A stretch of 64,000 nucleotides of DNA from Microbotryum violaceum (lineage: Eukaryota): assembly GCA_001244265.2 (NCBI GenBank), contig CDLV01000014.1, forward strand, positions 248,001 to 312,000, read 5' to 3'. The notes beneath the pieces are model-generated. The model was not told the origin of the DNA. It saw only the letters and a list, made by a program, of their open reading frames with translations, and did no database searches. The first letter of the stretch is position 1. Each line of letters begins with the position of its first letter. Both the position numbers and the translations under genes were made by a program. Shown here in pieces: positions 1-64,000 of this stretch.

Positions 1-442
1 AGGAAATGGCGTTGCCTTTCCGGTCGACGGTCGGCGCCAGCACGATCGAGCCATTGCTGGCATGGCTACGCAAACTGAGGTCGCTGCACCTCTTGGACAG
101 CCGATGCCGAGCCTGTGCCTGTGCTTGTGCGACCCTCTTGGGTGTGCCTCCGACGGATGACCTCGGTGTGAATGGCCCCGCTAGTCGAGTCAGCCTGTCG
201 TCGTCGATGTCTTGGTCTGTGTCCCGGTCATTCTCCTGCTCAGGCCTCCTAGGATCTTGATCGTGATCGAGCTCGTGGTGTTGGCTCTCGATCAAAGACG
301 ATCCCCGCTGAGGGAACGCCTGCTGCTGGTGCCGCAAGAGCGGTTCGTGCGAACGATCAAGCGAGTCCGAGTCCGAGTCGGCCTTGGTTGGGGTGTTGGA
401 CCGCGACGAGGCTTTGATCGTGTCCGCTCGAGAGAGCGGCAT
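1..442 (-). CDS. 5' part of an uncharacterised protein, truncated by the window edge
   Basis: Open frame from ATG at 442 (MPLSRADTIKASSRSNTPTK...) runs off the left edge without a stop; low-complexity, no recognisable domain. Confidence 0.5.
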   Translation of the reverse strand, partial: MPLSRADTIKASSRSNTPTKADSDSDSLDRSHEPLLRHQQQAFPQRGSSLIESQHHELDHDQDPRRPEQENDRDTDQDIDDDRLTRLAGPFTPRSSVGGTPKRVAQAQAQARHRLSKRCSDLSLRSHASNGSIVLAPTVDRKGNAIS

Positions 443-874
443 CCATCTTGGTGGAGAGTCAGGTTCGGCCATCGTTTTTTGGGCAAAGTCGACCGCCGAG
501 AGCACAAGCTGCAGCGCAAACGCGGCGAGGCGAGGCGAGCGACGGTCACAGTTCACGCGTTCATGCGTTCACAATTCACACGAAAAGGGACTGCTCGACT
601 CTGCTCGACTGCTAGTGCTCACTCAGGTACTCAGGTGCAGACGGCGATCAGCCGAGTTGGGCGAACGCTGGCCAAGGGCGATCATTTCCCGTATCGGATG
701 CATAGTGTGGAATTCTTTAGGTCTTACTAGTTTTTACCCCTCGCAAAATTAACCGAGGACGAACTTGGGTAGGCGAAAATCGCCTTTTGTAATTTATCAT
801 CATAGCTCGGTTCCTTTTCTTGGTCATGCCAGCCAGAGAAGAAACAAGTAGAGCTTCGTTCCTCACTACCACGC

Positions 875-3077
875 TCAAAGCGTGTTCTCGGTCAACAAAT
901 CCTTGAGCGACTCTTGCACGCGCTTCTTCATCGTCACCTCGCCGCAGCGCACCCACACGCGCGGGTCGTAGTACTTCTTGTTGGGGCCGTCGGGTTTTTC
1001 GGGGTTGCCGACCTGCGTCTCGAGGTACGCGGCCTTCTCCTTGAAGTAGTCGCGGAAGCCGATCATGTAGCCCCATTGCGCGTCCGTGTCGACGTTCATC
1101 TGTTTCAAAAAAGCAGACTCTACATCAGTCACGATGCCACATACCACTAGGGACGCAACTGCACTGACCTTGATCACACCGTTCTGAACAGCGGTCGAGA
1201 TCTCCTCCTTGGTCGAGCCGGATCCACCGTGGAAGACGAGGTAGCTGTTGGACCACGCTGTCGATCAGCCAACGCCGCGAAGAAAGGTTAAAGCTCTCAT
1301 GTTTGCTCAACTTACATGGGAAGAGGGTTCTTGGACTTGAGCTGCTCGTGGCAGTACTTTTGGTGCTTGGCCAACAACTCGGGCTGCAATTTGACGTTTC
1401 CGGGCTTGTACACACCGTGGACGTTACCGAACGCGGCCGCGATCGAGAACATGGGCGAGATGGGCGACAGCGCGTTGTGGATGTCGAGGATGTCCTCGGG
1501 CTGGGTGTAGAGTGACGCGTTGTCGACGCCCGTGTTATCGACGCCATCCTCCTCACCACCGGTGATGCCGATCTCCATCTCGAGCCATTGGTCGATCTTG
1601 GCCATGCGCTTGAAGTACTTGACGCACGTCTCAATGTTCTCCTCCTTGGACTCTTCCGAGAGGTCGAGCATGTGCGACGAGAACAAGGGCTCGCCGTGGG
1701 CCTTGTAGTACGCCTCGTCGGCCTCGAGCATCCCTGTGGTGAATCGGGTCAGCTCCTTCCTGACCGCTTTCAAATCTGGTATGAGAATGTCCGTTTCGAC
1801 TGACCATCGAACCAAGGCAAAAGTTTCTTGGCGCAGTGGTCAGAGTGGATGACGACGGGGCTGAAAAAGATGAACAGCGCACAACATCAGTGCCCGAGAC
1901 TTGCTGGTGACGGCTCGCTGCTCACCGGTTACTCACATGCCGTAAGCGGGGGCAATAGCGCGGATGTAGTGAGCGGCCGCGACAGCGCCGGCGATCGAAC
2001 CCTGTTGCTGATCGTTTTTCAAGCCCTTGCCACCGAAGAAGGCTGCACCACCTTGCGAGACCTGGAGGATCACGGGCGCCTTGGAGTCGCGGGCGCCTTC
2101 AAGCGCGGCCACGGCGGTCGAGGACGAGGTGACGTTCTACAGTTGGGCGAGAAAGATTGCGAAATGTGCATACACGGAGCGCATAGAGTCAGCCAACAGC
2201 GAGAGGGGGATTAAGCACCCGTTCGAACATGAGGTGCGGCTCGCCCCCGGCAAGTCCGGTCCGTGCTGGTGCAGTTGAGCGCGCCGAAGCGAGTCGGAAC
2301 TCGACGGAAGCCGGCCGTTCGGCGCGGGACTGGTCGGAGGGGCAGCCGGGCCCAAAAAGGGGGGGGGGGGGGGGGCAGAGAATTCGGGTGAAGGGGAAGG
2401 AGCGAAATGCGCAAGAAACTTACGAAAGCCTACGCATGACAATGTGACAATGGGCGTAGCATGATGACGATCATCAGGGAAGGGATGAACGGGGTCAGCT
2501 CAGATTTGGATCGTCCTCGGTCTGTCGCTTCATCGATGAGGACGCCCATCGACTGGGACCACAGCCGTAATCGGATCAGCCCGCAGCGCCGACGTCCCCG
2601 TCGAGTTGGGAACGTCGTCGTCCTGGGCCGTGGCGAGTACTTACGGGGATGGCAAACTGTGATGGAGAGGAATCGTTGGTCTCGAGTCAGACACCGTAGT
2701 ACTAGCGAGTTCCGCCAAATTTGCCTGTCCGACGGAAGCGCAACTCGCCGAGAAAGCCCCACGACAGAGCAGGCACGTACATGCTTCTCCCGGGCATAGT
2801 CCAAGAGCTTGATCAAGTTCTGGCCCGTAATGACGCCGCTGTGGGGATGCATGGGAATCATTTGTCACAGGCACAGATCAGTTGGGTGTATCCGGTGTGT
2901 GGTCCCAAGTGGGGCAACGACGGGTTTGGCCAACCGGAACACGCACGTCTGGCAGCGCAGGAACGCCAGATACACAAGCAGTACGACACGGACACAGCGT
3001 CAGCAACCCGAAAAAGCCAAAGCGCGGATTGAGCAAGCGCATCGTTTACTCACAGGTACGATATCGAGGACTCCCAT
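875..3077 (-). CDS. FBA1: Fructose-bisphosphate aldolase, class II (multi-exon)
   Basis: Spliced translation MGVLDIVP...FAIP-AF-NVTSSST...HTDHCAKK...SSHMLDLSEE...EMEIGITGGEEDGVDN...AFGNVHGVYKPGNV...VFHGGSGS...NKKYYDPRVWVR; GT-AG introns. Confidence 0.97.
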
Positions 3078-3567
3078 AGTGATAGTGTATAATGCGGTTG
3101 AGGAGGTGAGAAAGTCGTGGAGAATGCGAGTGGTGCGGCGGAAGCCAGGCCACGAGCGCTTCCACCGTCTCACGTCACTCGGATTCCAACGAACTCGCCG
3201 TGAAACGGCAAATCATTTTCTTCGGCCGGCCTAGGTAGTCCTTCTCGGACGCAGCAGTTCTTCTCAAACCATTTCTTGTGTAGGATCATAAAGGATGTCA
3301 TGGTGGGTGTGATGGTCGTACCTGCAACCCAATGAAGGCATGGGCGAGCCTCGGCAAACTCTTTTTCTTTCTCTCTCGCAAATTATCCCGGCCAAGTACA
3401 AACGCCATTCGTCGTGCAAAATTTACTCAGATGAATGCCTTTATATTCCAATCCCCAACGATCGCCGACTGCAACTCGATCCCCACCATGATGCTCTTTT
3501 TAGGTGGATGCGAAACAAGAAAACAGGGAACCGAATTCACACCGGGCGACCTCTCGGGACCGGAACT

Positions 3568-4556
3568 TTATGCGGCCTTTCGACGGAACGAGCAACCTAC
3601 GACAAGCGACAAACGTGTGCCCGATCAGTAAGCCGCTTTCGAATGTGAATGGCCGCGGTGGAGATGGACGCACCTTCGGTAAGACGGCACTTTCCACCGG
3701 TCGGTTGGCACAAGACTTGAGAGCACGATCCGCAGGTAACGACAGTGTTGGCGTGGCTGAAGACGGTGTTGATGTTGAAGCAGCCTAAAGGAGTAGAGTG
3801 GTAGTGATACGTGGTCAGCGATCGATCCGACTTGACGAGCTCTCCAAAGGGTCAGCTTACCAGGGCACTTGACGTCCATGAAGTAGCTGTGAATGTAAAC
3901 TTGGGGTTGAGCGACGATATAGACTTGTGGCATGCCCAACTCACGAGTTAGGGGCCTGTACCAGCCTCTTGAGCTTGTGGGTTCGCTCAGTGGTGGCGGC
4001 GGAAGGGTTCAAGAGGTCGACGGCGAGAGACTGTTGGATCAAGGGGTATCCGAGGTTCAGTACTCCACGGCATTGATCGAGGGCGCTTGTGAATTGATGA
4101 GTTCCATCGGTGGAGAGGAGGTGGGTGGCGACGAGCGAGCGAGCAAGCGAGTGCAACGTCAGGTGATGGATGAGCGTAGAGAGTAGGGCGTGTGCGTAGG
4201 CCAAGCGCGGGCAGGGTCATTACGACGGTGACGCAAGCCGGCCATTGCGGCACGAGCCGTCGATCTCCCCGTGCTGAGGATCCGATTTGTGCGACTTGGT
4301 AGACTGATCGACTCGCTACAGCTTTTCGGTTGTCGTCGTCTCTAGCGATGCGATGCGCCGACGCCAGCCTGCATCCCGCCTCAGCGACTGCTGGCTCTCA
4401 CGCGATCGCACCGTCGTCGCACCTCGCACCCGCGCCCAGCAGTGAGTGGCTCAAGCCCAGGCCCGGCTCGCGAGCCAGCACGCTACGGGCATCTCCACGG
4501 TCCTACGCGCCTGTCCCATGCCTCCCTGACCGCATCGATTGTTGCAAACATACCAT
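3568..4556 (-). CDS. RPS27: 40S ribosomal protein S27 (eS27)
   Basis: ATG|gtatgt at 4554-4556, then [10 protein letters not shown]...[67 protein letters not shown]4 zinc ribbon; 5'UTR intron at about 4563-4793. Confidence 0.95.
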
Positions 4557-5514
4557 ATTGGGCTGCAGGTCCGGTCGAACGCGGTCGAGGACGGAGAGAT
4601 GTGGCAAGTGAGGGTGACAAGGCGGGTGCGACGAAGAGGGAGACGACGACAACGACGACGCAGGCGGGTGGCAATTTTCAGAGACGAAGACCAGCAACGA
4701 CAACCGGGTAAGAACGAACAAGACGGGTGGGCATGGGAAGGTGTCAGTACGGGGACGCAATGTTCAAAGTTGTTTAGCGCAGGGTGGACTGACCTTGTGT
4801 AGACGACGAGTAGTGTGACAGAGGCGAGTCCAAGAGGTGAGTCGCTGCATCGACTCGCTAGGCCTTTTTTCGCCCCGCGCGAATCCCGCGCGCCCAACCT
4901 TCCAACACACGCCCGCGAGCGCGCGCCGGCCCAGCGTGAGCGAGCCAAAACCCGCCTAGCGGAGCGAGCTCACCTGCCTATTACAACATTAGCCCCGATT
5001 CCCGCGCTGAGACCGCCGGCGACCATGCACAAGGCGATCATTTTGAGCGAGTCGGTAGCAAACGCCGAGATCTTCCCCACCTTTTTTAATGGAAAGCCAG
5101 TTCCACCGAAATCAAGGCATGGAGTGCAACGGAAAATAGCCCGTAGATCGCTCCCACAGTATCACCTGATTGCGCACGGCACGGCTTGCCGAAGCAGGAT
5201 GACTTTTCGGTCACTTTCAACGGTGGCGCCGATCAAGACTTTGCCCCTCTACATCGCATGATCCGATTCCCAACATCCCCGTAAACTGCATCTAAGAAAC
5301 GTGACATCTACATTACAATAGAAATATACCCCGACCCAGTAACATATTTTGAATGGCCGTCCTTAGCCACTCGGGAACTGATCCGACTCTCGGAGTGGTG
5401 ACAGACGAGAGTAAGTCACGCGACCACGACCTGAAGCATTCGATTGATCTCTGTGATGCCTCGACAGACAAACATCAACCGTTGGTAGCCGCTCGGATTA
5501 CGTTGGTCTCCAAT

Positions 5515-6807
5515 TTACATCTGAAATTGACAGTGAAGCGAGTGTGAGAGTGGTATCGACGTCAGCCAATCGCATTACGCTGAGTCGTCGTAGCCGCGTC
5601 CAGCAGCCACTTCAGTCCGGAGTCTTGAGACTCGGCTGTAGGTCATGTGACCTCTCTCGCCGCAGCAAAGCAAAGGCAACGAAACGAAACGAAAGCACTC
5701 ACAAAATCGTCGTAATCCCCCGAATCGTCCAACATCTCATCATACGCTCCCGTATCGGCCCTACCCATGCCCAACGTCTTGCTCGCACCCAGCATGGGCT
5801 TGGCCGCTCCCTTCTTCTTCTTTCCACCTCCCTGCGCCTCCTTCTGAGCCTTTTGCTTCTCGTTCGCCAGTGTGGTCAGTTTTGATCCGACGGCCTTGAC
5901 GTCAAAGTCGTTCAAGGGCCCGCAGATCGATCGCACGAAGGTCTCGAGAAAGGCGGTGTAGACGGGCGAATCCGAGTAAGCGTTGACGAGTTGCTGGGCG
6001 AGCGAGGTGGCGACCGTTTCGGCGTCAACCTTGGTCACCAGCGGTTGCGAGAAAGGGTCGCTGTCTAAATACCCGTGCAAGCTCCTTTAATTAGTTCGTG
6101 TTGTTTCGAGGTTGCAACCTATTCGGAGATTAGGACCGACCATTGACGGAACTAGCGCCAAAGAGAGCGGTCGCATTCTCCATATCGGCCTTGAGCATGG
6201 CCGCTCGTTCCCTTGCCCTTCGTGCAGCGGGATCACCTTCTTCTCGGGTCTGGAGTTATGGAAACTTCAATTAGCGTCTGCGAAGCTCATCCATCTTCGG
6301 TACATGTCCAATCCCGTCTCTACGCACCTTTGCAGCCAAAGCGGCCTTCCTGGCCTGTTCTGCGGCCTCCTTCTCCGCGATCTTTTGCTTCGTGATACCC
6401 TTGGCTCGAACAGGTGGTGCAGGTCCGGCCGGTTTCTTGGGCTTGTCGTCATCCTCGTCATCCGAAGCATCCCAGTCATCCTACGAGCGCGTGGGGACCC
6501 CGAGACAGGAGCGTGTGTCGGATCCGAAAAGAGTCAGTTTCGCGAGCACTCGCTACTTCGGCCTCCTCACTTGGGACACGACTTACCTTTACATCATCAT
6601 CTGAAGCGTCCTCGTCGGCAAACTTGGACTTGATCGGTGCCTTGGGGGCCACAATGGACGCGGCACTCTTCGTTGTCTCGTCGTCGCTCGCGTCTGAGGA
6701 CCGGCGGTGGAATGATGTAGCAATACAGTGAAGGATCGCATCAGCTACCCTGGGTCCGTAGCTCAGTGTGACGACTATACTCAACCCAACTTACCCCAGT
6801 CACTCAT
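5515..6807 (-). CDS. HCR1: Translation initiation factor 3 subunit J
   Basis: MSDWDASDDE...DDWDASDDED acidic Trp motifs; KLTTLANEKQKAQKEA; C-terminal DYDDF|M* with the final Met and stop on a last exon at 5515-5520. Confidence 0.88.
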
Positions 6808-9068
6808 GTTGTGCGTAGTGCGGCGTACGGGGTCGTGTGTTGGATGGCGAACCGTGGCCCGACAGCCGAGTGTTCGCAACGACTTGTGCTCAAGTTTTGA
6901 GCTCGGACCCTCTGCAGATGGCCGCGGAATAGAAACAAGCTTCCGACACGCCAGGAGCCCTCGATTTAGCTCAAGACTGAAACTGACCAACATCATCATC
7001 TCATTTCAGGTGTGGGTTGTAGGTAAGAATGGCCCTGGGTGTGACAGCGACTCATTAACGCAACGCGCGTAGTTGGAACTTCGAGTAACAGAACAAAAGA
7101 GGAGAGCTGAAGCTTTATAGTAGTGTAGGTATACGAAAGGCTGTACTATGGAGAGCTCCGGTCTCAAACGTCGGCTTGGGCGAAAAGTTCGGGGCACGGT
7201 AGTACAAATCTCCGGTGCTTCGTCTTGCCTGCGACTGGTGCTTGCGAGAGTAACTTGGGTAACTTGGGGGTTGCAGAGGCCGGGACTAAAGTGGTTTTAA
7301 GTCTGCGGCACCGCTCAAGACCTCTTGCATCACTCTTTACCTATAACGAGCTTCTACTACAATATTTGAAGAGGTCGCGCTATTCGAGGACTCGACTCAA
7401 TCTAGTGTAGGCACTTGAAAAAAAAAAAATCAGTACGACGTCTCAGAGCTTCGCTTAACCGCACGTGACCTTGTCCCTGGTGACCGGTCACCCCTTAACC
7501 AATGACCCCCGCGGAGAGCGATTTCTGGAAGAGTCGCAGTCGCAGTGTATTCTCCTTGCAATGATGGCTCTGTGGCCTAAGGCATATAAGACGGGGCCAT
7601 ACACAAATGGAAGAACTGGGGCTGATGAGTCGAAGATCGCTTCCAATCCGAGGCCCAAAAACTCGTGCCTCGTGCCACCAGTCCCGAAAACCTGACAACG
7701 AGTCGACCAGGGCCGCTCAAGTTGGACCGAGGGAAATTTGAGTCGCAGTGCTTGGTTGCATGCATACGGGCGTGGGCGTGCTTCCGGCGCTCCCGTGGCT
7801 TTGAAAGGCGATCGGAGCCCAATGTGCAGCGTCGAACTTTGGGCCCGAGGCCTCGCGAGCGCCTTCGATCACACGTTGCACCCATCTGAGACACTCATTG
7901 CCATTTGCTCGTGCGTCCTGCAAGGGGTTCTCATCAGACATGGGCGCAATCCGTGTGAGATAGGTGGGGATGCAAGAGCTTTCACTGTCTCTTCTCCCTC
8001 TTACCCTACTTCTCGCTTCTCATAACATTTCCATCTCAGCTCCCGCCTCATCCCTCTCGTCCTTACCCCCTCCCCACACGGAGTCAGACTGTTTTTCGCT
8101 CGCTCCGATATCGTCGCCACCACCTTACTCATCGTCCAATCGACCTTCTCGATCGCTGCTCCCTTGTCGGATAAAACCGCCCATGGGCTCGAGAAGCTCA
8201 TTTCTTGCCACACCAACGAGATTGCCCAGAGTGAGTTTCGCGGTCAACCCTCGTCAGCGTCAATCCGGGGCAGCCGCGGCGATGGCAACGTCGCATTCCC
8301 ACTTGCTTTCGTGTGCTTTCGAGCTTCCTGTCACCTCTTACACTTCGGACGATGCAACCGAGCAAATTGGAGTCGCCACGAAGCCGCATTACTAACTTAC
8401 CTCCTATGAACTCCGCAGACAATGCCTTCGTGTCTTGCGCCTCGCTTTATCCGAACGCCATGACTTGCAGTCGGGAGCCTTTGACGTGCTCGTACGGTGT
8501 ACTCCAAGCTCAAGTGAGTGCACTTTGCCTGACCTTCATCCTGACTCGTGTCCGAAAGGCCACCGAGGCTAACTTTCGACCCCTATTCACCGCCCTCGCC
8601 GTCCAGGTGCGCAGCTGTAGACTGCACCAAGACCCCTGGAACCTACCTCAGCACCGATGGTGAGGATTTTCCTACCTATACTCCAAGCTCTCCCCCATCT
8701 AACATTCACTGTACTAACCAATTATACTCCTTTCTCTCCGTACATAGCCAAGCAGTGCCTGGCCTGCAACGACACCCATGCTCTGACGTGCAACAGCACT
8801 ACTACCCTTAGTTGCCAAGCCAACTACACCCTCTACCCTTTCGACAATGTATGCTGCTTTGGAAAATCATACTCCCAGTACATACCCTATGGCATGGCCA
8901 AGCCCTTCTCGTCAAGCCAGCAGCCGTTCTCCGAGACTGTAAGTACAATGTTTGATCGATCATCCCAAGGCACGCGGCAAGTGAGCTCGCCGATGAAGTT
9001 TCCATTTTGCTTGAGGTGACATTGCCAGTCGTCCTGATCCCCGACTGCTCCCTACTCGCCTGCAGTCC

Positions 9069-9548
9069 TTTTTTTTTGTAGAAACTGTTCATCATATTGC
9101 CCCCAATTCATGTTCCCCCTATTTGGCCTACGGAAAAAACTAGATGGAAGTCGACGATGATAACACAAACCGCCCGCAAGATGCGAGAAACGGGCCGGTG
9201 TCCACCAATCCGATACTTGGGATTCAAGTGCCCGAGCCAAGCGGTTGCTCCCCCCAGGAGACGAATGAGAGAGAGAAGATGAGAGAGAGAAGAAGAGAGA
9301 GAGAGAAAGAGAAAGAGTACAAAAATAATTGACTAACGACAAGAGACCCACCCCGCCGTCACTTCCCAACTCGGTCGAGACAAAGACAAGAGAGCGACTG
9401 CGCAGCTACCCTGACCCGCGAAGTCCCAAGTCTATGCTCGGTCACAACAAGACGCGGTGGAGGCCCCTCAAAACCTCCACCTCAGCAGTCCCTGGCCCCT
9501 CAAAGCCGACTTTCTGCCTGTGTCTGCTGATCCCTCCCTTGACTCAGA
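9069..9548 (-). mobile_element. 5'-truncated LINE copy (3'UTR plus poly(A)), diverged relative of the adjacent full-length element
   Basis: T9 tract at 9069-9077, then ~470 bp colinear with 9568-10019 with many substitutions; flanked by AGTCCT at 9064 and 9549. Confidence 0.9.
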
Positions 9549-10213
9549 AGTCCTCGTTTTTTTTTTTGTAGAAAACGTTCATCATATTGCCCCCAGTTCC
9601 TGTTCCCCCTGTTTTGGCCTACGGAAAAACTAGATGGAAGACTACGATGATAACACAAACCGCCCGCAAAAGTGCGAGAAACGAGCCAAGTCCACCAATC
9701 CGAGATTCGGATTCAAATGCCCTAGCCAAGCGGTTGCTCCCCCCCGGAGACTAATGAGAGAGAGAAAGAGAGATGAAGAGAAAAAGAAAGAAAAGAAATG
9801 TACTAACGACAGAAGGCCCACCCCACAGCCACTTCCCACTCGGTCGAGACGAAGACAAGAGCACGACTGCGCAACCACCACGACCCTCGACGCTCCAAGT
9901 CTCTGCTCAGTCACAACAAGACGCGGTGAAGGTCCCTCAAAACCTCCCCCATCGGCAGTCCCTGGCCCCTCAAAGCCGACTTTCTGCCTGTGTCCGCTGA
10001 TCCCTCCCTTGACTCAGAACCCCGAAGCCGAAGAGCGCGAGCCACACCGAGTCGACGCCAAATCGCGAGATGGTCCATGATCCGCAACGATGAACCTGTA
10101 ACAAATGAAAGATGAAAGCGATCTATTTAGTGTACAGTAGGAGAAAATGATGTCACGAGAATTTGGTGTGTGTGTGTGTGTAGTGGTGGTGGGGGCAAAG
10201 TCGAACCCAGCCT

Positions 10214-13200
10214 CTACTGCCCTCTCCTCCCCCAAGCTCCTCCCGCCCTCAGCTTCAACCTCTCCTCCAAGATGATCCTCCTCCTCCCAACACCCTCCAT
10301 CCTCGTCCCCCACTTTTGCATCCCCCACCTCCCGCTGCTGATCATCTCCAAGACCAGCCCGGTGAATATTTCGATCGTCCTCCCCGCTCCTTCTTGATCG
10401 CGTAGACTGGCCTTGAGCTTCGGAAGTCCGAACATGCGTTGAACAGCCGTGTAATGCGTGTTGTCGATCGTGTCGAGCCCCAGTGCGTCGCAGAGCACGC
10501 TCCTTGCCGCGATCCAAACGTTCCCAGAGTCAACGCAGTCGAAAAAGTAGTGGTCGGTGTCGTCCACCGGCGCTTCGCAGACGAGGCACGCGGGAGAAGT
10601 GTCGTGATTCTGTTGGTGTTGCAGCTTGCGCGTCGGGGTGAAGCGGAGAATCAGCTTGAACCAAACTTCCCTCTCCCTCGCCGTCAGTGCCTTCGAGTTG
10701 ACCGCCTTCCAAAAGCTCCTGAGGTCGTCCGGCTGCGGTGGTCCCTTGAGCCCGAGCGTGTTGGTAAAGGCCTTCGCGTTCAGGACCCGGCGGATGCGAC
10801 GGATGGTGTACGGTCGAGCCATGTTCAGCAGCTTGTACTGGCTCGCCTGCTGTGGAAGCACCGGGTCCGGAAGGCGCTGCTCCATTGCGAAGCGGGCCAC
10901 GGGCTTGGGGAGAATCGCCTCGAGTGGTGCGCTGGTGCCGATCCGGGGAGGCACGTTGAGCCGTCCTGCCGCCACCGCCACCGCCAAGGGCGTGTTCTTG
11001 TGTCGATCGACAGTGAACCGGTACCAGGCCGCGATTGCCAGTCGCTGCGGGAGCCCGCGTCGATCGTACTCGCTGTTGTCGCCGAGCACATCCGCCGGCG
11101 GCGTCCAAAAGTGAAACCCCCCACCCGCATACAACTCGCGCCGGTAAAGATCCGCCACCTTCGGGTAGCCCTGGAGACGAAGGTAGTCAGGTATATGAAC
11201 CGCGTCGATGGTCTGTCTCCCTCTGATGGGGTGTGGAGGCTGCCGAGCAAGGTGGGAAGCGCGAGCAGGTTCGCGGTGGTCAAGGTCCTCGGGTTGACCT
11301 GCGCGTCTTGCTGTTTCGGAACCCCCAAAGCTGCTCGCCATCGGGGATGGAGGTCGCTGGGGATGGGAGTGGATGGATGTGGCCAGAGATCGGTGGCCAG
11401 GTCGAGGTCGGACTGAGCTCGCTGGAGTGCCGCGCGCGCAAGTCCTTGCCAGATCGCGCCCGAACCGCCGAGAAGAACGTCCCAGATCCGTGCCGCAACC
11501 GCGTCCACGACGTCCTGCATCCTGATCACCCCGAGTCCCCCTTGAGCTTGGCTGTGAACACGATATCTCTGCCGTAGCTGGTCCTGCCCTTGCCCCCACG
11601 GACGAAATCGACGAGCATGTCATCGAGCTTCTTGACGACTTCGGGCGGCGGGATGTCGGCTGCAAGGAAGTGCAGGATCTTGGGGATGGCGTACCGATTG
11701 ACGTAAAAGGCACGGGTGTGGTGTGTGAGCCAGCGATGCTGAACCCCTTCCAGCGTCGCCTCGAGGCGTTCGATGAGATTCGCGTAGGCGAGTTCGGTGT
11801 CGCCGCTCGGGTCGAAGGGGAGGCCGATCCACTCGAGCGACTCGCCTGCGGCCTTGACGACGAGCGGGCGTTGCCCCGGGTCCCAGCGGCGTCCGATCGG
11901 TAGGACGACCGTCTTGTCCGTGTTGAGCCGGCCATTCGTTGCATGCCTCCAGTCGAGCGCCAGGTCATCGAGCAAGTTGAGTGACCCCAAGCTCGCGACG
12001 GCGACGACAACGTCATCGGCAAAAGCAAGCGATGTAATGGCGCGGCTCTGTGGGTACGGATGAAGTGCAGGTATGGAGAGATTCAGCGCGATGTTTCGAC
12101 GGTGTAGAGCATCCAGAAACGGCTGAAACACGATGTCCCAGACCGACGACGACGCCGGGTCCCCTTGGCCGAGCCCACACGTCAGTCGTACCGGCGCCGT
12201 CAAGAACCCATTGATGATGTAGCGGGCCGAGGTCGAGTCACCCGAGTAGAGCATCCTCAGCACGCGAAGAAAGGTGGCAGGAGCGCCCAGAGCGTCAAAG
12301 ATGGCAAAGATCCAGTCATGCTCGACGAGGTCGTAGGCGGACGATTGGTCAAGAGATAAGAGTGCGGCCGCGGGGAACTCGGTCCTGCGCGCGCCAACTT
12401 CCTCGATCAGGAGACGAAGGTGTAGTGCAGCGTCAGCCGATCGGCGGTCCTTGACGAATCCGTGCTGCTGCGGCGGGAGGAGATCGGGTAGAATCTGGTT
12501 CAAACGGGCGACATAGACCTTGGTAAAGATCTTGTAATCGCACTCGCGCAGGGTGATCGGCCGGTACGACGAAAGTTCGGCGCGATCGGCATTCTTCTTG
12601 TGTCGCTTGAAGATGAGGCGCACGAGTCCTTGGCCCTGCTTGGGAGAGAGTGAGCCTCGCTCTATCATCGTGTTGTAGGCCTTGGTCAGCACCTTGGCCC
12701 ACGCCTTGGGTGCGGTCTGGTAGAGTTCGTAGGGCACGCCCGACGGTCCCGGCGATCGCCCCGGGTGCGTCGTCCCGATCGCGGCCACGACCTCGTCCTC
12801 GGTGATTGGTCGCTGGAGTAAGTCGATCTGCGATTCCGAGAGTCGGCGCAGAAAGAGAGGATCCGAGCGCGGGTCGTCGCAAGTCCGCGCCGCCCTGATC
12901 GGCGCGAGGAATTCGTCCCGAAGTCGGCCGACGCGGTCCGGGTCACGAGGCTCGATGCGGTAGAGGCGCTGGAAATGCGCCTGCGTGTGGTCAAGAGCGA
13001 CATCAATGTCATGCGTTAGCTCTCCGTTGCTCAAGCGCAGTGCTGTGATCTTGGAGTCCGAGTTCCGCGCCGCGAGCTTGGCGTGGACCGGCCGCGACAG
13101 TCGTTCCTCGGAGGCGATCTCGGGTACGTGGGCTCGGATCCGGAGTAGGCGCGCGCGCTCCTCGACCGCCCGCTTGAGTTCCTCGGACGTCCTTGTCCAT

Positions 13201-14230
13201 TCTGCCGTTTCCGCCTCCCCCCATTCCGGTATCGCCTCCAGATCCTGCACCCTCCCCACCAAATACTCCATCCGTTCCGTCCGCTCCCGATGCAACCTCC
13301 TCGCCATCTCCCCACCCCTATCCCTGCACGCCTTCAGAATGACCTCGAGCTCCCCACCGGTTCCTCCCCGCTTGCCCCTTCCAACCATCCTTCCATCATC
13401 CGCTGGAATTCCACCGTCTTAAAGGTTGTGGTGTTGATTCGATGTAGTTGGTTTGATGTGGTAGGTAGGCTGAGCTGTGGGAGGGTCGCATCAGGATCGT
13501 CTGAGAGAGCCAGCACAATCAAGACCGGTCGGTGATCGGAAAGCTCCTTGGGATAGTCGTAGATCGTCGAGGCCTGATCGAGTCTTTTTTGGTGTGTCCG
13601 TTGCAGAAGAAAGTAGTCAAGCCGGGAGAAGGAGTTGGGTCGCTTGCGATTGGGATTAGGTCGAGTGAAGGATGGGGTGATGGGGTGTTTGTAGCGGATG
13701 CAGTCCGTGTAGGCCGAGTCGAGCTTGCCGATCAGGATTGGCCAGTGGTGGCCGCGCCGACTTTGGTTCCGCCGATCGACTTCTGGGCGCGGGCAGTCGT
13801 TGAGATCACCGCCAAGGAGTCGGAGGTGGGATTTCTGTGTTTTGTGAAATAAGAGTTTGTCAAAGAATTTCGCTCGTTGCTTTGGGTCAACGGGCGCGTA
13901 AACGTTGTTGATTTCTAGAATTTTGATGTCGCCCCGCAGTCGAAAGGACGTGACGAGGAGCCGGCCGTCGAGTGCCGAGTGGGTGCGCAAGAGCTCGGCG
14001 TCGATCAGGGGGGAGTCAGCCGGAATTAGAGTCAGGCAATGTTGGTTGATGAAGAGCTTGCCCTCGTACTCGTCCTTGATGAGTTGCCAGAGGTGCGGTC
14101 TGATGAAGTGCTCTTGTATGAGAATGGCCGATGCTTTGAAAAGGGATAGGTAGTCGTAAATGTCACGTCGTTTCTCCGGGACCCCCATGCCCCTCCTCAC
14201 GTTCCAGGTGATGATGGTGTGCTTAATCAT
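10214..14230 (-). CDS. LINE ORF2: APE endonuclease, reverse transcriptase and C-terminal CCHC finger (three apparent 1-nt frameshifts)
   Basis: APE motifs TWNV, LIQE, NVYAP, GGDLN, RLDYF, SDHRPV; RT motifs SPGPSG, YRPITL, QQHGF, GLGQGDP, FADD; CLVC-x8-HYFFDC. Frame changes near 13353, 11539 and 11220. Confidence 0.93.
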
Positions 14231-16479
14231 TAATGGGTAGTTGAGGTCGAAGCGCTCTTGGCGGTGGTGACGTCCTCAAAGAGGGGGAGGGCGGGCAGGA
14301 CATCGTCCTCGGGCTCGTGGTCGGACCATCTTTTCTCCTCGGCTACCCCCTTTGCTTTCCCTCGGTCCACTTTCGTCACGCCAACCGGCATCGCCGCCGC
14401 CGCTGACATCGACCTCGTCACCCTCCGCCCCTCTGTTCCATCCTTGACAACGACGCGGCTCTTCCCTTTGATGATCACTCGCTTGGCGTCGGTCGGTTCG
14501 TCACTCGGGTCACTGAGGTCCGCCGCAGTCTGCGACCTCTTCATTACCGGCTTTTTGAACTTCGAAGCGGTCCCCCTGATATTGATGGAACGTATCTCAC
14601 CGTCCTCATCCCACGTGGCAAAGTTGTGACGCACCAAAGGGGTTTCAGCGTCGAGCCTCCTCTCGATGCTTTGGTCCCGCTCGAGTCGTGCCTGCTCAAC
14701 CCAGTTAGCTCTGATCCTGTCCCACTCCTCCCCCTCGCGAAGCGACTTGGCAAGAGTTTCGGGTGACAAAGGTGGGGTTGGTTCGTGGGGTGTCGATTCG
14801 CGGGAAGCGGTGGCGGCGGTTGCGGTTGCGTCGCTGTCGTCGTCATTGTCCAGCCTGTTCGTCTCCCCTAAGTCCGTCGCTTCCGCGTTCTCCGCTTTCG
14901 TCGCTCCCCCTGCCTCGTCCACATCGTCCACCTCCGTCGCCACCTCCCTTTCCTCCATCTCCGTCGCCACCTTGCCTTCTGTTTCGCCCCTTCCATCCGC
15001 CATCACCTCATCCTCATCAATCACCTCTCCATCGGATCCTCCGCAGTCCACTAAAACCGACTCGTCCTCGCTCTTAAGTTTGATGACCTCCGTTTTCACG
15101 GTCGCCTCTGATTCCATCTCCGAGTCCTCCGAGTCCTCGTCATCCGCCTTATCACCAGCGTCCTCCTCCCCCGATTCCTCTGGCCCCTGTCCGCTCTGGC
15201 CAGTTACCGCTTCCTCCTGTCCCTCCTCAACCTCGAGCCCGGCGAAGCGATTCTGTGATGCGATCCTGTTAACAACCGGCACAGGAATGGGGGCCTCGGC
15301 CTCCGCAATGTTGGTGTCGTTGGTGATGGTGTTCTTGTTCGCGTTGGTGTTGCCGTTGCCGTTGCCGTTGTGAGCCTCCTTTCGCTTGCTCTCCTGATCC
15401 AGTCCGCAGGTTCCCACGTGACCAACGAAGTGGCACCTACCGCAAGCCGCCTCCTTCTCATAGTCATGGCGAAGGGCGGTGACGGGGATGCCTCGAGTGG
15501 GAAGGCCGATTCTCGAAGGTAGGATCTCTTTCAAGGTCGTGTTAGGGCGTTTGAACAGGGAGTCGTCATCGAAGTGTAGGAAAGCTGAGTAGTCTCCGGC
15601 AACGTGGGCAAAGGCCGAGGCGTTGTCCACGCTGATAATGCGCAGAACCTGCACAAGTTGGCACGAATGTCCCTTGCCTGACAAGTCCTGCACTAGTAAT
15701 TGGAACGATTTGATGATGGCATCCATGGAAGGCACTCCTTGAACACCGACGTTGATTCGAAGCTCGACCATGTTATGGTGGAACCTGTGAGATTTCGCGA
15801 AGCGGGCCTTCGCCGATCGCCAAGTGAGAGCAGGGGGCGTCGTAAGCGCAGCGTCACGTGCCTCGCCGGTGACGAACCCAACGGTAACGCGATGGTGAGC
15901 CGCCCCATTACGCAGGATTGATGAATGTTGTACGCCTAGGATCTGTGGTCGATAGGCTGCAAGGTGGTCCGGCAGAGGAACTCCAGGCTCAAAGCAGATA
16001 GGAGAGATCGGCGATAACAGCCTCGTGACGCAGGCCACGAGATCGGTCTTGTCGGCATGAGACGCTCGCGAGGCGCTCTGGTGAGACAGAGTCACTTCAA
16101 GGGCGTAATCAAAGATGTTCTCGACAGACCGGTTCGCGTTCAAGGCCGAGAATTTCAGCGATGTGGCGGTGGCGACGGGGTAGAGTTCGGCGAAGTAGAT
16201 GGCCTGGACCCAACGATCCATGCGGTTTCCGGGTACAGCACCCATGGCTTGTAGGAGGCTGCCCAGAGCCTTGGAACGCTGTTGTTGTTGTTGCTGTTGT
16301 TCAGGTGACTGAGTCGCCTGACTCGCAGCGGCGGCATAGTTGGGTGCGGCGGTGGCGGGGCCCGTGGCTTGCGTCTTCTTCGAGCTTATCGGGATCTGGT
16401 CGCGGGGTGGCTGGACGCTGGTGGCGGACACCGGTGGTGGCGGTGCCAGCGGTGGGGACCCAGGGTCTCCTGTAGACAT
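14230..16479 (-). CDS. LINE ORF1 (gag-like nucleic-acid-binding protein), 749 aa
   Basis: Uninterrupted ORF directly upstream of ORF2; zinc-knuckle-like [13 protein letters not shown], poly-Q tract, long acidic region. Confidence 0.88.
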
Positions 16480-16535
16480 CTTGTCGGTGTATCACTTGTT
16501 AACTCGAGTATCGAAGACTGCGGTAGGGCGATTTC

Positions 16536-16637
16536 GAAGTGAAGTGAAGTGAAGGGGGAAGTGAAGTGAAGTGAAGTGAAGTGAAGTGAAGTGAAGTGAA
16601 GTGAAGTGAAGTGAAGTGGAGTGAAGTGAAGTGAAGT
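16536..16637. repeat. (GAAGT)n / (TTCAC)n pentanucleotide array forming the 5' end of the LINE
   Basis: About 20 units with two interruptions, ending at the target duplication. Confidence 0.97.
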
Positions 16638-16676
16638 CCTTTTCCGGCAGCCCTTATAAGTGCTATGGGCAGAATG

Positions 16677-16833
16677 TGTTGAAGGTGTTAGTAGACCTTG
16701 CACTGATATGAGGGGCCGGATAGCTTAGTTGGTCAAAGCTTTTCCAATGAATGGAAGCGACCCAGGTTCGACTCCTGGTCCAGCCGTTCTTCTTCTTTTG
16801 TTGATCATTTCGGGATCATCGTTGATTCCAACA
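16677..16833 (+). repeat. Putative 157-bp LTR of Copia element 1
   Basis: Begins TGTTG where the host exon stops and ends CCAACA immediately before a PBS; no partner LTR in the window. Confidence 0.72.
16714..16786 (+). tRNA. tRNA-like element (pseudo-tRNA / Pol III type-2 promoter cassette) inside the LTR
   Basis: Cloverleaf: acceptor GGCCGGA/TCCAGCC (one mismatch), D arm GCTT-AGTTGGTCA-AAGC, stem TTTCC/GGAAG with non-canonical loop AATGAAT (no U33), T arm CCAGG-TTCGACT-CCTGG. A box TAGCTTAGTTGG, B box GGTTCGACTCC. Confidence 0.85.
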
Positions 16834-16845
16834 TGGTAGCGTCTG
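16834..16845 (+). promoter_or_regulatory. Primer-binding site (initiator tRNA-Met type)
   Basis: TGGTAGCGTCTG directly after the LTR-terminal CA; resembles the Ty1 PBS TGGTAGCGCC; identical 12-mer at 19503-19514 (-). Confidence 0.8.
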
Positions 16846-17010
16846 GCAGCGAGCAATGTTGGTCGACTTGGGGACCATCTCGGGAGACGTGATTCCCCTC
16901 AACGAGCTTCGAGAATGGGAGCAAGTCCTCAACGTCGTCATCAACCTCGAAGAATGCAACGGTTGGACCAACCTTTCGTCCATCGTTCAAGAGCCCACCG
17001 AGGGCATCTG

Positions 17011-18934
17011 CGGGATCGAGGAACTTGAAGGGTTTCTACGCTCAGATCGTTGAGATTCTTGGTGAGGAACGTGGCAAAGCTCTTTTGTCGATGGTCCTAC
17101 ACGTCGATGACTTCGCAATCAAAACTGTTCTCATGGAGCAGCTTCCCGAGAAGTACACGTTCGCATTCCGCGAAGAAAAGGACGTCGATTTATGCCTCGA
17201 GAAGGTCCGAACCGCCTACGATGAAGGCGTCATCATGAACGGTGCCAACCACAAGGAGCAAACGGAAGCACCTGCGAGCGCGTTCGCCGCGGCTCGCCAA
17301 GAGGCCGATCCGGGTCAGGCACCGCCTTGCAACGGCAATTGCGCTTGTGGACAGCAACCCCACGCATTCGCGACGACTGGTCAGTCCGGGGCTCACGCGG
17401 GTCCCACCAGGAATAGTTACCGCTCGGGAGGACATGGTCGCACCGGTACTCGCGTGGGAGCCAAAACCCGCGCGGAACACTACGCCAACTCCGACAAGTG
17501 GGGCAAGATCGTTGACGGAAAGTTCATGTGTGCAAACAATCAATGCGTGAACTGCTTCGGCTTCGGCCATCGCCGGGCGGCATGCGACTCAAGGAACCCG
17601 ACGGGTGACAGGATTGCGTTTCTCCAGTCGCTCGACATCAACGTTCCAGTAGCAAGTCATGAAAAATACTTCGTCGAGGATCCTGTTCCCATGAGTCTCG
17701 CGAATCGTATGGGTGCTTCCTTCCATTTCACGAACTATGCGGCGGAAGTGCGCGAGCAGACGATTTTTCGCGCGGCGACGGCTGAGGCTCCGGAGTTGAT
17801 TTTTGATACCGGCGCCACTACGTCGCTTGTCAACGACAAATGCATGTTGAGCGACTATGCGACGTTAGATTGCCCGATCTTCCATTTCGATGCGGACGCC
17901 CTGCTTGCACAACGAGGGTCCCGAGATAAGATTGACGACGAAGTTGGGAACGTGGAGGACGTCGGCGATGGTCATCTTGGAGGTCGTGCCGTCAGCGAGT
18001 GCGAACTCGGCAGTGAGAGTTCCTCGCCCTACCGCCGGAGTGCGCGTTCCCGCTGCATCGATCATGAAGATCGGGCAATCTAACGTCGCATAGTCGCTCA
18101 ACATGCATTTGTCGTTGACAAGCGACGTAGTGGCGCCGGTATCAAAAATCAACTCCGGAGCCTCAGCCGTCGCCGCGCGAAAAATCGTCTGCTCGCGCAC
18201 TTCCGCCGCATAGTTCGTGAAATGGAAGGAAGCACCCATACGATTCGCGAGACTCATGGGTACAGGATCCTCGACGAAGTATGTTTCATGACTTGCTACT
18301 GGAACGTTGATGTCGAGCGACTGGAGAAACGCAATCCTGTCACCCGTCGGGTTCCTTGAGTCGCATGCCGCCCGGCGAAAGCCGAAGCAGTTCACGCATT
18401 AATTGTTTGCACACATGAACTTTCCGTCAACGATCTTGCCCCACTTGTCGGAGTTGGCGTAGTGTTCGCGCGGGTTTTGGCTCCCACGCGAGTACCGGTG
18501 CGACCATGTCCTCCCGAGCGGTAACTATTCCTGGTGGGACCCGCGTGAGCCCCGGACTGACCAGTCGTCGCGAATGCGTGGGGTTGCTGTCCACAAGCGC
18601 AATTGCCGTTGCAAGGCGGTGCCTGACCCGGACCGGCCTCTTGGCGAGCCGCGGCGAACGCGCTCGCAGGTGCTTCCGTTTGCTCCTTGTGGTTGGCACC
18701 GTTCATGATGACGCCTTCATCGTAGGCGGTTCGGACCTTCTCGAGGCATAAATCGACGTCCTTTTCTTCGCGGAATGCGAAAGTGTACTTCTCGGGAAGC
18801 TGCTCCATGAGAACAGTTTTGATTGCGAAGTCATCGACGTGTAGGACCATCGACAAAAGAGCTTTGCCACGTTCCTCACCAAGAATCTCGACGATCTGAG
18901 CGTAGAAACCCTGCAGTTCCTCGGTGCCGATCCC
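17011..18934. repeat. Long inverted repeat: arms ~17011-17894 and ~18054-18934, spacer ~160 bp
   Basis: The same peptide (GFYAQIVEILGEE...DYATLDCPIF) is encoded on both strands; arms differ by a handful of substitutions and small indels. Confidence 0.95.
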
Positions 18935-19733
18935 AAGCTGTTGCTCCCAGAACGACATTTTCTGCCGGTTGCACAGTTCATCGAGTCGTTCCACCTCGGT
19001 CATGAACGATGTAACGCTCGTTCCTGGCTCGTAGCGAAGGTTCCAGTACGCTCGCAGGGTTTTGGTCCCACGAACGGGACGGAGTTGGTCTCGTAGGCTC
19101 GCACGAGCCCGGTCCAGACTTGATGCAAGCTGGCGTCGACGGCGGATCCCTTCAATTTGAACCACGTGTTCTCATCAACATGTGACCGAATCAAAGTCCT
19201 CCCTTTAGCGTCCTTCGCATCGTAGTCGTTGCATAAGGACGTGTAATCCTTGAGCGACTGATTGGGCGGCTGCGAGGCGGGCGGTTTCTTTTGCTCGCCG
19301 GTTGCGACGCGGAATGCGCTGATTGACTGCAGCGCAAGACGCATCGCAGGCGCCCATGCCGGCCAGTTGATGCGGGTGAGCAGACCAATGGATTCGAGGG
19401 ATTCAGCCTTTCTGGACACCGTTGGCTGTGCTTTTCCGGTTTGTTGATCAGTTGTGTTTTCGATGATCGTGCACCACAATTTAAGTTCACGGTTGAACTG
19501 ATCAGACGCTACCAAGTTAAATTTCGGTGCGAGGCGATCTTTGGTCCAGGGAGACGAGAACACGAACTTCAGTCAACGGTCGATAGCAGAGTCAATGATT
19601 GGTGAGGAACCAATCAAGAGGACTCCGCACCGCCGCTGACGCAGTCCGCGCCTCCCTGGCCAAAATGGCTTAAACTACCCAAAAACCCCAAAGACGCTTC
19701 TAGCCATTACTGCTCGCGCAGTCCCTTCCAACA
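17895..19733 (-). mobile_element. Ty1/Copia 5' fragment 2 (LTR, PBS, gag, protease; frameshifted; no IN or RT)
   Basis: Gag N-terminus LLTRINWPAWAPAMRLALQS; protease DTGAT...VGRGTL...VLHVPNFVVNLIS typical of Copia; PBS at 19503-19514; LTR starts TGTTGG at 19733. Confidence 0.88.
19515..19733 (-). repeat. Putative 219-bp LTR of Copia element 2
   Basis: TGTTGG start; ends TTTAACT (non-canonical) adjacent to the PBS; no visible internal similarity to LTR 1. Confidence 0.7.
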
Positions 19734-20347
19734 GACCTCGTGAAGAACCCATTCGTCACCGCCAACAAAGCACAGGGCGATTGCCAGCAGTTCTTCGTTG
19801 GCCCTGACGCGACGGTGACAGGGGTGGCGAGGGGGCCGTAAGGGATGTAATGGAGCAGCTCAGAAAGCACTCATATCTACTGCGCTCTCTCTCCTCTCTC
19901 TTGCCCTTCAGCCAGTCTCATCGTATGATTCTGTAGTCGGGACTCGTCGTATCCTATACTAGTAGCGTTTCGTATTTCATTGTTCTTTGCTGTTGCTGCC
20001 AGCCCCTCTGCGTTTCTACTCCTACCAATCGATGCCCGCTGAACACACAGCGCTTGGCTTCGTGTCCGTTCTACTCTCGAACCAACTCGAAGAAGTAAAG
20101 TAGTCCGCCCCCGCCGCTGAGCCTCCCTGGCCAGCTGAAAATAACGAAGCGTGCCACCAGCCCGGGAGGGCGTGCAGGCTCGATTTCCACAGGTGTTCAC
20201 GCTCTTCAAGCATAGGAAGACACTACCGGGTAAACTGATGGATTGAAATTCGAAGTCGCGGCTCGCACATCGCACTACGCCTAGTCTTTTCGTCTCGCAC
20301 ACCCAAGGAATACAACAAGAATTAACCCTCCCTACTCTACTCTATAC

Positions 20348-23300
20348 TCAGGTCATAATGGAAGGCCTTTTCTTCCCCTGCAATGCGATCTCACATCTCT
20401 CACAGACGTGTCCGACCTCTTTCTCCTTAGGAACCGAGTGACTCCTGCATCGAGGACATTTGTAGTTCGTTGAAGGGGTGACGATGAGCTTCATGCCTGA
20501 TGGGAGAGTCTTGTCGAATGATCGACTTATTCCTTCGAGCGAAGTTCGTGACTCGTTCGCCCGGGAGAGTACAACGTCGGACACGACGAAGAGTGCAGAG
20601 AGGGAGTCATCTGCGCAGGAGCCCAGCATCAGTGATGGCGCACCATGATCTCCTTCGACGACAGCCCGCGAATGCTCACAATGCTTTTGCACGAGTGAAG
20701 ACGCATTCTCAATCTCAACGAGTGCCTCCGTCGAGCTTCCGATCAATCTGCAGTAAAGAGGAGATGTGACTTGTTAAGCATGATGTCATCGCGGACATGC
20801 TCATTCTTTCGCCGACTGACCTCTCAGCCCGGGCTTGTTCGAGCAATCCCATGACTTGTTCCCGAACGATCAATAACTCGTCCATCTCATTTTTGGCCTC
20901 CGAGGACATCCATCGTTCATTCTGGAGTGTAGAAATGGAGTCTTTCGCTCAGTCATGCCTCGTCATCTTCATCAACTATCCTCTTCGATGCGACAACTGA
21001 CCGGCTCTTTCCAAAGCTTCTCAAACACGCTTGAGGCGGATTCCCCCTCCCCAGCAACCGGATCTCTCGTCGCCCCTGTTGAGAAATGGTGAATCTCCTC
21101 CGCCAATAATGGAGCAATTGGAGCCAACACCATCGTATACGAGTCCAAGACGCGGTTCAAGATGTAGACGATGTGCTGACGTCGAGTCGAATCGATGGGA
21201 TCGGAGTAGAGGGGGTCTTTTATGATGTCGAAGTAGAAGGAGGAGAGGGTCGTGTTGGAGAAGGAAGTGAGGGATTGATAGACTGGGGAGGAAGGAGACA
21301 AGAATCAGCAGTGAAGGCGTAAGTCAAGGCGTTGTAGGGTGAAGCACGACTCACCTCGACTAAAGTTAAAGGTCTCGTACGCCTCTCGAGTTGTCTTTTC
21401 CAAAACGTATAGTTCATGTAGGATGTACCGATCGATCTAATTTCGACCCAGTACATCCGATCAGCTGCTTCATTCCTTCCCTCTCATCCCGTGAGTACTC
21501 ACCAATCCCAATTGCTCGACCTCAATGTCGACCTCTGTATTCTGGGACCCTTTCGTGGCCGCCAAATTGCCCAAGATGAATCTCGCCGTGTTCCGAATTT
21601 TGCGGAAGGTCTCGAACGTTTGCGCGAGGATCGAAGGCCCGATCAAGACGTCCTTGGTCGAGTCGACCGAAGCGACCCACATCCGCAAGAGATCGACACC
21701 ATACGCCGGTTGAGTTTTGGGGTTCTACAAGTATGTGTCGACGATGATTTAGTCCCGCCAGTTCAAGGGTGGGAGCGAGAGGATGTACAGAGCTCACCTT
21801 TCCACCTTGTATGATCGTCGCGGGACTCAGCACGTTGCCCAAGCTCTTACTCATTTTCCTCCCCTTCTCATCCAACACCATCCCATGCGTCAACACATTC
21901 ACATAGGGTGCCTTTCCACTCCCATCTGCCGCCACAGCAGTCAACAAAGAGCTCTGAAACCAACCGCGATGTTGATCTGATCCTTCGAGGTATAGATCGG
22001 CCCAAGGTTTGCCTTCCTCTCCTTTGGAGGACCTGACTCCAAGTTCACGTAGGAGCGTCCAAGAAGTCCCGGAATCGAACCAGACGTCCATGGTGTCGAA
22101 CCCTTTGCGCCAGGCCCGACCTTCCTTCTTCGAACGTTCCAGTTCTTTGGGTTCGACGAACTCTTCGGCTTCCCCTATCCACCAATAATCTGTTCCTTGA
22201 AGGTGGGAGTCGAGGACGCTTATGATGTGGTCGACATTGGAAGGGGTGAGAAGGGGTATAGATGAGGCGATGGGGTCGGTCGCATCACCAGGGTAAGAAT
22301 AGACGATGGGCAGAGGGACGCCCCATGCTCGTTGGCGCGAGATGCACCACTCGGATCGACCTCGGACGTAGGTCTCGAGCGTTTTGTGACCTGGGGTCGA
22401 ATCACACTCCTTGGTCAGTACAGGTGTTTGCATGCAAGGGAGATTCAGCCTACCTCGGGGAGGATGGAACGAGACGTTTTCCAACGCTTTGACGGCGTCA
22501 TCCTTGACCTTTTCAAGATTCGCAAACCACTGACCCGAAGCCCTGTAACGGAGGTTCGGTAGGAACGGTTCAGCACGAGAAACATGTAGTGCATGCCCCT
22601 CAGATCTCAAAGGACCGACCTGAAGATAACAGGCTTCTTGGTCCTCCAATCGTAAGGAAACTTGTGCACCGTCTCCACCTCCTTCAACAACACCCCAACC
22701 TCCTCCAGAACCTCAATCATCGCGCCCGTACCGTCTCCCAGAACACTCTTGCCCTCCAACCTCTTAGAGATCGCCTCATCAACGGCCATCTCCTTGAGGA
22801 CAGATCCAATCAATTTCCCATCCGCATCAACCGCACAAAGGATCGGCGAAGGCGTTTGCGAGGATTGAGAGGACTGATAAGCGCGGTAAGCGTCGTAGTC
22901 ATCTACGCCGTGAGCTGGGGCCGTGTGGACGAGTCCGGTACCGGTGATGGAGGTGACGTAGGAAGCGGGGAAGATGGGACGAGGTGGGGAGGGAGAGTTG
23001 GAGGAGGCCAGAGGATTGAGGTAGGTCGTTCTGAGGAGTGATGAGCCTGGAAAAGATGTGAACGCACCGTTTCTCATGAGTCATGGCGTCGAGCGGTTGT
23101 AAATGTACCCCCTGCACTCACCTGAAAACTGCGCCACACTCTTTAGTTTAGTCCCAAAGATTTCCGACAACGCTTCTATCCGATCCGTTGCGACGACGAG
23201 CAACCTGCCCGGTCCCAAGCCTTCGACGAGGGAATAGTCCATCGTCTCGGAAATAGCCACGGCCTGGACAGCGATACGTCAAATCAACGGTTCGCAAAGA

Positions 23301-24600
23301 AATTCTTGGTCAACAAAGTTGTTGAGCTTACCACATTACTAGGCAAAGTCCAAGCCGTAGTTGTCCACACCGCTAGTACGATGTTCCCCATCTTGCTCTC
23401 CTCCACCCCTTGATCCCTCAGAACCTCGACCAGCTCAGAGCCGAGTGAAGCAATTTTAAAGCCGACATATACCGATCGGGATACGTGGTCCTCCTTGTAT
23501 TCCAGCTCGGCTTCAGCCAATGCGGTCCTCGATGAGGGTGAGTAGAGGGTCGGTCTTTGGTGGTTCACGATTAGACCTAAATTCTCCCTCCCGAGCGGGG
23601 TCAGCAAGAAGATTAGCTTTGCTCAAAAAGTCTACTCCCAATCTCACCTTTTCTAACCATCTCCCTCACGACGCCCAACTGCCTCTTCTCATACCCCCAC
23701 CGCAGCGTCTCGTACTTCCCCTCCCAATCGGCCATTACGCCCAACGTCTTGAACTCGTTCGTCTGCAATTCGACGCCCGCCAAAGCTTCCTTTCTCGCTG
23801 CCGATCGGATTTGTTGAGATGTCAGAGAGGAGGCGGGTTTGCCTAGTGTTGAAAGGGCTTTGAGTTCGAGGGGTAGTCCATGGGTGTCGTAGCCTGGGAT
23901 ATAGCTGGGGAGAAGAGAAAGTAAAATGTCACCTTTCGGTCGTCTTGCGCGCAGCCCTCCGAAAGCTAAGCGCACTTTATCCGGTATCCCGAGATGAGTT
24001 TGAAGCGATTTATCATGTCCTTGATGATCTTGTTCAACGCATGGCCTGTTGAATGATGATGTTCATGCTTGGCTCAGCCAGATTCCAGTCTCTGTGAAGC
24101 GTTGTAAAGTTTCCTGGCTTGCTGTGGAAACAAGCTACGAACCAGTGTGTAGGCTCCCATTCGCATAGGGTGGTCCATCATGCAAGACCCACAACGGTCG
24201 ATCCTGATCCTGAAGACCCGCATAAAGCCACAGCAATACCCATCAGCCCATACGCCCCACGGACCGTCTCCACTCCGCCTCGTTCAGCTCACCCCCACTT
24301 TGGCCGCTTCCCACCTCAAAAACTCACCTTCTGCCACTCGTACAATGCCTTCGTACATCTCTCAAAGAACAAACCGTCCCTGTTCTTCGCGTCCGCACGA
24401 AGAGGGAATGCGGTCCGGGGTAGGTGGAGGCTGTTGGAGTAGAACTGCGCGAGGGGATCTTGGGGCTTGGGTTTCGACTTGGGGTGGGTTGCGGAGGTGG
24501 ACCTCGTACTGGAGGTGAAGGATGGGAGGGTGGTGTGTAGGGCTCGATGGCGGATGAAGAGAGGTGCTATCCTGGATGGGACGGGTTTGGATCGTAGCAT
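20348..24600 (-). CDS. ISM1: Isoleucyl-tRNA synthetase, mitochondrial (multi-exon)
   Basis: Arg-rich presequence; [73 protein letters not shown]-terminal CPRC/CERC zinc finger. Confidence 0.95.
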
Positions 24601-24862
24601 GGCTGCGGGCTGTCGCGGCTTGCGGGATCGTAGCGTTTACCCCACTCAACGCTCACCGCGAAAGGAGAGAAGCGATTGCGAAGAACCAAGTCGACCTCCG
24701 CAACGTGATCCCCGACGGCAGAATAATCAAGTTGATGAAATTGAACTCCTACAGTAAGCCCATCTCTAAAAACGGATGCAATGCAAAAATAAAAACGAAA
24801 ATGGGCAACCCACACCCAAAAAGATCAACTGCGTTTTAAGTAAGATCAACCCCCCTCTGCCC

Positions 24863-27042
24863 TCATCCCACCCACCATCTCCTGAAAACCCTCTCCCCCA
24901 ACTCCGCAATCGTCGTTACCTTTTCCGTCGTCGCGATCATGCCCCCAATACCTTCCACCGCCTTCCCAGATACCACTTTAGATCCCATCCCACCAGCGAC
25001 CGTAAAAGCCGCCACAAGGGCGAGTTGACCCGTCACGTCGAGGAACGAAGAAAGGAGAGGCAAGGCGTACACGTCCGGATCGTAGTCAAGTCTCCATAAC
25101 GTTGTCGCGATGTAGTACGCAAAAGCGAGCGAGACGACCATCTGCGCACATGAGTACAGTTGCATCAGCGCTTTCTTCCCTTCGAGAGCCGCGCGAGAAT
25201 TCAGGTGTGTGATCTCGTACCTGTACAACGGTCGCGACCAAGAAAGCGCCAATAAAAGTCCAACTCATCTCGACGCCCGTGATCCAAGCGAACGGTAACA
25301 AGATCCACATCACCGGCGTCGTCAGAGCGAATAAGGCGAACGCGACCAGACCGTACGGTTCCCTGTGCGACGAATGTAGCGCCGTCGAGATGCGTGAGAC
25401 GAAGATCGCGGCGGCGGATCCAGAGAGCGCGGTGAAAACGGGGGCAAACAGAGCGAAGCCTTCGAATCGGTTGACGTAGGCTTCGAGCACCAAACCAGAG
25501 CCACTACGTTCAAGAAAGCAGAAGCCGAGTCAGAAAGAGGAAGTGATGCAGCAATAAAGGATGCAACGCACGATGAAATGGCCATCGCGATGAAGAGCGG
25601 TGCCCATCCGACCGTCAGCAACTCTTGGACGTAGGTGTTTCGGAATGTCAGCACCACGTTGACCGCGATCGCGACCAGCAGCAACAGAAAGACCGCGGTC
25701 GAGACGAGCGTGCCTGCGCAGGAAGTGAGACGTTCGTCAACCTATGCTGAGATTTGAGTTGTCCTGCGCGTCTGCCTAGCTCACCCATGAACAGGGCGAA
25801 TAAAAAGGAGAGGCCACCGAGGAGAACAAGCGTGACCATGTCCCCAAGTGCCGAAGCGAGTGGGGTCGCCAGATTATCTGTGGACCTCGAGTACGGTGAG
25901 GACATGCAAATCCCGATGAGATGCATACGTTGGACTGACCTGGATTTATCTTGAGCCTCCTACAGAGCACGACGAGCGCGCACATGAAGCCGCCTAGAAT
26001 AGCCGAGCTCAGCCCCGCGGCAAGCATGCTCACGCACAACACCAACAAGGCCTCAAAATAGCCCCCTCTCAGATGCTCAGCTTGACCAAGCTTATGGACT
26101 GGATGCTGTAGATGGTGTTGGACCCCACTGCGTGACATGACGCCGAGAATGAAGGCGAGCAGACCGGACATAAGGGATACGATGAGTGCTTGGACTTGGA
26201 TGAGTGCGAGGTTGCCGAGGACCAAGGCTCGGCGCGTGGGCCGGAGATCGAGTTCTCCGATGTTGGCCGAGGTCGAGAAACGAGCAGCTAAGTTCATCTC
26301 TGTGGACGGGTCGGGCATGGTAGAGAAGAGCTTAGCGGCAGGCAGTTTACCCTGCAGCCAGACGGGAAAACAAACTTGCCGAGATTGCCTTTTAGGTTGA
26401 GGAGGATGGGGATGAGGATGAAGAGTTCCTCGATGCGAACGAAGACCCTCCACTGTTGCATTCGCTCGAGCAGTTCTCCGACCACGAGAGCTGTGACCAT
26501 GCACAGCAACAGAACGGGAAAAATCTGCCTCGTAAATCGGATCCGAGTCAGAAAGGAAAAATTGGGCCGAAGCATGGATGAAGCTGGCTCACCTGAAGCA
26601 ACATTTCCCGCATCAACGTCGCTTTTTGACGTTCCGAATTCCAACTATCCATGCTCGAGCTGGTACTCTTGCGATGCCGACCTGGTATTGTGTCTGTAGT
26701 TGTCATCGCCTGCTTGCGCTCGGACGAATCACGACCCGAGAGCGCCTTGAAGCCAGGCAGACTCGAGTGCGCGTCGGCCATGGCCAGTTGATCCGCCTCG
26801 TCGTCGTCGGAGTTGGTGTCATCGTCAGCATGGTCAGCGTGCTTCTCCAACAGGGATTGTATCTCTGGTTCGTCATCGGGGTGTATCGGCGGTGGTTTGA
26901 GAGCGGTCGAGGCAGGCTCGGATGAGCTGTGTCGACCAAGTGTCGCAGCTGGTGCTGATATCGGAGGAGGTGGAGGTGGGGCTGCGAATGCAGGTGCAGT
27001 TTCATCGCTACTGCCTCTTGCTGAGGACAGCGAAGGCACCAT
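24863..27042 (-). CDS. SLC41/MgtE-family divalent cation (Mg2+) transporter
   Basis: PILLNLKGNLEMNLAARFSTSANIG, NPDNLATPLASALGD, SRISTALH and DPDVYALPLLSSFLD motifs in two MgtE repeats. Confidence 0.9.
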
Positions 27043-27986
27043 CGATCTCCGACAGTTCTGAGCTGAGCAAGCTCCACTTTTCGCGTGTTTTTTCCTTGGT
27101 GCGTGCGAGAGCAAGTTGACGCGCTGCACGTCACGAGGCGCCGGAATTGGTGTTGAAACGTTGAGATGCCGGCCCTCGACGCGAGGCTCGCGAGCGGAGC
27201 AATGGGCTGCGACCGCTCAAAGGGACAGAGTGGTCGGTTTCCAGATCAAATTCCCTCCAGGATGATCGGTGCGACGTGGAAAGGAGAGAGGAGAGTGACG
27301 TAGCTGCGCACGGAGCAAGAGCAGCGAAAGGTTCCTTCGATCGGGCTTGCGCTCATAACCAGCTCCTCTCCGCTCGCATTCGACTCCTTTCGGCGACTTG
27401 GATCGTACCGTCGCCCACTTGAGTCGCACCGAAGCTCACCTCGGGATTCGGATTTCGTGCTCCGACGGCTGGCCTCGTCGTTGTGCTCCCTCTGCGCGTC
27501 GGCGTCGGCTCAACTCACCAAGTTGCTGCCTGGCCACCCCCTACCACCACGGCTCGGCTCAACTCATCCGTCGTACCGCGAGTTTCGGTGGCTTACGAGG
27601 CGCCAGGACTCTCAATAGCTACACTTTGTGTAAGTGATCACGAATTGGGTAGAACTGAGAGCAATCTCCCGCACGCAAGGCAGGCACACCCTAACCCCTC
27701 ACGGCGTTCTGGAGTCGCACGAGACGATCTGCTTCGGAATCACACACGATACCCAATGTACCATCCTCCGGGCTCGCATGGCGTCTTGGAGTCCCACTGT
27801 GGCTCTCAACACGAGCACTCGAACTTCGGACTAATCGCTCACGTGCATGTGTGTTGGACCCCCACAGCCACAGCCACAACCCACTCACACCTACACCTCG
27901 ACAGGACCTCAGGACTTGCAAAGACATCAGACGAATGAATCGCACCGTGAGGATCTTGGTCTGAACCCGGTAAGACATCCACTACC

Positions 27987-30545
27987 ATGGTCCCCGCACC
28001 CGTGGCGGGCAAGACCCCCGCGCCTATCTCTACCTCCACCGCGACCACCAGCTCGGCGTCCAAGACGACCTCGACTCCGATGACACCATCAACGAGTACA
28101 CCCACAACGAGCAATACGTCTTCCCTCTCCAACTCGCTCAGCTCCAATGCCTCGCCCTCACATTTGCGCAAGTTCTCCCTTCACCCGCCTTCGCTTCTGA
28201 CACCTTCGTCGATCCTCATGACCATCGCCAATGGTTCCAGTCCATTGAACGCGACTCAGTTGGCCAACTTGCGAACGGTCTTGACTTCTGCTCGATTACA
28301 GGCGAACGAACGACTCGTCATTCGCGATTCCAACAAGAAGAATCTCGTGGATCGTCAACTGCACGAGAAGAAGTTGGCCGAAGAATCCGCACGGTTGAAG
28401 GACCTCGAGCGGAAGAAGAAGCGCGAGGAGGAAGAGAGGAAAGAGAAAGAGAAGGCGCAAAAGCTTGAAAAGGAACGGTTGCAGAGAGAGCACGAGGCGC
28501 AGGAGAGGCGCAGGAAGGAGGAGGAGGAGTTCAGGCAAATCAAGAAGAAGGAAGAAGAGTTGAAGATCAAGGAGGACGAGGAGAAGAGGTTGGAGGCGAT
28601 CAGGTTGGCGAGGGAGGCCAAGGAACGGATGGAAAAGGAAAAGGAGAAGAAACGGTTAGAGGAAGAGGCTGAAGCGGCGGCACAAGCCATTGCGGCAGCG
28701 GCGACTGCAGCAGCCGAGGCGAAAGCGGCTGCAGAGGCCAAGGAGACGAAGGAGAACGCGCATGAAGAAGCAGGGAAGGAGGGTGTTGAGATGGAGCAAG
28801 CCGATGCTGTCGATTCCAAAGTGCTTGATTCGACAGCGAGCGTGAGTGCTCAAGGTGAGTGGGTCGAGCTTGGTGGGAGTCTGCCTTTCGCGGACGCTCA
28901 GCTTTTATTTCACCCCCCTCAGTCCCGACCATCAACATCGCCGGGTCTATGGAGCCCGAAGATGACGAAGAAGGTGGTGATCAACCTCGACCACCTGTAC
29001 GGGACAGCAAGAAGAAGAAGCGCAAGCGTGATCAAGTCGTCGACTCGGATGACGAAGACGGCAGAGGTTCTTCCCACGACTCCGATAGCGATACACAGCC
29101 GTTGGCACAGAAGATCCGCAAACTCGACGCTCCTTCATCGGAGAGTGGGACATTGGGGTTCAAGAAAGAGTCGCCTACACCGAGCCCGGTTATTCCCGTC
29201 ACACCTTTGAGGGATGGACCGTCGACATCCGAAAGTATTGTCAACCCCTATGAAGGCTTGACGCCGATAGAAAGAAAACTGAAGGAGGACAAGTTTGTCA
29301 AGGTGAGCACCCAAACCTCCTTCCGGGCTAAGGAGGTGTGTGCTGATAGTTTGATCTTTTTGATTTCGTCAACAGCACTCAATCCCTATCCGGCCACCCG
29401 CACCAGGGACTGCCACTGCATTTTACCTCCCGACCCAGTCGCTCGTCCCTCCCAAGCCCATCTCCATCACTCCGACACCCACACCAAAACGCCAAGCCGA
29501 CGTCTCCGGCGACTTCTCCACCGCCAAACCCGGTACCCAAATCGCGCATCACACCTTCCACACCTGGGCCGACGCCTACCTCCGCCCTTTTGGCGAAGAC
29601 GACCTCGCGTTCCTCGCTCCCAAACCGGACGATTGGGCACCTTATTTCATCCCACCTTTGGGGAAACACTACACCGAACAATGGGAAGAAGAGGATCATG
29701 ACCTACCACCCTCGAATACGAGTCATTATGCAAGTCCATTGGAACCGCCTCCTTTACCGAGGATCAAATTGGATGCGTTGAATGAGGACGCGTTGGGCAG
29801 TGAGGTCGTTACGTTGGGTCCGTTGAGTGAACGATTGGTCGCTGCTCTGGCGTTCACGGGGGGTGGGAGAAGCGAGAATGAGGATGATGAACCGAGTGGA
29901 ACGAACGGGATGACGAACCCGAATGGGACGGGGTTGGACCTCCCTGCTCAACTTGTGGATCCGGGCGCCCTGATTCGACCCCTCGACGCCGTCGAATTGG
30001 AAGAGCGTATCAAGCGCGAACTTCGCTTTATCGGTCTCTTACCCGAAGATGAAGTCGATTGGTCCTCCCGAGAAGACGACGAGATCTCCTCGGCTTTACG
30101 ATCCTGTCAAAGGCACCTACATCGTCAGACGATGGTGAATGAAGCGAGAAAAGTCGTACTCAGCGGGATCGTCAAGGATCGGATGGCGTATCAGGATTAT
30201 GAGACGACCCGGGATGCTCAGGAAAGGGTCATTGAAAATGGCTGGTTGAAGCGACAGAAAACCCAAGTCAAGAAAAAGGGCAAAGCTGCACGTGATCGCA
30301 ATCGGAACAAAAAAGATAAAGAAGTTGAAGAAGATGCCGAAGGGGTGGAGGCTACGGGTAAGCAGCCGTTGAGTTTGAGTTTGTTGCAGGCTGTGGATCG
30401 GCGACATGTCTTGGTCGAGAGCTTTAGGCCTTTCTTTGAGGAGGAGAGGGTGGGCAGGTTTTGGGGCATCCCGACGACGAGCGTCTACGAAGGACTCGTG
30501 GAGGAGACGGAGGAGGGGGTATTGAAGGGCGAGTTGGTTGAATGA
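27987..30545 (+). CDS. NGG1: SAGA/ADA acetyltransferase subunit Ada3
   Basis: Charged coiled-coil N-terminus; YLRPFGEDDLAFL, IPPLGKHYTEQW, GPLSERLVAAL, LEERIKRELRFIGLL, EDDEISSALR. Confidence 0.88.
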
Positions 30546-30641
30546 ATGATGGAATACGTAAACTTGTTGATCTGAGCTCTTTTTTGAAAAATTCGAGTAT
30601 ACAACTTGGGATTACAATTCTACGCTGGGCAACAACCATGA

Positions 30642-32021
30642 TCACTGAAAGCCAACAGGCGGCGGGGGCGGAGGTTGTTGTGCGTACCCTTGCTGCTGGT
30701 ATTGTTGTGGCGGCGGATATTGACCTCCGAACGCAGGAGGGGGAGGAGGGGGTGGGAACATCCCCGCTTGACCAGTTTGAGGTGGTGGACCGCCGGCCAT
30801 GCCATTCGGTGGTGGTGGTGGAGGCGGGACGAACCCCGCGTACCCTTGACCTGGTGGTTGACCGTAGGCGTTGGCTCCGGAAGGTGCGAATCCAGGTGGT
30901 GGAGGTGGAGGAGGGGCGCCCATCCCGCCCATTTGTGGGTACATCCCCGGTGGAGGAGGAGGCATCCCCGGCATCCCTCCGAACGGTGGGGGAGGAGCCG
31001 GAAACATGGCCATCGCGTTCGCTCCCGTTAACCCTGCTGGCCCCCCCGGAGGTCCACCAAACATCCCCGGCGGCGGAGGGGGATGCATCATCATGCCCAT
31101 CGGCCCTCCCGGCCCTCCAGCAGAAGGCAAAGCATTATTCTTCCTTGCTTGAGCAGCCAATAACCTTTCCGCGGGTGTTCCATGGCGTTCGCCTTTGGAG
31201 TCCTTTTTGAATGCGTAGGCGACGGTGATGGGTTTATTCATGAGGAATTGGTTGTTCATGGATTCGATCGCCGCGTCCGAGGCTTCGAACGAGTCGTACG
31301 AGATGAAACCGTAGCCTTTTGAGGCGCCCGTCGTGGGATCTCGGGCGATCTGTGTTGGGGAATGAGTGGGGTCAGAAACTGCTTACGGGGTGGCCGATGA
31401 GGGACGTTGGGATATGCACTCACGGAGGCGGGTTTGACAAGCATGCCAAAAGCCATAAATGTGTCGTATAACATGCGTTCGTCGACATTGGGGTCCAGGT
31501 TGCCGATAAAGAGGTTCGCGCCAATGTCGATTTGTTTGCGATCCGACGAGGCCTGCACAAGGCGGGGGAAATTAACGCTAAGCCGCGGCACGATAGCGCA
31601 CTCTTTGTTATTGGCTTACCTTGTTTACGCGTATCGGTTTGCCGTACAGCTTGATCTGGTTCATGATCTTGCACGCGTAGTCGGCGTCCTGCTCGGTGAG
31701 GAACTCGCAGAAGCCATAGCCCTGGTGGGTCATTGAGATGCGATCCTTGGGCAGGTGCACGTTCACTGAAGACAAACGACCGGTGTGAGTTGTCGGAAGG
31801 TAGGGTCAAGAGTACGGGCGCTGTGGCTTACCAACGGGGCCGGCCTGCAACATGAGTTCCCACACCAGCGCATCCGTCGCGCGTTCGTCGAGGTTGCCCT
31901 GGGTACGACATGGGTGATTAGAGGTGTCGATGATGAGCTAGAGAGTCGAGGATGGAGAGGAAGTCCTTACCATGTATACGGTTGCCTCTTGGTTGCGGTC
32001 ATCCTGGGGTTTGCCCGACAT
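30642..32021 (-). CDS. SF3B4: Splicing factor 3B subunit 4 (two RRMs and Pro/Gly-rich tail)
   Basis: [60 protein letters not shown]. Confidence 0.96.
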
Positions 32022-32476
32022 GATTGCACACGACCAGAGCCCTGCGCGGGGCAAGGGGCAGGGAGGGGGGAAAGCGGGGAACGAAGAGGGACCCGTAGAG
32101 CCGGGAGGAATCGGTCCGATGGCTTTGCTGTGGTACGCAAGTACGCGGAGGAGGAGGAGAGGGCGAGGAGAGCGTGTGGGGTGCGACAAGAATGAGAGAG
32201 GCGCACGCGCAGGGACTCGCGCAGGGGTCGTTCCAGCTCGTTCTGGCTTTGCTTCTTCACATTCGCGCGCCGCCGTATCCACATCCAAAGTAAAAGTACG
32301 CATTCGGTTCTGTCTTGAACCGCTGGCTCATATCTTTTGCTCTGACCGCAACACGCCCAAGCACCCCTCCGCTCAGCTGGACTGTCTCGCAGCCGCTGCC
32401 TCGACTCTACCTCCGCATACTCTCTCGCAACTCTCTCGCATAGCTTCCCAGCTGCAACCCCAATTCGCGCCGAGCC

Positions 32477-33739
32477 ATGCCGAGGGAAGTCGAACCCTCC
32501 ATCAATGAATCCCAATTCCTGCACCACGCCCTCTCCCAAGGCCTGCGCCTCGATTCGCGCCAGCCGTACCAGCTGCGAACGATCGAGCTCGACTTTCTGC
32601 GAGGCTCGTTGGGTGCGGTCGAGTGTCGGTTGGGGCAGACGAGGTAGGCATTCGTTGCACCGGATTGCAAAACATCTTTTTAGTGATCCAGAAGCAGCTC
32701 ATATTGCCCCTCGTTCATGTAGAGTCCTGGCCCAAGTCTCGGCCGAGATCGTCAGGCCACTACCCGATCGACCGTACGAAGGTTTTCTCAACGTCTCGAC
32801 CGAGCTCTCTCCCATGACATCGACACATTACGAAGCTGGGAGGTGAGCCATAGCCGGATAGTATGGACCCATTGTCGATCCCCAAAAGTCAGACGGGCTG
32901 ATGCACGTCCTCTCCCGACGTTGGCTCGTCGCATCCCCGACTCACAGAACATCGGATGAACAAACCCTCCTTACGAGGCTACTGGAAAAGACCTTACGGA
33001 GAAGCGAATGCGTAGATCGAGAAGCATTATGCATCGTCGCTGGGCAAAGGGTAGGTTCGATCGGATTGACAAAGAGCAGGGTGAGATAAAAACCTGATCC
33101 TTTGCGCCCGTGCGTACAGGTGTGGTCTATTCGAGTCGAAGTACACTTCTTGGACGATCAAGGCAACCTGTTGGATTGTGCATCCATTGCTGCTATCACG
33201 GCTTTAAGGCATTTCAGAAAACCGGATGTCCAGGTCGTCGGGGAGGAAGTCATGGTGGTGAGTCGTGGCACCTCAGGGGTTTACGCGAAGACGTCCTGAG
33301 TTTGAGTGTAATGTGTTGCAGTACTCCATGACGGAGCGAGTACCGGTACTGTTGGCGATCCACCATACTCCGATATGCTTGACGTTTGCTTTCTTCGGTG
33401 ACGAGTGAGTTCCGGAATCCACCACCCGCAATCTCAGGCTTCTCATTTCGTTCTCTGAGCATACACACTCATCTGACCCCCTCCCCGATCCCTCTCAGTT
33501 CCACCCCCCTCCTTGACCCCTCCCTGCTCGAATCCCAACTCTGTTCCGGCACCTTGACTCTAACCCTCAACGCCCAACAAGAGATCTGCGTACTTTCCAA
33601 GACCGGTGGTGCACCCTTACCCGCGGATGATATCATGAAGGTCGTAATGATCGGAACACAGAGAGTCAAGGAGGTGGATGCGTTTATTAAGAAGGAGTTG
33701 GAAAGGGATGAGAAGAAACGAAGGGTCGAGGTGCGGTAG
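32477..33739 (+). CDS. RRP45: Exosome complex component Rrp45 (RNase PH fold)
   Basis: MPREVEPSINE...GLRLDSR, DREALCIVAGQR-VWSIRVEVHFLDDQGNLLD, ALRHFRKPDV, EICVLSKTGG. Confidence 0.95.
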
Positions 33740-35317
33740 TGGAGAGAGGAAGGGCGCGGTGAGGCCGGGGGAAGAAGAGATTTGTGTGATCATGCGACTA
33801 GAAAGAGGGATTGTCTTCGTTTTGCGTATGAACCTCGCACCCAGTCGATGTATCTCAAGAGGGTATGCTCTGCCGAAATCTCCCCGAGAGCAACCGTCGC
33901 CGAGTTCATCATGAATTACGCCGGAGCTCCCAAGTGTGAGCTCGGCCGAGTCGGTAACTCCGATTACCATCCTTTCAGGTCAGGAGGGAGTGGATCCTCG
34001 GGTCAGGTAAGATAGACCGCATTTACCTACTTGATCAGGATCAGCTGACTCCAAGCAAGACCGAGCAGGTACCTCGGCCCGTTGAAGCGCTTGGCAGAAA
34101 TCCACCAGCTTCGAACACCGCCGACGAGTCGCAGGAGCCTCTCAAGCGTCCGTAGCCGTCTCGATGTTCGAGCGGCGGCGCATCGATGTCAAGTTCTACC
34201 GGGTAGCTAGGTATCTCAGCCGAGGCGAGGTGTGAACAGAGCTGTGCAAGGATAACTTGTAGGTTGATACTAAGATACCTACATGTACATGTACTGAGAA
34301 AGAGACTCATGACTCCTGTGAAGGCCGAACTCTCACGGCAGCGAAATTCACCGCTTCCGCTCGTCGATGACTCGATGACTGCAAGCTGACGTGTGCCAAG
34401 CCTACCCCGCCTCTGTCCTGCGATCAGTTTTCGATAGGACAAGAAACGCTGGGCGAAAAAGGAGCTGGTCGCAGCTGATAACGAAAGGTGACACGTAGAC
34501 TTATCACGCTGGTTCGAAAGGACGTTCGTTTTGTATCCTCGCGTTGCTTCGTAAATAAGTTAGTTCTCGTGGGATTGCATAAAAGCTTTTCCCGCTTTTC
34601 CCTAGTCCCGACCCCTCTCGATCACTTTTTTGTGGTTATGATCGGCCGCCGATCAATCCTTTCTCCTCGCGGATGGGGAGGGGGACCATTATGCCCACCG
34701 CTTCTTGAGAAAGGTCCGGCTGTAGAACACCTTCGTCTTGTCTCAGCGCTCGATGGCTAAGATTAGGAGCAGTGCTAGGTCGTGAGGGACCATCTCAGAC
34801 CAAGATGGCCCTCTTGCATTGGACCCGATCCGAAAGCGCGCTTAGGCCTGAGACTCGTCGCCTCGAGCCGAGCCATGGGCTCGTAGGGCCGGAAGCTAGC
34901 CTCGGGGCGATTTTAGGCGGCGGCCGGTGCGTGGCGGTGTCCCCTGTTGTAAGGTAGAGGTCACAGGTTGCCGATGTGAAATGGGAATGCACTTCCGAAT
35001 CTCTTCCTCTTCACTCCTGCATCCTACCGGATTATCATCATTCTTGTGATTCGAGATCGAAGAAAGCCCAGAGAATAACTATTCTCTGCACGTCGACTAA
35101 ATCACGGTCTAGTTTCATCGGGAGCTCAGCGCGACGCGCCCGCCTTTCAAGTCCGTGTCTGAGCCAGATGCACGCGCAACTGGTAGTAGGCGACCACCTC
35201 GATCAACCGCTGTTCCTCCTCCGACGTTCAAGCTTACCAGGTTCGTCGTCATCGTCGCTCTTCAAGTCCAAGCACCTGCTGCACCCTCAACTCCACGACG
35301 ATCCCCGCCGTCCCAGG

Positions 35318-38090
35318 ATGGCAGCCGTGATGATGCGTGCGATCGGTGTCAAGTCACCGTCGTCGTCGTCTTTGAACGGCGCGGCGGAAGGTGGCTCGAG
35401 TTCATCGACCTCGACGGCCACGGGCGAGCAGTGGGACGGTCAGTCGCTCGCTCGCCAAACCTCGCGACTGTCGCCACCGAACCCGGCGCTCGTACCGGGA
35501 CAGAAGATGGGCATCTTAATCAAGTCAGTACTTTTCATATCTTGTGATCTTCCTATGGTCTGCTGCTCCTTGGGTCCCGGTGTGGTGATGTGATGGGGCC
35601 ACGTGCGACGGGTGACTGGGCGACTGACGAGGCAGCTGGCAGCTGGTACGGCCTGGGCTGGGCTGGCGCCAGTGGCCTGGGCCAAGTCACATGCCGGTCC
35701 GAGGTTCGCGTTTGGGAGTCGCCGTCGGGTCTTTGATTGGCCTAGAGCGGGAGAGCGGGGTAAGAGTCGGGCTCCACCACGGCTGTCGATCACCGAATAC
35801 GGCACACGACGACTCAGGATCACCCTTCCAGTGTCGCGTCGTGGACCCAAGTACAGACCCAAGTTCAGGGTACATCGTCCATACGGGTACCGTCTTTGGG
35901 TCAATGTAGGACTTCATCTTGTGACGCTGCCCCAAGACTGCCCTAAACATGACTCGATGGTGGGATTTGGACGAGCAGATTGCTGACCGCACCCATTGCC
36001 TTTGCCCCACCTTTCCCCTCTGATTGGGTTTGCAACGAAAATCCCTCGCCTGACGTACTGCCCCACGTCATTCCTCCTATCGCGCTGCTATAATCGCACC
36101 TCATTCTTGCTGCAACGGAACGGTTTTGCCCGGAACACCCTCCAACAGCGCCCTGAGACCGACTTCACCCGAGACGGTCTACAACCTCAACGGCGCGGCC
36201 GGCTCCGCCTCGACCACCTCGTTGTCCGACGACGCTGCCGCTCTAGCTCCGGCCTCACTAGATTCCACGCTCGCCTCCTCCGCCGTCGGTTCCGAGCTGC
36301 GTTCGTCCGCCTCCTTACCTGCAACGGCCATGAATGATGCCCAGGATCGGGGTCGCTCGACGTCGCGCGACGCTGCAACGACCGTCACCCGGCCTTCACC
36401 CGGCGCCCGAGGCAAGTCCGACTTCACCGGCGCCGACAACGCGACCGGTAGTGGTCCCAAAATTCGGTTCGCCCCTTTGCCCGAGATTCGACAGCGAAGC
36501 TATAGCACCGGACGCAACATTTGGCTCGCCGACGGCGGGTCCGATCCCGGGGAAGCGTCGAAGAGGAGCATCGTTATTCGTCGAGATGGCGATACGGGAC
36601 CGCTCGACGACAGCGCGCTCGACGACGACGATAAGGACTACAGCTCTTCCGACGACGAAAAGCCGATCAAGACGATGTTTGGCGGCTGGAAGACGGACCT
36701 CACCTTTGGCGTCATTCCTTCGTCCTCTTTTTCGGCCTCGAGGTCGAGTCAGGGCGACGAATCGTCCTACTCCAAGCTGCTGCGCCCGCTTTCGTTCGGC
36801 ATGGTCGGTAAAAAGGACAAGAAGAAGCGTTCCAAGCGACCTAGTTCTGTCGACGGTCGATCGAGTTCCTTGTCACGCACGTCCTCGAACGATTCCGACG
36901 TCTCGAGGGGTACCTCGATCGGCTCGTACGATGGACGAGGCACAGGGATCCCGATGCGCAAAACGGCGACGTGGGAGTCCAGTGATTCGATCGGCGCCAG
37001 TCCAGCGAGGGAACCGAGAAGGGCCAACTACCCTCCCGTGGCGCAACGATCGAGGAATCGCGCTAGTCAGGCTTTACCATTGTCGATTTCGGCGCCCGAG
37101 TTCAACGAGTGGGGTACGGCGGGGAGCGTCGGATCGTTCACGTCCAAGTTGGGCACGAGCGCTGCCGACGACGATGACGGTGGAGGCATGGCTTGGATCA
37201 AAAAGCGTCGAGCGCAACGAGAGGCCGAAGCCAAACGGAAAGCCGAAGAAGAAGAAGCTGAGCGTAGGCGACTCGAGAACCAAGAGGCCGAGGAGGCGAT
37301 GAATGGCTTGGAGGACGAGGGCGTAGATGGACCTGATTTGGCGGACACGATGGAACTTCATGATGGCGGAGAGGACGGTTCGATGGGCGTGGAGACACCG
37401 ACGGCTTCGACTCCGAGAAAGGCCTTGCAGCTGGGCACCATCACAAGCCATATCGCCGCTTCCCAGAGGAGGGACGGTTCGTCGAGTGCGCTGTCGTCCG
37501 CGACCACTCCTCGGGTGTTGCAGATGCCCAAGATGGAGACCGGCATGTTTGAGCCAGTTGTCGAGATTTCCCCTTCCAGTGTCGAACGTTCCGGATCCCC
37601 CGAGCCACTCGGTACTGCGACGATCGTCCAACCTACCCCCGTGTCACCGACCACAGCCAAGATGGCCGCCCTCTCGCTCCAAAACTCGGATTCCGAGACC
37701 GACGATGAGGAGGAGGAGGACGAGGAAGGCGACTCCCAACGCGGCGACGACACCGATTCGGATTTGGACGAGGAAGAATTAGCCAAGGAAGAGGCGTTGG
37801 TCGAAAAAGCTCGAGTGACGGCCAAGTCGGCCGGTGCGGAACGCTACCATTCGGCATCGCATCAATCCGCGGTTCTGACGCCCCACGCGCGATCGGGAAG
37901 CACCTCGGGCCACGTCTCAAGCGTCCCCGGTTCGAGGATTCCAACGCCGAGTCGGCAATCGACCTTGACCCAAGCTGAGGCGGGTGCGCTCTCCGTTGGG
38001 GGTGTCGGGACTGGCGGATCTCGTCGGCTTGCGCCAAGTCGTCAAGCGACCATTACCCGGGCCGACTTTGACGAGCTCGTTCAGCAATGA
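35318..38090 (+). CDS. Uncharacterised disordered Ser-rich/acidic protein with RVxF-like motif
   Basis: Long ORF 36149-38090 joins in phase to an upstream exon via intron 35524-36148 (gtcagt...aacag); start may instead be 35168. Confidence 0.7.
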
Positions 38091-38699
38091 TGGTATTTTT
38101 GCTTTGAATCCATACGATCACACTCCATGTATCACTACACCGTCCTTGTCGATTATCCAACTCGTTTTGTCTCTCTTGCTTTCTCAGGGGGTTTGTTTTC
38201 TGTTTTTGGACCGACTGCTTCTCATTTTATATTTACTTCGTACAGCGCTTTCAGTTAGTTTCACGGGGGCTTTTATGAGTTGGTTCTGTGCGTCGTTCAA
38301 CTGCTTGTCTTTTGGTTCTCGGGATGTACGTTCGTCGTTCTAGTCTTGTGCAACTATGTGTTTTTGTCGCCACTTCTTCTGTCTTCTCATCCAGAATACG
38401 CAGCCAATCTTCGAGTCATCATTGAGTGGGTATCATGTTATTTCACCTTTTCATGTACAAAGGAGTCATTTTTGGTTTGAGCTTGGGACATAATGAGAGC
38501 AAGGAGAGAGAAGCAACAAGATCGTATACTATTTCTAAGAGAAAACACCTGGACCTGGTAACGCTATCGATCCTAATTAAAATCTTCTAGGCTTCTGAAA
38601 GAGAACGAGATACACTGGAGGTGCGCGAGTGTGGCGGAGTCCTATTTTGAGGAGAGAACTTCCTCCTCGCTTTGATACAGGATCGGTGGTGCCGATCTT

Positions 38700-41244
38700 T
38701 CAGCAAAAGATGCCACCCCCACCGAGACCCAAAAGCAGTTCCGCGCATTCGCGTTCTTGATCGACCATCTCGTTCGAGCAATCCATCTTGACCATCGACG
38801 CGGCTCCTTTTCCACCGAGGGAGAAGTAACTCTCCGCCTCGAGCTTGGGTGTCCCGAGTCCGGACGTCGTCGAGGTCGTGCAGGTCGAAGAGTAGCTCAA
38901 ATCGCCCATCGAGGACGAGCCGTCTCCATGGTCGTTCTCGTCTACACTTTCCTGAGACGACGAAAGCGCTTCACGAGGGGAAACGAAGCTCTTGGGATCG
39001 TGGGTCGACGAAGAGCCGGTATCGATGCGCAACATCTTGCGTGCTGCAGTAAGGCGCGTCTTTTCGGACGAGTTGGCGCGTCGGGGTCCGTTGTGGCTGT
39101 TCGATCGACCAGGTGCGCCTGCCGAGGACGAACGACTCGTCGACGAGCGACTACCGGATGATCCACGTCGCGAGGGTTTAGTGGCTGCTGGGCCGGTAGG
39201 CACGGCCGAGTACGATGTCTCGAGCGCGCGTTGACGCTTCCTCTCGAGAGCCGAGACGGCGCAAGCTTCTTCGCCTCCTGCTCGCGAAGTTTGCGACGTC
39301 GACGTGCCGCCCAAGGAGATGGATCGAATGGGGTTGGGTCGACGACTCGAACGAGCGTTGATCGACGCGGCTGTAGCAAGCGCAGGTTGATCGTCGTACA
39401 TCGCATCGGTGTCGGAGGAAGGGGCGTCCTCAGAAGAGAGCATCATGTGGCGAGAGGACTTGGTCTCGTTCTCGGCCGACTGCGCTTGCGCTTGAGCATG
39501 GGCGATCATCATCTTCCTCGTCAACGGTGCGGGGGATTGGTTCGGCGACGAAGGCGCATCGGACTGCATCAATCGCCATACCTCCTTGTCATGCGACTTG
39601 AACCCTCTCAGGACGGTGGGTGTGGCCGTCGGAGCACTCGAAGCGGGGAACGTGGATGATGTCGGTGACTCGGCTCGCTGGGTCTGTTGGGATTCGAGCC
39701 AGACTGCGCTCGCTCGACCACACTCGCTCGTCTGCAAAGAGAAGGATTCGCTCGTGTTGCTGTTGATGCTAACGTTGGACACGGTGCGTCGAAGTGTGGG
39801 CGCCTTGACTCGACCATCCTTGCTCATCGCAGCAGAGGAGGAAGCAGTCGTCGCGGTATCGGGGGAGGAAGGGAAATTGAACGAGTGGGGCAAGGAAGGT
39901 TTGCGCGCAGTCGGGGCGTGAGAGCCGAGCGGCCTTCGCTTGATGTGCTTCTTGGCCGCGATGACGCTCGTTGTCGAGGACCGATGCTGGAACTGGTCGG
40001 GCAACTCGTTCGTCGTGGGCTCGACAACGTAGACAGGGAGGGGAGGGGTAACACCCGACGATACGGCGGCCGGGATCGTGAAGGTGTGGCGGATCGGGGC
40101 CGTGTGGGCGGCAGAGATGTGCCATGTGTGGAAAGCGGATCCAGTAGCGTTGTTGAGGACGCTTGGGAGACCTCGATTGGCCGTGGTGGCCAGAGAATTG
40201 GATGCAGAGTCGGAGGAGGAAGAGGTCGCGGTCGGCACGGCTTGGTTCTCCTTGTCGGCGTCGGGGCGTCGGTAGATCTGCTCCGAGGATGGCAGCGATT
40301 CGAGGGCCTTGGCATGGAGGTAAGACCCGCCTCGTGCGTGGCCTCTGACTTGGGTGTGGTGACGATGAGGCTCTGTCGGTGACGGTCGGGACGGTCGGGG
40401 TGGGGACGAGGACATGGCAAACGACAGGCCTTCGAGGTCGGCGGCATCACGGTCCTGGTCAGTCGCGCTGCCCTCGGAGGAGTCGCCCGAGGTGCCAAGG
40501 TATGTACCGGCATCCTTCTTTTCTTTTTGCCTTTGGTGGGGATCCAAATAAGATGTCAGTGATACCACTCGTCGTCAAGAGAAGACTTGATGTGAATGTA
40601 TGTGGGTGTGTGATGGGTGACGGGCGAGCGGAGAAGCCATCTCGCAAGTTGAGCGAGCGGGCGCCGGGGGCAACAAACGCGCTGAGCCGCGTCGAACGGC
40701 CGCTGGAAATTTCGGGGCGCGCGCGCGACGACGACGCGGAGACAGAGAGGCAGGCGACCAAGCAGCACCCGAGCACCGTCCAAACGGCGAACGAAACAAA
40801 CACCCAGACCCCTTCTTAGAAGAAGCGTAGCACTCACCTCCTGTTTTGAAACCAAACTTGTAAAGCCCTGCCCGTCATGCCCAGTCGAGCGGACAGCGCG
40901 GCTCGTTGCGCCTGGGAAGGCAGCGGGTTGGCCTGGAACTCGGCTTCGAGGATGCGCAGCTCGTCCGGTGAAGTACGCCGACGCCGCTTGGGGATCAACG
41001 GGTTGTCCATAGTGCCCGCCTGCGACTGCGACTGCGAGTGCGACTGCGAGTGCGACTGTTGAGATTGCGGCTGGGATGCACGATGGGCGTAGACTGGTGG
41101 CCATTCTTGTTTGCTCGCAGTGGTCGAATCGGCGGTATTCGAGCCAGGCGACGATGGCGAGTGCGAGGGTGCGATCACGGCGGCGAACGCGGCTTGATCG
41201 GCGGGGAGCAGTACAGAAGGGAAGTTGCTCGTCGACGTCGACAT
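38700..41244 (-). CDS. Homeodomain transcription factor (Yox1/Yhp1-like)
   Basis: PKRRRRTSPDELRILEAEF...LQVWFQNRR|QKEKK split by an intron at ~40533-40837; long Ser-rich tail ending ECAELLLGL. Confidence 0.88.
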
Positions 41245-42406
41245 GATAGCAAGAACGTCGAGGTAGAAGAAAAGAAACACAAGGGAGCGAGACGGAGGGG
41301 GAGGATTGAATAAGCAAGACGCGGTTTGTGGTGTGTGTGGGTGGGTGGATGGGGTGTGACAAGTCAAAAGAGACGGGCTTGCGCTTGCAAACACGTCCCC
41401 CTCGAGGCGCGTTAGCAATCCGACGGGTTGAATGAGCTCCCTCCTTCTGCCTGCGCTCGGACCATCCTTCACGTCCTTTTCCCCACAAGGGTCTCAGTTC
41501 CACACCCCAACAACGGAACAGGGGCCTTTCAAATCTTCACTCGCACAACTGACACGTTCGAGCGAGGTGACGACTCGCCAGTAACAGTAAGTAGCACATC
41601 GCACAATACTGAAAAAATGTGGTCTCACTATTTTCAGCGTTGAGGTTTTCCGCGAGTCGAGATGAAGGTGAGGATGGGTTCACGTAAAGAGGTTGGTGAG
41701 ACGGTTGCTGGGGCGGGGTGCAAGCGTGTAAAAAATAAGCACCTCTTTCGCGTGCAACGGGGTTGATTAGTGCTTGCAGGGCTTTCGCAGACGCGCTCAC
41801 CACTATGATCGGGGTGCAGTGGGAGGTTGTGGCGCGTGGCGCGACGCACCCAGAATGAGATGCGCGTTCGTGTGGGCGAATGTGTGGAGGAGAGAGGCCG
41901 CTCGCGTGTATTCCTCAAATTACGGGCGCTTAGTGGTGGGCCGTGGAATGTCAAAAAATGCACCCCGGCCACCCACGGCCCTACCCTACGGGACCCGAAG
42001 AAACGGGCTGTAGACCGTCGATCGAATCGTAAGCCTTGTTTTTTTCTTTCCCCACGCTGGTTGGCATGTCTCAGCTTTCTCCGGTTTGTTACTAGCATTC
42101 TGGTCTAGTGGGTTTTTTGTCTCCTCGCGAGGAGCAGGGGTAAAAGAGCTTCATGTCTTTGCTTTGAGAATCGGGGCCGCCTGACGCCCGATCCCCGCTC
42201 GAGCCTCCGGCGCGTCGAAGTGTTGGCCTGCTTTTGAATTTTGATGTCTCACCCTGGCGTGCCCAGTTCAATTTCAACTTTTAGAACCGACTCGAGTAAG
42301 CTCGCGAGTCCGTTGTCCCGGCGGAGGTCTCGTCCCATCCAAACCTTCATTTGAACTCGGTCGCCCTACCCTGCGGAACCTTTTCGAACCGGAAACCACA
42401 CGAAAT

Positions 42407-43135
42407 ATGGGCGTTGTGGATCTTTTCGGTGGAGCGATCACGACGACTTACCCGTCCAACTTGACTGATGCGAGGTAAAATCGGACCCCCTATCGAGTGC
42501 ATATATTGAGCCTCGCCCCCAGTCCTGACACGACTTCTACAACGACCGTTTAGTGATGTCCGACAAGTTCCCGACACGCAAGAGGTGTACCTGTCCAACG
42601 ATTCGGACCTGTCGTTGATCTTGGAAGTGTTGCAGCTCGTAGAGGAGGAAGGGAGTGGAGAGTCGCTCGAGGCGGGAATACGGTATGTCCACAGTGTCTA
42701 TGGCCAATGCTACGAACTGAATACATCACCGTATAGTATGGACCTGATTTGATCCTCTACCCGTATAGGTACCACTTCGCCTCCCTGGCGCACGACAACG
42801 AAGCGCTTTCATACTCGATCGACTCCACCTCCCAACCCACCACCACCTCCCCTCATCCCCTCTTACAAGGCCCGATCACCCTCCTCGGTACCCAGTCCAT
42901 CTCTAAATTTAACAAAACCGCTTCCCAAGCCGACCAAGTGACCGTCTTCTTAGCACTATGGAGGATCCCGGAGAAGAAGACGGATTTGGTCCTGACGGTC
43001 AATTGGCCAAACGTTGTGTTTGATGAAGAGGGCAAGGCGAGCGATCAGAGTGAGGGAGTGGGGAGAGCGAAGAAGGCTTTTGAAGAAGCTGTGAAGGATC
43101 TCAAGGTTGTGGATTGGGGTTTGTTCGCCGTTTGA
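42407..43135 (+). CDS. MOG1: Ran guanine-nucleotide release factor Mog1
   Basis: LFGGAITT...DAS-DVRQVPDTQEVY, YHFASLAHDN, LALWRIPEKKTDLVLTVN, VVDWGLF; two introns. Confidence 0.9.
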
Positions 43136-43548
43136 CGCTAACCGGCGTTTGCGCGAGTTGAGTCGTCGCCTTTCCTTTCGCAAGGGGAAGCGGTACTCGA
43201 TCGAAAGACCATCAGCAAGCCGGGGTAGAGTGTAACAAAATTGTGAATACTACATCGCAAAGAAACGTAGCCAACCAAGACTAACAACGCAGCGCGATAA
43301 GGCTACTGCTCATCGCTTTCGGAGCTCGACTCGTCGTTCAACATCTCCTGCTCATTATCGTCTTCGGCACCGTAGTGACTCCTCCTGAATGCCCCGAACG
43401 CTTCAGTCCCTTCTCTGAGTGAAATCTGTGGGGGTTCCGTCCAGGAATGATTTCAATCAGTGGCCTTCCAGCTGACTAAGACAACAATCGAGAGATCTAT
43501 GAAGAAGGGGCCGAGAAAAAAACCACATCCGAACCCACCCCATTCCTC

Positions 43549-45307
43549 TCAAGTTCTCACGACGAACAACGCTTCGGGCCACCAAGGCGAATCCCACCTC
43601 TCCAAACTCACCTTGATCCTATAATCATCCGTGGTCGGTTCCTCTCCGGAAGTTTTGGTCTCGTTCGATGCAGCTTTAATCTGTTTTCTTCGGACGTGCC
43701 ATACGCGATTTCGGAACCCAATTTGTTCGAGCGAGGGACTGGACCTGCAGCGAGATGAAAACACCTTATAAGGCATGAGCTTCGTGCCTTCGGAAATCGG
43801 GCCTTGCAAAACTGACTCACGCAGCGATCGCTTCGATCTTCTCCATCGTAATCTCTGGAGTTTGAGCAAGGATGTGCAAGGTCTTGAGTCGGGGAAGATG
43901 CGAGATGGCGTTCGTCACACGCGGCTGTCGACGAAGAGGCCAAAACAAAGTCAGTCGATAGACTCGCCAGAGAGTTTATGGAACCCTAACTGACCAAACG
44001 TATTTCCCACCCCAAATGAATCACCATATCCTTCAAACCCTGTACCATACACAACCTCTCCACCTCTTCCACCTCCATCAACACCCCTGAACACTCGAAC
44101 TTTTCCAACCTCTTCCTCTTCACAATCGCATCCATCAAACTCGGCTCCACAATGGGCCATATCCATCCACCCGAAGCGGAAGTACCGGAATGATAGAGCG
44201 TGAAGGAGCGGAGGTCAGGGAGGTATTGGAGGAGGTGGCATAGAGAGGGAGAGAATTGGGTCGAGGTCGGGTGCTTGGGACCTGGGTGGGTTAGCTTGAG
44301 CGATCTTAGATGGGTGAGCAGGGGTGCCACTTCGATGTAGAAGGATGGAGGGATTGACGTCGCTTCGAGAGCCAAGTGCTCGAGGAAGGGAAGGGTCGCA
44401 AGTAGTGGGAGAAGTGTCGCTCCCGTAAGCCGCGAGCACCCTGCCAAAACGAGGGACTTGAGAGCCGAGCCTTGTAGGAAAGGAGAACAAGCAGAAACGA
44501 CCGAGTCGTTGATATTGGGCGACTCGCGACAGAGGATCGACAATTCTTGCAGTTCCAGCCAGCCTTCAGATTCGGGGTCAGCTTTCTTGGAAAGGTTTCG
44601 TTGTGTTTGTAAAAAGGCGGGTAGTATGTGAGCGATCGATCGATCGGGGAGGATGAGAGACAGTGTGCGCAGTTTCGGCAGTCGGAGCAGGTGGTCGGCA
44701 TCCCATGAACCGGGCGAGAGGTTTGTGTGCGCGTTAAGTTCGAATGAGCAAAGAGTGCTGATCGAGGTGATGGCTTCAAATACTCTGTTGAAGGAGATCA
44801 AAGAGGCCAGGTCGAACGGAGTCCCAGGTGCCGAGCTGAGTGGGGGGAGAAGTAAGAACTGACCGATCCGTCAAAGCCCCTTTTCGGGTCCAGATGAGAT
44901 GTTCGAGCCTAATCGCTTGCCGGAGCACTCTGACTGCCAGCTGTTCCATCTCGAGTCTTTCAGAGAGGATGAGCGACAAGGAAAAGACTCGGACCTCGAA
45001 CTTGCGGATCATGTGGCACAAGTGGGGGTTATCGGCTAGCGTGCGGAACACGAGTGAGACGATCGCCTGCGGGGTGACGCAAAGTGTTAGAGAAGCACTT
45101 GAAGGGGAGAGCATTTAAACTTGTAGTTCTGACCAGATCTCTTCCCCATAACCTAATCCACGAGTACTGCAGCCGCTCGGCCGGTGCTCGCCATTGCCGA
45201 CAAACGAGCGTCGCATGGCGCAAATCCGAGCGGCGACCGACCAAACGCTCGAGAATCAGAGGCAGAACTTCGATCGGTAAGTCTTGGAAGCCAGTCGTTG
45301 GGGGCAT
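43549..45307 (-). CDS. F-box / leucine-rich-repeat protein
   Basis: N-terminal F-box DLPIEVLPLILERL...LVCRQWR; LxxLxL repeats; GT-AG introns. Confidence 0.8.
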
Positions 45308-45581
45308 GGTCGAGTCCAACTGACTGACGCCGCCCGCCACCGATCAGGGAAAGGGAAAGGGAAGTCGAGAGGCGACGGGTCGTCAAGTGGAGGCCGTGTG
45401 GAGGCCGTGTGGAGGCCGTGTGGAGCGATCGATCGTTGTAATGGCGAAATGAAATTACCCATTACCGATCATCGACTTACGCGCGCGTGCGAAGCGCCGA
45501 GGCCGAGTGCGGAGGTGCTTACACAGTCACCTCCCCCGCTCTCCGACCCACTCAAATCCTCAAATCAATCAAGCCTACAAC

Positions 45582-47020
45582 ATGTCAGCGACCACTTCAG
45601 CGATCCCCATCATCGCACCCGCCAAGCCCAAGAATGCGCGATCCAAGCGAGCGCAACAGGCGAGGGAACCGCAGATGGTCAGTCACGAGCAGCCTTCGCA
45701 GCCTCGCATGGCCGCTCAGCCTCCACCCGAGATCGGCAAGACGAGGCGGGCGGACCACACGGTGCGTAGGTCCACTTTTGGCTGAGCTCTGTTTTTGAAC
45801 GTACGATCAGATTGAGAAGGGTGCCAAGACGGCCATGATTGTGCGAGGATCGTCCATCAGCGAAAAGGTCAAGGTAGCCTTGTCCGAATTGGTGAGTCGA
45901 GCGGGATTGTGGGACCTTTGACCTATGATCTCACAGCCACTCACACCTCCCACATGACTCCGCAACAGAACCAACTCAAAAAACCTCACTCCATCTCCTT
46001 CTCCAAGCCGAACCAGATCCGACCGTTCGAGGACTCGAGCTCCTTGTCGTTCTGGTCGACCAAGAACGATGCCTCGCTGTTCCTCGTCGGGACCCACACC
46101 AAGAAGCGACCCCACGTATTGATCTGGGTCAGATGTTTTGCCAACGAGGTCATGGAGATGCTTGAGGTTGGGATCGAGGAGGTCATGCCCATGTCCGCTT
46201 TCAAGGTGAGTCTTGCTCTCAAGTCTCGGTAGGCGAGAATTCTTCCCTCTGACCTCGCTTTCCTCTCTACCAGGGTATCAAATCCACACCCGGTTCGACC
46301 CCCTTGTTCCACTTTGCCTCGACCTCGTCCCATGCAAACCTCTGGGAGTCCCACCCGACCTTTACGCAGTACAAATCGCTCATGCTCGACTTCTTCCGCG
46401 GCGTCGAAATGGACGGTGTCGCTCTCAAAGGTCTTGAACGCGTCATCTCCATCACCATCGGCCACAACACCCTCGACGCCAATACCGAATCCCTCCAAGA
46501 CGCGCTCAACAGAGAATCGACGCAAAACAAGGGCCAAGCGGCCTTGTCGTCCCTTTTGACCTCTTCCTCCCAAGCCAAGTCAGGTACCCACGATTCGGAA
46601 GAAGATCCTACCCTCCCCTTGATCCATTTCCGTACCTACACCGTCAAATTCCTTCGTTCGGGCGTCTCGACCCCTCTCGTCGCTTTGGAACCCCACGGAC
46701 CCCACTTTTCATTCCGTTTGCGTCGTTCGCAATTGCCTTCGTCCGAGATGTGGAAGTTGGCCCTGAAGAAGGCCGAACCCAAGTCCAAGACGAGCAAACC
46801 CAAGAACAAGAATATCGATATCGATGAGATGGGTGACAAGGTCGGGAGGGTCTATGTTGATAAGCAGGATATGGGCACGTTGCAGGCGAGGAAGTTCAAG
46901 GGTCTCAAGGTCGAGAAGAAGGGGAAACGAGCAGCCGACAACGAGGGGGAGGCACACGAGGAGGAGCCAGAAGAAAAGAGCTCGAATAAGAGAAGTCGAC
47001 GATCGGAGGCGCAGGAGTAA
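45582..47020 (+). CDS. RPF2: Ribosome biogenesis Brix-domain protein Rpf2
   Basis: KPKNARSKRA...REPQ, KNDASLF...HTKKRPH, LMLDFFRG, EPHGPHFSFRLRR, DEMGDKVGRVY, LQARKFKGLK. Confidence 0.95.
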
Positions 47021-47261
47021 GGTCCTTAGGGGGCAACATTGTAATACCACCGTGTTTTGTATTCCTCGAACCTGACCGGGCCGCCGTATGGGAGACATGG
47101 CCAACGAGTGTACTTCTTCCTTCGCGGCTGGCTTTACAGATGACACAGGCCGACGAAGGCGGGACCTTTGAAAAGCTATTCATGATCCAAAGACCTGCGG
47201 CTTGACATATCTCGGTATCTCGACACGATTACACTTCTACGAGCGAGCATCAAACACTCAT

Positions 47262-50053
47262 TCAGCTGCGCTTCCCCGGAACACCAGGATATGCCGACGC
47301 TTGTACCGCCAGGAAACAAATGACAAAGATTGAAATGATGTCCCACAAGGTGAAATGCGACGTTGCGGCTGCGGGCCCGAACCATCCGATGAAGAGGGAT
47401 GACAGACGAGACAAGACCATTGCCGCTGCGGACAGGAAAGCTGTGGTGCGATATTCAGCACCGTAGGTGCGGATTTTGTGGTTTAGTCGAATCTACAGCG
47501 AGTTTTGGTGAATGTATGCACGTTCGTCAGTGACGGGACGCCCGTGTGGGTTTTGTTGGCAGGAAGCGCGAACCCACCTGGCAGATGCAAGCGAGGAACC
47601 AAAGACTAGACTGCACCGACCCTCCAATCAAGAGGGCTTGGGTGATCCCTTTTTCACGCCTGCTCCATTCAGGGAGATCCTTGATCCTCTCGTACAAGGG
47701 CGACTCGACGACTCGTGGAAGCGAATCGCCAAAGTGCAGGAAGGAGAAGCATAGTGCGAAAAGCTGTGCGCGCATTGATTGGATCAGGAGAGGATCAGTC
47801 AGGTTGGACACACGGACAGCAGATTTCGTCGTATTACTCACCACGACTTTCAGAATCCACGACAGTTCATTGTCCACTCTGGTCGTTTCTCGTTCCAGAT
47901 GAGTTGGTTTCCGAATCCGGACTGCGGTAGGGATGAATTTTTCGAACCGGACCTCGATGTGCGCGACTAAAGTGAGCTGCTTAAAGAGCAACAAAGCATG
48001 GACGACAATTTTGACAATGAACCAAACGAGACTACTCTCCCACCATTCGTATACCGTTTGGATGATCATCCAGGCGAGATTGCCGTATGAAAGGACGAAT
48101 ATCGCCATCGACGTGCCGCCCGCGTGGGAGCGCACAAACCAGTAGTGCAGAATTAGCCTGAACGAGAGAGAGGCAGGTTAAGGTCAGTGACGAGACAACG
48201 CAATGATCAAATCGACTCGTTAAAAGCGTACGGTATGGTTAGGTACTGCAGGAATACTGCCAGAAAACCGACCGCGGTGCGAGCGATTGGATGTGCTCGA
48301 GGGTTGAAGTTATGTCCCACAAAGTTATCTGGGCACCGAATACCCTCTTCAGCGACCCATCTAAGAGCATGCACAAACTCGAGACCTAATAACAGCTTAC
48401 GAAAAACTTCGAGGTAGTCCTGCTCGTGGGGTTTGTATCCGAAGGGATCCGTAGCCTTCGTGCTCCAATCGGGCAGCGCGAGCGCAGCGATCGCCATCTT
48501 TGAAGGTGACAACGGCGACCATCCCACACGCCAGGCGAATTTGAAGTCTACTCCAGACCGAGGGACGGGAACCAACTTAGTCAAATAATCTAATTCAATC
48601 TGAGTGCTGAGTGCTGAGTGCTGAACAGTGGCTGACCTTGAGCTACGTCTTTGGACTTGGCATCTAAAAGCGGTAGCGTGACCTTGTGGTCCTTTGGTGA
48701 CATGGCGCTAAATCGGGTGGTCATGAAAGGACCGTAGCGCCAGGGTGTGTCTTTCGAGGAATCGAGCTTGATCATGTTCTCAAAGTGTCCATCACGTTTG
48801 AACGCTCGAGCACAAGCTGGCCTCCACCACTCTTGCGTGAGGCATTCTTGCTGCATAAGGGAAGGCATAAAGATGATGTTAGTATCGGCAGCCTGGTCCA
48901 TGATCTCGGGGAAAAGACAACCTACTTTGAACTCTGTGAGTTGCCGCATCGCTTTCCGGAATCCTTCCAGCTCGTAGGTGGTGAAGTCGTTGGCCATCGT
49001 CAACATCGTGCTAGTAGAAAGCTCAAGCTTGACCGGGGGCAGCCCACTGTGCTCTGCCGAAGAATTTTGGCTCCACATGTCCCAGTTAAGCTGCTTGAGG
49101 CTGTACCCAGCGCCAGTGTGCGCATAGAAGAGATCCAAAGGCCTCATCTCGGGGTCGCCAGGGTTAATCCAAGACAAAGGCCATGAGTGGTTGGACCCGT
49201 AGTTCTCTTCCGGGCGAGACGTTTGGAACATACTGTCGGCGGTGGCCTTGAGAGACGCGGCGTTTGCCGAGGGTGGAAGCATGACAAATGTGGCCACCAG
49301 CTCCGAGTAGAGGTTCTTGGCGAGGTCGGTGGCCACAGATGCCGGGATCGTGATGGGGACGGTAGTTGCGTGGGTCATAGCGATACTGGCGTCCTTCATG
49401 ACACGCCGCTGAAAAATAGGCTTCCATACATTGAGAGGAACGGTCGAGTTTGCCTGGCGAGCGTAGCCCAACTCGCCGAATGCTCGCGACATGTCGGCGA
49501 AGAGCCACAGAGGCGGTCTCTCGTCTTCATCGAGTCGCCCTATGTATCCCATTGTTCGACGCGACTCTGGTTCCCGGACCCCTTTGCGATGCCATAGCAT
49601 GACACCTAAGTCAAAACGGTCGAACCCGCCGGTCGATGCAGGTCCGAACATGCTGATCACACGCTGATCGATCGGAGTCGATTTGCCTGCCGCCTTGGCC
49701 GAGTAGGTGGGCACCCTCGCGACGATCGAGCGGTAGTATACTGTCCCGGCGATGGCGCCGATCAGAGCCCCTAATCCGAAGCACAGAGCGATGAAGACTA
49801 CGAAGCAACCAAACATACTGGCCGGACGAAAGCGGTTGAGCGAGTACACTCGTTCGAGTTGGGCCGAGAGCCGAGCATAATCGATTTTGGTCCACTCGGT
49901 CTCGTCCACGGACTCCTCTCCCAGTGGGACAGGCAGACCGTCACGGTGTGTAACGTCGTCAGCGAGGTCGGCTTCGTAATCACTGTGATGCGCCGCCTGG
50001 TACGGCGTGTCATGACCATGCCTGGGTAGCAGGTTGAACGCGTCGACTGCCAT
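47262..50053 (-). CDS. Divergent CLPTM1-like multi-pass membrane protein
   Basis: One N-terminal TM, large lumenal region, several C-terminal TMs; QIRLNHK resembles the CLPTM1 QLFINYK motif; family call is inference. Confidence 0.6.
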
Positions 50054-50657
50054 GGCTCAGTGCCGAGGTCACGCTGTAGGTTATATAAGCGTACGTCGCA
50101 CCGCCCCTCGCGGCGTATTTAAGGTTACCGAAGAGGTGGGGCGGCAACCGGCGTGATGTCCAACTAAGTGCAGTGAGCGACGACGGCCGCGGAGAGCTGC
50201 CGGTCGTAAGGAGGGAAGTGGGGTGGTAGTTGGGCCGGTGATGTAGATAGGTAGTAGGCAGGACGAGGTGGCTTCTCTACCACAAAGACGTCGACGGGGA
50301 CGAGGCCGAGCTTGGCTCCGACGGTATGCCAGCCTTGAGGTCGTCTCAAAATAGCCCCCCACCTTGAGCTAGCCGCGTGTTGGCAAGAACCACGCGACCA
50401 CGTCTGCCCACGGCGAGCGGCGATCATCACGTGATACGCTGGCCTCGGTGAGCCAGTGTGTGCTCTTTCAGTCTCGTAACGACGCGACGCTCAGCACTCA
50501 GCTTCAAACGTTGCCGAGGCACTGCAGCAGTCACCGGCGCTCGACACACCTCATATAATCACGCCGAGTCTAGCAAGCGACACTCACTCCAGTCTACTCA
50601 GACTTCTCATCTGGTGTAACGGTCTTGGATAGCGGAAACGTCCAACCTCGATCCGGC

Positions 50658-51287
50658 TCAAAAATCGAGCGCGATTAATTCCGATCCTCTCCTCGCCTTC
50701 TCTTCGAGACAGCAAGCCAAAATCTTACGGTCTTGTTGATAAAGGTACAGCAAGGATATAGGGTGATCGCCAAAAGGCGTGGGCGGAAACCCGTAGGAGA
50801 AGATAGTGAGAGTCAAGGAAGAAGGGATGGATAACGGCAGCTCAAAGGAGCAGTGTAGGTTGCAGTATCGAACAGGGTAAGGGGAGCGGTTGGAAGTCTC
50901 GACTCTCCTGACCACTCGCGCGAGTCGTAGCGGAATAGTGGTTCAAGTTGCAGCAAGACGAAGGACAACATTGGTGGTGTAGGAGTTGTTAAACAAATAC
51001 CTCAAGCGGTGAAAACCCAGCCTTCTGGGGAAAATCGCAAGAGATTGATCTAAACGGAAGAGAGTCCGAACTTCTTGGTGATAAACAAGGATGGTGGGCG
51101 GGAACTTTCGATCAGCGACCTCGTCAGCTGGGAGGTAGTCTTGGGAGTGGGGAACGCACCTGTCCCTATAGGTGGTGAACGCAGCCGCAGAAGCTGGTAA
51201 GGAAACGTCGACAACGCAGTGAAGGCCCAAAAGGGAACGTGCGTTTCGAGTACCGCCCGTGAGCCCGCGTGTGTGGGAAGCACAGCT
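50658..51287 (-). pseudogene. Fragment of an unknown gene, internally deleted; duplicated at 60586-61441
   Basis: 50898-51287 is near-identical to 60586-61441 except that it lacks ~60791-61155 and one tandem unit; in-frame stop at 50943. Confidence 0.6.
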
Positions 51288-53500
51288 TTTTGTTGTTGTT
51301 GTATCAAGCCTGATTAGATTTCAAATATTCGGTTATCTACGCAAATCAATGTTTCTTGAAAAGGGGGTTGGACTTATCTAAAGTCATAGCCACTAGAGAT
51401 CCATGCAGCCCCCACACTCCTGAAACCACCGAAAGTGTGATTCCAATCATGTGAGCACCAACCACCCTTCTTATTCCATGGTGTTGAAGAATAGCCACTA
51501 TCTCGAGAGAGAGAGAGCGAGAGAGAGAGGAGAGGGGGAGAGAATCAGGAGCGAAAACTCAGAAACTCCGTACTCATGAAAACGTTAACTCACATCATCT
51601 GGTCCAGAAGCTCGCCGTCTGGCAGACGTCGAAGTCGGAATTTTAGATGCGAGCGGGACTTCGCGAGTAAGAAAGTACGGGGTTGGTAGGGGGATGTGAT
51701 CCTTGTGCTAATGCCATCGAGCAAGGTAAAGCTTGTTGAAAGCAATTGCAAGAATGACCCGAACGACGATGCAGGTCCGAGAGTCACGACTTCCGCCTCG
51801 CACCCGAGGAAGGCCAAGTATGATCTGAGAAGAGTCAACTTCGCCAGGTTGGAAGCCACCTGCCTGGCCAAGTGCAACCCTCAGCAGCTGCAAGGTCAGG
51901 CGCCAGAACTCACGTGAATGACCACATTCAAAATAGAAGTGCATGAAGGTGTCTTGTTCTCCTCACTGTGGACACCCATCAGATGCAGCGTGACCATGGT
52001 GATGTTGCAGAACGCATGTCGGCGTCGCCCCGAAGATCAGCTTCCAGTGAACGTCCTTTTCGACCGCTGTTGCCCATTGACTGTTGAGCCAAATCCAGAA
52101 ATGTTGCTTCTGTGACTTTGTGAGATCTGTTGGCCACTTGAGTCGAGAGCCGTCGTCCAGCGAGGGATAGCGGGCCTTATTGATGAAGTGCCGCAGAGCT
52201 TTGATCGTAAAAGGACGGGTCGCGGCAAGGCACGTGTAGGTGCAGGGTCGTAGGAAGTAGCACTCGCCAATGGCGGTCCGGACGGCGGCGGGCTGGGGCA
52301 ATACAGAGGCTATCGGAGAGCTAGCACTCACATCGACCCAAAGCTTTTCCAATAACGACTCTGGTTGCAGGCCTGGGTTGACGGGGTCCCCCGTCGTCTG
52401 AGGCCTCCGGTAAAGATCGATGATTGCCCCAAACTTTTTGAGCCGCTTGCGCGCATCGTCCGACAGGCCTTGTGGGTGTAAGGAAGGCAGAGTAGGTGGG
52501 ATCACGAGCACCTCGGTCGACCGAAGGAGCTCTGGGAATACATGGGGCAGCATCAGTCGAGCAACGTTGATGACCTTCGTCCACCGCGCGTGGGTTGCGC
52601 GGCGAGGTGAGGCAATCAGTGTTGACCAAATCGACGGATATGTGCGCTCCCAGCTGATCCGTGCGAGTGTAGCCCAGATCGGCTCGAAGTCATGGGCAAC
52701 GCAGTCCCAGAACCGGATCGCCATAGAGCAAACAATGTCCTCGATGCTCAACAGGCCCAAACCACCAAGACCGCGACGGAGGAAGACCGCCTCTTTTGTC
52801 ACGGATCGGAAGGAGTCGTTATGCCACACGAAGGAGATGAGCGCTTGTTCGAAAGCGTCGACGAAAGTGACGGGCGGAATGTCGAACGAGAGCAAGTGGA
52901 TGACCCTCGAAGTGACATACGAGTTGGCGTACATCGCGCGAGCCCGTGGGGGAACACATCGATTCGCCGCTGCCTCCAGTCGAGCCTTTGCTCGGTTGAG
53001 TGTCGTGCTCCAGAAGAGCGAGAGATTGCCGTCGATGGAAACCGGATAGCCAGCCCAAGTCATGCACTCACCAGTGCGCACAGTAGGGATCCCGCTGGCC
53101 CGCTCGTCCTGAGTCCAGCCCAAGCCGAGAGGGAGAGCAGTGGTCTTGGCCGTGTTCGAGCGTCCGTTTGTAGCCAAGCGCCAATCGACGGCGAGGCCAG
53201 TCACGAGATCGAGTGCTGCCGGTGATGAAACGAGCACGATCGTATCGTCCGCAACGGCGAGGTGGGTGAGGATTGCAGCCCGGGTGGGAAGAAGTACTGC
53301 ACTGAGATCAAGGGCAGTTTTTCTCCTTACTAGGGCATCGAGGTAGGGCTGGAAGCACACGTTCCAGATGGGACAACTCACGGGATCTCCTTACCCGAGC
53401 CCGCACACCATGCGCACAGCCTCCGTGAGGTATCCATTGATGATGTAACGAAGTGACAACGATCTGTAGATAACGTCGAGAAGGCCAAGGAAGCGTTCTG
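51287..53500 (-). mobile_element. 5'-truncated, decayed L1/Tx1-like LINE (RT and zinc-finger remnant)
   Basis: RYIINGYLTEAVRMVCGLG*GDP, VADD, WRLATNGR, GGLGLL and CPQ*...HFYFEC align with ORF2 at 10-14 kb; (CAA)nA5 tail at 51287-51301. Confidence 0.9.
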
Positions 53501-53819
53501 GCCTGACACCTCTTCAGGCAACGGTGCGATTCCTCCCCAGTCCAGTCACAGGGCTGATCCTCAATGGGAGCATACGGCAGAGCCGGCAGAGCCGTTCATC
53601 GATAATTCATTTTACAGGCCCTACGCTGACAATAGTGTCCCGGGGTACGCTCGGAGATGATCGTCGCGGTGCTTGCGAGTCGAATTGGTGCTTAATGGTT
53701 GATCGACATTGGCACACTTGGGACTGGTATTGCTCCACTGCTCTACGCTGTACAAAAGCTTCATGCCACCTACTGGTACATTTGACGTGAAGCGGTAAAT
53801 GGCTCGAGAAAGCGAATCT

Positions 53820-54275
53820 CAGACACGCCCTTCGTGCTTGTACAGGGCCTTCCAATTCCCCGCCGTGATCCTCTGCGTCCTCTCCGCGGACTTCATCTTC
53901 GCCTGCTCGATCTTTTACGCCTCCAAAGTCGCCGGACCAGGCCAACAATCCATCGCGACTGGGTTGTTCAACCTTTCGACCCAACTCGGGACGGCAATAG
54001 GGCTTGCGATCGCGACGATCGTGCAGACCAAGGTCGTTGATAAGAAGGTTGCGAATGTGATCGTGTCGACCAGTTCATCGGCGCCCCCTTTTTGCTGTGG
54101 AGGCGGGGCTGAGGGCGGTATTTTGGACGTGTGCGGCTTTTTCGTTCACGGGTTCGGTGGTCGTGGCACTGTGCTTGAGGGGTATTGGGAAGGTCGGGAC
54201 GAGGACGAAGAAGGTTATGGCGGAGGAGGAATCGGCACAGAGTGTGTACACAATCGTTTATTTTATATCATTTGA
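53820..54275 (+). pseudogene. 3' fragment of an MFS drug:H+ antiporter (DHA2-like), frameshifted
   Basis: FPAVILCVLSADFIF...QQSIATGLFNLSTQLGTAIGLAI, then frame shift to GLRAVFWTCAAF...LRGIGKVG; no 5' exons visible. Confidence 0.75.
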
Positions 54276-54822
54276 ATATTCTAGAAACAGATAAATTCAT
54301 CCAGGAGACCATAGCATCGTGCTCCTGGGTCACGCCTTTTGGCCCAGAGGACAGGGGATCTGGACCAGCATCGGCGCGGACGACACCGAGTTAAGTTATG
54401 TCTCCGGGTGAAACGGCTTCGAGCATCAATTGTTCCTCGGGGAACTGCATAAGCTTTTCGATCACCAAAGGCAGGCTCTTCTTTGAAGGCACGCTGAACT
54501 CTGATCTGACAGCTGCTACGCCGACTCGGAGATGATCCGTCAGAGCCCACTGCAGCCTCGATCCGAGTCGTCCGCGCACGCGATTCCCTGCTTTAAAATC
54601 GCGTGATTTGGTCGCCCGCTTTGAGCCTTCGAGGCACGGGCTAACTCCGAAGCACACCTTCTGCAATTTCGACCGCACCACCTAGTAGCTCGACGACCCA
54701 GGTGTTTTTGTCTTTCTACACATCTTCAGTGCTCACTAACCCATCAGCTTCCGTCGTGTTACGGACATCCAAGAAGGATTCCACTCACCCCAGGGGCACC
54801 ACTCGACGCCGTTCCGCCGATT

Positions 54823-57249
54823 ATGTCATCGCCCACTCCTTCGCTCGACAAGAGCCCGCTTCGAGCCGAAGCCGAGAAAGAGGCTCGTCTCAGCAACGCG
54901 AATTACACCCCAGCTACTTCCGAAACATCGTCTGAGGTCCAAAAGGTTACCTATACCGCTGAGGAGGAGAAGAGGTTACTTCGCAAGAGTAGGTCATCAA
55001 CGTTCCGGGTTGAAGCCGAGTGAGAGGCCAACAGGCGGCTGGCTGTATGCGCTTTGTCGGTGCCCCTATTGCCAGCCCACGGCCGCTTTCTGCTGTCACG
55101 CACTCGGACTCGCACTGATTAGTGATCAAAATTATATCTTACCTACCACCTTCTACTCCCTTTAGTCGACTTGGCTCTGCTCCCCGGCTTGACGTTTCTC
55201 TACCTGCTGTCCTTCCTCGGTGAGTTTCGCCTTTCGGACAGCTCACCGTAATGAGTCGCGGGGACTGATAGGCCATCATCGATCTTTACATAGATCGCTC
55301 TAACGTTGGTAATGCCAAGTGAGTCATCCTTTCACCCAGCTTGATAGCTTCATGAGTGCTGTAAACTGACAGCGACGTGGGATCGCGCAGACTCTACGGC
55401 CTACTCAAGGACATTGGACTCGCCAAACAACCCGAGGCGTACAACACATCCCTCGCGCTCTATTTCTTGGGGTATGTCTTGTTTGAGGTATGTCAAGATT
55501 TTGATGTAGATTGCAGTCGAAAGATACTGACCCCATTCTGGCTCCTTAACAGATTCCCGCGAATGCTGTCCTGAAGCGATACAACCCTCGCGTGTGGCTG
55601 CCCTCACTAACCGTGGCGTGGGGTATCGTTGCCATTTGCCAAGCTTTGTAAGCTCATACAAGCTCACCTTCCTTCAATTTTTTGGGTAATTGAGGCTGAC
55701 ACGTAAATCTCGCTACGGTGGTCCTTGTACACAGCGTCACCAACAAAGCTGGATTCTACGTGGCGTGAGTCGATAGTTGCGGTATGGGATTGTCTCATAT
55801 CTCCTTCGCTGACCACATTGTGCTCTATCAAATAGGCGTACCTTTATGGGTATCGTTGAGGCCGGATTGTTCCCTGTGGGCCTCCCCGCTGAGCACTTGG
55901 TTCATCTTTGATGTGGCGACTGACGTAGCTCCCAAACTTCAGGGTTGTGTCTTTGTCTTCTCGATGTACTACAAGCGCAAGGAGCGCCACTGGCGCGTGG
56001 CTTTGTTCTTTGGTGGAGCCGCTCTCGGTACGTCTTCTCAGATTGGAGCGTCGAAGCCCAAGCCTGACTCGCTCGAATTTCGCCTACAGCCGGAGCTTTC
56101 GGTGGCGTGTTGGCCTATGGCATCAGCTTCATGGCGGGTGTTGGAGGTCACGCGGCATGGTACTGGATCTTTGTGGTGGGTTTCATCGCTAATTTTCTCA
56201 AGACTTGAGATGAGCACCTAGCTGACACGGCCCCATTTCTGTAAATGCGCAGCTTGAAGGAGTCTTCACCGTGCTCGTGGGCCTCTCGGCCTACTTCTGG
56301 GTCCCCGACTACCCGCGCCAAGCCAAATTCCTCACCGACCGCGACCGCGAGATCTTGATCACTCGTCTCGCCGAAGACTCGGACTCGGCCAACATCGAAC
56401 CGTTCAAATTTGAAGGTGTCAAGTCCGCCGTCAAGGATCACCTCGTCATCGCCTTCAGCTTCGTCTTCCACGGCTTTGCATTTCCCCTTTATTCGCTGTC
56501 GTTGTTCCTGCCAACCATCATTCAGCAGCTCGGTTATGCCAGCTGGAAGGTGAGCCTGTGAACTGGCTAGGGGACTACCCTTCGTCTCGTTCCGGTGCTA
56601 AGCAAGTCGTTCATTTCCCAGGCTCAACTTTTGACCACCCCCATCTACGCTTCAGCTTTCCTGGCGATTCTCCTGGCAGCTCGTTTGAGTGCGACCCACG
56701 ATCGACGAGGCGTCTACATTATCGCATCGGGCGTCATCGCCATCATTGGCTACATCATTATCTTGGCTACGCACACAGCAGGTGCCCGATTGGCGGGTGC
56801 TTTCTTGGCAGTCATGGGTAAGCTACCTTCTAGCGAGTGTCTGGCACGTTTTTACCTCCGATTACTGACTTCTCGCCGAATGACTCATCTCAGGTATCTA
56901 CGCCGCAACCGCATTGCTCCTGTCTTGGCCCGCCGAAAACATCTCCGGCCAAACTCGTCGAGCCACCGCGACAGCAACACAGATCTTCATCGGTGACATC
57001 GGTGCGATCGCCGGTGTCTTGGTCTACCGCCCTTCTCTCAACCAACACTTCTTCCGCACAGCTCACATCAGCGCGATCGGTTACACACTCTTCGGAATGC
57101 TCTCGGCCGCCTGGTTGTGGTACTGGATGCGTAAACAAAATTTACAACGCGCCAGTATCATCCAGGTGAACAAGCAGGATGGGACGGCAGTACCGGCAGC
57201 GCAAGATATCCGAGGCGATCGCGCGATCGATTACGTCTACCAGCTTTAG
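54823..57249 (+). CDS. MFS anion:cation symporter (Dal5/Tna1 family permease), many introns
   Basis: EEKRLLRK-IDLALLP, LSFLDRSNVGNAK, VEAGLFPG, YYKRKERHWRVALFF, WPAENISGQTRRA; exons traced in phase. Confidence 0.93.
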
Positions 57250-57508
57250 TGCTCGGAACCAGGGGTTTTTGGGGCGCTTCATGGCTCGAAACTTGGCTGA
57301 TGTTCGTGTCCCCATGTGCTTTATAAACGTGCTGCAATTGAACGTTGTAGAAACACTATAATTAGACCGTTGTGAGGCTTGCGATCACCCGTAAGAAGCT
57401 TCCGGGGCAAATGCGCAGCAGCGATTCTCACACTCTCGTCGATTACATTCTCGGGTATGATAAAGGTACATGATAGAATCTCAACAGGATGAAAAAACGA
57501 GATAATTT

Positions 57509-59828
57509 CTACCAATGCTTAAGACATCTATGCGTAGCAGAGCTTTGACCGCTCCCAGGCACCACCGGCGCGCCACCTTCCTGGGTTCGCTCATTATGAT
57601 CCTCATTTCGATCTTCATGCACCTCCACAGTTGTCCGAACAGCGATCTGCGCAACAGTATTACCAGGCGACGGGACATCGATATTGTCCCCCGTGGTCGA
57701 CGTCAGGCCAGAGACCGTTTCCCTCGCAAGCCGTTTCCAGTTCGCCGGGTGCAGAGCTTGCCGACACGTCATGCTCGCTTCGGATGGTGGCGTGAGATGC
57801 TTGACGGCGGTGTAGAGAAGTGCACTATGCGCAAGTGCCAAGGTAACGACGTAGGCCCAGGGGAACAGGAAGAGCGAAAACTCGATGCTGATCCAGTGGC
57901 GGTAGACGTGCGAAGGCCCGATTACGATCCATACCCCGACGGCAAGCAGGATGAAGGCGAGGATTGTAATGGCGCCAATGAGCACAATCACGTCGGACTC
58001 GATCTTCTTGAGAGCGAGAAGGTTCTGAGCTTGCTCTTGAAGCACCTTTGATGACGCGACCGTCTTCTTGGTGGAGGCCTCTTTGATCTTGGTCGCCGAC
58101 ATGTGACTGACGGGCTGGGGTCGGTTGTACATCGGGAGTTCACCTGCCGGTTTGACGTCATTCATTTGAGATGTTGCAGGCCTCGTGGTATCATCCGCCC
58201 AATCTGTCCGCTCAGCACTCTCCGGGCCTTTGCTGGGGTCCTCAGAGTGAATCCCGCTGGGCTCGCCTGACGCTTGCTGGCGCACGTCGCTTCGCGACCT
58301 TTGAAAAGTCCGAATGCCTTGCCCCTGAATATTATTTATAGTCGTAACCCCCATCTCCATTGCTCCTGCCGTGTCCCCTGTGTGGGCGGTCGACATCCTC
58401 ACGTTCGTCTTGACCTCGGCCGCAAAGCGCTGGGTGTTGAACGAGATCTGGCGCCGCAGAGTGAGTACGAGCGACAAACCGATGACGTTGATCGCTATCA
58501 GACAGGCCATCGTGACGATGTAGCACCCTCCGACGGCCTTCTCGGCCCGATCAAAGAAGGTGATGTGACTGTTTAGATCGTAGACTTCGGTCCGGGCCAA
58601 CTCGACCAGGCTTGGATCAAGGTCCCCGACCGCAACTTCTTGCTCACCCAACAACAACGTGTTTGAAATGATGAGTCCGGATCGCCAAACTCCAGCCCAC
58701 GCTCGTGAAGCGTGCACATTGAGCGTCTATCGCATCATAATCGAAGATAGTCAGTCAGTTCCGTCGCTACGGGTTGAAAATAGCATGTCCAGTGGTGCAG
58801 GGCTTACGATCGAGACCACGAGCAGTAGAGTCAGTCCTCCGGTGTAGATTGCGTTTAGCCATCGAGGCGGTAGGGTATGCTTGTTCAAGACCTTTTGCGA
58901 TGAGAGGAGACTTGCTTGAAGGTTGGCAAACGATGAGACCCATCCGTGAATGATGCTGTCGAAAGGATTCGAAAGAGGATGAAGTCAGAATCCAGGGGGG
59001 CGCAACAGATCAGGGGTTTAGGTGCGAGGCGACCGGGCGACTCACATTGGCACACTGTGGAAGGGTCAGAGGAGACTTGATCAGCACTTTGCTCTCACAC
59101 AATCACCTGGGTGAAACAACTTAATATAGCATGGTCCTCCAGTAGAAAGCGTTGTCCTCTTCTCGTCGTGCTGGACCCAATGTAATGCGCGCGTCGTACG
59201 TGTACCCGACCAAGACGAGGCAGCCGATCGTCCCCAGCAATGTGAACAAGACGTGTTGGCTGAGAGAACACGATCACAAGGAAGATACCAAGAAATAGAA
59301 AATTTAGACTGGTGCAACGGGAGGGGAGACTTCGAATATCACAGGTCACGCCTCGAGAAGGACTCACTTGCCGACGATAAACCGGCCCCTGGGACGATGG
59401 ACGAATCGCCAGAGCCAGAATTTCTTCCCTCGTCGCTGATAATCGATGAAGATGATGACAAGATAGGCCAGCCCGCTCGCGATACAGCTGTAGTGCTCGC
59501 AGGGATTGAGTGGGGTCCTGTAAATCAGCCAACTTGGGAACCTCGGAATCGCAGTGATCGGAGAGCGCTCCGTCGGCCCTAACACTGCGTGCCTGGGGAA
59601 CTCGGTGGTTGGCGCCGTCACTCACAAGCCTTCCAGGGCAAACAGGACGTTCAACCGCACGATGAATCCGGGCGATGGTCTCGCGAGTAGCACCTTCTGT
59701 ATCGCCTCTAGGAGTGATGCGAACGCCTGACCAGTGATGACTGCATCGTCGTGCGCTGTGAAATCGAACTCGAACATCCTCGACAGGCCTGAGACCGGGG
59801 GCGATGCCGATAGCCCCGAAAGTGACAT
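57509..59828 (-). CDS. Uncharacterised multi-pass membrane protein
   Basis: Several exons with hydrophobic helices and a large polar loop before the last two TMs; GT-AG introns; no family recognised. Confidence 0.65.
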
Positions 59829-60585
59829 GGGCAGCTACGGCGTCGGTGGAATCCGCGGGCAGAGCAGCAGCGTGGTCTCGATCGAACGACGGTGTGGTTG
59901 AAACTCGAGCGGGGTTGACCGTTGGTGGGATATCTACAGTTGACTGTGTCGAGAAGCCAAGGTCGGAAGGGTGTACGAGCCGCGAGTAGGTGATGGGTAC
60001 AGAAAGAAAAGTGAGCTACAGCTGGCCTGAACTACGAAGCTCGAAGTTCGAAAGCTGCACGTCGATCCTCGTCAATCAGTGGGGGAGAGGCCGATCGCTC
60101 CTCGCTTGAGCTATAAACTTGTCTAGATTGTTCTTGCAGATTCTTCCTGCGCGCGCGCGTGGGCACCACTGCTGCCAGTGACTGCACAGCTAGTGATTCG
60201 CGAAATTCCGGATGCGGTCACTGTGTTGGGATCTTCGGTAGATGCAAGTGGTGAGGCCGGGCAAAGCGCGCGGATGTGGCGTTCGACCTTCATTTTCCAA
60301 CGAGCTCTTCACGTGATCTGCATCGCGATCTGCGCGTCTACGCGTATCTGCGCCCCGCGGCCCGCTAAATGCGCCTGGGGCGATATCGAGTTTGGATCGG
60401 CGGCTGCTGGGTGCACTCATAACAACACTAGTCCAGGGTCGTAATCAAAGGCAGATGTCTCTCTTCCCAACTGCCTACTACCTACTAGTGCGCGTCGCCC
60501 GTTTCCTAGTTTGTTAAGTTATTTGTCAACGTAGTAGAGCTCGGGGGCGCTCCGCGCCCACCTCCTAAATGAGGGTCGTTGCGAG

Positions 60586-61624
60586 CTCGACTCTCCTGAC
60601 CACTCGCGCGAGTCGTAGCGGAATAGTGGTTCGAGTTGCAGCAAGACGAAGGACAACATTGGTGGTGTAGGAGTTGTTAAACAAATACCTCAAGCGGTGA
60701 AAACCCAGCCTTCTGGGGAAAATCGCAAGAGATTGATCTAAACGGAAGAGAGTCCGAACTTCTTGGTGATAAACAAGGATGGTAGGCGGGATGAGAATTG
60801 GGAGCTTTGCGACCCAAGCTTTTGGATGTCAGTCGGCTGCAACTGATGATGGAGCAAGTCCACTGGTCGTCTCAGCATACCTTTGCGACAAAGGCAAGAC
60901 ACTCTATAAAGACAGTTGGGGCGCGGTTGGTGCAAAGGACGGCAAAGGGTCTGCTGAGAGATATGCGATTTAGCTCGTTGCTCAACAAGGACCCGGAGCA
61001 AAATGCCCCCACAAAGAATTTGCAGGGATCCAAGTGCAAAGTACACCGTGCAACAAGCTTGGGTGTATCGAAGCACTTACCCCGAGCTACTCTAAGCGAG
61101 CCACGTCGAGGGTTTCATAACGAGCTGCTAGCAGTTGTGAACGTCCGGCAAGATGGAACTCTCGATCAGCGACCTCGTCAGCTGGGAGGTAGTCTTGGGA
61201 GTGAGGAACGCACCTGTCCCTACAGGTGGTGAACGCAGCCGCAGAAGCTGGTAAGGAAACATCGACAACGCAGTGAAGGCCCAAAAGGGAACGTGCGTTT
61301 CGAGTACCGCCCGTGAGCTCGCGTGTGGGAAGTACAGCTATAGCATCCACTGGGGGAAACGTCGACAACGCAGTGAAGGCCCAAAAGGGAACGTGCGTTG
61401 CGAGTACCGCCCGTGAGCCCGCGTGTGTGGGAAGCACAGCTATAGCATCCACGGGGGAGAGAGGGTCCGTGCGCGCGAGCCTGAATCGGCGCGTCAAATC
61501 CTTGCAGCAAAAGCCGAAAAGACCAGTAGGTCAAGTCGGAGGCGATAGCCCAGTTAATGTGGTCCAGCGCCCGATAAGGGTCGTCTCTTTGTAGACTAGC
61601 TGGAATTAAAATTCTCATTCTCAT
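60586..61624 (-). pseudogene. Intron-containing gene remnant with ~97-bp tandem duplication; partner of 50898-51287
   Basis: gtaagt and gtatgc donors with in-phase exons PFAVLCTNRAPTVFIECLAFVAK|LPILIPPTILVYHQEVR; in-frame stop; tandem units 61255-61350 and 61355-61452. Confidence 0.55.
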
Positions 61625-62039
61625 TGCTCCATGACTTTCTGTCTCCTTCTCTGCCGTTCCCTCGTATAACTAACTGTCCTCGCGGCGAGAGCAGCCACTT
61701 TACATACTACCGTTGAACAAGGGGTGCATCTAGTAAACGATGTCCCAAGTTCCAGCGAATGTAATAAATAAGCATCCGATCACCCAGCAAGTCAAAGAGA
61801 GGAAAAATAATACATACGAAGGGGAGGTTATATGTATATGAGGTGATACACAGGGAATAAAAATCAGACAATTCCCGGGAGGAAACAACAGCGGGCACAA
61901 TGGATCAAGGGGACGGAACGGTTCGAGGTACGGCAATACGATACAGGAGATGATAGGGTTTGACGACAAAAAAAGGACGAGCAGCGGAAAGTAGAGCGAG
62001 CGAATTGATGAGTGATGAACCTCAACCTCAGGAGCTCCA

Positions 62040-63778
62040 TCAGGCCAACGGACCCCCGGGAGGAGGCGGCGGTCCGGGGTATCCCCGCGTCACCCTCGGT
62101 TGGAACTCGTCGGGATCGACCAAGCCGTCCACCCCAGTCGATGATACTGCGGTCGAATACGACGTCGCCGACAGTGGATCATGCATTGACCCCCCTGTCG
62201 AGGTCCCGTACGCTTCTTGATGACTCATCGCTCCCCGAGTTGAGGATGACGGCGCGGGCCAGTTGAATGCTCGCCCGTGCCCCGATCGACTGCTCTCCGC
62301 CCCCGTCGAATTGTACGAAACGGGTGTGATCGGCGAAACGGGGGATCCACTACCCGTCCGCAGGGGCACTTGCAGAGGTGGCGGAGAAAATTGGCACGCG
62401 TTGTGCGGTGGTGAGTGCGGGTTCATTGGCTGCAAGTAAGGGTGATCGTACTCGGCGCCAGCTTGGGTCGGTCTTGATGGCGAGGTCATGTGAGTCGACG
62501 CGTCCCACTCCATTTCGTCCAATTTGCCTTCGCGCGGCGAAACAATAAAAGGACTGACGGCGGGTTTGCTGCCGTCAACATTCGTGTATTCCGGCACGTG
62601 CTGCTGAGTCTGAAACTGCTCCTCGACCTTGTTCGATCTCCGTCGCATCCACCACCACGCTAGCAGAGCAATGAGGGCCGCGCCGACAATGCCCCCCACG
62701 ACCCCTCCGACAATGGCTCCAATCGGTGGCGAGCCGCCGTCAGCACCGGTGGTCCCGCTATTGTCTGAGATCGTCTGACAGGAGTAAAAGTACAGTCCCG
62801 ATGTTATGTTGGGAGAGGCCAGCGAAAAGGCGCCCGCACCATCGAACACATAAACTGCGCGCCCACAGGTGAACGAGACGGATCAGTGTCACGTCGGGTC
62901 AGACTGGCGCGGACTATGAGAATCGACTCACGATTGAATATCTGGCCCGCAGGCACGACGTTTTGGACATAGATATCGGAGGAGTTGACATTGAGCGCTG
63001 CCGCGAGCAACCCTGATTGCCTGATGTAATCGTGAGCTTCGAGCGATCAGTCATGTTCGTTAGGCACATGCGATGGCCCAGGTAAGAGGACTGACCCTGC
63101 AATGATACCGACAGTATACGGGGCCACCCCGTTCTTAATCGAGACCTTGAACTCTTGACAGGGATTGTTGGGCGGATTGACCGTGAAACTAAGCACGGGG
63201 TTGTCCTTAGTCCGTACCGTGCAGTTTGAGAATCCGGGAACAATGGTGTCTACACGAATGAGAATCCAACAGTTGACGTTAGTCCGGGTATAGAAACAGT
63301 GGTGCCGCACGAACACCCGAGGGACGCGGGATGAAGAAACCAATCAAGTCCGCAAACGTGTCTGGCCCTGGGACGCGTGCTCTCGGCGCCCTGCTGTCGA
63401 TGTCTCCAGCTCCACGCATGCTCCGGAACGCCGAAAGAAGGGACTCACACAGCGGGTAAATGGCGCCGCCGCTCGTACCGTTGGAGTCGACCATCCCGAA
63501 CGAGAATGTTGTACCCTGCAACATGCCATGGCGAGCAACAGTAGATTTTTTTTGGTAGGTAGTTGTAGCCGGGGATGAAAGAGGTGAGAATAATCGTATG
63601 GTCAGGGGCTGTGGCGTTTGACCTTTTACGCAAATGGAGGCATCTGGATGCTCCGTTTAAGGAAAGTGCTCCCGAGGGCTCGGAGAAGAAAGAAGTGCGG
63701 GGAGAGACTCACGACTGGCAAATTAGCAGTATATGTAAAGTTGCCCCCAACATTGGAGGCCCCATACATCACCATTGG
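62040..63778 (-). CDS. Type I single-pass membrane protein; 5' exons not resolved or outside the window
   Basis: Extracellular exons with Cys, TM GAIVGGVVGGIVGAALIALLAWWWMRRR, Pro/Ser-rich cytoplasmic tail. Confidence 0.7.
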
Positions 63779-64000
63779 CTGCGGTCGTTGAGAAGCATCA
63801 CACGCGGAGTCAAAGAGATTGTTATCAGAGGATGAATGAGACAACGTGTCAGCTCGCCGTTCCTCTATTGCCCCTGCGCGACGCGCGCCGCGACCGCCAG
63901 CCGCGGAGGCCGGGGTGCCAGGCACGCGCGGCTGGATCGGACAGGCCCAGCTTTGTAGGGTGGAAGCAAGCGTCCACTGACCAGAAACTGCGAGTCAATG

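Follow-up and report, generated by a model that had tools for sequence, protein, structure and literature searches.

A 64,000-nucleotide stretch of Microbotryum DNA, hereafter the window, carries a 157-bp long terminal repeat (LTR-A) that is built around a tRNA-like module and followed directly by a primer-binding site (PBS). We think it likely that LTR-A and its PBS represent the truncated 5′ LTR of a non-autonomous element of the Helenus type, which the resident Copia family would mobilise in trans. Helenus elements are TRIMs (TRIMp3) with tRNA-like sequences in their LTRs (Kojima 2024, PMC10886601; here and below, statements from this paper refer to the part of it available to us). The kind has thus been in print since 2024, and its probable occurrence in Microbotryum is what is new. 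The copy in the window is dead: behind the PBS it is fused, at the letters GCAG, to a fragment from the middle of a Copia pol gene, which is followed by a palindromic gag–protease fragment. The identity of LTR-A as an LTR is the firmest part of this reading, the miniature, non-coding structure of the element is less firm, and the use of Pol III is the least firm.

A dispersed terminal repeat with a tRNA-like module

The unit and its parts, together with the PBS, are as follows.
16677–16833, plus strand: LTR-A, long terminal repeat of 157 bp with TGTTG...CAACA ends, a dispersed multi-copy unit
16714–16786, plus strand: tRNA-like module, a 73-nt cloverleaf with a 4-nt variable loop, C-A at pair 4/69 and A at position 33 (ARAGORN, Rfam)
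16721–16732, plus strand: box A-like segment TAGCTTAGTTGG in the D-arm region, with TAGCT...TGG fitting the TRGCY and YGG motifs quoted for Helenus
16765–16775, plus strand: box B-like segment GGTTCGACTCC in the T-arm region, in which GGTTC (16765–16769) is the conserved Helenus box B core
16787–16799, plus strand: (TTC)3 and then TTTT, a putative weak Pol III terminator
16834–16845, plus strand: PBS TGGTAGCGTCTG, 12 nt, directly behind LTR-A

LTR-A opens with TGTTGAAG, the reverse complement of its end is TGTTGGAA, and its TG...CA termini carry a 5-bp inverted repeat. To follow the unit beyond the window, we placed the contigs of four public runs, and contigs only, on positions 14000–22000. 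In run X1, 22 contigs cover position 16710; 5 contigs depart from the window sequence immediately before 16677 and 15 immediately after 16833, and the continuations beyond the two ends are dissimilar (agreement 0.53 and 0.41). Run X15 gives the same picture, with 12 contigs over 16710, three contigs that diverge before 16676 and three after 16833. The preliminary description had proposed a 157-bp LTR bounded by TGTTG and CAACA here, and the copies in the contigs end exactly at both of its boundaries. The summed contig depth at 16710 in X1 is 1965, compared with 11.9–12.8 for single contigs on the unique flank (the gene to the right); summed contig depth is not copy number, and we put the latter only roughly, at the order of 100. 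The copies are not all alike: a 1-nt deletion at 16729, in the D loop, occurs in four X1, one X15 and two X19 contigs, and also in the M. silenes-dioicae gene model P0013. Within the window, a repeat search (blastn, word size 9) returned no second copy of LTR-A, and no polypurine tract belonging to it is present; the window copy is without its 3′ end. Exact-pattern scans for LTR-A gave no matches in metagenome contigs (two patterns) or in viral contigs.

The tRNA-like part was recovered by two programs. ARAGORN reports one tRNA gene in the 64-kb window, at 16714–16786 on the plus strand with anticodon tga, and the sole Rfam match is to tRNA (RF00005), with 48.9 bits (gathering score 29; E = 1.4e-08 for 4.5 kb and 2e-07 for the whole window). 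The cloverleaf takes up 46% of LTR-A, in agreement with the earlier estimate of nearly half. A promoter derived from 5S rRNA was not found, as Rfam gives tRNA only, both for 16000–20500 at E up to 1 and for the whole window at the gathering score. The A and B boxes reported previously are present and fit the motifs quoted for Helenus, and (TTC)3 with four T does follow the cloverleaf. The stems, by contrast, had been called intact, and the Rfam alignment shows one C-A mismatch in the acceptor stem (16717/16782, pair 4/69).

The anticodon loop reads AATGAAT (16746–16752), as first described, with A at position 33. A canonical anticodon loop has U33, and serine tRNAs have a long variable arm; the module combines a serine anticodon with the absence of such an arm. 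Its A33, its C-A pair 4/69 and an anticodon that varies among copies all depart from a functional tRNA gene, and the module would not be a good decoder, as had been supposed. Folding energies are unexceptional: the tRNA-like part has a z value of −1.44, with 18 of 200 shuffled sequences folding equally well, the cloverleaf differs from the minimum-energy fold, and LTR-A plus PBS gives z = −0.12. Thermodynamic folding thus neither supports nor refutes the tRNA-like reading.

A host tRNA gene or pseudogene that merely lies beside inserted retroelements is an explanation to which we give hardly any credence. Insertion beside Pol III genes is familiar from Ty1 and Ty3, the module is the only tRNA-like sequence in the window, and LINE and Copia debris surrounds it. 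However, the 22 X1 contigs repeat the tRNA-like part jointly with its two flanks, with a 37-nt leader common to the copies, and LTR-A also occurs in unrelated gene models of two other species. The dispersed copies with exact ends at 16677 and 16833 therefore exclude a single-copy host tRNA gene, the outcome that the preliminary description had named as speaking against an LTR. The A33, the acceptor mismatch and the serine anticodon without its long arm point the same way.

The leader also bears on a second explanation, in which LTR-A would be a SINE of tRNA origin that owes its mobility to the neighbouring LINE family, with the TG...CA ends and the PBS present by coincidence. A tRNA-like head with A and B boxes, a T run and a high copy number would suit a SINE, and a full-length LINE lies directly to the left (10214–16491, minus strand), at an X1 depth about 20 times that of the unique flank. 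However, the 37 repeat-conserved bases upstream of the tRNA-like start lie within LTR-A, behind a sharp 5′ end at TG; because the Pol III transcript of a SINE would be unable to include these bases, they argue against this explanation. Moreover, the 3′ end is a sharp CA with no tail, no part of 16640–17025 is similar to the adjacent LINE or to anything else in the window, and the PBS adjoins LTR-A both here and in the gene model P0015. The genome-wide census of transposable elements in M. lychnidis-dioicae counts 0 SINE copies (Perlin et al. 2015, in the part available to us). We accordingly hold a SINE to be very unlikely. A related proposal in the preliminary description placed a SINE inside a pre-existing LTR. 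The duplicated TGTTGA on which it drew does occur at 16677 and again at 16799, but a SINE inserted with this target duplication would leave an ancestral LTR of only 35 bp, and we reject it for that reason.

The surroundings on this side of LTR-A are rich in repeats. The LINE looks full-length, with a 753-aa ORF1 without a Pfam match and with matches to Exo_endo_phos (41.5 bits), RVT_1 (78.5 bits) and, weakly, zf-RVT (26.1 bits; cut-off 27.5); its X1 contigs reach depths of 137–261, where unique sequence has about 12. Between the LINE 5′ end and LTR-A lies a (GTGAA)n microsatellite with some 20 units (16530–16645), and in each of the four runs the contigs end at 16529. On the other side, directly past the LINE 3′ end, 9069–10019 is a tandem duplication with a unit of about 470–490 bp (83–91% identical). 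Farther off, direct repeats of about 380 bp lie at 50898–51287 and 60586–61441 (86–99% identical, separated by 9.7–10.1 kb), and a further copy of 87 bp is at 61355. These repeats may be LTRs that bound a large element; the intervening sequence has three long ORFs, none of which matches Pfam. The GC content of the window is 56.0%; that reported for M. lychnidis-dioicae is 55.4% (Perlin et al. 2015, in the part available to us). Together with the protein matches, which carry Microbotryum names at 85–97% identity, this makes an anther-smut host almost certain.

The primer-binding site and the Copia sequences behind it

The sequences that follow the PBS belong to Copia and end in a second, different LTR.
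16846–17010, plus strand: Copia pol fragment (integrase–RT linker) fused to the PBS, matching P0001; not gag
17011–17893, plus strand: left arm of an inverted duplication of a Copia gag–protease fragment, with homology from 17011 (P0001 residues 322–615, 93%)
18055–19502, minus strand: frameshifted 5′ portion of a Copia element, from gag as far as the protease beta-barrel, the inner portion forming the right arm of the palindrome
19503–19514, minus strand: PBS of the minus-strand Copia, a 12-mer identical to the PBS behind LTR-A and adjoining LTR-B
19515–19733, minus strand: LTR-B, Copia LTR of 219 bp without a tRNA-like part, with a repeat boundary at 19733

A PBS directly behind the LTR had been described before, and the 12-mer at 16834–16845 proves to be identical to that of the resident Copia. 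TGGTAGCGTCTG occurs exactly once more in the window, at 19503–19514 on the minus strand; 0.31 matches are expected by chance, and at least two are found in 7 of 100 shuffles. The window holds no host initiator tRNA gene.

The minus-strand Copia is recognizable by Pol_BBD (E = 2.5e-11) and by a match of 93–96% to residues 109–674 of P0001, a 1814-aa Copia polyprotein of M. silenes-dioicae with the domains rve (760–859), SH3_retrovirus (923–990) and RVT_2 (1323–1551). The repeat boundary of its LTR-B at 19733 is seen in two X1 contigs, two X15 contigs and one X16 contig, and P0001 includes a translation of LTR-B and the PBS in M. silenes-dioicae. The window and P0001 therefore agree that the coding Copia with this PBS uses LTR-B and not LTR-A. 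LTR-B has no Rfam match at E up to 1. A derivation of LTR-A from LTR-B was considered and rejected: their similarity is limited to the terminal TGTTG(G)AAGG, and the local alignment score of 10 compares with a shuffle mean of 10.3, with 197 of 300 shuffles scoring as well. The label Copia LTR, which had been given to 16677–16833, is thus apt in that the unit behaves as an LTR with a tRNA-like module, but its ownership by a coding Copia is unsupported.

The reading frame behind the PBS also differs from its first description. The ATG taken for the start of gag is present at 16856–16858, but it opens a pol fragment. The 65-aa translation of this ORF matches 12 proteins among 211 candidates, 11 of them from M. 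silenes-dioicae and one from M. intermedium, and it aligns with residues 1218–1277 of P0001 (85% over 60 aa); the longer stretch 16835–17035 aligns with residues 1211–1277 (81%). In other copies of the pol piece, found as loose ends in three X15 contigs and one X19 contig, pol coding sequence and not a PBS precedes 16846, as it does in P0001, where these codons specify RGGAEQ. We therefore place a breakpoint at 16845/16846, with GCAG common to both sides. The purine-rich letters before 16846 in those copies are the same pol codons (RGGAEQ in P0001), and a third LTR from 16857 onward, behind a polypurine tract, was discarded as a candidate on that ground.

The pol piece gives way at 17011 to gag, beginning with P0001 residue 322, and the transition falls at a short similar motif: 17011–17030 encodes GxEELxGF, which P0001 contains twice (residues 322–329 and 1270–1277). 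Both junctions lie at short shared letters and could reflect template switching during reverse transcription. The M. silenes-dioicae protein P0009 reproduces the pol-to-gag junction (97% and 94%), and on the strength of this protein the scrambled locus probably has a counterpart in that species. The arms of the palindrome, 17026–17893 and 18055–18915, are each about 870 bp long, 97–99% complementary and separated by a spacer of 161 bp. An X1 contig over the spacer and the right arm has a depth of 25.3, twice the unique value of about 12.6, and the palindrome is therefore not an artefact of this assembly alone. The whole block 16677–19733 was also considered as a single inserted unit, with TGTTG facing outwards on both sides; we reject this, as its 5-bp flanks differ (GAATG and GACCT).

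Copia coding sequence in sense orientation behind the PBS would also fit an internally deleted autonomous element. LTR-A might then belong to a Copia subfamily that is autonomous or was so until recently, and the window copy would have lost what lay between the PBS and the middle of pol. The pol fragment is more diverged from P0001 (81–85%) than the gag arms are (93%) and could come from another subfamily, and TRIMs that arise by internal deletion of autonomous elements are known (Figure 1 legend, PMC10886601). Nevertheless, the order pol, gag, inverted gag is collinear with no Copia, the ORF at 16856 moving from residues 1218–1277 straight to gag from residue 322, and the window holds no 3′ LTR-A. 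Elsewhere the pol piece continues upstream as pol rather than as PBS and LTR-A, and the Copia that has this PBS carries LTR-B, in the window as in P0001. Furthermore, 15 X1 contigs leave LTR-A for unrelated flanks, compared with 3–6 contigs with the listed pol-piece variants, and a Pol III transcript of 5–6 kb is unlikely by Kojima's argument (PMC10886601). We consider an autonomous owner of LTR-A improbable, and we are equally doubtful that a coding Copia subfamily carries a tRNA-type Pol III module in its LTR, be it as insulator, processing signal or promoter. Such a coding Copia would contradict the published argument that confines LTRs of this kind to miniature elements.

Copies in gene models and a proposed mode of mobilisation

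Minus-strand translations of LTR-A match gene models of M. silenes-dioicae and M. saponariae, while its plus-frame translation gave no matches among 1.84 billion representatives (HMMER). P0013 (M. silenes-dioicae; one protein among one candidate) is a polysaccharide deacetylase whose annotated C terminus is LTR-A, and P0014 (M. silenes-dioicae) and P0015 (M. saponariae) are two proteins among 25 candidates. P0013 and P0014 share the same CA terminus and have a flank there that is not a PBS, as would be expected of solo or 3′ LTRs. P0013 further differs by a change of G35 to T in the anticodon, besides its 1-nt D-loop deletion. The translated box B stretch is identical in all three of the translated copies.

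P0015 contains two stretches of LTR-A in one orientation, the first cut after the T arm and the second preceded by a translated PBS, and ends at the same CA terminus as LTR-A. At its break, the homologous window sequence offers GT and AG, so that the remainder of one LTR, together with the internal part, may be concealed in an intron of the gene model. Such an arrangement would be expected of a complete element, two LTRs and PBS included; it is read from a predicted protein and not from DNA. The junction of LTR-A and PBS is thus seen, in translation, in P0015 and possibly in P0007, which ends in the translated LTR-A terminus and in letters that fit either the PBS or pol; this copy is ambiguous. 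The gene models P0001, P0007, P0013, P0014 and P0015, which translate LTR and PBS sequence, are likely annotation artefacts of this repeat.

For a Helenus-type element, we propose the following working. The A and B boxes would recruit TFIIIC and Pol III, with transcription starting just upstream of 16714, and the T4 run may be weak enough for read-through in the 5′ LTR. The tRNA-like stretch would then be present at each RNA end as the R region, and the 3′ end of the initiator tRNA would prime reverse transcription at the PBS. The resident Copia family, with an identical PBS and matching outer LTR letters, would supply reverse transcriptase and integrase in trans, and the Copia proteins would recognise the shared termini. 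Recombination between LTRs would leave mostly solo LTRs. The idea of a Pol III-type LTR that the preliminary description put forward is a reasonable one.

Run X19, whose contigs also cover LTR-A, looks like RNA, because its contigs skip six intron-like stretches in a tRNA-synthetase gene. This coverage fits transcription from an own promoter and read-through alike, and we do not count it as evidence. The gene in question encodes a class I aminoacyl-tRNA synthetase (20226–22712, minus strand; tRNA-synt_1, E = 1.3e-41), and the six stretches that an X19 contig skips, between 20.6 and 21.8 kb, are 66–80 bases long with CT..AC ends.

In a milder variant of the idea that a coding Copia subfamily owns LTR-A, the junctions between LTR-A plus PBS and Copia pol in the window and in P0007, both at short shared letters, could be footprints of plus-strand strong-stop DNA that jumped to a co-packaged Copia template. 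Such footprints, if they are real, would be direct evidence of the identity of the mobiliser.

Implications and comparison with known systems

Fungal Helenus elements have been reported from Pucciniales and a few Agaricomycetes, and are stated to be absent from Microbotryum, Leucosporidium and Rhodotorula (PMC10886601). The present assignment would extend them to the anther-smut fungi, a lineage in which the describing paper found none; with LTR-A in Microbotryum, they would therefore be more widely distributed in Pucciniomycotina, or have arisen more times, than the reports indicate. Within the literature available to us, searches for Helenus elements since 2024 and for TRIM, solo-LTR or tRNA-like elements in Microbotryum returned no report of such elements in this genus. 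The 2015 account of M. lychnidis-dioicae lists 134 tRNAs and 1942 copies of 'Unknown' repeats besides its 0 SINE copies (Perlin et al. 2015, in the part available to us). LTR-A may explain part of this large 'Unknown' class, and roughly 100 such units per genome can inflate counts of tRNAs and pseudo-tRNAs. The units also run into gene models, as in P0007, P0013, P0014 and P0015. Use of Pol III by such LTRs is shown only for Cassandra, and Microbotryum could serve to test it. Microbotryum has a small genome and can be cultured.

The closest known system is Helenus. Its elements carry, between their LTRs, a PBS as well as a polypurine tract and measure 311–1263 bp as a whole, LTR lengths of 120–323 bp are mentioned, and many copies are solo LTRs; in fungi they make 5-bp target-site duplications and use PBS types common to Copia, including the initiator tRNA 3′ end, but differ from the Copia partner in their LTRs (PMC10886601). 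LTR-A agrees with this description in its tRNA-derived sequence with boxes A (TRGCY, YGG) and B (GGTTC), which is unlikely to decode, in being a true LTR by its TG...CA ends and its dispersed copies with shared ends, and in its length of 157 bp, within the reported range. It agrees as well in its directly adjoining PBS, which is common to a resident Copia with an unrelated LTR, and its predicted pseudo-tRNA type, Ser-TGA, is also found in Helenus families of Puccinia (Table 2, PMC10886601). It differs in its host, Microbotryum belonging to the Microbotryomycetes, from which none is reported, and in that the window copy is fused to Copia coding fragments. A full structure with paired LTRs, a polypurine tract and a 5-bp duplication are not seen in the window, which contains a single LTR-A, and the comparison draws on the described features of Helenus.

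Cassandra, the only TRIMp3 lineage with demonstrated transcripts (PMC10886601), is likewise a non-autonomous LTR element with a Pol III promoter in each LTR, the promoter being a predicted one in LTR-A. Its module is derived from 5S rRNA and its hosts are plants, whereas the module of LTR-A is tRNA only by Rfam. The preliminary description knew of no tRNA-derived counterpart of Cassandra in fungal Copia elements; Helenus, which includes fungal members, has made that view outdated (Kojima 2024, PMC10886601).

The origin proposed for Helenus is the insertion of a tRNA-derived SINE (SINE2) into the LTR of a TRIM (PMC10886601), and SINE2 elements resemble LTR-A in their tRNA-like head with A and B boxes, their shortness and their high copy number. 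By contrast, SINEs start at the tRNA-like 5′ end, lack TG...CA ends and a PBS and depend on LINEs, whereas the LTR-A unit includes 37 leader bases, a CA end and a PBS.

Finally, the resident Copia of the P0001 type (18055–19733, minus strand) shares with LTR-A the identical 12-nt PBS and the outermost TGTTG(G)AAGG. It differs in its LTR, which is 219 bp long here and without a tRNA-like part, and in encoding gag, protease, integrase and RT.
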